In this document: piece after piece, positions 1 to 43,504 of the stretch
Layout of the letters: each line of letters starts with the position of its first letter
How positions within the stretch are numbered: the stretch's first letter is position 1
Notes under the pieces: model-generated
Database searches by the model: none
Told to the model about the DNA's origin: nothing
Seen by the model: only the letters and a program-made list of their open reading frames with translations
Translations under genes and position numbers: made by a program
From: a virus
Lineage: Duplodnaviria; Heunggongvirae; Uroviricota; Caudoviricetes
Virus record (IMG/VR): IMGVR_UViG_646862326_000012
Coordinates: 1-43,504 of that record
Direction: 5' to 3' (one strand)
DNA: 43,504 bases

Positions 1-1224
1 ATGGCGCTGTCTGATGCGTGGTTGCGTTCAGTCGTTGGAAAGGAACGTGATAAGGTTTTGGTTAAATCCGATCGTGATGGTCTGTCTGTCAGAGTATCAC
101 CGAAAGGTCGCGTAGTGTTCCAATATCGTTATCAATGGGCAGGGAAAGGTGAGCGCCTTGATATCGGAACTTACCCGGCAACTGGATTAAAAGAGGCCAG
201 AGAAGAGGTTATCCGTCTCCGTGGTGAACTCGAGTCAAACCGCAATCCACGATTAGTCAAGCAGGCTGAAAAACGAAAAGCTACTGAAGCCATGACGGTA
301 GAGTCTGTGATCCGTGCCTGGTATGAAGCATATTGTGTAAAAAATAAAAAAGGTTCTGAACAGATACTCCGCTCGTTTGAGCTGCACCTGTTCTCTAAAA
401 TCGGGAATATCCCTCACGATGCAGCTACATTGCATGATTGGTTAGAAGTCCTGGAGCCTCTTAGCACTAAGACTCCAGCAATAGCAGACCGATTGCTAAT
501 TAACGCAAAGCAGGCCCATGTCTGGGCGTATAAGAGAAAGCTCATTGAAACTCGCCCGCTGTCGGATATCACGGGTAAAGATATGGATATCCGTAAAGGT
601 CAGAAGAAACGGTTTCTGACACATGATGAAATTAAAATCCTTTATGCTGCGATCGATGGTTCTCGAATGGTTCCTAAATACCGGGCCTTCATTAAACTAT
701 TGCTGCATTTTGGCTGCCGTAGTTCAGAGCTAATTACCGCCAGGGTGGACGATTTTGATTTCATTAATAAAGTATGGACTGTACCACCAGAACGACATAA
801 GACTGGGGAGATAACAGGCGAACCGCTAAAGCGGCCCATTATTGAACCGGTTGAAGAGCTTATAAAGTACGCTATTTCTATGAACAATGGTTCCGATATG
901 CTTTTTACTAAGGAAGGAAGCAGGGAACCCGTTGGTCGGACATCATTGCAGTCGCTGCCTTACAATTTAATGCAGTACGCATGGCGGCGTTTGGGGTATC
1001 AATTCCCTCATTGGTCTCTTCATGATTTGAGGCGAACAGCACGAACAAACTTTTCTGATCTTACTGCGCCTCATATTGCAGAAATAATGCTAGGTCATAA
1101 ACTGCCAGGGGTATGGCAAGTTTATGACAAGAGCGATTATCTAGAAGAACAGCGTAAAGCCTACCAGGCATGGTGGGAGAGAGTTGAATCGATTGTTACT
1201 TGTTCTGGTTCAGACACCAACTGA
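1..1224 (+). CDS. int: Tyrosine site-specific integrase (P4-type)
   Basis: 407-aa ORF. N-terminus resembles P4-family integrases; C-terminal region has the catalytic-type residues (HDLRRT, final tyrosine region). Position at the prophage left end. ORF starts at window base 1, so attL is outside the window. Confidence 0.9.
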   Translation: MALSDAWLRSVVGKERDKVLVKSDRDGLSVRVSPKGRVVFQYRYQWAGKGERLDIGTYPATGLKEAREEVIRLRGELESNRNPRLVKQAEKRKATEAMTVESVIRAWYEAYCVKNKKGSEQILRSFELHLFSKIGNIPHDAATLHDWLEVLEPLSTKTPAIADRLLINAKQAHVWAYKRKLIETRPLSDITGKDMDIRKGQKKRFLTHDEIKILYAAIDGSRMVPKYRAFIKLLLHFGCRSSELITARVDDFDFINKVWTVPPERHKTGEITGEPLKRPIIEPVEELIKYAISMNNGSDMLFTKEGSREPVGRTSLQSLPYNLMQYAWRRLGYQFPHWSLHDLRRTARTNFSDLTAPHIAEIMLGHKLPGVWQVYDKSDYLEEQRKAYQAWWERVESIVTCSGSDTN

Positions 1225-1396
1225 CAGTTTGCATATTTTGAACGCAATAAAATATGACAGTCCGCTTTGAGCGAGGAGCTGATATATGATGTTTAGAAAA
1301 CGCGCGATTTGCAGTTAAGCAATCTAAGTTACTGATGTACTATACTGGAACTGCTGGCCAGTTTGTGTTGAACACCATCATTATCACAATAAGGAA

Positions 1397-2650
1397 ATGA
1401 AAGTCGAAATGAATACTAAACTTTTGGCCTATTTAAACAATGAGTTACATGGAGTGTGGATAGATAGTGAAAATCGTAATATCCACATAATACTTAAATC
1501 AAGCCTTCCTATAATTAAATCCGTCTGGTCAGGAGCACCTATCCACTTTTTGGTAGGTTTATCTACTAAAAATATACTAGTGATTGGGATGTTGATTGAA
1601 GATAATGTCGATAATCCATTTTTACTAGCCTATCCACCAAGAGAGGCAGATGAAATTAAAGGGCTGGATTTGTTATTGTCAGGCGCTTATGATGGTATTC
1701 TATTATCATTTTTTGACTCGCATACAATGCGTGTTATGGACCTGAAAATAAAAGTTTCGGAAAATTTACCGTGTGAATGTTTAAAAAAATTTTGTGCTAA
1801 TTCATATTCTCTCAATTCAGGATTTAGGGAAGGTAATGAAGCAATGGATGAATTCTGCAACAATGCTTTGACTGGTAACGAGAAAATAATTAGTCTGCCA
1901 CTAAGTGTAATCGATAAAAAATCTTACCTAGCAAGTGTTCATGAACCAAACGATACCGTATTAACATATGAATTTAGCGTCAGTGAAAACGGCTCTGAGG
2001 GATATGAGCAGGAAGCTCTTATATACCATGCTTTGCGGCAGGTCTTTTCACCGGAGGAAGTGTTTTTTTCTCCAGATATTATTGAGGGTAATAAAAAAAG
2101 AGAATTAGTTGATATTCTTATTGTAGAAAATGACTATGTATTATCTATACAGTCTAAAGCATCATCTTTGATTGAAATGGGTTTAAAATCTCATGAAAAG
2201 CTTTGTAGCATGTATAAGAAAAAAGCATTGCAAGGGATCGATCAGGTTAAAGGCGTTATCCCAATTCTAAATAATGATGTGGTTATTAATTATGACGGGA
2301 GGGAATGCTTAATAAAGCGCAGAAAGGGTATTTATCATTTAGTGATAATCTCAGATCTTGTTTTAGAGAAAGAAGGTGCTGAAAAGATTTATAACGAAAT
2401 TAGCAACCTTAAAGAGTCAAAAGGGGCGAAAGTTTTAGTTATGAGCCTTGAAGGTCTTGTAAATTTTATAAGACTATCAAGATTAAATAAAAGAATGTTT
2501 TGGGCAATGCTGGAGACTAAATACAAGTTCAGCATAAAAAACCGTACAATTTTAATTAGAGATATCGACTCTAGCCAAGAGAATAATCTACCATTACTTG
2601 CCACTGATCAATACCTATCACTTCTTCGAGGTGCGGGAAAAGTAAAATAA
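1397..2650 (+). CDS. Hypothetical AT-rich cargo protein (417 aa), possible nuclease-like core
   Basis: Long ORF in a markedly AT-rich island between int and xis. AAGGAA ribosome-binding site 7 nt upstream of the ATG. Residues 239-254 (VDILIVENDYVLSIQSK, nt 2111-2158) resemble a degenerate PD-(D/E)xK-type motif. No family recognised. Confidence 0.6.
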   Translation: MKVEMNTKLLAYLNNELHGVWIDSENRNIHIILKSSLPIIKSVWSGAPIHFLVGLSTKNILVIGMLIEDNVDNPFLLAYPPREADEIKGLDLLLSGAYDGILLSFFDSHTMRVMDLKIKVSENLPCECLKKFCANSYSLNSGFREGNEAMDEFCNNALTGNEKIISLPLSVIDKKSYLASVHEPNDTVLTYEFSVSENGSEGYEQEALIYHALRQVFSPEEVFFSPDIIEGNKKRELVDILIVENDYVLSIQSKASSLIEMGLKSHEKLCSMYKKKALQGIDQVKGVIPILNNDVVINYDGRECLIKRRKGIYHLVIISDLVLEKEGAEKIYNEISNLKESKGAKVLVMSLEGLVNFIRLSRLNKRMFWAMLETKYKFSIKNRTILIRDIDSSQENNLPLLATDQYLSLLRGAGKVK

Positions 2651-2862
2651 ATTGTATCAATGATACTGTTGCCACGTATCGAGACTGGCTTATGAACGGA
2701 AGGGTTTTCCAGCAGTTCAGCGACCGGAGCTGCACATCGATGCCGGATTGTGCCTGCAATTATGTACTTGGCTAAGAGGTGCTGCTGGCTCTGGATAGAA
2801 TAACCCTAACGTCCAAAGAGCGCGCATTTTCATGTAAAAAAATAAATAGCTTGTCTGCTCTT

Positions 2863-2886
2863 GATACAGAGCAGACAGTCAGATCT
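2863..2886 (-). terminator. Hairpin terminator at the end of the leftward early operon
   Basis: Inverted repeat gtctgctct/agagcagac with a T-run on the minus strand, downstream of xis. Confidence 0.45.
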
Positions 2887-2935
2887 GTTTGGCTTGTGCC
2901 ATAGATGTGCCAGCTCACATTTGAGCTAATGTTTG

Positions 2936-3130
2936 TTACTCAATTACTCCTGCAAACCTGTATATCTTACGTGATGCCCATTTATTTGGGCAGGATTTAA
3001 TATCAGGATCTGGAAAATCAGGCCGATATTTCTGACCAGTCCTCCGGTTTACACTGTTCCAGCGAAGCACCGTCGATATTGAAACGCCACAGAATTCGGC
3101 GACTTGTTTTGTTGTCATTAAGTTGTTCAT
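2936..3130 (-). CDS. xis: Excisionase / AlpA-like DNA-binding protein
   Basis: Internal start MNNLMTTKQVAEFCGVSISTVLRW (helix-turn-helix typical of phage excisionase/AlpA) preceded by GGAGGG. ATGA overlap with the upstream gene. The longer 92-aa ORF in the track is probably an over-extension. Confidence 0.7.
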   Translation of the reverse strand: MNNLMTTKQVAEFCGVSISTVLRWNSVNRRTGQKYRPDFPDPDIKSCPNKWASRKIYRFAGVIE

Positions 3131-3474
3131 TGTTGACCCTCCTGTGGTTGTGCAGTTGAAAGACTCATGCCCGCGCGTTGTTGCCAGACGACCCAGCCGA
3201 GAGCCATATCCCACGCCATGTACTCGTTATCACCGTTTTTTGCTCTCCGACGATCGACTGTTTTACCGAAACGCTTTTCCATAAATAATTCATAGGCTGC
3301 GCGTTCATCTGGCTCAACTTCCAGAGATGCCAGTGCAATCCGTGCCAGTTCTAAATCATCTTCAAGCTCAGCGCGAATCTCAGCGAATGCACTCTGTGTT
3401 AAGGCGAACTCAATGCTCTGCACTTTATTCCGTGCGCGCTCAAGCAGTGCATGGTAGTTAATTTCGGTTGTCAT
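3127..3474 (-). CDS. Hypothetical early-left protein (115 aa)
   Basis: ORF with AGAGG ribosome-binding site; translationally coupled within the leftward operon. No recognisable motif. Confidence 0.55.
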   Translation of the reverse strand: MTTEINYHALLERARNKVQSIEFALTQSAFAEIRAELEDDLELARIALASLEVEPDERAAYELFMEKRFGKTVDRRRAKNGDNEYMAWDMALGWVVWQQRAGMSLSTAQPQEGQQ

Positions 3475-4349
3475 ACCCCTACCTCTTCGAATTTCAATTC
3501 TAATTGATCACCCCAGATTTCACATGACTCTGAACACGAGCCGGTATCGAATCGCCTGGCCTGTACCATCGCCTGATACAAATTTCTGTAGTCGCTGTTG
3601 GCAGACATTCTGGCAATTCCGTCAAGCGTCAGGTGACCACGGTACATAACGTCTTTACCTGTTCTGCGATGACCATCCCTGACGTGTTTGCCTGTAACCA
3701 GCTCATTAAAAACTCGCATCAGACCAGGTTCGTCTTTACATGCAAGCCCCAGCTTTTGCGTTGACTTTTTGATGCAGAAAACACAGTTCCCGAGATGCTC
3801 CGGGATTTGCAAATCAAAAGGTTGTTTTCGCCACCACCGGATAACATCCGACTTATCAAAATCTGACAGTTCGGCAAGATACCGGACGCCCGATTTCGGT
3901 TTCAGCCTACGGGGTTCGTCTGCACGAATACCCAGCCATGTGATGTAATTACCTCGCCCGAAATGGTTATCGCAGTATTTCGTGAAAGGGATGAGTTTTA
4001 GCCTGTCAGTACAGAACGCGCCGCCGATGTATGGCGTGCCGTACTTTTTAACCATGTCCATAAACGGTTTAAGTACCGGCATTCGCGTCTGAATATCCTT
4101 TGGCTCCCATTCTGTATAACCATTTGGCTGCCCAAGCTCAGGATTGATATCGACCTGCAACACAGTTAGTGGTATGCCCCAGAACTTCACAACCTCCCGA
4201 ATAAAGCGGTATGTCAGCGGATGTTCGCAACCGGTATCCATAAAGATGTAGCAGACGTTATTGCCAGCCTTTCTTTGTTCTTCCATCAGGTGAACAAGAT
4301 ATGCAGATGTTCTCCCGCCGGAAAAACTAACTACATGAGTTATGCACAT
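3471..4349 (-). CDS. PAPS reductase-family PP-loop ATP pyrophosphatase-like protein
   Basis: 292 aa. N-terminal SFSGGRTS matches the PP-loop (SGGxxS) of the PAPS reductase / sulfate adenylyltransferase superfamily. GGAG ribosome-binding site; overlaps the stop of the upstream gene. Confidence 0.75.
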   Translation of the reverse strand: MCITHVVSFSGGRTSAYLVHLMEEQRKAGNNVCYIFMDTGCEHPLTYRFIREVVKFWGIPLTVLQVDINPELGQPNGYTEWEPKDIQTRMPVLKPFMDMVKKYGTPYIGGAFCTDRLKLIPFTKYCDNHFGRGNYITWLGIRADEPRRLKPKSGVRYLAELSDFDKSDVIRWWRKQPFDLQIPEHLGNCVFCIKKSTQKLGLACKDEPGLMRVFNELVTGKHVRDGHRRTGKDVMYRGHLTLDGIARMSANSDYRNLYQAMVQARRFDTGSCSESCEIWGDQLELKFEEVGV

Positions 4350-4876
4350 TTGCGTAACTCCGATAACTCGTTAAAACGTTCCATAAACATCCCGTAGGCA
4401 TGTCCTGGTGCCAGTGGAATCACTTTGAACATCTCTGTTGCCGGGATACCTTCCAGTACAGGCCAGAAAGAGCCATCATCAAGCCCGAGATCGCGGCGTT
4501 CGGTTGCCAGCATAATGAGATCGGCATATTTCACTGGCGTGCTCATAACAGGAGGTAACCCGTATTTCTCACGGATTACGGCGTCTATTTTTTCTTCCAT
4601 CTGTTTATAGTCAGGAAGAAGGCGTTTCAGTGGCGCGGGGATGTCCTGACAATACGCTTCTGTTGCATCATGCATTAACGCTTCAAAAGCAAACTCCTCC
4701 GGAACCAGTTTGCTGCAAAGCACCGCATGTTGGGCGACGCTGTAGAAGTGTGAAAGATGACCGGCAAAGCGACAGATATTTGAAAGGGAAACTGCGATAT
4801 CGTTAATCGCGATGTCGTCTTTATTTATCCTGTCATAATAAAAATGCTTCCCGGAAAAAGTTTTAATAAATGACAT
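4340..4876 (-). CDS. yfdR: HD-domain phosphohydrolase (5'-deoxynucleotidase YfdR-like)
   Basis: 178 aa from the internal Met MSFIKTF (GGAGAA ribosome-binding site). H..HD motif (LMHDATEAY). Length and architecture match the CPS-53 prophage YfdR as remembered; the symbol is tentative. Confidence 0.7.
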   Translation of the reverse strand: MSFIKTFSGKHFYYDRINKDDIAINDIAVSLSNICRFAGHLSHFYSVAQHAVLCSKLVPEEFAFEALMHDATEAYCQDIPAPLKRLLPDYKQMEEKIDAVIREKYGLPPVMSTPVKYADLIMLATERRDLGLDDGSFWPVLEGIPATEMFKVIPLAPGHAYGMFMERFNELSELRKCA

Positions 4877-5004
4877 TTTGTTCTCCACTTTATATGCGCT
4901 GCACCGCGCTGAATTTTGGTTAAAGAAAACCCTCGCCATCAGGCGATTATTGAGTTAATTACGTTTCCATAAATGCCCCCGCAGGGGCATTTGCAGTAAT
5001 GAAA

Positions 5005-5829
5005 TCAGGCGGTGAAAGTACCAATAAAGGTTTCTACTTTGCTGTCTTTGAATTTTTCAACAAGCAGATCACGAAATTCGTTAGCCATTTCTTCCTGCAC
5101 TGCTTCCAGCTGAATAATGCGCAGAACCAGTACAGGGCGATCACCAGTGATAATGCTGAGGCGTAATTTAAACGGACGTTCTTTCAGGCCTTCAAACGGA
5201 ACGCATTTAAACTCAAATGCTACTGGCATAATGTCTTTGGTTTTCGCTTCGACAGACTCCATCAGAGAGCGTTTGCCGCTGAAGTCATTGTCTTCAAAAT
5301 CAGCGGTCTGGTTTGCTTCAATCGTGATTTTACGGACCGCCGCAGCCGCTTTTGTTGCCTGAATGGCGTCACCATTAGCATCAAAGCCCACAAGGTAGTC
5401 GGCCCAGTCTTCAATCCATTCTGCCAGTGACTTCTGGGAGTTACGCTCGCCGTTAACAGACAACAGGGCAGAGAACGGTGCTGTCTTTTTCAGTTTGAGA
5501 GTGGCGGTGTTATCTGCGTGACCTGGTTCGTCAATAGTACCCAGGTTAAGCACACTGACGGCTCGCATATTATCAGCATCGATAAAGCAGCGGGTGCCTT
5601 CATCTGCAAGATCTTTAGAATAACGGGTAAAGTCATCGATGCTGGCAGTGGAAAGCGCACCACGGAAACGGAAGCGATTTAAATTAAATTTTTCCAGATC
5701 ATGAATGCGGAAATTCTCAGGCAATGCCACAGCATCGGCACCAATCTTACTGATAATTTCATTAACACCCTGAGCAGAAATAAGGGCATGGATTTGATTA
5801 ATTGCGGTTGCGTCTAAGTTCTGAGACAT
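5005..5829 (-). CDS. yfdQ: DUF2303 (YfdQ-like) prophage protein
   Basis: 274-aa ORF, same length and operon position as YfdQ of the K-12 CPS-53 prophage. Assignment is from memory of the family, not a search. Confidence 0.6.
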
Positions 5830-5894
5830 AATAAGTCCTCACTATATAAAGATATTCAGTGATGAGATAAATAATCAGTTTATTAAAAACGATA

Positions 5895-6257
5895 TTAACG
5901 ACCTGCTGCGCGGAGTTTTCCGTCAGGTTCACCGGCAAGAGTCAGTAATTGTCCCTGGTCTTCCTGCAGAATAGTCAGGCGACCACCGCGATTGACATAC
6001 ATCGGCGTTTCGGTGGTGTCTTCTTCGGAAATTTTCCCGCGGTTAGTCGGGCGAACATATGAGAGTTTGTGTTTGATTTTTACACGGTTCTCATCAAACG
6101 GTTCGATTTCCAGGTTGAGCGAGACCTTACCTTTGGTTTTCGTGTTCATCACACCGGAAGCGACTTCACTGAGAACAGCGCCGATTTTGGTTTCAAATAC
6201 GCCGCCGTCCAGCTCCCCGATAAATGCCTGCACATCAGTACTGCGTTCGCTAGCCAT
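5895..6257 (-). CDS. Hypothetical early-left protein (YfdP-like, 120 aa)
   Basis: Start at the internal Met MASERS, preceded by GAGGAG. The 182-aa ORF in the track is an upstream over-extension lacking a ribosome-binding site. Confidence 0.55.
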   Translation of the reverse strand: MASERSTDVQAFIGELDGGVFETKIGAVLSEVASGVMNTKTKGKVSLNLEIEPFDENRVKIKHKLSYVRPTNRGKISEEDTTETPMYVNRGGRLTILQEDQGQLLTLAGEPDGKLRAAGR

Positions 6258-6924
6258 TTTGCTGCTCCTCATCATATCGACCCTGCAAGGTCGGTTGGTT
6301 TCTCCACAAAACAGAGAAGAACACCTGCGGTGGCAGCCGCCCGGATGGATTGGGTTATGAGCCCGTCGTCCGGTGATGCCCTTCTCTGTTTTGTAAAAAG
6401 AGCGGTACCAGCCGGAAGCAAGTGTACAAACTGGTACCGCCAAAGCAGTGGCTGTTGTGGTGACCGGTGCTGATCTCCGGCTTGCGGTTATTTCAGACTC
6501 TCACGGGCGTTTAATTGCCCCGCCGAACAGCTCTTTTCCGCAATAGCTGCATGTCTTTCGCGCATCAGCCTGCGCATTCACCACAACGCTGAGAGCATTG
6601 CCGGTGTCCGAATCGAACGGACCTTTTCCCTGCCCAACCCTCCCATCTGAATGGGACTGTCTGGAATTGAACCAGCACTTATGCCTTGCTCGTCAATGCT
6701 CTCATCGTTGCGTCCTGGTCTCTTCCCAGGCGTCAAACCGGATCGCCACGCTGGTTAGGCGTCTTATCAGCATCCTCATTGACTTGCACATTCCGGCTAC
6801 CTGGTTTGTTTGCCCGAGCAAGGAGTGGATTATCCCCTTTAACGTCCCCAGACCGCTAACGACGCATGTGCCATACGCCGTGTTACAACCAAATTTTGTT
6901 TGAATCTTGCCTGTCTCATGTTTC

Positions 6925-6962
6925 TTTTGGATACATTATGTATCTCATAGGTACATTGTCAA
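6925..6962. promoter_or_regulatory. Candidate left operator / pL region
   Basis: Perfect 15-bp palindrome GATACATTATGTATC (6930-6944) plus an adjacent GGTACATTGT half-site. Lies just beyond the cI terminator, the expected OL/pL position. Confidence 0.4.
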
Positions 6963-6965
6963 GTA

Positions 6966-6990
6966 TAAAAAAACCTGCCGAAGCAGGTTC
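6966..6990 (-). terminator. Rho-independent terminator after cI
   Basis: Hairpin cctgc-cgaag-caggt followed by a T-run on the minus strand, immediately downstream of the cI stop. Confidence 0.55.
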
Positions 6991-7001
6991 ATAAATATTG
7001 A

Positions 7002-7676
7002 TTAGGCCTTTATTGTGTATCTTCTTGGTTTTCCCGAGAAAATCACTGTACCAATTATAGAGCAATTACCGTTAATCTTAATGTAAGGCTCAGGCCAGTT
7101 TGGGTTTAATGCTTTGAGATAACGCTGTGTTCCATCTTCTATCAACCGCTTGAAGGTGGTTTCGCCTGAATCGTGCATCAATGCAATAACGTCGTCACCG
7201 TGGCAGGCAGGGACTTCAGGATCAACAAAAATCATGTCTCCCGGGCGGTACTCATCAATCATTGAATCACCAATCACCCGCAAGATATAAGTCATTTCGC
7301 CACAGGGTACAGGGCAGGGATAAGTTTCTGCTGTGCTCAAATCAACCTCAGAATAGCCAACTTCTTTCCATGCTCCGGCCTGTACCCATGATATGACAGG
7401 GACTAACGTTATTTGTTTGTTAGTGATTGAAACATCAGGTTTTTTTGTGATGTTCGTGGTCTGGTGTTCTTGATCAAGCCATCCGACAGGCAGGTCGAAA
7501 CATTTTTCGATGTGCCTTGCCATGCTGTCACCGATATTTTTAGTAGCACCATCTCCCATAAACCTGCTGGTCTGGGTTGGCTCGCGATCAATCATGGTGG
7601 CAAAGGAAGAATTCCCGCCAACACCATCTCTCAGTTTTCTGGCGTTAGACCGCCGGATGTCATGGACTGTTTTCAT
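7002..7676 (-). CDS. cI: CI-type prophage repressor (HTH + S24 LexA-like peptidase domain)
   Basis: 224 aa. C-terminal RVIGDSM motif (S24 serine nucleophile context) and an Ala-Gly (QAGAW) candidate autocleavage site. Divergent from the cro-like gene. Confidence 0.9.
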   Translation of the reverse strand: MKTVHDIRRSNARKLRDGVGGNSSFATMIDREPTQTSRFMGDGATKNIGDSMARHIEKCFDLPVGWLDQEHQTTNITKKPDVSITNKQITLVPVISWVQAGAWKEVGYSEVDLSTAETYPCPVPCGEMTYILRVIGDSMIDEYRPGDMIFVDPEVPACHGDDVIALMHDSGETTFKRLIEDGTQRYLKALNPNWPEPYIKINGNCSIIGTVIFSGKPRRYTIKA

Positions 7677-7766
7677 AAAGAAATTAAAACCTTTGTACCG
7701 ATAAGGTACAAGTATCTTGAGGGTTCATCTCAATCATGTAATATGTATATCGGAGGTACATATTGT
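7677..7766. promoter_or_regulatory. OR / pRM-pR region between cI and cro
   Basis: 19-bp palindrome TTGTACCGATAAGGTACAA (7693-7711) and a second dyad ATGTA...TACAT (7743-7761) in the divergent intergenic region. Confidence 0.6.
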
Positions 7767-7967
7767 ATGAAAGCGTATTGGGACTCTTTAACCAAAGAAC
7801 AGCAGGGCGAGTTGGCCGGAAAAGTTGGCTCAACACCAGGCTACTTACGGCTGGTTTTCAATGGTTATAAAAAAGCCAGTTTTGTGCTGGCTAAAAAACT
7901 TGAGCAATGCACGTCAGGTGCAATTACGAAATCTGACTTAAGACCGGATATCTATCCGAAAGATTAA
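7767..7967 (+). CDS. cro: Cro-like HTH regulator
   Basis: 66 aa from MKAYWDSLTKEQQ, with GGAGG 10 nt upstream. Small helix-turn-helix protein divergent from cI. The 167-aa ORF in the track is an antisense over-extension into cI. Confidence 0.75.
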   Translation: MKAYWDSLTKEQQGELAGKVGSTPGYLRLVFNGYKKASFVLAKKLEQCTSGAITKSDLRPDIYPKD

Positions 7968-7998
7968 CAGAACACCTTCAATTTTTAACCACAGAACG

Positions 7999-8562
7999 AT
8001 GAGGCTAACCGTGGGTAAGCATCACTGGAAAGTAGAAAAACAGCCTGAGTGGTACGTGAAAGCTGTCAGAAAAACTATCGCGGCGTTGCCGGGAGGTTAC
8101 GCTGAAGCTGCTGAGTGGCTGGATGTAACAGAGAACGCTTTATTCAACCGCCTTCGTGCAGATGGCGATCAGATTTTCCCGCTGGGATGGGCAATGATTT
8201 TACAGCGCGCGGCTGGCACTCACTACATTGCGGATGCTGTCGCACAGTCTGCTGGTGGGGTGTTTGTATCGCTTCCTGAACTTGAGGAAGTAGAGAACGC
8301 CGATATAAACCAGCGCCTGCTGGAAGTCATCGAACAGATCGGGAGTTACTCAAAGCAGATTCGTTCGGCAATCGAAGATGGGGTAGTGGAGCCACACGAG
8401 CAGACAGCAATTAATGATGAGTTGTATCTGTCAATTTCGAAGCTCCAGGAGCATGCAGCACTGGTCTACAAAATCTTTTGCGCTCCAGAAAAGAGTGACG
8501 CCCGCGAGTGTGCAGCTCCGGGCGTCGTGGCGTTTTGTGTCTGTGGAGAAACTAACGCATGA
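7999..8562 (+). CDS. CII-like regulatory protein (tentative)
   Basis: 187-aa ORF directly after cro; N-terminal HTH-like stretch. ATGA overlap with the next gene. Confidence 0.45.
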   Translation: MRLTVGKHHWKVEKQPEWYVKAVRKTIAALPGGYAEAAEWLDVTENALFNRLRADGDQIFPLGWAMILQRAAGTHYIADAVAQSAGGVFVSLPELEEVENADINQRLLEVIEQIGSYSKQIRSAIEDGVVEPHEQTAINDELYLSISKLQEHAALVYKIFCAPEKSDARECAAPGVVAFCVCGETNA

Positions 8563-9395
8563 ACAGTTTAACGGCAAATAACCGTTTGTCGCAACAGCTG
8601 GTGGTCAGCGTCGCTGAACACCTGTTGTTACGGCATGAATGCAGATTACCAAATCACATGGCTGTAAGTAACCACAGAGAACTTTACCTGACTGTGGGGG
8701 GCGAGTTGTGCAGGAACTTAACCGCTGGTTTCGTGACGGAAGAGGGCTTTATGTCCATGTTATTCGTTGGGAGCCAGAAACACAGCGCGTTATCTATCTT
8801 CGCAAAGACTACCCGCATGAGTGCTTTAGTCCTTTGTGGAAATTCAGGCGTGATTTTGTTGAGTGTGAAGGACCACCAGCACATTGATTCTGCCATTCCG
8901 GGACGTTACACTGTTCAGGCACCTTATAAAGCGGGTGTCGGGATTGGCGTCCTGGAATTGCATACGGCGACAATTGGCGCGTTAGCGTCTTTTTTGTTGC
9001 TACAACTCAGCTATACCCAAATTATGGTGGGCTGGGTGGGGGCACCGAAAGGTGCGCCGGTTTCCGTATGCGCCGGTTACGCCAACCCTGCTCAGTTCAC
9101 CACCAGCGAAATTGGCGTTTCCGGTGGTGGAAGTTATCCATTGCATACGGAGGCTGCCATCATGGCTACTGTCCCAGCCCTCTCTCGTCTGAATGATGAA
9201 GACTTACATAAACTCAGTTATGTAACAACTGCACTACATGCTCTGCGCAAGGTAACTCTTTCGGATCCGCAGGCGCATCAGGTTTTGGTAGAAACCCTTC
9301 TTAACTTGCAGGCTGAACGTATTCGTCTGGCGGATAAGGCTAATTTTCATATTCACCGTCTCCTGAATATCAGCGGAGGGCATCGTCATGCTTAA
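8559..9395 (+). CDS. Hypothetical protein (278 aa)
   Basis: ORF translationally coupled to both neighbours (ATGA overlap upstream; the next gene's ribosome-binding site lies in its 3' end). No motif recognised; composition is unusual. Confidence 0.4.
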   Translation: MNSLTANNRLSQQLVVSVAEHLLLRHECRLPNHMAVSNHRELYLTVGGELCRNLTAGFVTEEGFMSMLFVGSQKHSALSIFAKTTRMSALVLCGNSGVILLSVKDHQHIDSAIPGRYTVQAPYKAGVGIGVLELHTATIGALASFLLLQLSYTQIMVGWVGAPKGAPVSVCAGYANPAQFTTSEIGVSGGGSYPLHTEAAIMATVPALSRLNDEDLHKLSYVTTALHALRKVTLSDPQAHQVLVETLLNLQAERIRLADKANFHIHRLLNISGGHRHA

Positions 9396-9624
9396 TCCGT
9401 TGATCCTCAATATTTGCCGTTTGCTTCAGCGTAAAAAAACATCAATTCCTACAGTTGGGCAGTGGTACACCACGCCTGCAGGGCATGTTCTACGTGTTAG
9501 CCTGGTTGACCGTGAATGCCAGAAGGTGATTTGTGAACCGCTGGGCCGTAATTACCGCGTCAGTATGCCGCTTATAGCCTTTCGCTCCGGAAAAAACATG
9601 AAGCATCTCGGAGGTGCAGCATGA
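9388..9624 (+). CDS. Hypothetical small protein (78 aa)
   Basis: GGAGGG ribosome-binding site 8 nt upstream; ATGA overlap with the downstream replication gene. Confidence 0.45.
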   Translation: MLNPLILNICRLLQRKKTSIPTVGQWYTTPAGHVLRVSLVDRECQKVICEPLGRNYRVSMPLIAFRSGKNMKHLGGAA

Positions 9625-10439
9625 GTATGGAGCTGATGGTTAAAGCGATGAAAATTCGAGTGGGTAATCCATTGCGAAAACTGGTTCTGATCAAGCTGGC
9701 TGATAATGCCAGCGATCAGGGTGAGTGCTGGCCCAGCTACCAGCATATTGCTGACCAGTGCGAGATTAGCAAACGTTCTGTGATGAATCATATTGCGGCC
9801 CTTTGTGAGTCCGGGCTGGTAAAAAAAGTCACCCGGAAAGGTGAAAAAGGTAACTCAAGTAATATCTATCTCCTTCATCTGGATGGTGCAGGAGATTCAC
9901 TAGGGGGTAGTGCAAATAATTCACTATCTGGTGCAGCAAATTCACTAGGTAGTGCAGGAGTTGCACCAGGGGGTAGTGCAGGAGATTCACCCAGAACCAG
10001 TCACTCTTTTGAACCAGTCAAAGAACCAGTCAATGAACCAATAGCTGTTGGTGCATCAGTTGATGAGCCCGTGCGAGTTCGTTCAAACCGACCGGAATAC
10101 TCTCCGGAGTTTGAGCAGGCATGGCTGGCATATCCCAAACGTGCTGGTGGCAATTCAAAATCTGCAGCCTTCAAAGCCTGGAAAGCCCGTTTGAATGAGG
10201 GAGTAAACCCCGAAACCATGCTGGAAGGTGTGAAACGCTACGCGGGCTGGGTATCTGCGATGGGTAACAGCGGCACACAATTTGTGAAACAGGCTGTCAC
10301 GTTCTTTGGTCCGGATCGTCATTTCGAAGAATTCTGGGAAGTTCCTGCGGTATCTGCAGCCAGACGCGAGGACCCGTACTTCAAAGCCAGTTACGACAAC
10401 GTGGACTACAGCCAGATCCCGGCAGGATTCAGGGGGTGA
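9621..10439 (+). CDS. Replication initiation protein (O-like, N-terminal HTH)
   Basis: 272 aa. N-terminal winged-helix/HTH region (LVLIKLADNASDQGECWPSYQHIADQ...) typical of phage replication-initiator N-domains. Central low-complexity linker encoded by iteron-like DNA repeats. Confidence 0.6.
   Translation: MSMELMVKAMKIRVGNPLRKLVLIKLADNASDQGECWPSYQHIADQCEISKRSVMNHIAALCESGLVKKVTRKGEKGNSSNIYLLHLDGAGDSLGGSANNSLSGAANSLGSAGVAPGGSAGDSPRTSHSFEPVKEPVNEPIAVGASVDEPVRVRSNRPEYSPEFEQAWLAYPKRAGGNSKSAAFKAWKARLNEGVNPETMLEGVKRYAGWVSAMGNSGTQFVKQAVTFFGPDRHFEEFWEVPAVSAARREDPYFKASYDNVDYSQIPAGFRG
9885..10045. repeat. Iteron-like direct repeats inside the O-like gene (candidate ori)
   Basis: About 4 copies of a ~24-bp unit (ATTCACTAGGGGGTAGTGCA-like), followed by 3-4 copies of GAACCAGTCA. 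Arrangement is analogous to lambda ori iterons embedded in gene O. Confidence 0.5.
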
Positions 10440-10441
10440 TC

Positions 10442-10930
10442 ATGAGTCTTTTGAATGAAGTTCAGAAATTCATTGAAGCCCATCCGGGGTGTACTTCCGG
10501 AGACATTGCGGATGCTTTTGCAGGTTACTCACGGCAGCGCGTTCTGCAGTCAGCAAGCAAGTTACGTCAGAGTGGGCGTGTGGCTCACCGTTGTGAAGGA
10601 GATACACGCAGACATTTCCCACGCCTGACTGAGAGAGCGCAGGAGCCGGAACCACAACCAGTTCGTGAAACCAGACCTGTGCGCAATTTCTATGTCGGCA
10701 CTAACGATCCCCGGGTGATTTTGTGCCTGACCCGCCAGGCGGAAGAACTGGAGTCCAGGGGCTTATACCGTCGTGCTGCAACGGTGTGGATGGCGGCATT
10801 CCGTGAAAGCCACTCCCAGCCAGAACGAAACAATTTTCTGGCGCGTCGTGAGCAGTGTTTACGGAAAAGCAGCAAGCGCGCTGTATCGGGTGATGAGTGG
10901 TATCTGTCAGGGAATTACGTGGGGGCTTAA
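10442..10930 (+). CDS. Hypothetical regulator, possibly PerC-family-like C-terminus
   Basis: Start at ATG 10442 with AGGGGG ribosome-binding site. N-terminal winged-helix-like segment; C-terminal LESRGLYRRAATVWMAAF resembles the PerC/Pch family motif as remembered. Weak. Confidence 0.4.
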   Translation: MSLLNEVQKFIEAHPGCTSGDIADAFAGYSRQRVLQSASKLRQSGRVAHRCEGDTRRHFPRLTERAQEPEPQPVRETRPVRNFYVGTNDPRVILCLTRQAEELESRGLYRRAATVWMAAFRESHSQPERNNFLARREQCLRKSSKRAVSGDEWYLSGNYVGA

Positions 10931-11583
10931 TGAGTAATAAATATTGCCAGGAGCTGGTGGAACTGCGGAACAAACCAGCCCATGAACTGAAGGAAGTGGG
11001 TGATCAGTGGCGCACGCCGGACAACATTTTCTGGGGAATTAACACCTTGTTTGGCCCGTTTGTTCGGGATCTGTTTACTGACGGTGATAACGCCAAATGT
11101 GCTGCGTATTACACGGCGGAAGACAACGCGCTGGCGCATGACTGGTCAGAACGTCTTGCGGAGCTTAAAGGTGCTGCCTTTGGTAATCCCCCATACAGCC
11201 GCGCCAGTCAGCATGAGGGGCAATACATCACCGGCATGCGTTACATCATGAAACATGCCAGTGCCATGCGTGATAAAGGTGGGCGCTATGTTTTCCTGAT
11301 CAAAGCTGCCACCAGCGAAGTTTGGTGGCCGGAAGATGCAGACCATATTGCTTTTATTCGCGGGCGTATTGGTTTTGAACTGCCAGCCTGGTTTATCCCG
11401 AAGGACGAGAAGCAGGTGCCGACAGGCGCTTTCTTCGCTGGTGCTATTGCTGTTTTCGACAAGACCTGGAAGGGACCGGCAATCAGCTACATCGGGCGCG
11501 ATGAACTTGAGGCATGTGGTGAGGCCTTTCTGGCGCAGGTTCGCCAGCAGGCGGAAAAACTGGTCAGGGAGATGGCGGCATGA
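10930..11583 (+). CDS. Phage N6-adenine DNA methyltransferase (Dam-like)
   Basis: 217 aa; NPPY catalytic motif (FGNPPYS) diagnostic of N6-adenine/N4-cytosine methyltransferases. TAATG overlap with the upstream gene. Confidence 0.85.
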   Translation: MSNKYCQELVELRNKPAHELKEVGDQWRTPDNIFWGINTLFGPFVRDLFTDGDNAKCAAYYTAEDNALAHDWSERLAELKGAAFGNPPYSRASQHEGQYITGMRYIMKHASAMRDKGGRYVFLIKAATSEVWWPEDADHIAFIRGRIGFELPAWFIPKDEKQVPTGAFFAGAIAVFDKTWKGPAISYIGRDELEACGEAFLAQVRQQAEKLVREMAA

Positions 11584-11906
11584 CGACATTAACTCAATGC
11601 CAGCAGCAGGTGCTGGATATGCTGATTTCTTACCAGAAAGAACGTGGCTTCCCGCCAACCAATCAGGAGGTGGCAACCATGCTGGGATACCGTTCAGTGA
11701 ATGCAGCGGTGGAGCATCTTCGCGCACTGGAGAAAAAAGGCGTCATCACGATAAAGCGTGGCGTGGCCCGGGGGATAACGCTTCATACCGCGGTGAAGGA
11801 CGACGACAGCGAGGCGGTCGGGATTATCCGCTCACTGCTTGCCGGTGAGGAAAACGCAAGGCTGCGTGCAACCCACTGGTTACATGAGAGGGGCCTGAAA
11901 GCATGA
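11580..11906 (+). CDS. LexA N-terminal DNA-binding-domain protein (no peptidase domain)
   Basis: 108 aa. Alignable by eye to the LexA winged-HTH domain (QQQVLDML...GFPPTNQEVATMLGYRSVNAAVEHLRALEKKGVI); ends before any S24 domain. Confidence 0.75.
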   Translation: MTTLTQCQQQVLDMLISYQKERGFPPTNQEVATMLGYRSVNAAVEHLRALEKKGVITIKRGVARGITLHTAVKDDDSEAVGIIRSLLAGEENARLRATHWLHERGLKA

Positions 11907-12292
11907 AGCTGATCCTGCCTTTTCCGCCCAGCGTGAACACGTACTGGCGACACCCCAACAAAGGGGCGTTTGCAGGTAAGAGCCTGATAAGCGCGGCGGG
12001 GCGCAAATTCCAGAGCGCGGCGTGTGCAGCAATAGTTGAGCAGTTACGTCGTCTGCCAAAACCAACGTCGGCACCTGCTTCAGTGGAGATCGTGTTGTTT
12101 CCTCCGGATAACCGGATCCGCGATCTGGACAACTATAACAAGGCGCTGTTTGACGCCCTGACCCACGCGGGTGTGTGGGAAGACGACAGTCAGGTGAAAA
12201 GAATGCTGGTGGAGTGGGGACCGGTTATCCCGGAAGGGAAGGTCGAGATCACTATCAGTAAGTACGAGAAAACGGCGGGTGCAGCCGCCTGA
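11903..12292 (+). CDS. rusA: RusA Holliday-junction resolvase
   Basis: 129 aa; MKLILPFPPSVNTYWR start and DLDNYNKALFDAL catalytic region typical of RusA. Confidence 0.9.
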   Translation: MKLILPFPPSVNTYWRHPNKGAFAGKSLISAAGRKFQSAACAAIVEQLRRLPKPTSAPASVEIVLFPPDNRIRDLDNYNKALFDALTHAGVWEDDSQVKRMLVEWGPVIPEGKVEITISKYEKTAGAAA

Positions 12293-12311
12293 TTAAGAGG
12301 AGAAACGAAGT

Positions 12312-13154
12312 ATGAATAATCTGATGGTCATTGATGGTATTGAAGTTCGTCGTGATGCTTATGGACGTTACAGCCTGAACGATCTGCATCGCGCAGCAGT
12401 AGCATCTGGTGCAAATGCCAGAACCAAGGAGCCGGGAAAGTTTCTTTCCAGCCAACAGATTACTGAGCTGGTTCAGGAATTGATCGATACCCAAAATCTG
12501 GGTGTCGGTTCATTCAATGAAACTACCCAAAATTTGGGTAGTAAACCTGTCAGTAAAATAGAAGGGCGGAATGGCGGAACATATGTCTGTAAGGAACTGG
12601 TGTATGCCTATGCAATGTGGATCAGCCCGTCATTCCATCTGAAGGTGATCCGCACTTTCGACATGGTAACCAGCGCACCGGAAAAATTATCCGGGCAGGC
12701 TGCTGACAAGATGCAGGCTGGCGTGATTCTGCTGGACTTTATGCGCCGGGAGTTAAATCTGTCTAACTCATCAGTGCTTGGTGCCTGTCAGAAACTTCAG
12801 GAGGCTGTTGGCTTACCGAATCTGGCACCGCGCTATGCCATTGATGCTCCTGCTGATGCACACGATGGCTCAAGTCGCCCGACACTGTCACTGAGTGCAC
12901 TGCTGAAACAGTATGGTATACGCCTGACGGCTAATCAGGCATATCACCAGATGGCGAAGCTGGGGATCGTTGAACAACGTGAACGATACAGCCGCACTGC
13001 GATTAACAACATCAAAAAATTCTGGTCGCTGACGGCGAAAGGCTGCATGTTCGGCAAAAACATCACCAGTCCCGCAAATCCGCGCGAGACGCAGCCGCAT
13101 TTCTTCGAATCCCGATTCCCTGAGCTGTTAAAGCTGCTCGATACCGTTCATTGA
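12312..13154 (+). CDS. KilA-N domain protein (antirepressor-like)
   Basis: 280 aa; N-terminal VIDGIEVRRDAYGRYSLNDLHRA matches the KilA-N domain signature. Confidence 0.75.
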   Translation: MNNLMVIDGIEVRRDAYGRYSLNDLHRAAVASGANARTKEPGKFLSSQQITELVQELIDTQNLGVGSFNETTQNLGSKPVSKIEGRNGGTYVCKELVYAYAMWISPSFHLKVIRTFDMVTSAPEKLSGQAADKMQAGVILLDFMRRELNLSNSSVLGACQKLQEAVGLPNLAPRYAIDAPADAHDGSSRPTLSLSALLKQYGIRLTANQAYHQMAKLGIVEQRERYSRTAINNIKKFWSLTAKGCMFGKNITSPANPRETQPHFFESRFPELLKLLDTVH

Positions 13155-13155
13155 G

Positions 13156-14151
13156 GTGACCGTGAGAGCACTACTGACCCCTGAAATTGCCCCGCGTATG
13201 GGGATCGTATTGTTCAGGCCCGGTTCAGAGCTGATGCCCCTGTTTATGCAGGGGCGTGTCCTGCTGGAGCCTGAGCCGGAACGTTATTCATCTTTCGCCA
13301 GTGGTGCCGTTCCGGCGGCATCACAACCGCTGGCGGATGATCCTGCCGTTCGGGCCGTGTTCCGCAATGAGGCAGTGATCCGTCGTGCTGGTGGCGTGGA
13401 ATGTCTTGAAAGCTGGTTACTTCGTGAAAAAGGCTGCCAGTGGCCTCATTCCGACTGGCACAGCGAGAACATGACAACAATGCGACACGCTCCGGGCGCA
13501 ATCCGTCTGTGCTGGCACTGCGATAACCAGCTGCGCGATCAGTTCACGGAACGGCTGGAATCAATGGCAACGGATAACTGTACCCGCTGGGTGTTGTCTG
13601 TTGTGCGTCGGGATCTCGGTTTTGATGACAGTCACGTTGTGACAATGCCGGAACTGTGCTGGTGGCTGATTCGTAATGACCTGGCGGATGCCTTACCGGA
13701 AAGTGCAGCCCGTAAGGCACTGAGATTACCGAAGCCTGTTGTGCCGTCTGTCACCCGGGAAAGTGACCTTGTGCCTTCGGTTCCCGCCACCAGCATCATC
13801 CAGAATAAAGCGAAAAAGGTGCTGGCGCTGAAAGTGGATCCGGAGTCGCCGGAGTCTTTTATGTTACGCCCAAAACGTCGCCGCTGGGTTAATGAAAAGT
13901 ACACGCGCTGGGTTAAGACACAGCCGTGTGCATGTTGTGGAAAGCCTGCTGATGATCCCCACCACCTGACAGGTCACGGTCAGGGTGGAATGGGAACAAA
14001 AGCGCATGACCTCTTTGTGTTGCCTTTGTGCAGAAAGCATCACGACGAGCTGCATGCGGATACCGTGGCATTTGAAGAGAAGTATGGCTCCCAGCTGGAG
14101 CTGATATTTCGTTTTATCGATCGTGCGCTGGCAATAGGCGTACTGGCGTAA
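13156..14151 (+). CDS. DUF968 family protein (Zn-binding/HNH-like C-terminus)
   Basis: 331 aa; apparent GTG start; C-terminal CxxC...HH cluster (QPCACCGKP...HHLTGHG...CRKHHDELH). Typical position between rusA and Q in lambdoid prophages. Confidence 0.65.
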   Translation: MTVRALLTPEIAPRMGIVLFRPGSELMPLFMQGRVLLEPEPERYSSFASGAVPAASQPLADDPAVRAVFRNEAVIRRAGGVECLESWLLREKGCQWPHSDWHSENMTTMRHAPGAIRLCWHCDNQLRDQFTERLESMATDNCTRWVLSVVRRDLGFDDSHVVTMPELCWWLIRNDLADALPESAARKALRLPKPVVPSVTRESDLVPSVPATSIIQNKAKKVLALKVDPESPESFMLRPKRRRWVNEKYTRWVKTQPCACCGKPADDPHHLTGHGQGGMGTKAHDLFVLPLCRKHHDELHADTVAFEEKYGSQLELIFRFIDRALAIGVLA

Positions 14152-14164
14152 GTGGAGAACGAGC

Positions 14165-14917
14165 ATGAACCTTGAATCCTTACCGAAATATTACTCCCCA
14201 AAATCTCCAAAATTGAGCGATGACGCACTGGCGACAGGCTCGGGTGGTTTAACAATTACGGATGTGATGGCTGCGCAGGGGATGGTGCAGTCGAAAGCAC
14301 CGCTTGGTTTTGCCTTATTCCTGGCAAAAGTTGGTGTTCAGGACCCTCAGTTTGCGATTGAAGGTCTGCTCAATTACGCGATGGCACTGGATAACCCGAC
14401 ATTGAACAAATTGAGTGAAGAAAACCGGTTACAGATCATCCCTTACCTTGTGAATTTTGCCTTTGCTGATTATTCCAGGTCTGCGGCAAGTAAGGCTCGC
14501 TGTGAGCATTGTGCAGGTACGGGATTTCATAATGTATTGCGCGAAGTGGTGAAACACTCCAGAAGCGGGGAGTCTGTTGTCAAGGAAGAGTGGGTGAAGG
14601 AACTATGTCAGCATTGTCATGGTAAGGGAGAAGTCAGCACAGCGTGCAGAGGGTGTAAGGGTAAAGGTATTGTACTGGATGAGAAAAGAACCCGGCTTCA
14701 TGGTGCGCCTGTTTATAAGATTTGTGGGCGTTGCAATGGAAACCGGTTTAGCCGTTTACCAACCACACTGGCGCGGCTTCATGTCCAGAAGCTGGTACCA
14801 GACCTGACGGATTATCAGTGGTACAAAGGATATGCAGATGTCATTGATAAACTGGTTACAAAGTGCTGGCAGGAAGAAGCATATGCAGAGATACAATTGA
14901 GAAAGGTGACAAGATAA
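14165..14917 (+). CDS. Late-gene antiterminator Q (Zn-finger type)
   Basis: 250 aa with repeated CxxCxGxG zinc-finger-like motifs. Located immediately upstream of a strong terminator and the lysis cassette. Confidence 0.75.
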   Translation: MNLESLPKYYSPKSPKLSDDALATGSGGLTITDVMAAQGMVQSKAPLGFALFLAKVGVQDPQFAIEGLLNYAMALDNPTLNKLSEENRLQIIPYLVNFAFADYSRSAASKARCEHCAGTGFHNVLREVVKHSRSGESVVKEEWVKELCQHCHGKGEVSTACRGCKGKGIVLDEKRTRLHGAPVYKICGRCNGNRFSRLPTTLARLHVQKLVPDLTDYQWYKGYADVIDKLVTKCWQEEAYAEIQLRKVTR

Positions 14918-15022
14918 ATGGTTTTCGCCGAAGATAACGACATGATGCTTGCATTTTTCAAAAAATATGGATAAGATTTTCCCAACGATGGGCTTTGTAT
15001 GTCTACCGTTGATAAGATTTAA

Positions 15023-15050
15023 GAACCCGCCGCTGAGCGGGTTTTTTTGT
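15023..15050 (+). terminator. Rho-independent terminator (tR'-like) downstream of Q
   Basis: ACCCGCCGCTGAGCGGGT hairpin followed by TTTTTTT. Confidence 0.65.
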
Positions 15051-15197
15051 GCCTGATGTCTCATGAAACTATGAAATGGATTGGTGCGTTAAACATTTTT
15101 TCTTATTATCTTTTAGATTTTGGAGAGATGGGTAACGTCTGTATTCCAGAAACTCGATGAATATTTAATAAATTAGTTTCAATGATGCTTCTAGGTT

Positions 15198-15623
15198 ATG
15201 AGTGTAATGAAAAAGGTATTAATAGCAGCGATAGGTTTTTGTTTAGTTGGTTGTGCAGGTATGAAATTACCTGAGTATTCGCAAGTTAAAGCAAGTCCGT
15301 ATTATACAGATTGCCGTGCGTTTGCCATGGATGTTTATAAAAATGATGGATACAGCAAAATTGCGAAAACCACTATCCTTAGCATGGATGATGTGAAGGC
15401 TAGATATATTGTGACAGGGTGTGTAGTTGCTATGGGGAAAAACACTGTAGAGGAAATTAAAGCTGATCTCTCTGCTAAAGGGAGTTCTTTTGGGCTTATC
15501 AGTGGTGCTTGTTCTAGTGCTGCATGTCGGGTTGATGTAGAGCAGCAAATGAACGCTTATATACTTGGTAGTTATTATGCTGCAAATAAAAAATTCCCGG
15601 ATAAAATGAAAGCAGAGTTTTAA
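15198..15623 (+). CDS. Lipoprotein moron (141 aa)
   Basis: Signal peptide with lipobox LVGC (Cys19). AT-rich. Flanked by two near-identical intrinsic terminators between Q and the tRNA cluster. Confidence 0.7.
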   Translation: MSVMKKVLIAAIGFCLVGCAGMKLPEYSQVKASPYYTDCRAFAMDVYKNDGYSKIAKTTILSMDDVKARYIVTGCVVAMGKNTVEEIKADLSAKGSSFGLISGACSSAACRVDVEQQMNAYILGSYYAANKKFPDKMKAEF

Positions 15624-15701
15624 GCAAACCTTGTTTTCGATTATATGCCGAAGATAAATGTTAGTAACGGCATAATAAGTAAATATATAGCTGTGATAGC
15701 A

Positions 15702-15726
15702 ACCCGCCACTGAGCGGGTTTTTTGT
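15702..15726 (+). terminator. Rho-independent terminator after the lipoprotein gene
   Basis: ACCCGCCACTGAGCGGGT hairpin plus T-run; near-duplicate of the terminator at 15023-15050. Confidence 0.65.
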
Positions 15727-15843
15727 ACCTGTAAACTTGGTGCAGTACAGTAAACACGCTGGTGGACAAGTGAAAAACAGCATTTAATCAGGCCTTCTGA
15801 AGATATTGCAGTATTAATTCCGTAACGTTATTATTCTGCGCGC

Positions 15844-15919
15844 GGCCCTTTAGCTCAGTGGTGAGAGCGAGCGACTCATAATCGCCAGGTCGCTGGTTCA
15901 AATCCAGCAAGGGCCACCA
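15844..15919 (+). tRNA. tRNA with CAU anticodon (Ile2/lysidine-type, ileX/ileZ-like; could be scored as Met)
   Basis: 76-nt cloverleaf folded by eye: acceptor GGCCCTT/AAGGGCC, anticodon loop CTCATAA, T-loop TTCAAAT, 3' CCA. Close to E. coli ileX as remembered. Confidence 0.8.
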
Positions 15920-15920
15920 A

Positions 15921-15990
15921 CTGCCACTAGCTCATCAGGAAGGAGCTTCAACCCTTTAAGTGCGAGGTTCGAGTCCCCGGTGGCGGTCCA
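15921..15990 (+). pseudogene. Degenerate tRNA-like element (possible tRNA-Arg remnant)
   Basis: Acceptor stem, D-arm, T-arm (GGTTCGAGTCC) and CCA are present, but the anticodon arm is too short to fold canonically. ACCCTTTAAGT resembles the argU anticodon region with deletions. Confidence 0.35.
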
Positions 15991-15992
15991 GT

Positions 15993-16068
<76 letters not shown>

Positions 16069-16071
16069 TAT

Positions 16072-16146
<75 letters not shown>

Positions 16147-16152
16147 GTTAGA

Positions 16153-16276
16153 GTCTTTCAGTCTGCGATGATGGGAAATCCCGGAGTGACTGAAAGACGT
16201 TTAAGTTATGAATGATCGCTTTTTTTGCAAAATTGCTGTGCAGAAATACTAACCTTCGGGCAGGCGATCATTCATA
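16153..16276 (+). other. Structured non-coding region with two long inverted repeats
   Basis: Inverted repeat 1: GTCTTTCAGTC (16153-16163) / GACTGAAAGAC (16188-16198). Inverted repeat 2: TATGAATGATCGC (16207-16219) / GCGATCATTCATA (16264-16276), with an internal T7 run. No ORF. Confidence 0.4.
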
Positions 16277-16437
16277 AGCACTCTGCTTTTATTCCGATTA
16301 ACTGTGGGTGGTTTGTTGGATAGAGTGCTTCCCTTACTGTATATATTGTTTCGCCCGTTTTTGCGGGTTTTTCTTTTCAAATCCCTTTCATTTCTCAGTG
16401 TAAAACTACGCCATCCGTTATTTGCGGAGGTGAGGCT

Positions 16438-16653
16438 ATGAAATCCATGGACAAAATTTCAACGGGCATTGCCTACGGCACCTCCGCAGGTAGTGCCGGG
16501 TACTGGTTTTTACAGTTGCTCGATAAAGTCACGCCCTCACAGTGGGCGGCAATAGGTGTGCTGGGTAGTCTGGTATTTGGCTTGCTGACGTATCTGACAA
16601 ACCTTTATTTCAAGATTAAAGAAGATAAGCGTAAGGCTGCGAGAGGTGAATAA
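16438..16653 (+). CDS. Class II holin (phage 21 S21-type)
   Basis: 71 aa; near-identical in pattern to S21 ([24 protein letters not shown]...), two TM segments, charged C-terminus. GGAGGTGAGG ribosome-binding site. Confidence 0.9.
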
Positions 16654-17150
16654 TGTCACCATCATTACGCAAGGCTGTTGCTGCTGCTATTGGTGGTGGG
16701 GCTGTTGCTATAGCGTCTGTGCTCATCACTGGTCCAAGTGGTGACGATGGTCTGGAAGGTGTCAGCTACATACCATACAAAGATATCGTTGGTGTATGGA
16801 CTGTATGTCACGGACACACCGGAAAAGATATCATTCCCGGTAAAACGTATACCGAAGCAGAATGCAAAGCCCTCCTGAATAAAGACCTTGCTACGGTCGC
16901 CAGACAAATTAACCCGTACATCAAAGCTGATATACCAGAAACAACACGCGGCGCTCTTTACTCGTTCGTTTACAACGTGGGCGCTGGCAATTTCAGAACA
17001 TCGACGCTTCTTCGCAAAATCAACCAGGGCGATATCAAAGGTGCATGTGATCAACTACGTCGCTGGACATATGCTGGCGGTAAGCAATGGAAAGGGCTGA
17101 TGACTCGCCGTGAGATTGAGCGTGAAGTCTGTTTGTGGGGGCAGCAATGA
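16653..17150 (+). CDS. SAR endolysin (R21-type lysozyme)
   Basis: 165 aa; N-terminal Gly/Ala-rich signal-anchor-release segment followed by a lysozyme-like domain. Overlaps the holin stop. Confidence 0.9.
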
Positions 17151-17584
17151 GCAGAGTAACCGCGATTATTTACGCTCTGGTTATCTGCATCATCGTCTGC
17201 CTGTCATGGGCTGTTAATCATTACCGTGATAACGCAATCGCCTACAAAGAGCAGCGCGATAAAGCCACATCCATCATCGCTGACATGCAGAAGCGTCAAC
17301 GTGATGTAGCAGAACTCGATGCCAGATATACAAAGGAGCTTGCTGATGCTAATGCGACTATCGAAAGTCTCCGTGCTGATGTTTCTGCTGGTCGTAAGCG
17401 CCTGCAAGTCTCCGCCACCTGTGCAAAGTCAACGACCGGAGCCAGCAGCATGGGCGATGGAGAAAGCCCAAGACTTACAGCAGATGCTGAACTCAATTAT
17501 TACCGTCTCCGAAGTGGAATAGACAGGATAACCGCGCAGGTTAACTACCTGCAGGAATACATCAGGACGCAATGCCTTCGATGA
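17147..17584 (+). CDS. Rz i-spanin
   Basis: ATGA overlap with the endolysin stop; N-terminal TM segment then coiled-coil-rich periplasmic domain. Confidence 0.8.
17319..17522 (+). CDS. Rz1 o-spanin (embedded in Rz, +1 frame)
   Basis: Lipobox VVSAC followed by a Pro-rich segment ([13 protein letters not shown]), fully inside Rz. True start is probably an internal Met (17346 or 17352). Confidence 0.65.
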
Positions 17585-17854
17585 TAGCGATAGTTTTACT
17601 CATCATCCTTCACATCTGGCTCTGTAGACAGGGTGGTGCTCACTTCTGGAGTGAATCCAGATTAAACATCTCATTGCTGATGCTTGATATTGAGCATCTG
17701 GCGCGCGGTAAGGGGCAGCGTTGAGATAAGAGTCAGTTCATTACAAAGCCTATCTACGGATGGGCTTGATAATGGTTTGTTAACCTCGCTTAGCACGAAC
17801 GGCATTACCGCAGGCATTCACTGAGTGCCTGCGATAATACTTTTGATAGTCAGA

Positions 17855-18046
17855 TTACAGGATAAAAATTAGATCGAAGTAATAACCTCCTTCCATTGTG
17901 ATTTTTCCTTCACGGTATAACTCGCAAAGAGAATCGAAAGTTTCTTCATGATTATCGTTCTCAGGGAACCATGCTGGCTGGAAAGCAACTTTTCCTTTTT
18001 CATTCATTACTTTTAACATATAAGGGATAATATATTGTTTCTTCAT
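17855..18046 (-). CDS. Hypothetical small protein (63 aa), AT-rich moron
   Basis: ORF on the opposite strand between Rz and cos. AAGAGG ribosome-binding site 7 nt upstream of the ATG. Local AT-rich composition. Confidence 0.5.
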   Translation of the reverse strand: MKKQYIIPYMLKVMNEKGKVAFQPAWFPENDNHEETFDSLCELYREGKITMEGGYYFDLIFIL

Positions 18047-18214
18047 AAAAAAACCTCTTATTGTGATTGAAAAGTTTTACGTGCCATTTAGAGTACTTGA
18101 AGTCACTTCTCATCTTTAACGACCTCCGCAAATACATCGAAAATAATATTCACTTTGTGATTTGTAGTTACCTTGGAAAGGTACATGACTAACGAGAATT
18201 ACTTCATCATTGAC

Positions 18215-18300
18215 GGGTCCTCCCGGTGGGGTGGCCTGCCACGGGGCGGGAGCGTCGCGGAAAAAGGCTAGTTTTTGAAATTTCATTCGTCATCACCACT
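18215..18300. other. cos site (cosN/cosB-like) upstream of the small terminase gene
   Basis: ACGGGGCGGGAGCGTCGCGG resembles the lambda cosN region (ACGGGGCGGCGACCTCGCGGG) as remembered; downstream TTCGTCAT element as in lambda cosB. Confidence 0.5.
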
Positions 18301-18429
18301 ACTGTAATGTGTTGATATTACTGTGGTTTTATTTTTATGGTGTCGATTTTGATTGTTTTTCGCTCATCACTAACACCGTTTGCCTAAAGTTGTTCGCAAG
18401 ATGCATGTTTAAAACATTCTGGAGCGGAT

Positions 18430-18924
18430 ATGGATCGAGAGTTAAAAAATCTGACGCTGAATATCAGTCAACTGGCGGCACTGTCAGGTGTACATCGCCA
18501 GACTGCTGCGGCAAGGCTGCAAAATCTACCCGTTGCAGGGGGGCATGAAAGCAACCTCAAGCTTTATCGGGTGGTTGATATTGTGTCGGCATTTCTGGCA
18601 TTACCACCGCCGGTTGCAGAAGGCGAAATGGACGCGCATGAGCGCAAAGCCTGGTATCAGTCTGAACGTGAGCGTCTTAAGTTCGAACAGGAAACGGCAC
18701 AACTCATTCCGGCCAGTGATGTCAGACGGGAGTTTGCCATCTGGGCAAAAGCTGTCGTGCAGGTGCTGGAGACATTACCGGATATTCTGGAACGTGACTG
18801 CGGTCTGCAGCCTGCCGCTGTGAGCCGTGTTCAGTCCATTATTGATGATCTGCGCGATCAGATAGCCCTGCGGGTGACTGAAGCAGGTGCGGATGATGAG
18901 GAGGAATTACAGCAGGAGGAGTAA
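18430..18924 (+). CDS. Terminase small subunit (Nu1-like)
   Basis: 164 aa; N-terminal HTH; acidic C-terminus; immediately upstream of and overlapping the large terminase (TAATG). Confidence 0.8.
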   Translation: MDRELKNLTLNISQLAALSGVHRQTAAARLQNLPVAGGHESNLKLYRVVDIVSAFLALPPPVAEGEMDAHERKAWYQSERERLKFEQETAQLIPASDVRREFAIWAKAVVQVLETLPDILERDCGLQPAAVSRVQSIIDDLRDQIALRVTEAGADDEEELQQEE

Positions 18925-21026
18925 TGCTGAATCAGGAAACCGCAAAGGCAGCACGAACCGATTCAGGTTATATCCTTCGCGCACCGAGACGAATGCGGGT
19001 TGCTGATGCCGTTGCTCAGTATATGCGGGTGCCCATGGGGGCAGGGAACTCAGTCCCGTGGGATCCGCTGGTGGCACCGTATGTTATTGAGCCGATGAAC
19101 TGCCTGGCCTCGCGTGAATACGACGCAGTGATATTTGTTGGCCCGGCACGAACCGGCAAGACTATCGGCCTGATTGACGGCTGGGTGATTTACAACGTGA
19201 TTTGCGACCCTGCGGATATGCTGATCATTCAGATGACGGAGGAAAAAGCCCGCGAACACTCCAAAAAACGACTCGCCAGAACGTTTCGCGTCAGCCCGGA
19301 AGTGGTCAGTCGCCTGAGTCCGAACAAAAATGACAACAACGTTTATGACAGAACATTCCTTGCTGGCAACTACCTGAAAATCGGCTGGCCGTCAGTCAAT
19401 ATCATGTCCTCATCAGATTATAAATGCGTCGCGCTGACGGATTATGACCGTTTTCCGGAAGATATTGATGGCGAGGGGGATGCTTTCTCTCTTGCCTCAA
19501 AACGTACCACAACATTTATGTCCAGTGGTATGACGCTGGTGGAGAGTTCCCCCGGCAGGGATGTGAAGGATGTGAAATGGCGACGGACTTCACCGCATGA
19601 GGCTCCACCAACCACTGGGATACTGTCGCTCTATAACCGTGGCGATCGCCGTCGCTGGTACTGGCCCTGTCCACACTGTGGTGAGTATTTTCAGCCCTGC
19701 GGCGATGTGGTTGCTGGTTTCCGTGATATTGCCGATCCCGTGCTGGCAAGTGAGGCGGCTTATATTCAGTGTCCTTCCTGTTCAGGACGGATTATGCCTG
19801 AACAAAAACGTGAGCTGAACGGACGTGGGGTCTGGCTGCGGGATGGTGAATCCATCAATGCGGATGGCAGTCGTTATGGTGATCCCCGACGCTCACGTAT
19901 TGCGTCATTCTGGATGGAGGGTCCGGCAGCTGCTTACCAGACACTCTCGCAACTCGTTTACAAACTGCTTACTGCAGAACAGGAATACGAGACAACCGGA
20001 AGTGAAGAAACACTCAAGACGGTTATCAATACCGACTGGGGATTACCTTATCTTCCCCGCGCCAGCATGGAGCAACGAAAAAGTGAACTGCTTGAGCAGC
20101 GGGCAGAGCCAGTTCCTTCCCGCAGTGTGCCGGATGGCGTTAATTTCCTTGTGGCGACAGTGGATGTGCAGGCGGGACGTCATCGCCGTTTTGTGGTTCA
20201 GGTAACGGGCTATGGCAGCCGTGGCGAACGCTGGATTATTGATCGTTACAACATCACGCAGTCATTGCGCGGTGACAGCGACGGGGAGAGCCAGCGAATT
20301 GATCCGGCCAGTTATCCGGAAGACTGGGATGTCCTGCTGACGGATGTTTTTCATAAAAGCTGGCCGCTGGCCTCCGATCCTTCTCAACAAATGCGACTGA
20401 TGGCAATGGCGGTGGACTCCGGCGGTGAAGACGGGGTCACTGATAATGCCTATAAATTCTGGCGTCGTTGCCGTCGTGATGGCCTTGGTAAACGTATTTA
20501 CCTGTTTAAGGGCGACAGCATCCGGCGCGCAAAACTGATCACCCGTACATTCCCTGATAACACCGGACGAACGGGCCGACGGGCGCAGGCCGCAGGTGAT
20601 GTACCGCTCTGGCTTCTTCAGACGGATGCCCTGAAAGACCGGGTGAATAACGCGTTATGGCGTGACTCGCCAGGTCCCGGCTATGTGCATTTCCCTGACT
20701 GGCTGGGGAGCTGGTTTTACGACGAACTGACGTATGAAGAGCGGAGCAGTGACGGGAAATGGAGTAAGCCGGGTCGCGGTGCCAACGAAGCTTTTGACCT
20801 GATGGTGTATGCCGAGGCTCTGGTCATTCTGCATGGATACGAAAAGATCCGCTGGCCGGATGCACCGGAGTGGGCGAGCCGGGAAACCTGGCTGGAGTGT
20901 GTCCCGGACAGTACCGAACTGTCACCCTCACCGGAACCGGTATCCACGCCTGTTAAAAAACAAAAACGGAAGAAAACAGTAACTGACGATGTTAACCCCT
21001 GGCTGACTTCCGGAGGATGGTTATGA
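18924..21026 (+). CDS. Terminase large subunit (lambda gpA-like)
   Basis: 700 aa; Walker A (VGPARTGKT) near the N-terminus; size and position typical of a gpA-family terminase. Confidence 0.9.
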   Translation: MLNQETAKAARTDSGYILRAPRRMRVADAVAQYMRVPMGAGNSVPWDPLVAPYVIEPMNCLASREYDAVIFVGPARTGKTIGLIDGWVIYNVICDPADMLIIQMTEEKAREHSKKRLARTFRVSPEVVSRLSPNKNDNNVYDRTFLAGNYLKIGWPSVNIMSSSDYKCVALTDYDRFPEDIDGEGDAFSLASKRTTTFMSSGMTLVESSPGRDVKDVKWRRTSPHEAPPTTGILSLYNRGDRRRWYWPCPHCGEYFQPCGDVVAGFRDIADPVLASEAAYIQCPSCSGRIMPEQKRELNGRGVWLRDGESINADGSRYGDPRRSRIASFWMEGPAAAYQTLSQLVYKLLTAEQEYETTGSEETLKTVINTDWGLPYLPRASMEQRKSELLEQRAEPVPSRSVPDGVNFLVATVDVQAGRHRRFVVQVTGYGSRGERWIIDRYNITQSLRGDSDGESQRIDPASYPEDWDVLLTDVFHKSWPLASDPSQQMRLMAMAVDSGGEDGVTDNAYKFWRRCRRDGLGKRIYLFKGDSIRRAKLITRTFPDNTGRTGRRAQAAGDVPLWLLQTDALKDRVNNALWRDSPGPGYVHFPDWLGSWFYDELTYEERSSDGKWSKPGRGANEAFDLMVYAEALVILHGYEKIRWPDAPEWASRETWLECVPDSTELSPSPEPVSTPVKKQKRKKTVTDDVNPWLTSGGWL

Positions 21027-21235
21027 ACCAGAATGATATCGAAGCCATGATTCAGCGTTATACGGAAGCTGAAATGGCGGTGCTGGACGGAAAATCCGTC
21101 ACCTTTAATGGTCAGCAGATGACCATGGAAAACTTATCTGAGATCCGGCAGGGACGGCAGGAGTGGGAGCGCCGCCTTGCGGCTCTGATTACACGACGAC
21201 GGGGGCATCCCGGGTACCGGCTGGCGAGGTTCTGA
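21023..21235 (+). CDS. Head-tail joining protein gpW-like
   Basis: About 70 aa between terminase and portal, ending ...RRRGHPGY like lambda W (...RRRGPAGF). GGAGG 6 nt upstream of the ATG at 21023. Confidence 0.7.
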   Translation: MNQNDIEAMIQRYTEAEMAVLDGKSVTFNGQQMTMENLSEIRQGRQEWERRLAALITRRRGHPGYRLARF

Positions 21236-22743
21236 TGGCAATTCTTGATGATGTGATTGGCGTTTTTTCACCAGGATGGAAAGCGGCAAGGCTGCGTTCC
21301 CGTGCGGTGATCCAGGCTTATGAGGCCGTAAAAACGACGCGGACACACAAAGCCCGGCGGGAGAACCGAACTGCCGACCAGTTAAGCCAGTACGGGGCCG
21401 TGTCGTTACGTGAGCAGGCCCGTTACCTTGATAACAACCACGATCTGGTTATTGGTGTATTTGACAAGCTGGAAGAACGGGTGGTGGGGAAAAACGGGAT
21501 TATTGTCGAGCCACATCCGGTATTACGCAATGGGGCCATTGCCCGTGATCTGGCAGCGGAGATACGCACCCGATGGAGTGAATGGTCTGTCAGTCCGGAA
21601 GTCACCGGGCAGTTTACCCGTCCGATGCTGGAACGTCTGATGCTGCGTACCTGGCTGCGCGATGGTGAGGTGTTTGCCCAGATGGTTTCCGGGCGCATAA
21701 ACAGCCTGACGCCTTCTGCCGGTGTTCATTTCTGGCTGGAGGCGCTCGAGCCGGACTTTATTCCCATGACCAGTGATGAGAGCAACAGGCTGAATCAGGG
21801 CGTGTTTGTTGATGACTGGGGGCGTCCCGAAAAATATCTGGTGTATAAAAGCCGTCCCGTATCCGGGCGGCAGATGGAAACCAAAGAAGTGGATGCAGAG
21901 CGAATGCTGCATCTTAAATTTGTTCGCCGTCTGCACCAGATGCGCGGGACGTCTTTGTTGTCCGGTGTGCTGATCCGCCTCAGTGCCCTGAAAGAGTATG
22001 AAGATTCTGAGCTGACTGCAGCAAGGATCGCCGCTGCTCTGGGGATGTACATCCGGAAAGGCGACGGGCAGAGCTATGAACCGGATGGTAATGGCAGCAA
22101 GGAGAATGAACGCGAGCTTACCATTCAGCCAGGCATTATTTACGACGATCTGAAACCCGGCGAAGAAATCGGAATGGTGAAGTCGGATCGTCCCAATCCT
22201 AACCTTGAAACTTTTCGTAATGGTCAGTTGCGTGCCGTGGCGGCGGGCAGTCGTCTGAGTTTTTCCAGTACGGCACGCAACTATAACGGCACTTACAGCG
22301 CCCAGCGTCAGGAACTGGTTGAGTCTACTGATGGCTACCTGATCCTGCAGGACTGGTTTATTGGTGCCGTCACCCGCCCGATGTATCGTGCCTGGCTGAA
22401 ACAGGCTGTGGCATCCGGTGTTATCAGGCTACCCCGCGATCTTGACCGTTCTTCACTGTATACCGCGGTGTATTCCGGACCAGTGATGCCGTGGATTGAC
22501 CCTGTTAAGGAGGCTGAGGCCTGGAAAATCCAGATTCGTGGTGGAGCGGCGACAGAATCAGACTGGGTACGTGCTGGTGGTCGTAATCCGGATGATGTCA
22601 AACGTCGGCGCAAGGCCGAAATTGATGAAAACCGCAAGCTGGATCTGGTATTTGATACCGATCCGGCCAGTGATAAAGGAGGCAGCAGTGCCGCAACGAA
22701 ACGACAGGAGCCGCAGCACACCGACGACCAGTCCGAAGAATAA
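21235..22743 (+). CDS. Portal protein (lambda gpB-like)
   Basis: 502 aa from MAILDDVIG (TGATG overlap with W). Position after terminase/W and general similarity to lambda B. Confidence 0.85.
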   Translation: MAILDDVIGVFSPGWKAARLRSRAVIQAYEAVKTTRTHKARRENRTADQLSQYGAVSLREQARYLDNNHDLVIGVFDKLEERVVGKNGIIVEPHPVLRNGAIARDLAAEIRTRWSEWSVSPEVTGQFTRPMLERLMLRTWLRDGEVFAQMVSGRINSLTPSAGVHFWLEALEPDFIPMTSDESNRLNQGVFVDDWGRPEKYLVYKSRPVSGRQMETKEVDAERMLHLKFVRRLHQMRGTSLLSGVLIRLSALKEYEDSELTAARIAAALGMYIRKGDGQSYEPDGNGSKENERELTIQPGIIYDDLKPGEEIGMVKSDRPNPNLETFRNGQLRAVAAGSRLSFSSTARNYNGTYSAQRQELVESTDGYLILQDWFIGAVTRPMYRAWLKQAVASGVIRLPRDLDRSSLYTAVYSGPVMPWIDPVKEAEAWKIQIRGGAATESDWVRAGGRNPDDVKRRRKAEIDENRKLDLVFDTDPASDKGGSSAATKRQEPQHTDDQSEE

Positions 22744-22756
22744 TTCCTGGTTCAGG

Positions 22757-24715
22757 ATGCAGGCTGGTCACCAGAGTGACGCGGATATTTATATTTATGA
22801 CGAGATTGGTTTCTGGGGTGTTACAGCGAAGCAGTTTATCAGTGATCTGAATGCACTGGGCGATATCACCCACATTAATCTCCATATCAATTCACCGGGT
22901 GGCGATGTCTTTGAAGGCATCGCCATTTTTAATGCGCTGAAAACACATGGTGCGTCCATTACCGTTTATGTCGACGGTGTGGCGGCGTCAATGGCGTCGG
23001 TCATTGCGATGGTGGGAAACCCGGTCATTATGCCGGAAAACACCTTCATGATGATTCATAAACCATTTGGCTTTACGGGCGGTGATGCGGAGGACATGCG
23101 CACCTATGCCGACCTGCTCGATAAGGTTGAGGCGGTTCTGTTACCCGCTTATGCACAGAAAACCGGGAAAACCACCGATGAAATTGCTGCCATGCTGGCG
23201 GATGAGACCTGGATGTCCGGTGCCGAATGTCTGGCACATGGATTTGCTGATCAGGTGACGCCAGCCGTTAAGGCAATGGCATGTATTCAGTCAAAACGTA
23301 CAGAGGAATTTAAAAAGATGCCGGAATCCATTCGAAACATGATTACTCCGCCACGCAACAGTGCTCCACGCGTACAGGATGATGAACCTGCAGCCTCCCG
23401 GACGCCAGTGCAGGCCGCAGCACCCGTGGTGGATGAAAACAGTATCCGTGCGCAGGTACTGGCAGAGCAAAAAGCGCGTGTAAACGGTATTAATGATCTG
23501 TTTGCCATGTTTGGCGGGCGTTATCAGACGCTGCAGGCTCAGTGTCTTGCCGATCCTGAATGTTCGCTGGAGCAGGCCCGCGAAAAGCTGTTGAACGAGA
23601 TGGGGCGCGAGTCCACGCCATCCAATAAAAATACCCCGGCTCATATTTATGCCGGTAACGGTAATTTTGTGGGGGACGGGATCCGCCAGGCGCTGATGGC
23701 GCGTGCCGGATTTGAAAAAACCGAACGTGATAATGTCTACAACGGGATGACCCTGCGTGAATATGCCCGTATGTCACTGACTGAACGGGGTATTGGGGTT
23801 TCCAGTTATAACCCGATGCAGATGGTCGGTGCGGCGTTCACACACAGTACGTCTGACTTCGGTAATATTCTGCTGGATGTTGCGAACAAAGCCATTCTGC
23901 AGGGCTGGGAAGATGCTCCTGAAACCTATGAACAGTGGACGCGGAAAGGTCAGTTGTCTGATTTTAAAATTGCCCATCGTGTGGGTATGGGGGGCTTCAG
24001 TGCTCTGCGTCAGGTGCGTGAAGGGGCGGAATATAAATACGTCACCACCGGAGATAAACAGGCCACTATTGCACTGGCGACCTATGGCGAGCTGTTCAGT
24101 ATCACCCGTCAGGCCATTATCAATGATGATCTGAATATGCTGACCGATGTCCCGATGAAACTGGGCCGTGCGGCGAAATCCACTATTGCCGATCTGGTTT
24201 ATGCCATTCTGACGTCTAACCCGAAAATCTCCACAGATAATGTAAGTCTGTTCGATAAAGCGAAACATGCAAACGTACTGGAGAGCGCTGCAATGGACGT
24301 GGCATCGCTGGATAAAGCCCGCCAGTTGATGCGCGTTCAGAAAGAGGGGGAGCGTCATCTGAATATTCGTCCTGCGTTCGTACTGGTACCGACGGCGATG
24401 GAGTCTGTTGCTAACCAGGTCATTCGCTCCTCAAGTGTCAAGGGGGCTGACATTAACGCCGGTATTATTAACCCGGTGAAAGATTTTGCGACCGTTATTG
24501 CAGAGCCTCGTCTTGATGATAACAGCCAGACCACCTTCTACCTGGCTGCGTCAAAAGGCTCCGATACGATTGAAGTGGCTTATCTCAACGGTGTGGATAC
24601 GCCATATATTGATCAGATGGAGGGCTTCAGTGTGGATGGCGTGACAACGAAAGTGCGTATTGACGCCGGTGTCGCGCCAGTTGATCACCGCGGTCTGGTG
24701 AAATGTACGGCGTAA
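22757..24715 (+). CDS. Head maturation protease (ClpP-like) / scaffold / major capsid fusion protein
   Basis: Single uninterrupted ORF. N-terminal ClpP-type protease region (INSPGGDVFEGIAIFNALK...MASVIAM...MIHKP), central Ala/Gln-rich linker, C-terminal approx. 330-aa capsid-like domain. Start assigned to the first ATG after the portal stop; ribosome-binding site is weak. Confidence 0.75.
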   Translation: MQAGHQSDADIYIYDEIGFWGVTAKQFISDLNALGDITHINLHINSPGGDVFEGIAIFNALKTHGASITVYVDGVAASMASVIAMVGNPVIMPENTFMMIHKPFGFTGGDAEDMRTYADLLDKVEAVLLPAYAQKTGKTTDEIAAMLADETWMSGAECLAHGFADQVTPAVKAMACIQSKRTEEFKKMPESIRNMITPPRNSAPRVQDDEPAASRTPVQAAAPVVDENSIRAQVLAEQKARVNGINDLFAMFGGRYQTLQAQCLADPECSLEQAREKLLNEMGRESTPSNKNTPAHIYAGNGNFVGDGIRQALMARAGFEKTERDNVYNGMTLREYARMSLTERGIGVSSYNPMQMVGAAFTHSTSDFGNILLDVANKAILQGWEDAPETYEQWTRKGQLSDFKIAHRVGMGGFSALRQVREGAEYKYVTTGDKQATIALATYGELFSITRQAIINDDLNMLTDVPMKLGRAAKSTIADLVYAILTSNPKISTDNVSLFDKAKHANVLESAAMDVASLDKARQLMRVQKEGERHLNIRPAFVLVPTAMESVANQVIRSSSVKGADINAGIINPVKDFATVIAEPRLDDNSQTTFYLAASKGSDTIEVAYLNGVDTPYIDQMEGFSVDGVTTKVRIDAGVAPVDHRGLVKCTA

Positions 24716-24738
24716 ACGTCGCAGACAACAACTCTGAT

Positions 24739-24759
24739 GGCCCGTAAGGGCTTTTTTTG
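24739..24759 (+). terminator. Hairpin plus T-run after the capsid gene
   Basis: GGCCCGTAAGGGC followed by TTTTTTT. Confidence 0.5.
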
Positions 24760-24801
24760 TACCTGAAATCAGCCCCTGAACGGGGCTGTGCGGAGACAGT
24801 T

Positions 24802-25125
24802 ATGGCAAAGAATTTTGTAGAAGAAGGAAAAACGGTGGCGATTGTTGCCAGTGCAGCCATCAGCAGCGGAGATCTGGTGCAGGTGGGTGATGTTTTTGCG
24901 GTGGCACTGACCGATATTCCACAGGGTGAAACAGGCGACGGCCTGACCGAAGGTGTGTTTATGCTGCCTAAGCTGAAAACGGATGATATGAAAACGGGTA
25001 AGAAGGTTTATCTGAAGTCCGGAAAAGTTCAGCTGACTAACAGCGGCTCTGATCCGCTGGTCGGGGTTGTCTGGGCAGATGCCGGAACCAGTGCAGAAGA
25101 AGTGCCGGTAAAACTCAATGTCTGA
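24802..25125 (+). CDS. Hypothetical head-associated protein (107 aa)
   Basis: Start MAKNFVEEGK with GGAGA ribosome-binding site. Position directly after the capsid gene suggests a decoration or connector protein. No firm family. Confidence 0.45.
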   Translation: MAKNFVEEGKTVAIVASAAISSGDLVQVGDVFAVALTDIPQGETGDGLTEGVFMLPKLKTDDMKTGKKVYLKSGKVQLTNSGSDPLVGVVWADAGTSAEEVPVKLNV

Positions 25126-25393
25126 TCCCTTTTCCCGGCTGGCAGCGCGTATGGATGCGATCACGGTCAGAAAGATGGGAAAGACAGCCTCGATTAATGA
25201 TGTCGATATGACTGTGATCCCGGGAGAAATACTGGCAGAGCTGAATGCTCTGTCCGGACCTGCGGTATCTCTGGTGGTGTTTTCTTCGGGATACCGCCCA
25301 CGTCGCGGGGATCGCGTTGTTTATGACGGACAACAATGGACGGTCACACGGCATGAACGCTTTAACGGTAAGCCAATGATCTTTATTGAGTAA
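25118..25393 (+). CDS. Head-tail connector, gpFII-like (tentative)
   Basis: 91 aa; C-terminal RRGDRVVYDGQQWTV resembles lambda FII (RRGDTLTIGEENFWV) as remembered. Confidence 0.5.
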   Translation: MSDPFSRLAARMDAITVRKMGKTASINDVDMTVIPGEILAELNALSGPAVSLVVFSSGYRPRRGDRVVYDGQQWTVTRHERFNGKPMIFIE

Positions 25394-25404
25394 AGAGGTG
25401 TGGG

Positions 25405-25995
25405 ATGAAGGGGCTTGAGAATGCCATCCGCAATCTGAACAGCCTTGATACCCGTATGGTGCCACAGGCCAGCGCATGGGCGATAAACCGTGTGGCACAG
25501 AAAGCGGTCTCGGTTGCCACCCGGCAGGTTGCCGGGAATACCGTTGCGGGAGATAACCAGGTGAAAGGGATCCCCCTGAAACTGGTACGTCAGCGTGTCC
25601 GGGTGTTTAAAGCCAGTCCGTCAGGAAAAATGACGGCCAGGATCCGCGTTAACCGGGGCAATCTGCCCGCCATCAAACTGAACACAACACGGCGGCGTGC
25701 TGGTGAAGGACTGAGAGTGGGAAAATACTTTTTCCGGGGGGCATTTGTTCAGCAACTGGCGAATGGCCGCTGGCATGTTCTGAGGCGTCTTCCTGAAGCG
25801 CGTTTTGCAACAGGGCATGACCATCAGGGCAGGCCAAGAAAAAATCGTCTTCCTGTGGAGGTAGTGAAAATCCCGCTGTCCGGACCGCTGACACAGGCAT
25901 TTGAAGATGCCCGCGATCGCATCATTGCTGCGGAAATGCCGAAACAGCTGGGGTATGCACTGAAACAACAACTGAGATTATGGCTGACCCGATGA
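25405..25995 (+). CDS. Z: Tail completion protein gpZ-like
   Basis: 196 aa; colinear similarity to lambda Z (MKGLE...AINRVA...RVNRGNLPAIKL...NGRWHV...VVKIP...ELGYAL). Confidence 0.8.
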   Translation: MKGLENAIRNLNSLDTRMVPQASAWAINRVAQKAVSVATRQVAGNTVAGDNQVKGIPLKLVRQRVRVFKASPSGKMTARIRVNRGNLPAIKLNTTRRRAGEGLRVGKYFFRGAFVQQLANGRWHVLRRLPEARFATGHDHQGRPRKNRLPVEVVKIPLSGPLTQAFEDARDRIIAAEMPKQLGYALKQQLRLWLTR

Positions 25996-26393
25996 ACCGA
26001 CATACACAAATCCGCCAGGTCGTACTGGCACGCCTTCGGGAACAGTGTGGAGACAGCGCCACGTTTTGTGACGGGCTTCCGGCATTTATTGATGCGCAGG
26101 AACTGCCTGCCGTGGCGGTGTGGCTGAGTGATGCTCAGTACACCGGAAAAATGACGGATGAAGATGACTGGCAGGCTGTTCTGCATATTGCCGTCTTCAT
26201 CCGGGCACAGGCACCGGATTCAGAGCTGGATATGTGGATGGAGAGCACCATTTTTCCTGCCCTGAATGATATACCGGCACTTTCCGGACTCATCGACACC
26301 CTGATCCCACTCGGTTTTAACTATCAACGTGATAATGAGATGGCCACCTGGGCGATGGCGGAAATCACGTACCAGATCACGTACACGAATTAA
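25992..26393 (+). CDS. U: Tail terminator gpU-like
   Basis: ATGA overlap with Z. Similar to lambda U throughout (AVAVWL...AQYTG...DSELDMWMES...IPALS...). Confidence 0.85.
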   Translation: MNRHTQIRQVVLARLREQCGDSATFCDGLPAFIDAQELPAVAVWLSDAQYTGKMTDEDDWQAVLHIAVFIRAQAPDSELDMWMESTIFPALNDIPALSGLIDTLIPLGFNYQRDNEMATWAMAEITYQITYTN

Positions 26394-26403
26394 GGAGGTG
26401 GTA

Positions 26404-27147
26404 ATGACCACACCAAATCCACTGGCAAAGACGAAAGGTGCGGGGACGACGTTCTGGATGTATACCGGCAACGGCGATGCGTTTGCGAATCCTTTGTCGG
26501 ACACTGACTGGCTGCGTCTTGCGATGGTGAAGGATCTGCAACCTGGCGAAATGACCGCTGATGCAGAAGATGACACTTATCTCGATGATGAAGATGCAGA
26601 CTGGAAAACGACAACCCAGGGGCAGAAATCCGTCGGTGATACTTCGGCGACGCTGGCCTGGCGTCCGGGTGACAGCGGGCAGAAAAAACTGGTTCAGTTG
26701 TTCGACTCCGGTGAAGTCTGCGCGTTTCGTATCAAATATCCCAACGGCACTGTTGATGTTTTCCGTGGCTGGCTGAGCTCACTGGGTAAAACCATTGCCT
26801 CAAAAGACGTGATGACCCGCACAGTGAAAATCAGCGGTGTGGGGCGTCCGTATCTGGCAGAGGAAGGCACTGAAACAGTGAGCGTTACCGGGCTGACGGT
26901 GGCACCGGCATCTGCCAGTGTAAAAGTGGGAGCAACCACCACGCTGACCTTTACAGTAAAACCTGACGGAGCCAGTGACAAAGCGATCAGTGTGCATTCG
27001 ACAGATCCACAGACTGCCACGGTGACCCTGAACGGGCTTGTGGCCACGGTGAAAGGCGTGAAGCAGGGCAGTGTCAGCATTGTGGGCATGACTTCTGACG
27101 GCGATTTTGTGGCAGTGGCTACGGTGGCTGTCAGCGCCGCAGGTTAA
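26404..27147 (+). CDS. V: Major tail protein gpV with C-terminal Ig-like domain
   Basis: GGAGG ribosome-binding site. Strong colinear similarity to lambda V (KGAGTT.W.Y.G.GD..ANPLSD.DW.RLA.VKDL.PGE.TA...DDSYLDDEDADW...RTVK...VGRP). Confidence 0.9.
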   Translation: MTTPNPLAKTKGAGTTFWMYTGNGDAFANPLSDTDWLRLAMVKDLQPGEMTADAEDDTYLDDEDADWKTTTQGQKSVGDTSATLAWRPGDSGQKKLVQLFDSGEVCAFRIKYPNGTVDVFRGWLSSLGKTIASKDVMTRTVKISGVGRPYLAEEGTETVSVTGLTVAPASASVKVGATTTLTFTVKPDGASDKAISVHSTDPQTATVTLNGLVATVKGVKQGSVSIVGMTSDGDFVAVATVAVSAAG

Positions 27148-27167
27148 CAGGACGATACTCATCATTT

Positions 27168-27192
27168 GCCCCGGTTATCCGGGGCTTTTTTG
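27168..27192 (+). terminator. Hairpin plus T-run after V
   Basis: GCCCCGGTTATCCGGGGC followed by TTTTTT. Confidence 0.5.
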
Positions 27193-27204
27193 CAGGTGGA
27201 GAAC

Positions 27205-27594
27205 ATGATGTTTCTGAAACAGGGCACGTTTAATTATGAAAAGCAGTCCGTGGTGCTCAGTGAGCTATCCGGGCTGCAGAGAATTGAATATCTGGCGTTT
27301 GTTCAGCAGCGAACGGCAAAGTTTGATGCCGAAGAGGGAGAACTGCCGGAGGCTGAACGACAGATTGCTTTTCTGCGGATGGGGATGGATATCAATGCCT
27401 GGCTGGTTTCCCGCTCACTGTGGAATGCGGAACAGTCTCAGGATGTTGAGACGCTTTGCGCATCCGTTATTACAACATGGTCGTATGATGCCCTGGGAGC
27501 GGGGGCGGAGATGGTTCTGTCGCTGAGCGGTATGGGAGCCATTGAGAATGCCGGGGATTTGGAGCATGAGGTGCTGACGCCGGAAAAGTCCTGA
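27205..27594 (+). CDS. G: Tail assembly chaperone gpG-like
   Basis: Start MMFLKQ (GGTGGAG ribosome-binding site); similar to the lambda G N-terminus (MFLK...TLSELSALQRIE). Stop at 27592-27594. Confidence 0.8.
   Translation: MMFLKQGTFNYEKQSVVLSELSGLQRIEYLAFVQQRTAKFDAEEGELPEAERQIAFLRMGMDINAWLVSRSLWNAEQSQDVETLCASVITTWSYDALGAGAEMVLSLSGMGAIENAGDLEHEVLTPEKS
27582..27588 (+). other. Putative -1 programmed frameshift site for the G-T fusion
   Basis: GGAAAAG lies 4 nt upstream of the G stop; the downstream T ORF is in the -1 frame relative to G. Not the canonical lambda GGGAAAG heptamer. Confidence 0.4.
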
Positions 27595-27602
27595 CGCGGG
27601 AA

Positions 27603-27932
27603 ATGCAGTTTGTCATGCGGCTTGCCCGGGAGTTCCGGCGGGCAGACTGGCGGCGGATGCTGTCGGAAATGTCGGCCACTGAGCTTGGTGAGTGGGGCGA
27701 TTATTTCCGGATGCAGAGCTTCAGTGATGTGTGGATGGATGCGCAGTTTGCCTCGCTGAAGGCATTGATCGTGAGAATGGTGTCCGGTAGCAGTGATGCT
27801 GCGGTGGCTGATTTCAGCCTTTTACCGGAAGAGAACGGGATACCGGAGCGAACGGACGAAGAACTGATGCATCTTGGGGAAGGTATTTCCGGAGGTGTGC
27901 GTTATGGACCAGATAGCCAACCTGGTCATTGA
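27603..27932 (+). CDS. T: gpT-like portion of the G-T tail assembly chaperone (expressed by frameshift)
   Basis: ORF in the -1 frame relative to G, immediately upstream of and overlapping the tape-measure gene, as in lambda. Coordinates are for the T-frame ORF only. Confidence 0.65.
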   Translation: MQFVMRLAREFRRADWRRMLSEMSATELGEWGDYFRMQSFSDVWMDAQFASLKALIVRMVSGSSDAAVADFSLLPEENGIPERTDEELMHLGEGISGGVRYGPDSQPGH

Positions 27933-30900
27933 TTTGGGGATTGATGCGGCAGAGTTTAAAAATGAAATTCCCCGTATCAAAAACCTTCTGAATGGTGCAG
28001 CCAGCGATGCAGAACGGTCTTCTGCCCGTATGCAGCGTTTTATGGAGCGTCAGACTCAGGCCGCCCGGCAGACAATGCAGGCGGCTTCTTCGGCTGCAAC
28101 AGCCGCATCCGTCCATGCGCAGACGGTGGAGAAGAGCGCACAGGCTCATGAACGCATGGCCCGCGAGGTGGAGCAAACCCGCCAGCGTATGGAGGCACTG
28201 AGCCAGAAAATGCGCGAGGAACAGGCGCAGGCCATGGCTCTGGCGGAGGCTCAGGATAAAGCGGCTGCTGCGTTTTATCGTCAGATTGACAGTGTAAAAC
28301 AGGCCAGTGCGGGGCTGCAGGAATTACAGCGTATTCAGCAGCAGATCCGACAGGCCAGAAACAGTGGCGGGATTGGTCAGCAGGATTATCTGGCGCTGAT
28401 TTCTGAGGTTACGGCGAAAACCCGTGTTCTTACACAGGCTGAGGAAGAGGCTACCCGACAGAAAGTGGCGTTTATCCGTCAGCTTAAAGAGCAGGCAACC
28501 CGCCAGAATCTTTCTTCTTCTGAGTTGCTTCGTGCTAAGGCTGCCCAGCTGGGGGTAAGCAGTGCTGCAGAAGTGTATATCCGCAAAATGGAGCAGGCAG
28601 GAAAAGCAACGCATTCGCTGGGTCTGAAAAGTGCAGCGGCCCGTCAGGAGATAGGCGTTCTGATAGGTGAACTGGCCCGCGGCAATTTAGGTGCGCTGAG
28701 GGGATCCGGAATAACGCTGGCTAACCGTGCCGGGTGGATAGACACATTGATGTCACCGAAAGGCATGATGCTTGGCGGGGTTATTGGCGGTATTGCCGCG
28801 GCTGTCTATGGTCTGGGTAAAGCCTGGTATGACGGTCAGAAGGAGGGGGAAGAATTTAACCGCCAGCTGTCGCTGACGGGGCATTATGCCGGAGTCACTG
28901 CCGGGCAGCTGTGGACGCTCAGTCGTGCTATTTCCGGGAATGGTATCACGCAACATGCTGCAGCCGGTGCGCTGGCTCAGGTGGTGGGGAGTGGTGCATT
29001 TCGTGGAAACGATATCGGTATGGTGGCGAGAGCTGCCGCACAGATGGAGCGATCGGTTGGCCAGTCGGTCAGCGATACCATAAATCAGTTTAAGCGGCTG
29101 AAGGATGATCCTGTAAATGCCGCGAAGGCTCTGGACAATGAGCTGCATTTTCTTACTGCCACTCAGCTTGAGCAGATACGCGTCCTTGGGGAACAGGGGC
29201 GGTCCAGTGATGCGGCACGGATAGCCATGTCTGCACTGGCAGAGGAAACCGGTCGGCGTACTGCGGATATTGATAATAACCTCAATGCGCTGGGCAGTAC
29301 GCTGAAGTATCTGTCTGATTTATGGAGTCGTTTCTGGGATGCGGCCATGAATATTGGTCGTGAAGACTCGCTGGATGAACAGATTTCCGCTTTACAGGAG
29401 AAAGTGTCGCGGGCGAAAAGACTCCCCTGGACGGCATCATCTTCTCAGGTTGAGTACGATCAGCAGCGTCTTAACGAGCTTCAGGAGAAAAAACGCCAGA
29501 AGGATTTGCAGGATGCAAAAGAGCAGGCAGAGCGGAATTATCAGGAGCAACAGAAACGCCGTAATGCTGAAAATGCTGCACTGAACCGGATGAATGAAAC
29601 GGAAGCAGCACGACATCAGCGTGAAATTGCGCGTATTAATGCCATGCAGTACGCCGATCAGGCTGTCAGGGATGCGGCGATACAACGTGAAAATGAACGT
29701 TACGAGAAAGCCCTGGCATCCGGTAAGAAAAAAACACGCGAAACCCGTAATGATGAGGCCACCCGGTTATTGCTGCAGTACAGTCAGCAACAGGCACAGG
29801 TGGAAGGACAGATTGCTGCTGCAAGACAGTCAGCAGGCATTGCCACTGACAGGATGACAGAAGCGCATAAACAGCTTCTGGCTCTGCAGCAGCGCATCAG
29901 CGATCTGGACGGGAAAAAACTGACGGCAGATGAAAAGAGTGTGCTGGCCCGTAAAGATGAACTGATTCAGGCACTGACGCTGCTGGATGTAAAACAGCAG
30001 GAGCTTCAGAAACAGACGGCACTCAACGATCTGAAGAAAAAAACAATTCAGCTGACCAGTCAACTGGCTGAAGAAGAGCGCGCTCAGCGCCAGCAACATG
30101 ACCTGGATATCGCCACGGTGGGTATGGGTGATCAGCAGCGGCAGCGATATCAGGTACAACTGAGTCTTCGCCAGAAATACCAGCAACAGCTGGAGCAGTT
30201 GAGGCGGGATAGTGAGCAGAAAGGGACATATAACACGGATGACTACAGAAAGGCTGAGCAGGCGCTGACGGAGAGCCTGAACCGACAACTGAATGAGAAT
30301 CGCCGTTACTGGCAACAGCTTGAAGTTGTGCAGGGTAACTGGAAAAACGGAGTCCTGCGTGCATTTCAGGATTTTACCGTGGATGCAGATAATACGGCAG
30401 GAACAGCAGAACAGGTGTTCTCGTCAGCCTTCAGCAACATGGGAAATGGCCTGGCAACTTTTGTCACTACCGGCAAACTCAACTTCAAATCCTTCACCTC
30501 TTCGGTGCTGTCAGATATGGCGAAAATCCTGGCGCAGGCAACCATGATGAAATCGATAAAAGGGATTGGCAGTGTACTGGGATTTGATCTCAGCAGCCTT
30601 TCCCTGAATGCCAATGGGGGGATTTATCAGTCTGCTGATTTGAGTCGCTACAGTGGCACGGTGGTTAACCGTCCGACGTTTTTTGCTTTTGCAAAAGGCG
30701 CGGGTGTGATGGGGGAAGCTGGACCTGAAGCCATTCTGCCACTGCGTCGTGGTGCTGACGGTAAGCTGGGGGTTGTGGCGGATATTGGTGGTTCAGGTAT
30801 GGCGATGTTTGCCCCGCAGTACAACATCGAGATCAATAACGATGGCACGAACGGGCAGATAGGTCCGGCTGCCCTGAAGGTGGTTTATGACCTTGGGAAA

Positions 30901-30969
30901 AAAGCGGCAGCGGACTTTATGCAACAGCAGGCCCGTGATGGTGGTCGGTTAAGTGGAGCATATCGGTAA
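27904..30969 (+). CDS. H: Tail tape measure protein (gpH-like)
   Basis: About 1020 aa; long Ala/Gln/Arg-rich coiled-coil region; GGAGGTG ribosome-binding site before MDQIANL. Confidence 0.9.
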   Translation: MDQIANLVIDLGIDAAEFKNEIPRIKNLLNGAASDAERSSARMQRFMERQTQAARQTMQAASSAATAASVHAQTVEKSAQAHERMAREVEQTRQRMEALSQKMREEQAQAMALAEAQDKAAAAFYRQIDSVKQASAGLQELQRIQQQIRQARNSGGIGQQDYLALISEVTAKTRVLTQAEEEATRQKVAFIRQLKEQATRQNLSSSELLRAKAAQLGVSSAAEVYIRKMEQAGKATHSLGLKSAAARQEIGVLIGELARGNLGALRGSGITLANRAGWIDTLMSPKGMMLGGVIGGIAAAVYGLGKAWYDGQKEGEEFNRQLSLTGHYAGVTAGQLWTLSRAISGNGITQHAAAGALAQVVGSGAFRGNDIGMVARAAAQMERSVGQSVSDTINQFKRLKDDPVNAAKALDNELHFLTATQLEQIRVLGEQGRSSDAARIAMSALAEETGRRTADIDNNLNALGSTLKYLSDLWSRFWDAAMNIGREDSLDEQISALQEKVSRAKRLPWTASSSQVEYDQQRLNELQEKKRQKDLQDAKEQAERNYQEQQKRRNAENAALNRMNETEAARHQREIARINAMQYADQAVRDAAIQRENERYEKALASGKKKTRETRNDEATRLLLQYSQQQAQVEGQIAAARQSAGIATDRMTEAHKQLLALQQRISDLDGKKLTADEKSVLARKDELIQALTLLDVKQQELQKQTALNDLKKKTIQLTSQLAEEERAQRQQHDLDIATVGMGDQQRQRYQVQLSLRQKYQQQLEQLRRDSEQKGTYNTDDYRKAEQALTESLNRQLNENRRYWQQLEVVQGNWKNGVLRAFQDFTVDADNTAGTAEQVFSSAFSNMGNGLATFVTTGKLNFKSFTSSVLSDMAKILAQATMMKSIKGIGSVLGFDLSSLSLNANGGIYQSADLSRYSGTVVNRPTFFAFAKGAGVMGEAGPEAILPLRRGADGKLGVVADIGGSGMAMFAPQYNIEINNDGTNGQIGPAALKVVYDLGKKAAADFMQQQARDGGRLSGAYR

Positions 30970-31298
30970 TGGAGACGTTTCACTGGAAAGTGCGCCCGGA
31001 TATGAATGTGGTATCAGAGCCGAAAGTGGTGACAGTGAAGCTGGGCGATGGTTATGAACAGCGTCGTGCGGCGGGACTGAATAACCAGTTGTCGACTTAC
31101 AGCGTGACGATACGTGTTCGTAAATGTGAACACCCATCTTTAAAAGCCTTTCTGGAACGGCACGGTGGCGTTCGCGCATTTCAGTGGACGCCACCTTATG
31201 ACTGGAAGCCGATCAGGGTGGTTTGTCGTAAATGGTCGGCAAGCGTGGGGGCGCTGTGGGTAACCATAACGGCAGATTTTGAACAGGTCGTGGCATAG
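30969..31298 (+). CDS. M: Minor tail protein gpM
   Basis: 109 aa; similar to lambda M (...FHWKV.P.M.V.S.P...V..GDGY.QR...GLN..L.TYSVT...). Confidence 0.9.
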   Translation: METFHWKVRPDMNVVSEPKVVTVKLGDGYEQRRAAGLNNQLSTYSVTIRVRKCEHPSLKAFLERHGGVRAFQWTPPYDWKPIRVVCRKWSASVGALWVTITADFEQVVA

Positions 31299-31307
31299 GA
31301 GGCCCTG

Positions 31308-32006
31308 ATGCAGGATATTCCACAGGAAACACATCATGAGACGACACGCCTCACTCAGTCAGCTCAGGTGGTGCTCTGGGAAATCGATCTGACAGAGGTC
31401 GGTGGTGAACGTTATTTTTTCTGTAATGAGCAGAACGAAAAAGGTGAGCCGGTCACCTGGCAGGGGCGGCAGTATCAGGCATACCCCATTCAGGGGACAG
31501 GATTTGAACTGAACGGCAAGGGCAGTGCTGCCCGTCCGACACTGACGGTTTCTAACCTGCACGGTATGGTCACCGGTATGGCGGAAGATCTGCAGAGTCT
31601 GGTCGGCGGAACGGTGGTCCGGCGTAAGGTTTACGCCCGTTTTCTGGATGCGGTGAACTTCGTCAACGGAAACAGTGATGCCGACCCGGAGCAGGAGGTG
31701 ATCAGCAGCTGGCGCATCGAGCAGTGCAGTGAACTGAGTGCGGTCAGTGCTTCTTTTGTACTGTCCACGCCGACGGAAACGGATGGCGCTGTTTTTCCGG
31801 GGCGTATCATGCTGGCCAACACCTGCACCTGGACCTATCGCGGTGATGAGTGCGGTTATAACGGTCCGGCTGTCGCGGATGAATATGACCAGCCGACGTC
31901 CGATATCACGAAGGATAAATGCAGCAAATGCCTGAGCGGCTGTAAGTTTCGCAATAACGTCGGCAACTTTGGCGGTTACCTTTCCATTAACAAACTTTCG
32001 CAGTAA
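31308..32006 (+). CDS. L: Minor tail protein gpL (Fe-S cluster Cys motif)
   Basis: 232 aa; near-colinear with lambda L including the C-terminal DKCSKCLSGCKF cysteine cluster. Confidence 0.9.
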   Translation: MQDIPQETHHETTRLTQSAQVVLWEIDLTEVGGERYFFCNEQNEKGEPVTWQGRQYQAYPIQGTGFELNGKGSAARPTLTVSNLHGMVTGMAEDLQSLVGGTVVRRKVYARFLDAVNFVNGNSDADPEQEVISSWRIEQCSELSAVSASFVLSTPTETDGAVFPGRIMLANTCTWTYRGDECGYNGPAVADEYDQPTSDITKDKCSKCLSGCKFRNNVGNFGGYLSINKLSQ

Positions 32007-32011
32007 ATCCC

Positions 32012-32755
32012 ATGACAGAGACAGAATCAGCGATTCTGGCGCACGCCCGGCGATGTGCGCCAGTGGAGTCGTGCGGCTTCGTGGTGAGAACGCCGGAGGG
32101 AGAAAGATATTTTCCCTGCGTGAATATCTCCGGTGAGCCGGAGGCGTATTTCCGGATGGCTCCGGAGGACTGGCTGCGGGCAGAAATGCAGGGTGAGATT
32201 GTGGCGCTGGTCCACAGTCACCCCGGTGGTCTGCCCTGGCTGAGTGAGGCCGATCGGCGGCTGCAGGTGCAGAGTGATTTGCCGTGGTGGCTGGTCTGCC
32301 GCGGGGCGATTCACAAGTTCCGCTGTGTGCCACATCTTACCGGGCGGCGCTTTGAGCACGGGGTGACGGACTGTTACACGCTGTTCCGGGATGCATACCA
32401 TCTGGCGGGAATTGAGATGCCGGATTTTCATCGCGGAGATGACTGGTGGCGTAACGGCCAGAATCTCTATCTTGACAATATGGAGGCGACTGGTTTTTAC
32501 CGTGTCGCACTGACAGAGGCGCAGCCGGGCGATGTGCTGCTGTGCTGTTTTGGTTCATCGGTGCCGAATCATGCCGCCATTTACTGTGGTGATGGCGAGC
32601 TGCTGCACCATATTCCTGAACAACTGAGCAAACGAGAGAGGTATACCGACAAATGGCAGCGACGCACACACTCCCTCTGGCGTCACCGGGCATGGCACGC
32701 ATCTGCCTTTACGGGGATTTACAACGATTTGGCCGCCGCATCGACCTTCGTGTGA
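32012..32755 (+). CDS. K: Tail assembly protein gpK (JAMM/MPN + NlpC/P60-like)
   Basis: HSHPGG JAMM motif and downstream Cys/His residues; similar to lambda K. An alternative start at the internal Met (about 32156) is possible. Confidence 0.85.
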   Translation: MTETESAILAHARRCAPVESCGFVVRTPEGERYFPCVNISGEPEAYFRMAPEDWLRAEMQGEIVALVHSHPGGLPWLSEADRRLQVQSDLPWWLVCRGAIHKFRCVPHLTGRRFEHGVTDCYTLFRDAYHLAGIEMPDFHRGDDWWRNGQNLYLDNMEATGFYRVALTEAQPGDVLLCCFGSSVPNHAAIYCGDGELLHHIPEQLSKRERYTDKWQRRTHSLWRHRAWHASAFTGIYNDLAAASTFV

Positions 32756-33300
32756 AAACGGGGGCTGAAGCCATCCGGGCGCTGGCCACGCAGCTTCCGT
32801 CGTTTCGCCAGAAACTGAATGAGGGCTGGTATCAGGTGCGCATTGCCGGGCGTGATGCAGGCGAAAATGAATTATCTGCCCGTCTTAATGAGCCGCTGGA
32901 AAATGGTGCCGTGATTCACATCGTGCCGCGTCTGGCGGGAGCTAAAAGTGGCGGTGTGTTTCAGGTGGTGCTGGGGGCGGCGCTGATTGCGGTGGCATGG
33001 TGGAACCCTGTGGGCTGGCTGGGTGCTGCGGCTGTATCGGGCATGTATGCGGCAGGGGCCAGTATGATTCTGGGTGGTGTGGCCCAGATGCTGGCACCGA
33101 AAGCCAGGACGCCCACGGCAGCCAGTACAGATAACGGCAAACAGAACACCTATTTCTCCTCACTGGATAACATGGTTGCTCAGGGCAATGTTCTGCCTGT
33201 TCTGTACGGTGAAATGCGTGTGGGGTCGCGGGTGGTTTCTCAGGAGATCAGCACGGCAGACGAAGGTGACGGTGGTCAGGTTGTGGTGATTGGTCGCTGA
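32653..33300 (+). CDS. I: Tail assembly protein gpI
   Basis: 215-aa ORF, Gly/Ala-rich hydrophobic central segment, similar to lambda I. Start uncertain because it overlaps the K 3' end (alternative Met at 32692). Confidence 0.8.
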   Translation: MAATHTLPLASPGMARICLYGDLQRFGRRIDLRVKTGAEAIRALATQLPSFRQKLNEGWYQVRIAGRDAGENELSARLNEPLENGAVIHIVPRLAGAKSGGVFQVVLGAALIAVAWWNPVGWLGAAAVSGMYAAGASMILGGVAQMLAPKARTPTAASTDNGKQNTYFSSLDNMVAQGNVLPVLYGEMRVGSRVVSQEISTADEGDGGQVVVIGR

Positions 33301-33315
33301 TGCAAAATGTTTTAT

Positions 33316-33345
33316 GTGAAACCGCCTGCGGGCGGTTTTGTCGTT
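33316..33345 (+). terminator. Hairpin after gpI
   Basis: AAACCGCCTGCGGGCGGTTTT hairpin followed by a T-run, just upstream of J. Confidence 0.4.
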
Positions 33346-33360
33346 TATGGAGCATGACGA

Positions 33361-36300
33361 ATGGGTAAAGGCAGCAGTAAGGGGCATACCCCGCGCGAAG
33401 CGAAGGACAACCTGAAGTCCACGCAGTTGCTGAGTGTGATCGATGCCATCAGCGAAGGGCCGGTTGAAGGTCCGGTGGATGGGTTAAAAAGCGTGCTGCT
33501 GAACAGTACGCCGGTGCTGGACAGTGAGGGGAATACCAATATCTCCGGTGTCACGGTGGTGTTCCGGGCAGGTGAGCAGGAGCAGACACCGCCGGAGGGG
33601 TTTGAATCCTCCGGTTCCGAGACGGTGCTGGGTACGGAAGTGAAATATGACACGCCGATCACCCGCACCATTACGTCGGCAAACATCGACCGACTGCGCT
33701 TTACCTTCGGTGTGCAGGCACTGGTGGAAACCACTTCAAAGGGTGACCGGAATCCGTCGGAAGTCCGCCTGCTGGTTCAGATACAGCGTAACGGTGGCTG
33801 GGTGACGGAAAAAGACATCACCATTAAGGGCAAAACCACCTCGCAGTATCTGGCCTCGGTGGTGGTGGATAACCTGCCGCCGCGCCCGTTTAATATCCGG
33901 ATGCGCAGGATGACGCCGGACAGCACCACAGACCAGCTGCAGAACAAAACGCTCTGGTCGTCATACACCGAAATCATCGATGTGAAACAGTGCTACCCGA
34001 ACACGGCACTGGTCGGCGTGCAGGTGGATTCGGAGCAGTTCGGCAGCCAGCAGGTGAGCCGTAATTATCATCTTCGCGGGCGCATTCTGCAGGTGCCGTC
34101 GAATTATAACCCGCAGACGCGGCAATACAGCGGTATCTGGGACGGAACGTTAAAACCGGCATACAGCAACAACATGGCCTGGTGTCTGTGGGATATGCTG
34201 ACCCACCCGCGCTACGGCATGGGGAAACGTCTTGGTGCGGCAGATGTGGATAAATGGGCGCTGTATGTCATCGGCCAGAATTGCGACCAGTCAGTGCCGG
34301 ACGGCTTTGGCGGCACGGAGCCGCGCATCACCTGTAATGCCTGGCTGACCACACAGCGCAAGGCGTGGGATGTGCTCAGTGATTTCTGCTCGGCGATGCG
34401 CTGTATGCCGGTATGGAACGGGCAGACGCTGACGTTCGTGCAGGACCGACCGTCGGATAAGGTGTGGACCTATAACCGCAGTAATGTGGTGATGCCGGAT
34501 GATGGCGCGCCGTTCCGCTACAGCTTCAGCGCCCTGAAGGACCGCCATAATGCCGTTGAGGTGAACTGGATTGACCCGGACAACGGCTGGGAGACGGCGA
34601 CAGAGCTTGTGGAGGACACGCAGGCCATTGCCCGTTACGGTCGTAACGTCACGAAGATGGATGCCTTTGGCTGTACCAGTCGGGGGCAGGCACACCGCGC
34701 CGGGCTGTGGCTGATTAAAACAGAACTGCTGGAAACGCAGACCGTGGACTTCAGCGTGGGTGCAGAAGGGCTTCGCCATGTACCGGGCGATGTCATTGAA
34801 ATCTGCGATGATGACTATGCGGGTATCAGCACCGGCGGGCGCGTGCTGGCGGTGAACAGCCAGACGCGGACACTGACGCTCGACCGTGAAATCACGCTGC
34901 CATCCTCCGGCACCACGCTGATAAGCCTGGTTGACGGACAGGGGAATCCGGTCAGCGTGGAGGTCCAGTCCGTCACCGACGGCGTGAAGGTAAAAGTGAG
35001 CCGGGTTCCTGATGGCGTTGCCGAGTACAGCGTGTGGGGGCTGAAGCTGCCGACGCTGCGCCAGCGCCTGTTCCGCTGCGTGAGTATCCGTGAGAATGAC
35101 GACGGCACGTATGCCATCACCGCTGTGCAGCATGTGCCGGAGAAAGAGGCCATCGTGGATAACGGGGCGCACTTTGACGGCGACCAGAGCGGCACGGTGA
35201 ATGGTGTCACGCCGCCAGCAGTGCAGCACCTGACCGCAGAAGTCACCGCAGACAGCGGGGAATACCAGGTGCTGGCGCGCTGGGATACGCCGAAGGTGGT
35301 GAAGGGTGTGAGCTTTATGCTTCGCCTGACCGTGGCAGCGGATGACGGCAGTGAGCGGCTGGTCAGCACGGCCCGGACGACGGAAACCACATACCGATTC
35401 ACGCAACTGGCGCTGGGAAACTACAGGCTGACAGTCCGGGCGGTAAATGCGTGGGGACAGCAGGGCGATCCGGCGTCGGTATCGTTCCGGATTGCCGCAC
35501 CGTCAGCGCCGTCGCGGATTGAGCTGACGCCGGGCTATTTTCAGATCACCGCCACGCCGCATCTTGCCGTTTATGATCCGACGGTACAGTTTGAGTTCTG
35601 GTTCTCGGAAAAGCGGATTGCGGATATCAGGCAGGTTGAAACCACAGCCCGCTATCTTGGCACGGCGCTGTACTGGATAGCTGCCAGTATCAATATCAGG
35701 CCGGGCCATGATTATTATTTTTACGTTCGCAGTGTGAACACCGTTGGCAAATCGGCATTCGTGGAGGCTGTCGGTCGGGCGAGCGATGATGCGGAAGGTT
35801 ACCTGGATTTTTTCAAAGGCCAGATAACTGAATCCCATCTCGGCAAGGAGCTGCTGGAAAAAGTCGAGCTGACGGAGGATAACGCCAGCAAACTGGAGGA
35901 GTTTTCGAAAGAGTGGAAAGACGCCAACGATAAATGGAATGCCATGTGGGGCGTCAAAATTGAGCAGACCGAAGACGGCAGGCATTATGTCGCGGGGCTT
36001 GGCCTCAGCATGGAGGATACGGAGGAAGGCAAACTGAGCCAGTTCCTGGTTGCCGCTAACCGTATCGCGTTTATTGATCCGTCTAATGGCAACACAAGAC
36101 CAATGTTTGTTGGTCAGGGCGATCAGATATTCATGAACGACGTGTTCCTGAAACGCCTGACGGCTCCGACCATTACCAGCGGCGGTAATCCTCCGGCATT
36201 TTCCCTGACACCGGACGGGCGGCTGACGGCGAAAAATGCCGATATCAGCGGTAGCGTGAATGCGAACTCCGGGACGCTCAACAACGTCACGATTAACGAG

Positions 36301-36756
36301 AACTGTCGGGTTCTGGGAAAACTGTCCGCGAACCAGATTGAAGGCGATCTCGTTAAAACAGTGGGCAAAGCTTTCCCCCGGGACTCCCGTGCACCGGAGC
36401 GGTGGCCATCAGGGACCATTACCGTCAGGGTTTATGACGATCAGTCGTTTGACCGGCAAATTGTTATTCCAGCGGTGGCTTTCTGCGGTGCCAGACATGA
36501 GCGGGAGAATAGCGATACTTATTCGTCATGCCGCCTGATAGTGAAGAAAAACGGGGCTGAAATTTATAACCGAACGGCTCTGGATAATACTCTGATTTAC
36601 ACGGGTGTTATTGATATGCCTGCAGGCAGTGGCGTAATGACACTGGAGTTTTCTGTATCAGCATGGTGGGTAAATGGTTGGTATCCCACAGCAAGTATCA
36701 GCGATTTGCTGGTTGTTGTGATGAAGAAAGCCACTGCAGGCATCACGATTAGCTGA
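33361..36756 (+). CDS. J: Host specificity / central tail fibre protein gpJ
   Basis: 1131 aa; strong colinear similarity to lambda J over most of its length; the C-terminal approx. 150 aa appear divergent. Confidence 0.9.
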
Positions 36757-36774
36757 ATTTTATAACCCAGATAC

Positions 36775-36800
36775 GGGCGCCAGAAATGGCGCCTTTTTTA
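36775..36800 (+). terminator. Rho-independent terminator after J
   Basis: GGGCGCCAGAAATGGCGCC followed by TTTTTT. Confidence 0.6.
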
Positions 36801-36823
36801 TTGCAGAAAAGCGAGAGGTAATT

Positions 36824-37423
36824 ATGCGTAAATTATGTGCTGTTATTCTGTCCGCAGTAGTCTGGCTGGTTGCCGCTGGTACGCCAGCGAGCGCAGCAGA
36901 GCATCAGTCCACACTAAGCGCCGGGTATCTTCAGACCCATACTGATATGCCAGGCAGCGATGACCTGAAGGGCATTAACGTGAAATACCGTTATGAATTT
37001 ACGGACACGCTGGGGCTGGTGACGTCATTCAGCTATGCAGGAGACAAGAATCGCCAGCTTACCCGTTACAGCGATACCCGCTGGCATGAAGATTCCGTTC
37101 GTAACCGCTGGTTCAGCGTGATGGCGGGGCCGTCTGTGCGCGTGAATGAATGGTTCAGCGCGTATGCGATCGCGGGTGTGGCTTACAGCCGTGTGTCGAC
37201 TTTTTCCGGGGATTATCTTCAGGTGACCGACAACAAGGGGGATACGCACGATGTGCTGACCGGAAGTGATGACGGTCGCCACAGCAACACGTCTCTGGCG
37301 TGGGGGGCTGGCGTGCAGTTTAACCCGACCGAATTCGTGGCCATTGATATTGCTTATGAAGGTTCCGGCAGTGGCGACTGGCGCACTGACGGTTTCATCG
37401 TGGGTGTCGGTTATAAATTCTGA
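36824..37423 (+). CDS. lom: Lom-like outer membrane beta-barrel protein (Ail/Lom/OmpX family)
   Basis: 199 aa; signal peptide (AAGTPASA); alternating amphipathic beta-strand pattern ending in ...VGVGYKF, typical of the Ail/Lom family; same position as lambda lom. Confidence 0.85.
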
Positions 37424-37450
37424 TTAGCCAGGTAACACAGTGTTATGACA

Positions 37451-37477
37451 GCCCGCCGGTTCAGGCGGGCTTTTTTG
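37451..37477 (+). terminator. Rho-independent terminator after lom
   Basis: GCCCGCCGGTTCAGGCGGGC followed by TTTTTT. Confidence 0.6.
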
Positions 37478-37481
37478 TGGA

Positions 37482-39845
37482 GTGGATATGGCAGCAGTAA
37501 AAATCTCAGGTGTGCTGAAAGATGGTGCGGGTAAACCAATACAGAACTGCACTATTCAACTGAAGGCAAAGCGTAACAGCACCACGGTACTGGTGAACAC
37601 GGTGGCCTCTGAAAATCCGGATGAAGCCGGGCGTTACAGCATGGATGTTGAGTATGGCCAGTACAGCGTCATCCTGCTGGTTGAAGGTTTTCCGCCTTCA
37701 CATGCCGGGACCATTACCGTCTATGAAGGCTCCAGACCAGGTACGCTGAATGATTTTCTCGGTGCCATGACGGAAGATGATGTCATGCCGGAGGCATTGC
37801 GTCGTTTTGAGGCAATGGTGGAAGAAGCGGCACGCAACGCCGAAGCCGCCTCTCAGAGCGCAGCGGCGGCAAAGAAATCCGAAACTGCAGCGGCATCATC
37901 GAAGAACGCGGCGAAAACCTCAGAAACGAATGCAGCTAACAGCGCACAGGCGGCAGCGACCTCACAGACTGCATCGGCAAACTCCGCGACAGCAGCCAAA
38001 AAATCAGAAACCAACGCGAAAAACAGTGAGACAGCCGCAAAGACGAGCGAAACCAACGCAAAGTCCAGCCAGACGGCAGCGAAAACAAGCGAAACGAATG
38101 CCAAAGCCAGTGAAACTGCGGCGAAAAGCAGTCAGGATGCAGCAGCCGAAAGCGAGAGTGCTGCAGCTGGTTCTGCGACTTCAGCAGCTGGATCAGCAAC
38201 TGCTGCGGCTAACAGCCAGAAAGCCGCGAAGACGAGCGAAACTAACGCAAAGTCCAGCCAGACGGCAGCGAAGACCAGCGAAACGAATGCCAAAGCCAGC
38301 GAAACTGCGGCGAAAAACAGTCAGGATGCAGCAGCCCAAAGCGAGAGTGCCGCAGCTGGTTCTGCAACAGCGGCAGCTAATAGCCAAAAAGCTGCAAAAA
38401 CCAGTGAAACTAACGCAAAGACGAGTGAAACAAAAGCAGCAGCCAGCGAGACAGAAGCAACGTCAGCCGCAACAAGAGCAGAGAATGCAGCCCGGATTGC
38501 AGAAGATGCCGCTGATCCTGCTTCTGTCCCTCCGCTTCCTGATATCTGGCTACCTTTGAATGATTCTCTGGAAGCGATAACAGGGTATGCCCCGGGCTAT
38601 AAAACAATAACCATCGGCAGTGATGAAATAACAATGCCTGTTAATGGCATATGCCAATTTAGCCGGGCTTCATCTGCAACGTATATTGATAAGTCCGGGC
38701 ATATTACCGTGGCAGGCAATAACGTTCCTCGTTTTGAAAAATATGGTTTGCTGATAGAGAATCAGCGAACAAACATGTTCGTAAATAGTTTTAATCCTGA
38801 TGCGTGGAATAAAAGCGGTGGTATATCTGTAACATCATCAACAGATGAATTTGAGTTTAAATATGGACGTTTCACAGTAGGAAGTGAGATAGCAGGAACG
38901 ACAACAGGGAGAAATATATGCACAGTTGCTGGTAATAAAGGCATAGATGTGACTGGCGATGATCAGTACAGTAAAGGTCCGTATGTTACCGCGTCGTTCA
39001 GGGTAAGAAGTGATCTCAATGTTCGCGCACGTATCCGTTTTGAACGGTATAACTCGGAAGGATACACTTTCCTTTGTGACGCCTATTTGTCATTACAGAC
39101 TCATGAACTACAAATTACGGGTGGTAATGCCCAGCTATTAACAGCAAACTTTGAAATCGACCCTGGTAGTGGATGGATATATTTTCAGGCAACACTGAAA
39201 TGTCTGCCAGAATGGGGAATGGTTGGTACGCAGCTGCAAATTGCAGCCGACAGAGCAGTGGGGGCTTTTGCAACAGGTGACTGGATAGAAGTAACCACCC
39301 CGCAATTCGAGTATGGTGCTTGTGCAACTTCCTTCATCATAACGACAACAGAGCCAGCGACTCGTGCATCAGATTTATGTAAATTTCCGCTGATGAAAAA
39401 TATGTATACCATGCCTTTTACGTTCATGGCGGAAGTCCATAAAAACTGGTTTATTTCTCATAATGCAGCACCGCGTGTCATTGATTCAGAAAATCACCAG
39501 TCCGGAGGCCCATTTATTATGGGGTTTGGTTCTTCTGGAACTATCAGTCAGGACGGTTATTCGTATTGCGATATAGGCGGGGCTAACCGACGTGTATATG
39601 AATCATGCGGAGTAAGGGATCTCGTTATGGGATTCAGGGTTAAGGCTGACGGCATGACATGCTCATTTGCAAATAAGCATATAAGCACTGAAACAAAAAC
39701 AGTATGGAAATATATTCGTGAAGCAGCCGTGATTCGTATCGGGGGGCAAACGACGACAGGATTACGACACCTTAATGGTCATATAAAAAACCTCCGTTTC
39801 TGGAACAGAGCATTGTCAGATACGCAGCTTAAGGAATACGTATAA
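37482..39845 (+). CDS. stf: Side tail fibre protein (Stf-like N-terminus, Ala/Ser/Thr-rich repeat collar, AT-rich C-terminal lectin-like domain)
   Basis: 787 aa. N-terminus MAVKISGVLKDGAGKPIQNCTIQLKA resembles lambda Stf. Central tandem repeats (AAKTSETNAKSSQTAAK...). C-terminus ends ...NLRFWNRALSDTQLKEYV, reminiscent of LamG/ConA-like lectin domains. Confidence 0.85.
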   Translation: MDMAAVKISGVLKDGAGKPIQNCTIQLKAKRNSTTVLVNTVASENPDEAGRYSMDVEYGQYSVILLVEGFPPSHAGTITVYEGSRPGTLNDFLGAMTEDDVMPEALRRFEAMVEEAARNAEAASQSAAAAKKSETAAASSKNAAKTSETNAANSAQAAATSQTASANSATAAKKSETNAKNSETAAKTSETNAKSSQTAAKTSETNAKASETAAKSSQDAAAESESAAAGSATSAAGSATAAANSQKAAKTSETNAKSSQTAAKTSETNAKASETAAKNSQDAAAQSESAAAGSATAAANSQKAAKTSETNAKTSETKAAASETEATSAATRAENAARIAEDAADPASVPPLPDIWLPLNDSLEAITGYAPGYKTITIGSDEITMPVNGICQFSRASSATYIDKSGHITVAGNNVPRFEKYGLLIENQRTNMFVNSFNPDAWNKSGGISVTSSTDEFEFKYGRFTVGSEIAGTTTGRNICTVAGNKGIDVTGDDQYSKGPYVTASFRVRSDLNVRARIRFERYNSEGYTFLCDAYLSLQTHELQITGGNAQLLTANFEIDPGSGWIYFQATLKCLPEWGMVGTQLQIAADRAVGAFATGDWIEVTTPQFEYGACATSFIITTTEPATRASDLCKFPLMKNMYTMPFTFMAEVHKNWFISHNAAPRVIDSENHQSGGPFIMGFGSSGTISQDGYSYCDIGGANRRVYESCGVRDLVMGFRVKADGMTCSFANKHISTETKTVWKYIREAAVIRIGGQTTTGLRHLNGHIKNLRFWNRALSDTQLKEYV
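38041..38369. repeat. In-frame tandem duplication (approx. 189-bp unit, two near-identical copies) inside the tail fibre gene
   Basis: 38041-38180 and 38230-38369 are near-identical (for example AGACGAGCGAAAC[C/T]AACGCAAAGTCCAGCCAGACGGCAGCGAA...); the 189-bp offset preserves the reading frame. Confidence 0.8.
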
Positions 39846-40114
39846 TGCGGGATATAACATTACGATTCGATAACAGAGAACAGTTTAACGCAATTGTATA
39901 TGACAGTGGCCTGTTCAGTCTTGAAGAAGAAAATGGGATTCTTGTTGATGTTATTGGTTGCATTATCGATTACGAGGAGCCAGAAAACGAAAGATGTACA
40001 GGCATTGATCGCGGTGGTTTTTTCGTAAACATGAGGATTGTTGATAGCAGTAAAAACATATCTTCTTTAATGCCTTTCATTACGACAGATCAGCATGTAA
40101 GGACATGGGCTTAA
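39845..40114 (+). CDS. Hypothetical protein (89 aa), possible fibre accessory/assembly factor
   Basis: TAATG overlap with the stf stop; AT-rich; no recognised motif. Confidence 0.45.
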   Translation: MRDITLRFDNREQFNAIVYDSGLFSLEEENGILVDVIGCIIDYEEPENERCTGIDRGGFFVNMRIVDSSKNISSLMPFITTDQHVRTWA

Positions 40115-40126
40115 TGGAGTAAGACA

Positions 40127-41167
40127 ATGGTTACAAAAACAGTAATTCCTGATGACATCAAAACGCTAAAATCGGATGTTAGTAAATTAAAAACCGATCA
40201 AGGAAACTACGCAACAAAATCTTATGTAGACAATAAAACAACATGGAATGGTTATTGCAATGTAATCTATGATCAAAAAACATTGCCAACAACTGGAACT
40301 ATATTCAGCGGTAAGCTGCATTTGTCAAATAAGACTGGTGAAACGGAAAACGCTTATAGTGACATATATACCAGAAAAAATATTGATGGTACTAAAGATA
40401 CAATGACGAGGATCGTCACACATAACGGGAAAAAAGGTATCTTTTGGGACTTTAGTGATCTTTACGGAGGAACTTTAATTTTTCCAGGCAGTGATGGTTA
40501 CCTTAAGATGGGGAACTGTCTCATGTCGTATGGTGTGCGGGGAAGTAACGCGCTTATTAAGTTTGATAATACAGACTCATTGCAGATCAAATATGCTAAT
40601 CACGGGTCGACCATGACACTAAACACGCAAGGTACGGCGTATTCTGGTGTGTCGACGTTATTATGGGGAAATTCCAGTCGTCCAGTTGTTTATGAAATTA
40701 GGGATGATGGCGGGCTTTTTTTGTTTTATGCACAAAGGAACCCAGATAAAACCTATCAGCTTGAGATAAACGGGCCATGCAAGGCTACATCATTCGACCA
40801 GGTGTCGGACAGAGATCTTAAAGAAAACATTCAGGTTATTGATAATGCCACTGAGCGCATCAGATTAATGAATGGGTATACTTACCGTCTCAAGTCTAAT
40901 GGTATGCCTTATGCTGGCGTTATTGCGCAAGAGGCACTTAATGCAATCCCTGAATCAGTTGGTAGCACAATAAAGTACAAGAGCGGGGACAATGGGTCTG
41001 ATGGAGAAGAGGGAGAAAGATACTATACCGTCGATTACTCAGGCGTAACGGGTTTGCTTGTTCAGGTAGCCAGAGAGTCAGACGACAGGATAACAGCACT
41101 GGAAGAAGAAAACGCAGAATTAAGACAAAGATTATCTGCAATTGAGGCGGCGCTTGCGTCTAAATAA
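40127..41167 (+). CDS. Tail fibre / tailspike-like protein with C-terminal S74 intramolecular chaperone (autoproteolytic) domain
   Basis: 346 aa. C-terminal SDRDLKENIQVIDNA...LMNGYTYRLKSNG...AGVIAQEA...YTVDYSGVTGLLVQ then coiled coil: the signature of the peptidase S74 / endosialidase chaperone domain. AT-rich. Confidence 0.7.
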   Translation: MVTKTVIPDDIKTLKSDVSKLKTDQGNYATKSYVDNKTTWNGYCNVIYDQKTLPTTGTIFSGKLHLSNKTGETENAYSDIYTRKNIDGTKDTMTRIVTHNGKKGIFWDFSDLYGGTLIFPGSDGYLKMGNCLMSYGVRGSNALIKFDNTDSLQIKYANHGSTMTLNTQGTAYSGVSTLLWGNSSRPVVYEIRDDGGLFLFYAQRNPDKTYQLEINGPCKATSFDQVSDRDLKENIQVIDNATERIRLMNGYTYRLKSNGMPYAGVIAQEALNAIPESVGSTIKYKSGDNGSDGEEGERYYTVDYSGVTGLLVQVARESDDRITALEEENAELRQRLSAIEAALASK

Positions 41168-41173
41168 TATTAA

Positions 41174-41194
41174 GGGGCCGAGCGCCCCGTTTTA
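41174..41194 (+). terminator. Hairpin plus T-run after the S74-domain fibre gene
   Basis: GGGGCCGAGCGCCCCG followed by TTTTATT. Confidence 0.45.
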
Positions 41195-41497
41195 TTGAGT
41201 AGGATGAAAATGGATATAACACCTTTCCTTCATGCGCTTTGTGCTGTGGCTGCGCAGCTACTGATTGGTCTTTTTACCGGGAACTGGGCTTACGGGGCGA
41301 TAGCCGGTTGTACGTTCTTCATTGCGCGTGAACACACCCAGGCAGAATATCGCTGGATTGAAATGTTCGGGCATGGCAAGCGAATGAATATGCCGTGGTG
41401 GGGCGGTTTTGATCCGCGCGCGTGGGATGTGGCAAGCCTGATGGATTTTGCTGTGCCGGTGGTGGCGTGTCTGCTGATCTGGCTGTTGATCCGTTAA
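41195..41497 (+). CDS. Hypothetical small membrane protein (100 aa)
   Basis: Two hydrophobic segments (LHALCAVAAQLLIGLF; FAVPVVACLLIWLLI); last rightward gene before the convergent RT module. Confidence 0.5.
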   Translation: MSRMKMDITPFLHALCAVAAQLLIGLFTGNWAYGAIAGCTFFIAREHTQAEYRWIEMFGHGKRMNMPWWGGFDPRAWDVASLMDFAVPVVACLLIWLLIR

Positions 41498-41505
41498 ATA
41501 TAAAA

Positions 41506-41541
41506 AGCCGCAGTAACTTGCCATGGCAGGATACTGCGGCT
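41506..41541. terminator. 36-bp near-perfect palindrome: bidirectional terminator between the phage late genes and the RT module
   Basis: AGCCGCAGTAACTTGCCATGGCAGGATACTGCGGCT is nearly its own reverse complement, with A/T runs on both sides; sits between convergent genes. Confidence 0.6.
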
Positions 41542-41604
41542 GGTTTGTGAGTTTAAATAGTGTGTTTATTGCGGTATATTTAAAGGACTTAATGGATTAC
41601 ATAT

Positions 41605-42981
41605 CTATGATATTCCTGAGATATCCTCTTCAAGCTCTTTTACTGATTTCGCAATTTTAAATTTAAACTTCCTCTCTATTTCACTATTGCTAAGTTTTTT
41701 TTCCTTCTCTTTACCTATCCACATAGAAACAAGTTCTCGTTTCTGAGATATATGTAAATTATCAAAGTTAGGTATGTATTTAAAAGTCTCCGCTCTACCT
41801 CTGCGGAGTTCATAGAAAGTTTTAATTAAAGACTTTGGTTTTATTTCTGATGAAAGGCCGAATCGGCGGATAAGATTATTGATAGTATGATTAACAGAGC
41901 GAAGTTGAGCTGTTGAGGTTATTTGTGAGAAGTACGATACCCATCCCAATCGTTTACCTTCAAACACACATCCCGTAATTCTGAGATTTAGTTTCCACTG
42001 ACAATATGCAACAGCTCGTTCTTTATCACGCTTACTTTTAGCTTGTAGTAGAGCGTGCCTGTATGCAGTAAAAATCCTTGCTAAAGATGACTCAAATCTA
42101 AGAATGCTCTCATGTTTTATCAATAATTCTCGATTTTCTATGTGGTATCCCAAAAAGTTAAAACTTTCATCCAAGCTGCCTACTTTGGATTTTGAGTTCT
42201 CTTCATTTAATGGATGTGGGTTTAAATTTAATGATTGAAGCTTATCAATGATATGAGAAGCTATTTTTGTTGCTTGATATTTTGGTGTTAAAATAAGAAT
42301 GTCATCAACGTATCGCATGTACCATATGTCATGCATTTTATTGATTTCATCATCAAAATTAGATAGTGATATTTCAGCTAAAATGTTTGATATCGCTAAT
42401 CCCTGAGGTACTCCTCTGGTATTATTCGGGATACCTTTGCTTCCTGTTGTTCCACTTACAGTAGGCACGATTAATGATGATGTTATTAACTGTCTAATTT
42501 CTTTTTTTCTAATTTTATTTTTTATTGCATTAATTATCAATTTATGTTCAATTGAAGGATAGAAACTTTTAAGATCTATTTTTGCATATTCAGCATAAAG
42601 ACTGCTGTTTAATGCTTCTTTCAATGAGTCAATTACTGTATGTGGTAGTTTTAATCTGGAGTTAGGATATATTTCCGTAAGGCATTCACAGAGAGCTCTA
42701 AGAGTAATTCTGTCCCTAGCAGTTGGTATGGAAATCTGTCTGGGTGTAGAGTTAGCGCCTTTAGATATTAATTTTTCTTTATATGCTGTAAATTTGTAAT
42801 TGCCAGAGTTAACCTTTTCAAAAATGAAAGCGATCTCATTTTTTATTGTCAAATCAAGTTTTGATGGGCGAATCCGATCTATGCCAATCGCTCCTGATTC
42901 TTTGATTTTTTCAGTGTATACTTTTAGAAGGTTTTTTTTCGAGAATGACTTTTTAAAAATTCTGCTTGCAGTCATAGTCAA
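41605..42981 (-). CDS. Reverse transcriptase (defence-associated / Abi- or retron-like RT) with approx. 200-aa C-terminal extension
   Basis: 458 aa, AT-rich. RT motifs readable in order: IPTARDRITLRAL (motif 1/2), IDLKSFYPSI (motif A aspartate), GVPQGLAISNILAEISL (motif B), YVDD at residues 224-227 (nt 42301-42312, motif C), FLGYHI (motif E-like). Unclassified C-terminal region. Confidence 0.85.
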   Translation of the reverse strand: MTMTASRIFKKSFSKKNLLKVYTEKIKESGAIGIDRIRPSKLDLTIKNEIAFIFEKVNSGNYKFTAYKEKLISKGANSTPRQISIPTARDRITLRALCECLTEIYPNSRLKLPHTVIDSLKEALNSSLYAEYAKIDLKSFYPSIEHKLIINAIKNKIRKKEIRQLITSSLIVPTVSGTTGSKGIPNNTRGVPQGLAISNILAEISLSNFDDEINKMHDIWYMRYVDDILILTPKYQATKIASHIIDKLQSLNLNPHPLNEENSKSKVGSLDESFNFLGYHIENRELLIKHESILRFESSLARIFTAYRHALLQAKSKRDKERAVAYCQWKLNLRITGCVFEGKRLGWVSYFSQITSTAQLRSVNHTINNLIRRFGLSSEIKPKSLIKTFYELRRGRAETFKYIPNFDNLHISQKRELVSMWIGKEKEKKLSNSEIERKFKFKIAKSVKELEEDISGIS

Positions 42982-43504
42982 TCCAAAGATATATTAATGG
43001 GAGTATATAAAGGGCGGCAGTAGTAAATATTCGAAGTAATATCCATAAAATAACAATTATTTTTTCTTTTTGTGTGGGGATCCTCGTCGTAAGTCCAACT
43101 TGAGTTACCCTTGAAATTTTATCATCTATGTCACGGTGATTCTCAACCTCATTGAGCAAATTAAAATATTTTTCTTTCTGTTCAAGAGTTAACTGTTGAC
43201 TGGTGGTAATGTCAAAATAGAGTCGCTGTAGTGCAATATAATTCCTTCTCATGGCTATTGCTCGACCACGAAAATCTAGGTTAGATACGATCAGCGAAAT
43301 ACCCAGTAGGGCCACCGAAAGTATTGCCGCAACGATATCTGTGTTATCTCCTAGAACTTTTGGAAATCGCAACGTTACAATTGAAAGTACCGCACTCAAT
43401 ATAGCATACCAAACGAGGATAAATTGAGAGTGCTTTTCAAGCCATTCTAGTCGATGGTGCGCTTGGATACGGGCTTTATATGTAAACCAAATATTGTCAT
43501 GCAT
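42953..43504 (-). CDS. Multi-pass membrane protein upstream of and overlapping the RT (possibly truncated at the window edge)
   Basis: At least 183 aa, with 3-4 predicted TM helices (FILVWYAILSAVLSIVTL; IVAAILSVALLGISLIVS; IIVILWILLRIFTTAALYILPLIYLWI). Its 3' end overlaps the RT start by 29 nt, so co-transcription is likely. The ORF reaches the last base of the window, so the true start may lie beyond it. Confidence 0.6.
   Translation of the reverse strand: MHDNIWFTYKARIQAHHRLEWLEKHSQFILVWYAILSAVLSIVTLRFPKVLGDNTDIVAAILSVALLGISLIVSNLDFRGRAIAMRRNYIALQRLYFDITTSQQLTLEQKEKYFNLLNEVENHRDIDDKISRVTQVGLTTRIPTQKEKIIVILWILLRIFTTAALYILPLIYLWIDYDCKQNF

Follow-up and report, generated by a model that had tools for sequence, protein, structure and literature searches.

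A lambda-like side tail fibre gene probably encodes the proximal subunit of a two-protein fibre with an exchangeable lectin-like module

In lambda-like phages, host range depends in part on the side tail fibres, which are also the part engineered in phage-derived delivery particles. The side tail fibre gene (stf) in the 43,504-nucleotide stretch of viral DNA analysed here (the window) raises the question of what kind of fibre it builds, and whether its lectin-like C-terminus forms the fibre tip, as proposed in the initial annotation, or belongs to a larger assembly. The stf module, its parts and its flanking hairpins are located on the forward strand.

The mechanical stf ORF (37482–39845) starts with GTG at 37482 and encodes 787 aa. 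The true start is likely the ATG at 37488, which has GGAG 6 nt on its 5' side and is also the start placed by PGAP, yielding a 785-aa product (37488–39845). The gene lies directly after J (33361–36756) and lom (36824–37423), the order of a lambdoid tail operon, and a terminator-like hairpin following lom (37450–37471; 8-bp stem with 7 GC pairs, then a T run) delimits the putative stf transcription unit on its 5' side. PHROG 1419 ('tail protein') covers Stf from end to end with 1272 bits. The annotated Stf-like N-terminus corresponds to Pfam PF08400 (phage_tail_N), a lambda-type tail-attachment domain matched at aa 5–134 (37494–37883) with an E-value of 8.1e-67 and 223.8 bits against a gathering threshold of 26.6; this domain is 88–99% identical across lambdoid relatives. 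The gene does consist of three compositionally distinct parts, with a GC content of 53% in the N-terminus, 55% in the collar (accompanied by an AT skew of ~+0.6) and 43.5% in the C-terminal part (~420 aa). Low GC runs on past stf: a small gene we refer to as orf89 has 38%, and the fibre gene after it 40.5%. The initial annotation captured the parts of stf itself but overlooked the full extent of the module, which includes these two co-oriented genes. A Tfa (Caudo_TAP) chaperone was sought 3' of stf in the ORF list, Pfam and PHROG and was not found, in agreement with the earlier view that the tip is not Tfa-chaperoned. Alternative-frame and antisense ORFs within the collar (e.g. 37777–38559) were set aside as by-products of the low-complexity repeat.

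The collar (aa 114–345, 232 aa; 37821–38516) contains ~33 uninterrupted heptads, with Fourier peaks at 7.0 and 3.5 residues. When composition is sorted by register, one heptad core position is Ala in 32 of 33 cases and the other is Ser in 29 of 33. From this pattern we infer a trimeric coiled coil of ~34 nm, an estimate that applies to both oligomeric state and length.

Within the collar, a tandem duplication is found with a full unit of 189 bp (63 aa, nine heptads) and high-identity cores at 38041–38180 and 38230–38369; Tandem Repeats Finder reports a period of 189 for 38022–38365 (1.8 copies, 92% matches). The copies are in frame at a lag of 189, as first described, but the term 'near-identical' applies only loosely, with 131 of 140 nt identical and 9 (6.4%) different. 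Copy 2 is one heptad (21 bp) shorter than copy 1, and the missing heptad is present in MS20654, 2G7b and Tritos. Low-complexity repeats are easily mis-assembled, and PGAP mis-annotates stf in some genomes, both of which would fit a duplication produced by the assembly, or a repeat of recent origin that is hypervariable. That reading is almost certainly wrong, being refuted by gene lengths in complete genomes, independent phage sequences and the clustering of orthologues: the same stf length of 2364 bp is seen in 29 of the 30 best complete-genome matches, coverage of stf reaches 80% or more in ~130 complete E. coli genomes, and both copies occur in the independently sequenced PhiR55_1, 2G7b, Tritos and PhiR46_1. 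Furthermore, in addition to the divergence between the two copies, orthologous copies group together, with 3–11 differences compared to 9–16 for paralogous copies. Because it is common to other phages and orthologous copies are closer than paralogous ones, the sequence comparison argues for an old duplication, neither an artefact nor recent as initially supposed. Collar length does vary in heptad units, with one extra heptad in MS20654, a single copy of the nine-heptad unit in IdasGreatGrand, and shorter collars in phage 21 and ev243. The suggestion of a length-variable repeat may hold to that extent, alongside a uniform gene length in 29 of the 30 best genome matches, and the variation is a slow, family-level polymorphism rather than hypervariability.

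The C-terminal lectin-like module (aa 366–787; 38577–39842) is a beta-sandwich region with ConA/LamG-like folds. An initial AF2 run, based on 26 sequences that were all 44–54% identical, gave a pLDDT of 56 and was confident for aa 435–613 only; AF2 was redone with 53 sequences including 24–40% identical representatives. The predicted structure has the curved beta-sandwich (jelly-roll) fold of the ConA-like/LamG superfamily, and the confident model places such a fold at the end of each Stf chain, in line with the lectin fold anticipated from the sequence. According to the model, the module is probably made up of two domains, of which a central, variable one (~aa 441–605) appears to lie within a second sandwich formed by N-terminal strands and aa ~626–785, with boundaries taken from secondary structure rather than from coordinates. 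Profile searches match aa 424–629 (38751–39368) to NCBIfam NF048003 (GTA_spike_fiber; 48.2 bits against a cut-off of 36, E 1.7e-12), and phmmer relates the module to the RcGTA head spike fibre Rcc01080 (E 9e-4). The LamG/ConA-like motif NLRFWNRALSDTQLKEYV noted at the Stf C-terminus is indeed present, within aa 735–783 (39684–39830), and aligns with the last 48 profile positions of Pfam Laminin_G_3; however, the score of 21.2 bits (E 3.5e-4) is below the cut-off of 27.6, placing the sequence outside the Pfam family. Fold class and weak homology to a capsule-binding GTA fibre suggest that the module may bind carbohydrate. Alleles of the C-terminal domain are 36–71% identical at the amino acid level between phages; variation is highest in the two sandwich cores, and sequence motifs where the domains meet show strong conservation.

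The stf stop codon overlaps the start of orf89 (TAATG), which encodes an 89-aa protein (39845–40114; PHROG 1361, E 1e-30). This gene follows the stf-type proximal fibre in 12 of 12 related phage and prophage loci inspected, and its product had no match in Pfam, NCBIfam, PADLOC or a PDB sequence search. It is followed by the gene for a 346-aa distal fibre (40127–41167; PHROG 4563, 664 bits), with an anchor peptide, MVTKTVIPDDIKTLK, at the N-terminus, a body that presumably binds the receptor, and an intramolecular chaperone of the S74 type (Pfam PF13884, Peptidase_S74, E 2.3e-12; aa 227–278, 40805–40960). The protein is 93% identical to one of JenP1, with no match in a PDB sequence search. S74 intramolecular chaperones fold the trimer and then cleave themselves off; knowledge of the family predicts autocleavage just before S226-D-R-D-L-K. 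The N-terminal peptide MVTKTVIP.DI..LK is kept after the same proximal fibre type in lambda-, T5-, T1- and 9g-like phages (32 phage records matched at E ≤ 0.1), and the gene order stf–orf89–distal fibre is conserved in lambdoid, T5-like, T1-like and 9g-like phages. A terminator scan predicts no strong terminator between stf and a hairpin after the distal fibre gene (41174–41188; 5-bp GC stem, then a T-rich tail), with only a few weaker low-GC hairpins inside genes. Together with the TAATG overlap, this suggests that stf, orf89 and the distal fibre gene are co-transcribed. Beyond the hairpin lies a gene for a conserved two-transmembrane protein (41210–41497; PHROG 1443), 91–97% identical across relatives and annotated in phage 21 as 'putative membrane protein, 2 TMDs'. 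It had no match in PADLOC, Pfam or NCBIfam.

The mosaic nature of stf is evident from a 100-nt identity profile, in which nucleotide identity to 2G7b and PhiR46_1 is 97–100% up to ~38400 and 40–70% beyond. The left recombination junction maps to 38400–38450, where identity to both phages drops from >90% to ~60–70% and the protein alignment diverges past ...AKTSETNAK.SET; in all, breakpoints are seen at ~38400, ~40115–40170 and ~41100–41190. The proposed horizontal acquisition is supported by ~50% identical homologues in T5-, T1- and 9g-like virulent phages. In PhiR55_1 and MS1657, Stf and orf89 are 98–99% identical to those of the window, compared to only 23% for the distal fibre, while 2G7b has a C-domain 50% and a distal fibre 71% identical to the window. 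Between PhiR46_1 and 2G7b, the C-domains are 43% and the orf89 products 95% identical. These combinations indicate that the C-terminal module, orf89 and the distal fibre can each be swapped without the others. On the right of the exchangeable region, the two-transmembrane gene serves as homology arm. The PhiR46_1/2G7b pair also led us to reject, as a strict rule, co-variation of orf89 with the C-domain, which would have suggested a dedicated chaperone; the overall correlation between the two is 0.63.

We consider it probable that the side tail fibre of this lambda-like E. coli prophage is a compound one, made of two proteins and probably branched, with the stf product as its proximal subunit. 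As an S74-chaperoned distal fibre gene follows without a predicted intervening terminator, the lectin-like module is probably not the distal end, at variance with its initial description as a tip, and is more likely a side or accessory domain at the fibre joint. Against this can be set an unbranched fibre with the module as sole distal receptor-binding tip, the 346-aa protein being an independent fibre attached elsewhere on the tail. In phage 21 and ev243, this proximal type and orf89 occur in the absence of a distal fibre gene, and therefore the module can be the last fibre element; its lectin fold and strong divergence are also as expected of a receptor-binding domain. However, the N-terminal peptide of the distal fibre is conserved in four phage families with unrelated tail tips, and the components common to those families are the proximal fibre type and orf89. 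The lack of a predicted strong terminator up to the distal fibre gene and the modelling of the homologous T5-like system as proximal plus distal fibre likewise argue against a sole tip, which we hold to be unlikely.

Still less probable is a purely structural beta-sandwich, acting as a docking hub for the distal fibre without binding a host glycan. The best structural match of the module is the Pseudomonas phage Pa193 gp46 baseplate wedge, a protein with a tail-fibre attachment loop (the loop being a feature of gp46 as a whole), and the conserved domain-junction motifs would suit such a role. A hub would nevertheless be expected to be conserved, yet variation peaks in the two sandwich cores. 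In addition, the module occurs as discrete alleles, ~40–60% identical, whose exchange is not tied to that of orf89 or the distal fibre, and it is kept in phages without the latter. A glycan-degrading enzyme (a ConA-like glucanase or lyase depolymerase) in place of a lectin is very improbable, even though GH16 and PL7 enzymes belong to the ConA-like superfamily and depolymerases are present on many phage fibres.

In the compound fibre model, the PF08400 domain would fix the fibre trimer to the tail tip, by homology to lambda Stf, and the ~33 Ala/Ser-core heptads would form a coiled-coil shaft, its length altered by the old nine-heptad duplication (~9 nm) and by occasional one-heptad indels that leave the register intact. 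The ConA/LamG-like module at the chain end would most likely constitute an accessory glycan-binding domain at the joint, where the conserved N-terminal peptide of the distal fibre may dock onto either the proximal fibre or orf89, the latter being a putative accessory protein of the fibre unit. The distal fibre would carry the terminal receptor-binding domain. Lectin-like module, orf89 and distal fibre would behave as separate cassettes that are replaced through recombination, for which the collar repeats, the anchor-peptide region and the two-transmembrane gene provide the conserved arms (with the breakpoints observed as above), and such exchange would re-target the phage. A more tentative extension, which we regard as possible though doubtful, is that the lectin-like module and orf89 form a portable, Tfa-independent 'fibre joint' common to four siphovirus families. 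This joint would itself be a glycan-binding second receptor sensor and accept interchangeable S74-chaperoned distal fibres via a universal N-terminal plug peptide, with the number of shaft heptads tuning reach through the O-antigen layer. If true, orf89 would be a fibre accessory or adaptor of a new class.

This Stf type is widespread. The N-terminus and collar match DNA in ~89% of complete E. coli genomes, and the C-domain allele of the window, carried by roughly 135 genomes, is present in ~2.5%; Stf is 99.2% identical to the 'side tail fiber protein' of PhiR55_1. PhiR55_1 and PhiR11_1 plate on E. coli C, K-12 and ECOR13. In the literature on lambdoid phages, no paper describing this type was found, and a search for the PhiR phages yielded just one paper, on defence and unrelated. 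Its prevalence, its probable make-up as a two-protein fibre with three independently exchangeable cassettes and its defined junctions (collar end, anchor peptide and two-transmembrane gene) could aid both host-range prediction from prophage sequence and the design of chimeric fibres. The gain is incremental, because mosaic fibres, lectin-like domains and S74 chaperones are already established.

Compared to known systems, the locus resembles lambda Stf/Tfa in its PF08400 domain, its position after J and lom and its Ala/Ser/Thr/Lys-rich repeat shaft. It differs in lacking a lambda-type tip and Tfa gene, and instead has the lectin-like module, orf89 and an S74-chaperoned second fibre. Likeness to RcGTA Rcc01080 is confined to remote homology over Stf aa 424–629, above the curated NF048003 cut-off and at very low identity. 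Capsular polysaccharide is bound by the RcGTA fibre (PMC7296036, PMC10218006), but this protein decorates, as a monomer, the head of a gene transfer agent from an alphaproteobacterium; its PDB entry resolves residues 2–10 only, a segment that excludes the Stf-homologous part. Similarly, Pa193/E217 gp46 is a component of a myovirus baseplate triplex and not a fibre.

Branched, L-shaped LtfA–LtfB fibres have been described for DT57C and DT571/2 (Golomidova et al. 2016, PMC4728585), in which a tail-bound proximal fibre also carries a second fibre protein and O-antigen-specific receptor-binding domains are exchangeable. However, LtfA has an S74 domain at its own end, the anchor of LtfB is similar to phiEco32 gp15, and DT57C is absent from the 32 records matching the anchor peptide of the window. 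The DT57C joint is therefore analogous rather than demonstrably homologous. The closest parallel is IrisVonRoten (Bas32), where Gp22 has been modelled as the proximal fibre, from which a galectin-like domain protrudes and provides the attachment point for the distal Gp24 (PMC11990801). Gp22 is 52% identical to Stf over aa 178–787, which includes heptad shaft and C-terminal module, and is followed by a 92-aa ORF (Gp23) 31% identical to orf89 and then by Gp24, with the same N-terminal peptide and S74 chaperone. IrisVonRoten is a virulent Tequintavirus with a T5-type rather than lambda-type N-terminal attachment domain, and its distal fibre is a T-shaped protein of 574 aa with two receptor-binding domains, compared to 346 aa in the window. 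Nonetheless, the window shares the homologous proximal fibre and the ~90-aa ORF followed by an S74 distal fibre in one putative transcription unit; the arrangement is homologous to the published T5-like one (Humolli et al. 2025, PMC11990801), and is thus of a kind already known.

The window, a lambda-like E. coli prophage, carries at 37482-39845 a 787-aa ORF that is a lambda-type side tail fibre gene (stf) of mosaic composition. The true gene probably spans 37488-39845, as the ATG at 37488 is preceded by GGAG at 6 nt and is also the PGAP start. E. coli strain N1 carries a 100% identical copy of the prophage adjoining prfC, with the gene order L, C40-family peptidase, tail assembly protein, J, lom, stf, small ORF, second fibre and small membrane protein, beyond which a reverse transcriptase and a SLATT gene lie on the opposite strand. 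In N1, PGAP cuts the intact ORF (L001 6007-8364, 100% identical to window 37482-39845) into an N-terminal 'pseudogene' fragment and a mid-gene-start CDS labelled 'phage head spike fiber domain-containing protein'. Many genomes show this split, an artefact of annotation. The gene is already present in the public phage record PhiR55_1 (99.2% match), as well as in many genomes. Dozens of database proteins for stf are 'partial' and end at varied positions in the C-terminal module; we think that the multiple copies of the N-terminus and collar in a genome often cause draft assemblies to break in this region.

The observations of the initial annotation were confirmed, while their interpretation is supported in part. 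All three compositionally distinct parts of stf are real: the N-terminus has 53% GC, the collar 55% with a strong A-over-T skew (about +0.6), and the C-terminal part 43.5%. Low GC persists in the next two genes (38%, then 40.5%). The collar (residues 114-345) consists of 33 uninterrupted heptads, with Ala at one core position in 32 and Ser at the other in 29, and Fourier peaks at 7.0 and 3.5 residues. This pattern suggests a coiled-coil shaft with a length of about 34 nm.

The in-frame tandem duplication within the collar (38041-38180 and 38230-38369) shows 131/140 identical nt at a lag of 189. Tandem Repeats Finder reports a period of 189 bp over 38022-38365 (1.8 copies, 92% matches), and the unit corresponds to exactly nine heptads, or about 9 nm. 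It had been read as recent, with an assembly artefact as the alternative. Of the 30 best hits among complete genomes, 29 have the same 2364-bp gene and one has an IS2 insertion; at least 80% of the gene is found in about 130 genomes. Both copies occur in PhiR55_1, 2G7b, Tritos and PhiR46_1. Orthologous copies differ at 3-11 of 140 nt, compared to 9-16 nt for paralogous copies inside one phage. Given the constant gene length, the presence of both copies in four phages and the closer orthologues, the duplication is neither artefact nor recent, but an old nine-heptad duplication of the shaft. Of the codons at which the window's two copies differ, about half encode the same amino acid in both. Collar length does vary among relatives, by heptad units: the 189-bp unit is single-copy in IdasGreatGrand, the collars of phage 21 and ev243 are shorter, and copy 2 in MS20654 (same prophage type) is longer by one heptad, SASAAAA.

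The C-terminal motif that had prompted a 'LamG/ConA-like' label is present. It matches the last part of Pfam Laminin_G_3 but lies below threshold (E 3.5e-4; 21.2 bits, cut-off 27.6), so sequence alone does not place the module in this family. NCBIfam NF048003 'GTA_spike_fiber' does match (48.2 bits, cut-off 36), and phmmer revealed a weak match (E 9e-4) to the RcGTA head spike fibre Rcc01080, which binds capsular polysaccharide (PMC7296036, PMC10218006) and for which residues 2-10 alone are resolved in the PDB. AlphaFold2 with a shallow alignment gave a poor model of the module. An exhaustive search of cluster representatives identified 2053 clusters at E <= 1e-3, and AlphaFold2 with a 53-sequence alignment gave pLDDT 89.7 and pTM 0.87. 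The predicted module consists almost wholly of beta-strands, which seem to form two sandwich domains. Foldseek matches in the PDB include the galectin domain of porcine adenovirus fibre. In BFVD the whole module is matched by tail fibres of other coliphages and by many proteins of uncultured phages that carry the annotation ConA-like lectin/glucanase superfamily. Comparisons of the predicted structure thus support the 'LamG/ConA-like' label. The most conserved elements are the domain-junction strands (RASxATY...PRFE..GLLIE.QRTN; TPQxE.G...SFI.T...TRASD; IRIGGQT..G.RHL.GH..N.R.W), and both sandwich cores are variable.

Nucleotide identity to related loci was profiled in 100-nt windows. The window matches 2G7b and PhiR46_1 at 97-100% as far as about 38400, at 40-70% across the C-terminal module and the 89-aa ORF orf89, at an intermediate 50-86% in the 346-aa distal fibre gene, and at 97-100% again from about 41100. 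PhiR55_1 and MS1657 match it at 95-100% as far as about 40100 and at 89-97% from about 41200, with an unrelated distal fibre in between. Protein-level comparisons are in accord: the N-terminus is 88-99% identical among lambdoids, the collar 56-100% (86-100% where the duplication unit is present), the C-terminal module 99% to PhiR55_1 and MS1657 and 36-51% to other alleles, orf89 only 28-31% to all other alleles examined, and the distal fibre 71% to 2G7b and 23% to PhiR55_1. Judged by sequence, the C-terminal module, orf89 and distal fibre are three separately exchangeable cassettes, since orf89 is 95% identical between PhiR46_1 and 2G7b yet their C-terminal modules only 43%. The proposed horizontal acquisition of the lectin-like module is supported. 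Among 5426 complete E. coli genomes, 140 carry the window's allele of this module, none at less than 97% nt identity. DNA matching stf, nearly always the N-terminus and collar only, is found in 4822 genomes, with a median of 2 sites per genome and a maximum of 14, providing abundant substrate for recombination. In some genomes stf is broken by IS5 and IS2 (L012 1276-4696 in FDAARGOS_1249; VTB96929v), which indicates fibre decay in resident prophages. Upstream, lom shows local 81-93% nt divergence at about 37000-37300 between flanks about 99% identical among relatives, which may reflect surface-loop variation of this outer-membrane protein.

Downstream of the fibre genes, a two-TM protein (41195/41210-41497, + strand; PHROG 1443) is 91-97% identical across all lambdoid relatives, though the neighbouring fibre cassettes are hypervariable. 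Its gene serves as the right homology arm of these cassettes, and the protein might act in lysogenic conversion or exclusion. At the prophage right end, a class UG17 RT and an RT-associated SLATT protein (41605-42981 and 42953-43504, - strand; PADLOC RT_UG17, 527 bits) look like a DRT-type anti-phage defence pair. Related prophages carry other cargo at this position: ImmA/IrrE with HTH and Bro-N, SitABCD, a methyltransferase, ParAB or a HEPN protein.

The initial annotation correctly described stf as lacking a Tfa chaperone, with no Tfa gene downstream, and placed the lectin-like module at the tip, missing the distal fibre gene (40127-41167). Terminator-like hairpins follow lom (37450-37471) and the 346-aa gene (41174-41188), with weak low-GC matches only between them. 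The start of orf89 (39845-40114, + strand; PHROG 1361) overlaps the stf stop codon (TAATG), and the 346-aa gene is preceded by its own GGAG. The distal fibre matches tail-fibre PHROGs end to end and contains a Peptidase_S74 intramolecular chaperone domain (aa 227-278). Its residues 1-15, MVTKTVIPDDIKTLK, are conserved in every related locus with a distal fibre gene, spanning lambdoids, the T5-like IrisVonRoten, T1-like phages such as swan01 and the 9g-like JenP1. The tail tips of these phages are unrelated; common to them are the proximal-fibre type and the ~90-aa ORF. orf89, which has no match in Pfam, NCBIfam, PADLOC or the PDB, follows this proximal-fibre type in lambda-, T5-, T1- and 9g-like phages, both with and without a distal fibre gene. 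Over 333 aa, the distal fibre also shares 93% identity with JenP1's 'endosialidase-like protein' (L014 3501-4556). JenP1 is a virulent Nonagvirus, in contrast to the temperate prophage studied here, and the match suggests that the cassette moved between unrelated siphoviruses relatively recently.

Phage 21 and ev243 retain the proximal fibre and orf89 without a distal fibre gene, hence the lectin-like module can be terminal. In the window, the lack of a strong internal terminator, the TAATG overlap, the S74 fibre downstream and its shared N-terminus, together with two known systems, argue that the module is probably not the tip. It is most likely part of a two-protein fibre with a distal S74-chaperoned receptor-binding subunit, which we infer to be attached to the stf product. 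This architecture has already been described for a homologue: the IrisVonRoten T5-like fibre system is homologous to that of the window. In the models of Humolli et al. 2025 for the T5-like system, Gp22 forms a proximal fibre from which a C-terminal 'galectin-like' domain protrudes, and Gp24 forms the distal fibre joined to Gp22; the authors suggested the 'galectin-like' domain as a possible additional receptor-binding domain (PMC11990801). LtfA/LtfB of DT57C are analogous, and there the branching has genetic support (PMC4728585).

Follow-up and report, generated by a model that had tools for sequence, protein, structure and literature searches.

The window analysed here, the whole stretch of 43,504 nucleotides, probably encodes a two-part side fibre derived from a mobile cassette, in which Stf forms the proximal part, an S74-matured orf346 product the distal part, and orf89 provides a partner of the Stf C-terminal domain. 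We would place the probability of this reading at about 0.6. Stf would be anchored to the lambdoid tail tip by its own N-terminal domain and would terminate in a lectin-like domain, a homologue of the GTA head-spike fibre. The orf346 product would be the distal, exchangeable subunit. It would trimerise from its C-terminus, guided by the S74 intramolecular chaperone, which would then cut itself off at S227 by means of the S227/K232 dyad. The mature trimer, with 226 residues in each chain, may dock by its conserved N-terminal peptide and helix on the conserved first part of the C-terminal region of Stf, and the outcome would be a side fibre of two segments that offers two candidate sites for glycan binding. 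The orf89 product, standing in the position of lambda Tfa and sharing its coupling, would most likely serve as an assembly factor for the Stf C-domain and may form part of the joint as well. The features on which this account is built are collected in Table 1.

Table 1. Coordinates of the fibre locus within the window
Feature	Residues	Position	Strand	Remarks
Stf N-terminal anchor domain	5-134	37494..37883	+	lambdoid backbone, outside the mobile cassette
Stf stalk		37988..38460	+	Ala/Ser/Thr-rich heptad repeats, AKTSETN-like
Stf C-terminal domain	351-787	38532..39842	+	cassette element 1
orf89		39845..40114	+	cassette element 2; PHROG 1361
Shine-Dalgarno-like GGAG box		40116..40119	+	7 nt 5' of the orf346 ATG; read from the sequence
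orf346, whole ORF		40127..41167	+	
orf346 N-terminal docking signature (putative)		40127..40210	+	
orf346 variable beta-rich body	~45-226	40259..40804	+	
orf346 S74 intramolecular chaperone	227-346	40805..41164	+	
GC-rich hairpin		41174..41188	+	just 3' of the orf346 stop; terminator-like scan

Stf and the extent of the cassette

The anchor domain of Stf is matched by the Pfam family phage_tail_N (E 8e-67) and by chain Ta of PDB entry 9e7m, a 'Tail fiber protein' (E 1.3e-49). DNA homology to phage lambda stf stops near position 37840, and that to two other lambdoid stf genes, those of PhiR46_1 and ev207, runs out at about 38378. The stalk is built of repeats with periods of 21, 42 and 189 nt according to Tandem Repeats Finder, and its AT skew reaches 0.6. 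At the start of the Stf C-domain (38532) the GC content falls from 0.543 to 0.435. Along the locus as a whole the profile passes from 0.54 through 0.38-0.44 to 0.53, and this drop, together with the breaks in DNA homology, brackets the interval 38378/38532-41170. The hairpin downstream of orf346 is the right edge of the cassette, the GC content being back to 0.53 in the next ORF (41195-41497), a member of PHROG 1443 which is also present in lambdoid phages with other fibre types. Both orf89 and orf346 are intact and lie where the first-pass annotation had described them. That annotation had also called orf346 AT-rich, and its GC content is indeed 0.405, falling to 0.349 over its first 130 codons, the value for the window being 0.497.

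The Stf C-domain begins PLPDIWLPLNDSL and finishes ...LRFWNRALSDTQLKEYV. It contains a GTA head-spike-fibre-like domain (residues 424-629, nt 38751-39368), which is recognised by the NCBIfam model GTA_spike_fiber (E 1.7e-12), and positions 43-283 of the C-domain profile align with residues 45-279 of RcGTA Rcc01080 (PDB 6TB9; E 2e-13). The further ~150 residues after this domain bear a weak resemblance to concanavalin A and laminin G lectins; a Laminin_G_3 match in this region (E 2e-4) lies under the Pfam cut-off and comes from one relative only. Stf carries the conserved proximal-fibre ending of ~440 residues (PLPDVWIPFNDSL ... RNFRIWHKALTD), residues 351-787 aligning end to end with seven other cassettes at 35-52% identity. 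In the alignment of all eight sequences, 34 of the 72 invariant columns fall within the first 81 residues.

The same C-domain can be aligned across the proximal fibres of lambdoid, Nonagvirus, Seuratvirus, T1-like and T5-like phages, the N-terminal parts of which are unrelated. The anchor at the N-terminus of the first fibre is particular to each lineage, and only the C-terminal ~440 residues are common to all the proximal fibres. In each of these lineages the fibre gene is followed by a gene of ~90 codons and then by a gene with a characteristic N-terminal motif and an S74 domain. This order is found in the lambdoids (the window, Tritos, PhiR47_1 and PhiR49_1), in Nonagvirus JenP1 and Seuratvirus VogelGryff, in T1-like phages (L006, L008 and swan01), in T5-like phages (L009, IrisVonRoten and AKFV33) and in Dhillonvirus KarlBarth, where the distal gene is annotated as two ORFs. 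A P2-like prophage has the pair formed by the fibre and the small gene. On the evidence of composition and gene order, orf89, orf346 and the ~440 residues at the end of Stf thus make up one low-GC, horizontally mobile fibre cassette. Judged from the loci compared, which are mostly near-identical E. coli prophages, this cassette is already widespread in E. coli phages, and orf346 is no oddity of this prophage.

Exchange within the cassette is modular. Cassettes whose Stf C-domain and orf89 are 99% identical have a distal gene of either a 346-aa or a 227-aa type, only 24% identical to each other. Meanwhile JenP1, in which the Stf C-domain and orf89 are 50% and 30% identical to those of the window, has a distal body that is 90% identical. 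The distal body is therefore replaced wholesale between otherwise identical cassettes, while the N-terminus stays constant. At the DNA level, recombination joints with Tritos and JenP1 lie at 40108 and 40163. Peptidase_S74 was found in every distal type scanned with Pfam, namely the 346-aa, 224/227-aa and 574-aa types.

orf89, a probable partner of the Stf C-domain

The product of orf89 is an acidic protein of 89 residues (~10 kDa, pI 4.4) belonging to PHROG 1361 (E 1e-30). A profile search recovered 344 relatives, and 194 phage records hold one; no match was obtained in Pfam, NCBIfam or the PDB. Eleven alignment columns are invariant across ten cassettes: M1, D3, F8, D35, I37, G38, G58, N62, R64, R86 and W88. 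The first-pass annotation had placed orf346 where lambda encodes Tfa, but it is orf89 that occupies this position, its start overlapping the stf stop in the sequence TAATG on direct reading; orf346 is an extra gene. Pfam and NCBIfam models revealed no Tfa-type chaperone among the ORFs scanned 3' of stf (orf89, orf346, a 100-aa ORF, the RT and the SLATT ORF). As a candidate member of the Tfa/Caudo_TAP chaperones, orf89 was rejected, similarity being found in neither sequence nor fold.

Two observations bear on what orf89 does. Its pairwise identities follow those of the Stf C-domain (r 0.93) rather than those of the distal body (r 0.35), although the higher value is confounded by linkage, since orf89 and stf are adjacent and the recombination joint falls after orf89. 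Furthermore, orf89 persists at loci lacking any distal gene, namely those of mEp460_4F5, of some 20 prophages (L041-L059) and of L066, which is P2-like. This co-variation and persistence favour a role for orf89 as partner or assembly factor of the Stf C-domain over one as a dedicated adaptor.

The competing possibility is that the orf89 product acts as a structural adaptor, remaining in the virion as a knee or socket that physically links Stf to the orf346 N-terminus. Jointed fibres with a small connector are known, T4 gp35 connecting gp34 and gp36/37, and in all cassettes seen orf89 separates the genes of the two fibres. The orf89 profile also shows a weak but recurrent likeness to the PKD-type repeats of giant surface proteins (hhalign probability 79%), which, if real, would point to a structural beta-sandwich more than to a chaperone and would make the protein a free-standing Ig-like clamp. 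However, Pfam models detected no PKD match in any of 66 members of the orf89 family, and the likeness is at odds with the AlphaFold2 model of orf89, which is alpha/beta. An adaptor would also be retained in the loci named above with nothing to bridge, would track the wrong partner, and would have diverged to 30% identity while the distal N-terminal motif remained constant, and we consider the adaptor role doubtful. The first-pass annotation had proposed that the orf346 product docks onto the upstream fibre through the 89-residue protein. The first half of this proposal has fared well: the orf346 product very probably rides on Stf, because its gene always occurs in the same three-gene cassette across several unrelated lineages and because the homologous set of IrisVonRoten has been modelled as a proximal and a distal fibre. 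For docking through orf89 the balance leans the other way.

Less probably, PHROG 1361 would form a new fibre-joint component with the first ~40 residues of Stf-type C-domains, a universal socket for S74 distal fibres which carry a 15-residue N-terminal plug. Were this so, distal fibres could be swapped between siphovirus lineages with no re-adaptation of the tail, and possibly also with rV5-like and P2-like myoviruses.

The distal protein

Residues 1-18 of the orf346 product are MVTKTVIPDDIKTLKSDV, and this start (MVTKTVIPDDIKTLK) fits the motif M-x-T-x-T-x-I-P-x-D-I-x-x-L-K, which is common to distal proteins whose identity elsewhere is only 23-40% and is matched in 99 phage records. In the AlphaFold2 model a helix spans residues 9-28. 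[quoted passage not shown] The peptide also bears on the idea that the orf346 product is an independent short fibre mounted directly on the tube or tail tip. In some phages there are several receptor-binding proteins, each anchored independently, and orf346 stands as a gene apart, with a ribosome-binding site of its own. Yet the one N-peptide serves lambdoid, T1-like, Dhillonvirus, Queuovirinae and T5-like phages despite their differing tail tips, it is accompanied constantly only by the Stf-type C-domain and the ~90-aa gene, and the equivalent of the distal protein in DT57C is fused in line to the proximal fibre. Independent attachment is thus unlikely.

The S74 signature noted at first pass was borne out by an HMM search, in which Peptidase_S74 (PF13884) matched residues 227-278 (E 2.3e-12; 47.4 bits, cut-off 22) and took in positions 1-57 of the 58 in the profile. 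The strings SDRDLK and GVIAQEA begin at residues 227 and 264, and a C-terminal helix (residues 304-344) follows in the AlphaFold2 model. The models of orf346 and orf89 are of monomers only, and the S74 region of the former is poorly predicted (pLDDT 42-66). The domain also matches S16 gp37 (6f45) and MyRF ICA (7dc3). The Ser-x4-Lys dyad is S227-D-R-D-L-K232, and S227, D228 and K232 are invariant in an alignment of 48 homologues. Self-cleavage is predicted just before S227, leaving 226 residues (~25 kDa), close to the earlier estimate of about 220.

In the AlphaFold2 model, the body preceding the chaperone comprises two beta domains (residues 58-118 and 150-214, pLDDT 73-93). Within residues ~178-222 it contains the fibre motif WG..SRPVV.E......F.FYAQRN.......L.ING, a stretch which matches T4 gp34 (PDB 4uxe, 5nxf) in a profile search (E 6e-8). 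The body is presumed to be the receptor-binding part of the mature protein, and these matches agree with the original view that orf346 encodes a second protein of the fibre or receptor-binding kind, ending in an S74 chaperone. Several homologues (ESCO3, JK16, VogelGryff and KurtStettler) are labelled 'endosialidase chaperone' or 'putative lateral tail fiber chaperone', which would suggest a chaperone acting in trans on Stf rather than a fibre subunit. These labels derive from the name of the Pfam domain, however, and known S74 chaperones, those of K1F endosialidase and T5 pb1, act in cis. Stf-type fibres exist without orf346 (mEp460_4F5), and a beta-rich body of ~180 residues which carries a T4 gp34 motif, is under purifying selection and is swapped like a receptor-binding domain argues further against a trans-acting role, as do PHROGs 6578 and 5668, long single-chain fibres that end in the same body and chaperone. 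We regard such a role as very improbable.

The body is under purifying selection, with dN/dS values of 0.06-0.18 against homologues with unsaturated synonymous changes, the gene giving 0.08-0.21. The product aligns over its full length with PHROG 4563 (346/346), is ~90% identical to that of the virulent phage JenP1, and has homologues of 346 residues in clusters of up to 2132 member sequences. PhiR47_1, an isolated phage, has a frameshifted copy (294 aa), and in L038/L039 the gene is deleted; orf346 is thus dispensable in some relatives and may matter only on certain hosts. The distal gene of VSe12 is frameshifted as well. Although these broken relatives and the long single-chain fibres with the same C-terminus could be taken to mean that orf346 is a decaying, disused leftover of an older, longer fibre gene, this is extremely unlikely for a gene which is intact, under purifying selection, close to that of a virulent phage, represented in large homologue clusters, and conserved in its start and N-terminal motif.

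Parallels with known fibres

The closest parallels to the proposed two-part fibre are found in Tequintavirus, where Gp22-Gp23-Gp24 of IrisVonRoten (Bas32) and ORF137-136-135 of AKFV33 share the gene order and all three conserved elements, the small protein having 88-92 residues and the distal one starting M-x-T-x-T-x-I-P-x-D-I-T-K-L-K and ending in S74. Gp22, proximal and with a C-terminal 'galectin-like' domain, and Gp24, distal and with a chaperone domain, have been modelled as one fibre, the 'galectin-like' domain being placed at the joint of the predicted proximal and distal fibres; the small protein is not discussed in the accessible text of that account (10.1101/2024.09.12.612763). The proximal protein of AKFV33, ORF137, was detected in virions by mass spectrometry (PMC3326045). 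The systems differ in their anchors, lambdoid phage_tail_N in the window and a T5 LtfC-binding end in IrisVonRoten and AKFV33. Moreover, the orf346 product is short, has no counterpart of the Gp12-like first receptor-binding domain seen in the 'T-shaped' Bas32 and AKFV33 proteins, and is 25% identical to these distal proteins outside the N-terminal motif.

In DT57C and DT571/2, LtfB is an S74-bearing second fibre on the tail-anchored first, LtfA, and each adds host specificity (PMC4728585, PMC10713586). Here too, a second S74 fibre protein is proposed to ride on a first, anchor-bearing one. By contrast, the LtfB N-terminus (MSRPLMPKSGAMAPYVV...) lacks the distal motif, and LtfA has no GTA-spike-like C-domain and is followed by no small gene. 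Residues 1-200 of DT57C LtfA align with the proximal fibres of IrisVonRoten and AKFV33, and residues 508-1073 with their distal proteins (45% identity). LtfA is thus the fused counterpart of a proximal and distal pair, which suggests that the distal protein continues the proximal shaft. DT57C-type branching was considered and rejected for orf346, the phiEco32 gp15-like N-terminus by which LtfB docks on LtfA at mid-shaft (PMC4728585) showing no similarity to the orf346 motif. Of the branched or dual-specificity fibre envisaged in the first-pass annotation, the branching finds little favour, since the arrangement in the window looks serial with a side domain rather than branched from mid-shaft.

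Dual specificity, on the other hand, is plausible by analogy, the Stf C-domain being homologous to the RcGTA head-spike fibre Rcc01080, which binds capsular polysaccharide (PMC10218006), although the domain lies at the end of a tail fibre here and on a head spike in RcGTA. As in K1F endosialidase, T5 pb1 and MyRF ICA, the orf346 product has a C-terminal Ser-x4-Lys domain followed by a helical region, but its mature part is unusually short by comparison with these proteins. Finally, lambda Stf-Tfa shares with the window the tail-tip anchor of Stf and a small gene translationally coupled to the stf stop, whereas the window differs in its Stf C-terminus, in a small protein with no detectable Tfa-type (Caudo_TAP) similarity, and in the presence of a third gene.

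The fibre cassette and its distribution

The first-pass annotation had placed two ORFs of 89 and 346 aa downstream of stf, the side-fibre gene, and both are present on the plus strand as orf89 and orf346. The stf stop codon overlaps the orf89 start in the sequence TAATG, whilst orf346 is a full-length ORF with its own ribosome-binding site, a GGAG box lying 7 nt upstream of its ATG. GC content falls from 0.543 in the Stf stalk to 0.435 in the C-terminal domain of Stf (C-domain, residues 351-787), 0.381 in orf89 and 0.405 in orf346, and is back at 0.528 in the ORF that follows. Other lambdoid stf genes cease to match at the DNA level at about 37840 (phage lambda) and about 38378 (PhiR46_1 and ev207). 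In both respects the C-domain, the small gene and the distal gene are bracketed in the window as a cassette.

Coordinates of features at the right end of the window
Feature	Position (nt)	Strand	Remark
J	33361-36756		upstream of orf89/orf346
lom	36824-37423		upstream of orf89/orf346
stf	37482-39845		787 aa
orf89	39845-40114	+	
orf346	40127-41167	+	
GC-rich hairpin	41174-41188		3' of the orf346 stop

The neighbourhood of the cassette has features of its own. Between 37988 and 38460 the Stf stalk consists of 21-nt units (seven residues, AKTSETN-like), with a 189-nt segment present in about two copies at 92% identity and an AT skew of up to 0.6. Stalk length is probably variable, since repeat number differs among lineages in the alignment. 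On the 3' side of the fibre module, a 100-aa hydrophobic protein of PHROG 1443 (function unknown) is encoded at 41195-41497 (plus strand, GC 0.53). It is kept in many lambdoids with quite different fibres (phage 21, lambda variants, mEp460_4F5) and also occurs in the P2-like locus L066; this ORF is backbone, outside the cassette. The prophage's right end (41605-43504, minus strand, GC 0.33) carries a defence-type pair of overlapping genes. The first encodes a reverse transcriptase of 458 aa (PADLOC RT_UG17, E 6e-159; Pfam RVT_1) and the second a two-transmembrane SLATT_5 protein of 183 aa ('RTasSLATT', E 8e-57), the ORF of which runs to the final base of the window.

orf346 is no oddity of this prophage. 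E. coli N1, N21 and N44 match the segment 39400-41600 at 100% identity; of 5426 complete E. coli genomes, 83 contain it at 80% coverage or more and 1909 match it at least in part. Clusters of homologues exactly 346 aa long hold up to 2132 member sequences. The three genes stand in identical order in the lambdoids Tritos, PhiR47_1, PhiR11_1 and PhiR49_1, in the virulent Nonagvirus JenP1, with a distal protein ~90% identical to orf346, in Seuratvirus VogelGryff, in T1-like phages and contigs, and in T5-like phages including IrisVonRoten (Bas32) and AKFV33. The same order is found in two Dhillonvirus phages: KarlBarth, whose distal gene carries a two-ORF annotation, and rolling, the record of which stops at the distal gene start. 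No paper on PhiR47_1 and the related ECOR prophages turned up in the literature searched.

An S74 fibre protein with a conserved N-terminus

The proposal that orf346 ends in an S74 intramolecular chaperone is borne out by the Peptidase_S74 HMM, which matches residues 227-278 (E 2.3e-12) and far exceeds the curated Pfam threshold. The signature strings claimed for the protein are real, SDRDLK beginning at residue 227 and GVIAQEA at 264, and S227, D228 and K232 do not vary among 48 aligned homologues. A profile of the orf346 alignment matches the C-terminal region of phage S16 gp37 (6f45, E 3e-11), the ICA domain of MyRF (7dc3, E 3e-5) and, through WG..SRPVV.E...FYAQRN...ING, T4 gp34 (4uxe and 5nxf, E ~1e-7). 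All 346 of 346 positions align with PHROG 4563 ('tail fiber protein', E 1e-199), and PHROG 6578 and PHROG 5668 are long single-chain fibres with the same C-terminal body and chaperone. Pfam S74 is found in all three distal types scanned (346, 224/227 and 574 aa), including both proteins scanned from the short 224-234-aa class (227 aa, E 7e-6; 224 aa, E 2e-4). On the tests of S74 membership other than fold and cleavage, orf346 belongs to the family, and self-cleavage is predicted.

Against six homologues the dN/dS of orf346 is 0.08-0.21 overall, and that of its body is 0.06-0.18, counting comparisons without synonymous saturation. Disrupted versions of the distal gene also occur. It is frameshifted in VSe12 and in the isolated phage PhiR47_1 (294 aa; 5428-6468 of compared locus L001), and in two prophages (L038 and L039, 4270-4415) it has been deleted except for ~37 codons at its 3' end, which immediately follow the small gene. 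The PhiR47_1 frameshift and the two prophage deletions suggest that the distal fibre is expendable on some hosts.

orf346 had been described as lacking an obvious attachment N-domain, a view contradicted by a conserved N-terminal peptide. The motif M-x-T-x-T-x-I-P-x-D-I-x-x-L-K (N-motif) starts every distal protein compared, though overall identity is only 23-40%, and is followed by heptad-like repeats in variable number, a variable body and the S74 domain. It was matched in 99 phage records; in four of four further records sampled, the gene carrying it lay directly after an 85-93-codon gene, itself after a tail fibre gene. The distal body is nearly uncoupled from the rest of the cassette (r 0.34-0.35 over 37 distinct cassettes). 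Where the Stf C-domain and orf89 are 99% identical, the distal protein is of either the 346-aa or the 227-aa type (24% identical), while JenP1 shares only 50% identity in the C-domain and 30% in orf89, yet 90% in the distal body. DNA recombination joints at 40108 and 40163, defined against Tritos and JenP1, fall within or beside the N-motif. Retention of the motif while distal bodies are swapped argues that the N-terminal peptide is the constant plug of an exchangeable module.

The Stf C-domain and the small protein

The N-terminal anchors of the proximal fibres (Stf or its equivalent) are unrelated across cassette-bearing lineages: lambdoids and Queuovirinae have phage_tail_N, T5-like phages an LtfC-binding end and T1-like phages a different type. 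The fibres become alignable from PLPD[VI]W[IL]P[FL]NDSL, and remain so for the ~440 residues to the C-terminus. Eight aligned C-domains, 35-52% identical, have 72 invariant columns, 34 of them within the first 81 residues. The Stf C-domain matches NCBIfam GTA_spike_fiber, and its profile matches the RcGTA head-spike fibre Rcc01080 (PDB 6TB9, E 2e-13), which has been shown to bind capsular polysaccharide (PMC10218006). This homology to the Rhodobacter spike fibre suggests that an alphaproteobacterial GTA head decoration and an enterobacterial phage tail-fibre tip share a capsule-binding module. One relative gives a weak Laminin_G_3 signal at the extreme C-terminus of the C-domain; at the corresponding place in IrisVonRoten Gp22, the BASEL authors describe a 'galectin-like' domain (10.1101/2024.09.12.612763).

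orf89 matches PHROG 1361 (function unknown; E 1e-30). It is acidic (pI 4.4), all relatives are 88-93 residues long, and M1, D3, F8, D35, I37, G38, G58, N62, R64, R86 and W88 are invariant. Despite relatives in 194 phage records, the family is named by no library searched. A word-indexed search with orf89 alone gave four fragments, and a 10-sequence profile was needed to recover the relatives; when 1.84 billion representatives were searched exhaustively with a profile, only 97 relatives reached E <=0.001. Nine of the 97 are giant PKD-repeat proteins in which each repeat is matched weakly, the whole-protein E-values (P0258, P0271, P0282, P0288; down to 5e-15) being significant only when summed over repeats. 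Aligned with hhalign, the family and PKD repeats picked solely by their WGDG motif gave 79% probability, and no match to the Pfam PKD models was obtained in any of 66 members. When a single genome from each bacterial species was scanned for the small protein, nothing matched; the back-translated patterns were strict, and the result carries little weight. The AlphaFold2 model, with a pLDDT of 72.9 and the order strand, helix, two strands, helices, resembles generic alpha/beta domains only. Weak relatives (H253 and H254; 30-31% identity over ~70 residues) occur in the ~137-kb phages CarlMeissner and MiataMamis; as these adjoin lateral tail fibre genes of large phages, the family may reach past siphoviruses.

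The sequence of orf89 tracks that of the Stf C-domain (r 0.93), a co-variation confounded by linkage. The small gene is also kept where the distal gene is absent. In the isolated lambdoid mEp460_4F5 the fibre gene is followed by the small gene and then the backbone ORF, and in ~20 prophages (L041-L059) the phage genes end with the small gene, beyond which lies an integrase or host genes, the latter presumably zntB and dbpA. Prophage L066, with a fibre N-terminus that we take to resemble P2 gpH, likewise keeps the small gene alone. Together this suggests that the role of orf89 is tied to the proximal C-domain. Given the Tfa-like position and the translational coupling to stf, the simplest reading is that orf89 is an assembly factor, although it may be a structural component at the fibre joint. 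Membership of the Tfa family itself was considered and rejected. The IMG/VR prophages L041-L059 (~52-57 kb), which have no distal gene, pair the small protein (88 aa) with a 591-605-aa fibre that begins MIYTTGTIAVSG and has the same C-domain; in their relative L068 the fibre is 1325 aa long and the small gene is accompanied by a 500-aa S74 protein without the N-motif.

Significance and relation to known fibres

The range of O-antigen or capsule types open to a phage is set by its side fibres. The cassette represents a putative natural plug-and-socket: at a fixed 15-residue junction one distal S74 protein may be exchanged for another, whilst the proximal fibre retains its own lectin-like domain. 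It would be directly useful for host-range engineering of lambda-type delivery particles, and its counts in E. coli genomes bear on the prediction of prophage host range. What the ~90-residue protein does and how the joint is built are modestly interesting.

Lateral fibres of several proteins have been noted earlier in siphoviruses (PMC8594841; PMC4728585), and the cassette accordingly belongs to an already known kind. In T5-like phages, published models make IrisVonRoten Gp22 and Gp24 one fibre, proximal plus distal (10.1101/2024.09.12.612763), and the AKFV33 proximal protein ORF137 is present in virions (PMC3326045). In alignments, DT57C LtfA (1076 aa; 2980-6210 of locus L074) pairs over its first 200 residues with the proximal fibres of these two phages, and over residues 508-1073 with their separate distal proteins, the latter at 45% identity. 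The distal protein thus appears to be the counterpart of the continuing fibre shaft, in series with the proximal fibre and not independently attached, and LtfA a natural proximal-distal fusion, so that split and fused versions of one fibre coexist in T5-like phages. LtfA lacks the GTA-spike-like (lectin-like) domain, and no small gene follows it. Because the docking elements differ, the window's cassette does not qualify as a branched DT57C-type fibre. It is instead to be classed with the IrisVonRoten Gp22-24 and AKFV33 ORF137-135 loci, from which it differs in being grafted on a lambdoid Stf anchor and in having a short distal protein.

Follow-up and report, generated by a model that had tools for sequence, protein, structure and literature searches.

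Reverse transcriptases (RTs) of the UG17 group were linked to SLATT proteins by Mestre et al. in 2022 (PMC9226505), and the predominant architecture of UG17 loci is a SLATT gene followed by an overlapping RT gene. Such systems have since been named DRT10 and experimentally dissected in two preprints (10.1101/2025.10.16.682844, 2025; 10.64898/2026.04.29.721553, 2026). For Eco3 DRT10 from E. coli strain 703491, a YVAA mutant, a SLATT deletion and ncRNA mutants demonstrated that defence depends on the RT, the SLATT protein and an ncRNA, and the RT was found to make protein-linked tandem-repeat cDNA, primed from Ser456, by an A-B-A' mechanism (Tang et al., 10.1101/2025.10.16.682844). UG17-A DRT10 of Escherichia sp. 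E3659 has the same layout of ncRNA, SLATT and RT with overlapping genes, also needs all three parts for defence and also makes tandem-repeat cDNA (10.64898/2026.04.29.721553), but it represents a different allele with an RT of about 445 aa (from the published coordinates), a 143-nt ncRNA and 7-nt repeats. In loci E3659 and H120, not in Eco3, host exonuclease I (SbcB) was shown to keep DRT10 non-toxic and a phage SSB-like protein to be the trigger (10.64898/2026.04.29.721553). The two preprints disagree on the response to infection, upon which the cDNA goes down in Eco3 (10.1101/2025.10.16.682844) and up in E3659 (10.64898/2026.04.29.721553).

Like DRT10, DRT9 (UG28) and DRT2 (UG2) belong to the class 2 UG/Abi RTs and copy repetitive cDNA from a structured ncRNA encoded upstream. 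DRT9 also shares protein priming and a similar ncRNA fold with DRT10, but differs in its poly-dA product, its priming from internal tyrosines and its hexameric form, whereas DRT2 differs in its rolling-circle copying, which creates a gene. Telomerase (TERT and TER) likewise copies a short internal RNA template repeatedly with the help of a flanking realignment repeat (A-B-A'), and a phylogenetic link between DRT10 and telomerase was reported by Tang et al. (10.1101/2025.10.16.682844). In contrast to telomerase, which primes on the chromosome end, DRT10 primes on its own serine and functions in immunity, and the DRT10 RT is 456 aa long compared with 1132 aa for hTERT. DRT10 can be described as a compact, serine-primed, telomerase-like RT coupled to a membrane effector and as a proposed bacterial relative of telomerase, for which the credit belongs to the published work.

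The window analysed here, a stretch of 43,504 nt, is 100% identical (0 mismatches) to positions 5031811-5075314 of E. coli IHE3034. We assign two of its genes, with a probability of about 0.96, to the published DRT10 (UG17) anti-phage system in the form of the Eco3 allele, carried as prophage cargo at prfC. In a PADLOC profile search, the RT matched the RT_UG17 model over its full length (profile positions 1-429/429; E = 5.9e-159, 527.5 bits), while the second-ranked model, Drt3a, reached 127 bits. Further exact-sequence look-up showed that the 458-aa RT is identical in every residue to OKX54664.1, which is the accession given in the Methods of Tang et al. for the RT of Eco3 DRT10, whose start they moved by 2 aa (10.1101/2025.10.16.682844); the identity with Eco3 (100% over 458/456 residues) rests on this accession and this look-up. 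The same RT sequence is entered as UG17_locus_1574 in their Table S1. The window copy also shares with Eco3 the gene order (SLATT at 43504..42953, then RT at 42975..41605, both on the minus strand), the gene overlap, the YVDD motif and the terminal Ser456, while the host differs (703491 versus IHE3034). A SLATT_5-family membrane protein adjoining a UG17 RT that carries both a catalytic YVDD and a C-terminal serine or tyrosine for priming, here a serine, is the combination expected of DRT10. Because the RT sequence is identical to that of the Eco3 model, the module is a known system rather than a new one.

The original prediction had correctly read the two genes as prophage cargo encoding an RT-based anti-phage module, but had put this module forward as a candidate undescribed defence system. 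A new abortive-infection system composed of an RT and a membrane protein might be suggested by the generic RefSeq labels of the two proteins ('reverse transcriptase domain-containing protein' and 'SLATT domain-containing protein'), by an ncRNA that lacks an Rfam family and by the lack of a PDB structure for either protein. However, dedicated PADLOC models match both proteins over their full length, the RT as RT_UG17 and the membrane protein as RTasSLATT, so that the pair falls into a named DRT family with the same gene order; UG17 with SLATT was described in 2022 and DRT10 was dissected in 2025-2026. Together with the identity to OKX54664.1, the RT of the published model, these matches refute the idea of an undescribed system, which we consider to have practically no chance of being right; the module is already known. 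Indeed, the experiments that had been proposed for it, namely a challenge with a phage panel, the YVDD to YVAA mutation, the deletion of SLATT and the detection of cDNA, have already been published for Eco3 (10.1101/2025.10.16.682844). Pairs of RT and SLATT genes should therefore be screened with UG/DRT profiles before novelty is claimed. Other DRT types with an accessory SLATT, DRT3 (UG3+UG8) and DRT9 (UG28), were also considered and rejected: the RT scored 127 bits with Drt3a, 86 with Drt2 and 69 with Drt9 in PADLOC compared with 527 for UG17, the NCBIfam Drt3a model gave 112.6 bits against a cut-off of 200, and the locus contains one RT gene only.

The RT gene occupies 41605..42975 on the minus strand and encodes 456 aa from an ATG at 42975; an alternative TTG start at 42981 extends the ORF to 41605..42981 and the protein to 458 aa. 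The ATG is the likelier start, because it agrees with RefSeq WP_000127306.1, with the match to the UG17 profile, which begins at residue 3, and with the correction made by Tang et al. The intact motifs of the predicted 458-aa RT were borne out, with the YVDD recomputed at 42301..42312 (minus strand), while its length is more likely 456 aa. The fingers/palm domain lies at 42139..42762 on the same strand (Pfam RVT_1, aa 74-281 in the 458-aa numbering; E = 9.5e-21, 74.9 bits against a cut-off of 29.6). In the identical RT protein, changing YVDD to YVAA abolished defence (Tang et al., 10.1101/2025.10.16.682844). The RT ends in EEDISGIS, and the codon of the last serine, S456, is at 41608..41610 (minus strand); this is the published protein-priming residue, and its replacement in S456A left neither cDNA synthesis nor defence (Tang et al., 10.1101/2025.10.16.682844).

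Residues 16-374 of the RT align to TIGR04416 (RT/maturase; E = 8.9e-42), reaching into the thumb/X region of group II intron-type RTs, and the tail beyond residue 374 or so comprises about 80 aa. Since the alignment with a group II-type thumb/X region continues to about residue 374, the C-terminal part is not the uncharacterised domain of approximately 200 aa that had been suggested. This alignment, a faint GIIM match and the nearest solved structures in the PDB, which are group II intron RTs (E ~ 1e-14) since no structure of a DRT10 RT has been deposited, might instead point to an RT encoded by a group II intron, or to what is left of such a protein. In contrast, the 143.5 bits scored with TIGR04416 are far under the family cut-off of 300, while the UG17 model gives 527 bits, and the RT overlaps the SLATT gene in an operon with no intron-like flank. 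As the original prediction had anticipated, flanking ribozyme domains would be decisive here, and none, domain V/VI included, was found in an Rfam search at E <= 1 of window positions 39000-43504 and the flank beyond. We therefore rejected the group II intron reading as exceedingly improbable and retained DRT10, for whose RT an AlphaFold 3 model has already been published.

Upstream of the RT and in the same orientation, the predicted multi-pass membrane protein was recovered at 42953..43504 (minus strand) as a SLATT_5-family protein of 183 aa, the DRT10 effector, with three hydrophobic segments (approximately aa 25-52, 54-79 and 147-175). It is RefSeq WP_000543833.1 and matches PADLOC RTasSLATT (E = 7.9e-57), Pfam SLATT_5 (E = 4.8e-28, 98.3 bits against a cut-off of 29.5) and NCBIfam SLATT_5 (E = 8.6e-39, 132.9 bits against a cut-off of 60, positions 1-180/180); a search of the PDB returned no SLATT_5 structure. 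The window ends exactly with the ATG of this gene, whose product matches SLATT_5 over positions 1-180/180, which indicates that the gene is complete and not truncated. The 3' end of the SLATT gene overlaps the 5' end of the RT gene at 42953..42975 on the minus strand, consistent with translational coupling; the overlap is 23 nt when counted from the ATG of the RT, and the 29 nt given previously are correct from the TTG start. Tang et al. stated such an overlap for the native Eco3 operon (10.1101/2025.10.16.682844). The window SLATT is one residue apart from that of UG17_locus_1574, with Q109 in the window and R109 in the Eco3 dataset entry, and Q109 is common to 5/5 aligned SLATT sequences. 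The published Eco3 tests concern the R109 entry, and the window allele carries Q109.

The third component lies just beyond the window, as had been foreseen for a possible ncRNA partner: the 100%-identical IHE3034 genome has a 137-nt structured ncRNA that extends from 156 nt to 20 nt upstream of the SLATT start codon, beginning at record position 5075469 on the minus strand and corresponding to would-be window coordinates 43523-43659. Because the window lacks the ncRNA, which is taken from the identical public genome, the system is incomplete inside the window. Extending the sequence rightwards through the same genome revealed, besides the ncRNA, a DinI-like gene, prfC and an att-like repeat. 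In the 222-nt spacer upstream of SLATT in IHE3034, the promoter-like sequence TTGACT-18-(TG)AATAAT ends 7 nt before the ncRNA, and so the ncRNA is predicted to have its own sigma-70-type promoter. In the predicted fold of the ncRNA (-54 kcal/mol, z = -4.66), a basal stem is accompanied by four stem-loops and a 20-nt loop, and the A-B-A' template element CAAU-GAUUC-CAAU is situated at nt 107-119, in the loop that follows the final stem-loop. As read in the source genome of the window, the ncRNA coordinates and this template are the same as in Eco3 DRT10; U15, U62-64, U110, C116, A117 and U119 agree with the coordinates of Tang et al., as does the A-B-A' element. The probe sequence of the E3659 ncRNA had no match in the locus with up to 3 mismatches, and therefore the locus is not an E3659-type allele.

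Conservation of the ncRNA was assessed in 14 relatives from Xenorhabdus, Photorhabdus, Buttiauxella, Pseudomonas and Stutzerimonas whose RTs are 58-84% identical, all of which carry the ncRNA upstream of SLATT. Compensatory changes occur in 14 of the 34 consensus pairs, and 99.3% of the cells are paired compared with about 50% when the partners are slid. A template of the type CAA(N)-B(5-7 nt)-CAA(N) recurs in 16/16 aligned sequences, and the ncRNA region is present in 188/188 E. coli genomes that have both genes. The predicted ncRNA of the source genome is thus confirmed through covariation, which provides independent support for the published fold. The Rfam search at E <= 1 of window positions 39000-43504 and the flank beyond matched no family, which shows that Rfam does not yet include a family for the DRT10 ncRNA.

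An ncRNA next to an RT and a membrane protein could also be read as a retron with a 2TM effector, and related loci (E. coli H120 and Klebsiella KpCIUCICRE8) were once so classified; the RT has a weak match to the retron St85 RT, and there are weak PADLOC matches to the retron-type '2TM Effector' (E ~ 1e-4). However, the retron_St85_RT score of 58.8 bits is far under the cut-off of 235, no retron RT model is among the best 25 PADLOC hits, and the ncRNA has no msr/msd-like match in Rfam. Moreover, the identical RT makes protein-primed tandem-repeat ssDNA, not branched msDNA, and the H120 and KpCI systems are now regarded as 'previously misclassified as retrons' (Sanchez-Nieto et al., 10.64898/2026.04.29.721553). 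With an RT below the cut-off and no retron RNA family in Rfam, a retron was rejected as a negligible prospect.

Given the identical RT, we infer that the window copy of DRT10 would follow the published mechanism. The RT would bind the ncRNA, use the hydroxyl of Ser456 at its own C-terminus to prime DNA synthesis and copy the 9-nt template CAAUGAUUC (ncRNA nt 107-115), halting at the boundary set by stem-loop 5. Re-annealing of the nascent 3' end to the CAAU that follows (nt 116-119) would then start the next cycle, so that the product would be kilobase-long single-stranded (GAATCATTG)n DNA, covalently linked to the RT, in a telomerase-like repeat addition. SLATT is the presumed pore-forming abortive-infection effector and may be under the control of the cDNA, which might act by restraint or by activation. 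The suggestion that RT activity gates a membrane effector agrees with the models in both DRT10 preprints, and the role given to the membrane protein fits these models as well, in which SLATT is needed for defence.

The setting of the module is that of prophage cargo. The RT and SLATT genes (minus strand) are convergent with the late genes (plus strand) at the right end of the prophage and, as expected, AT-rich relative to the phage backbone, with a GC content of 33.0% and 37.1%, respectively, versus 52.6% for window positions 8001-39000. The palindrome predicted between the module and the late genes is a 36-bp inverted repeat at 41506..41541 with arms of 18 nt that are 89% complementary. Because its minus-strand fold (-21.3 kcal/mol, z = -3.98) is followed by the U-tract UUUUUAUAUUU, the hairpin is mainly the terminator of the RT operon; it also forms the downstream edge of a mobile cassette, as homology among prophages with differing neighbour genes stops at the hairpin foot. 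In IHE3034, the only gene between the module on one side and prfC and the att-like repeat on the other is DinI-like. The native setting of the Eco3 allele can now be placed as a cassette of ~2.2 kb, comprising hairpin, RT, SLATT, ncRNA and promoter, between tail-fibre genes and the DinI-like gene of lambdoid prophages, and this cassette occupies such prophages at at least three integration sites.

Some related prophages are clearly eroded, with a frameshifted DinI and truncated tail genes, which raises the question of whether the window carries a decayed, non-functional DRT10 copy in a degenerate prophage. This is very unlikely, because neither ORF is disrupted, the RT has the exact sequence of a protein with demonstrated activity, and the source genome retains an intact ncRNA, promoter and template. 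The window prophage itself, a lambdoid prophage inserted at prfC, looks complete from int to the tail fibres.

The cassette is carried by 188/5426 complete E. coli genomes. Other E. coli alleles, with RTs 95-99% and SLATT proteins 90-98% identical, occupy the same slot, in the order tail-fibre genes, hairpin-RT-SLATT-ncRNA and DinI-like gene, in prophages that integrate elsewhere (yecD/aspS, dusA). All four other alleles examined have the template CAAC-GGUUC-CAAU in place of the CAAU-GAUUC of Eco3 and IHE3034; the cassettes of IHE3034 and AR434 are 99% identical in RT and 98% in SLATT, yet their templates differ. A template of the form CAAC-GGUUC-CAAU is predicted to yield (GAACCGTTG)n rather than (GAATCATTG)n. 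Judging from the sequence-identity band, the Eco3 template is probably present in about 34 genomes and the other in about 154, and in more distant relatives segment B varies in both sequence and length (5-7 nt). We consider it unlikely that this polymorphism is under selection, which would make the repeat sequence an evolving specificity determinant and not a neutral passenger; if so, selection might serve the evasion of phage proteins that bind or degrade a given repeat, or the tuning of SLATT control. Alternatively, the templates may have diverged by neutral drift, which fits the reported mutational tolerance of the template loop. The natural template polymorphism among alleles is a modest addition to the published work on DRT10.

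Two overlapping ORFs were found on the minus strand at 41605-43504 of the window by an ORF search, confirming the reverse transcriptase (RT) and membrane protein genes noticed in the original prediction. The membrane protein ORF (43504..42953, minus strand, 183 aa) encodes three hydrophobic segments (approximately aa 25-52, 54-79 and 147-175) and is complete rather than truncated, as its ATG is the final triplet of the window and the SLATT_5 model is covered end to end. The RT ORF (42981..41605, minus strand) encodes 458 aa from a TTG start, with the YVDD motif exactly where it was first read (nt 42301-42312, minus strand). The ATG at 42975, two codons after the TTG at 42981, is the likelier start (456 aa), because RefSeq starts there and the family profile alignment begins at residue 3. 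The same two-residue correction, from S458 to S456, was made by Tang et al. 2025 (bioRxiv 10.1101/2025.10.16.682844). The gene overlap is therefore real but covers 23 nt, versus the 29 nt counted from the TTG. The GC contents of the RT and membrane protein genes are 33.0% and 37.1%, respectively, and that of the phage backbone is 52.6%.

The profile searches that had been proposed as a check gave PADLOC RT_UG17 as the best match of the RT over its full length (E = 5.9e-159, 527.5 bits), followed by Drt3a (127 bits), and PADLOC 'RTasSLATT' as that of the membrane protein (E = 7.9e-57), whose SLATT_5 match also exceeds the threshold in both Pfam and NCBIfam. By profile, the pair is thus unambiguously identified as a UG17 RT and a SLATT protein. 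A strong UG17-SLATT association, together with defence-island enrichment and a link to SbcB essentiality, was reported by Mestre et al. 2022 (PMC9226505), and a three-part system consisting of ncRNA, SLATT and RT was named DRT10 in a preprint (Tang et al. 2025, bioRxiv 10.1101/2025.10.16.682844). Since the pairing is a described one, the order of membrane protein then RT, which had seemed unfamiliar, is standard for it. Moreover, the pair belongs to a named family, which by the original prediction's own reasoning refutes its "candidate undescribed RT-based defence system".

A group II intron-encoded protein was also considered. The RT aligns with the group II RT/maturase model up to residue 374, and the supposedly uncharacterised C-terminal domain of approximately 200 aa is largely the thumb/X region, followed by an 80-aa tail whose last residue is the priming serine. 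This candidate was rejected, as the score is under the family threshold, a ribozyme is lacking and the gene lies in an operon with SLATT. An Rfam search detected neither group II intron RNA nor retron RNA in the region. A retron was likewise rejected, with a retron RT score far under the cut-off and without msr/msd; related loci have been named as previously misclassified retrons (Sanchez-Nieto et al., 10.64898/2026.04.29.721553). DRT3 and DRT9 were rejected because of much lower scores and the lack of a second RT gene.

E. coli IHE3034 matches the 2-kb region at 100% identity, and the entire 43,504-base window corresponds to NC_017628.1 5031811-5075314 with zero mismatches. An exact-sequence look-up showed that the 458-aa RT is OKX54664.1, and OKX54664 is the accession of the Eco3 DRT10 RT (Tang et al. 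2025, bioRxiv 10.1101/2025.10.16.682844). The SLATT protein differs from that of UG17_locus_1574, the listed Eco3 locus, at one residue (Q109 here, R109 there), and all five SLATT sequences aligned carry Q109. Judged by these sequence identities, this is a previously described locus, the Eco3 DRT10 allele (SLATT Q109 versus R109) in its native prophage. A PDB search found no solved structure for the RT or SLATT.

The original prediction had placed any RNA partner beyond the window, and one was indeed found upstream of SLATT in the identical public genome IHE3034, from which its sequence was taken. Between the SLATT start and a DinI-like gene, IHE3034 has a 222-nt spacer, whose minus strand carries a promoter-like TTGACT-18 nt-(TG)AATAAT (10/12 matches). 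The 137-nt DRT10 ncRNA (10160..10024, minus strand, of L001, the IHE3034 locus with flank past the window end) starts seven bases past this site; its fold (-54 kcal/mol, z = -4.66) comprises a 12-bp basal stem, four stem-loops and a 20-nt loop. All Eco3 ncRNA positions printed by Tang et al. fit this RNA when counted from its 5' end: U15 falls within one poly-U tract and U62 within a second that ends at U64, U110 is base 4 of segment A, and C116, A117 and U119 are in segment A'. In reverse complement, the loop sequence CAAU-GAUUC-CAAU gives the published cDNA repeat GAATCATTG together with the realignment repeat. A decayed DRT10 copy in IHE3034 is unlikely, given two intact ORFs, an intact ncRNA and an RT with the exact sequence of an active protein.

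The ncRNA is also conserved outside E. coli. [quoted passage not shown] Across this alignment, GUUCAA...CAA is retained in the template loop, and segment B differs in both its sequence and its length. An Rfam search of the window right end and the flank beyond returned no family for the DRT10 ncRNA.

Published work has demonstrated the steps of the mechanism with the identical RT, and we infer that they apply to the IHE3034 copy. The RT would bind the ncRNA, prime on its own C-terminal Ser456 and copy the 9-nt A-B template as far as the stem-loop 5 boundary; the nascent end would then realign on A' and the cycle repeat, yielding kilobase-long single-stranded tandem repeats covalently joined to the RT. 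Defence against BASEL phages is abolished by YVDD>YVAA, S456A, SLATT deletion or ncRNA disruption (Tang et al., 10.1101/2025.10.16.682844). For other DRT10 loci, a second preprint reported that toxicity is suppressed by exonuclease I (SbcB) and that activation requires a phage SSB-like protein (Sanchez-Nieto et al., 10.64898/2026.04.29.721553). The two models are opposed in both the cDNA change on infection and the proposed effect on SLATT: in the former (10.1101/2025.10.16.682844), cDNA falls and is proposed to restrain SLATT, whereas in the latter (10.64898/2026.04.29.721553), it rises and is proposed to activate SLATT. The original functional guess, of abortive infection through a membrane effector gated by RT activity, agrees with both preprints' current models and was broadly right.

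Downstream of the RT, the 36-bp palindrome claimed originally is present at 41506-41541 (18-nt arms). Read on the minus strand, it forms a strong hairpin with a U-tract behind it (-21.3 kcal/mol, z = -3.98 for the hairpin) and is therefore the terminator of the RT operon. In prophages with different tail-fibre-side neighbours, shared homology stops at the hairpin foot, which delimits the cassette on the tail-fibre side. The U-tract occurs in IHE3034, CT265 and AR434, and ST131-4993 and 01G17 have AUAUCAC in its place (about 7190-7230 of L002-L005, the loci from four other E. coli genomes), and therefore termination efficiency may differ between insertions.

The cassette is present in 188 of 5426 complete E. 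coli genomes, each of which has the ncRNA region. The same slot recurs in the four other genomes (tail-fibre side, hairpin, RT, SLATT, ncRNA, DinI-like gene), in prophages located at prfC, yecD/aspS or dusA. Their alleles have the template CAAC-GGUUC-CAAU (L002-L005 5068-5204, plus strand) versus CAAU-GAUUC-CAAU in IHE3034/Eco3, predicting a different cDNA repeat from nearly identical proteins. Other ncRNA substitutions among E. coli alleles fall in loops or stem ends or change G-U to G-C, and the ncRNA spacer (at least 95.9% identity) is better conserved across genomes than the coding genes (down to the 90-95% band). The DinI-like gene is always immediately upstream of the ncRNA promoter (L001 10228-10476, minus strand; L004 3003-3251 and 4752-5000); two genomes have a frameshifted copy of it and CT265 has a duplication. 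This gene may be simply prophage backbone or may have a functional link to the system, for instance via SOS or ssDNA metabolism.

The window is a lambdoid prophage, with the integrase (window 1) followed by lysis, head and tail genes, inserted at the prfC 5' end with an att-like repeat. Directly after the integrase, a 413-aa ORF (1409-2650, plus strand; GC about 37% versus about 53% for the backbone) has a single, full-length match to phrog_30399 'unknown function' and no hit in Pfam and PADLOC searches, and is possibly unexplored cargo at this end of the prophage. A PAPS-reductase-family protein (3471-4349, minus strand), whose N-terminus resembles SspD (3.4e-15), DndC and BrxP models, is followed by yfdR-, yfdQ- and yfdP-like genes to about 6257; these genes may form an early-region DNA-modification or nucleotide-metabolism module. 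The side tail-fibre gene (37482-39845, plus strand) is a single, intact reading frame of 787 aa that contains long Ala/Ser/Thr-rich AAKTSETNAKSS-type repeats; RefSeq divides this sequence into two pseudogene pieces marked 'partial', a split that probably arose in annotation because of the repeats. A second tail-fibre protein (40127-41167, plus strand) has a C-terminal Peptidase_S74 intramolecular chaperone domain, and the stretch from the tail genes to the DRT10 hairpin contains a hydrophobic ORF of 95 aa (41210-41497, plus strand), whose only assignment is phrog_1443, of unknown function. In addition, the identical RefSeq record annotates three phage-borne tRNA genes (Ile, Thr and Gly; 15844-16146, plus strand) upstream of the lysis genes.
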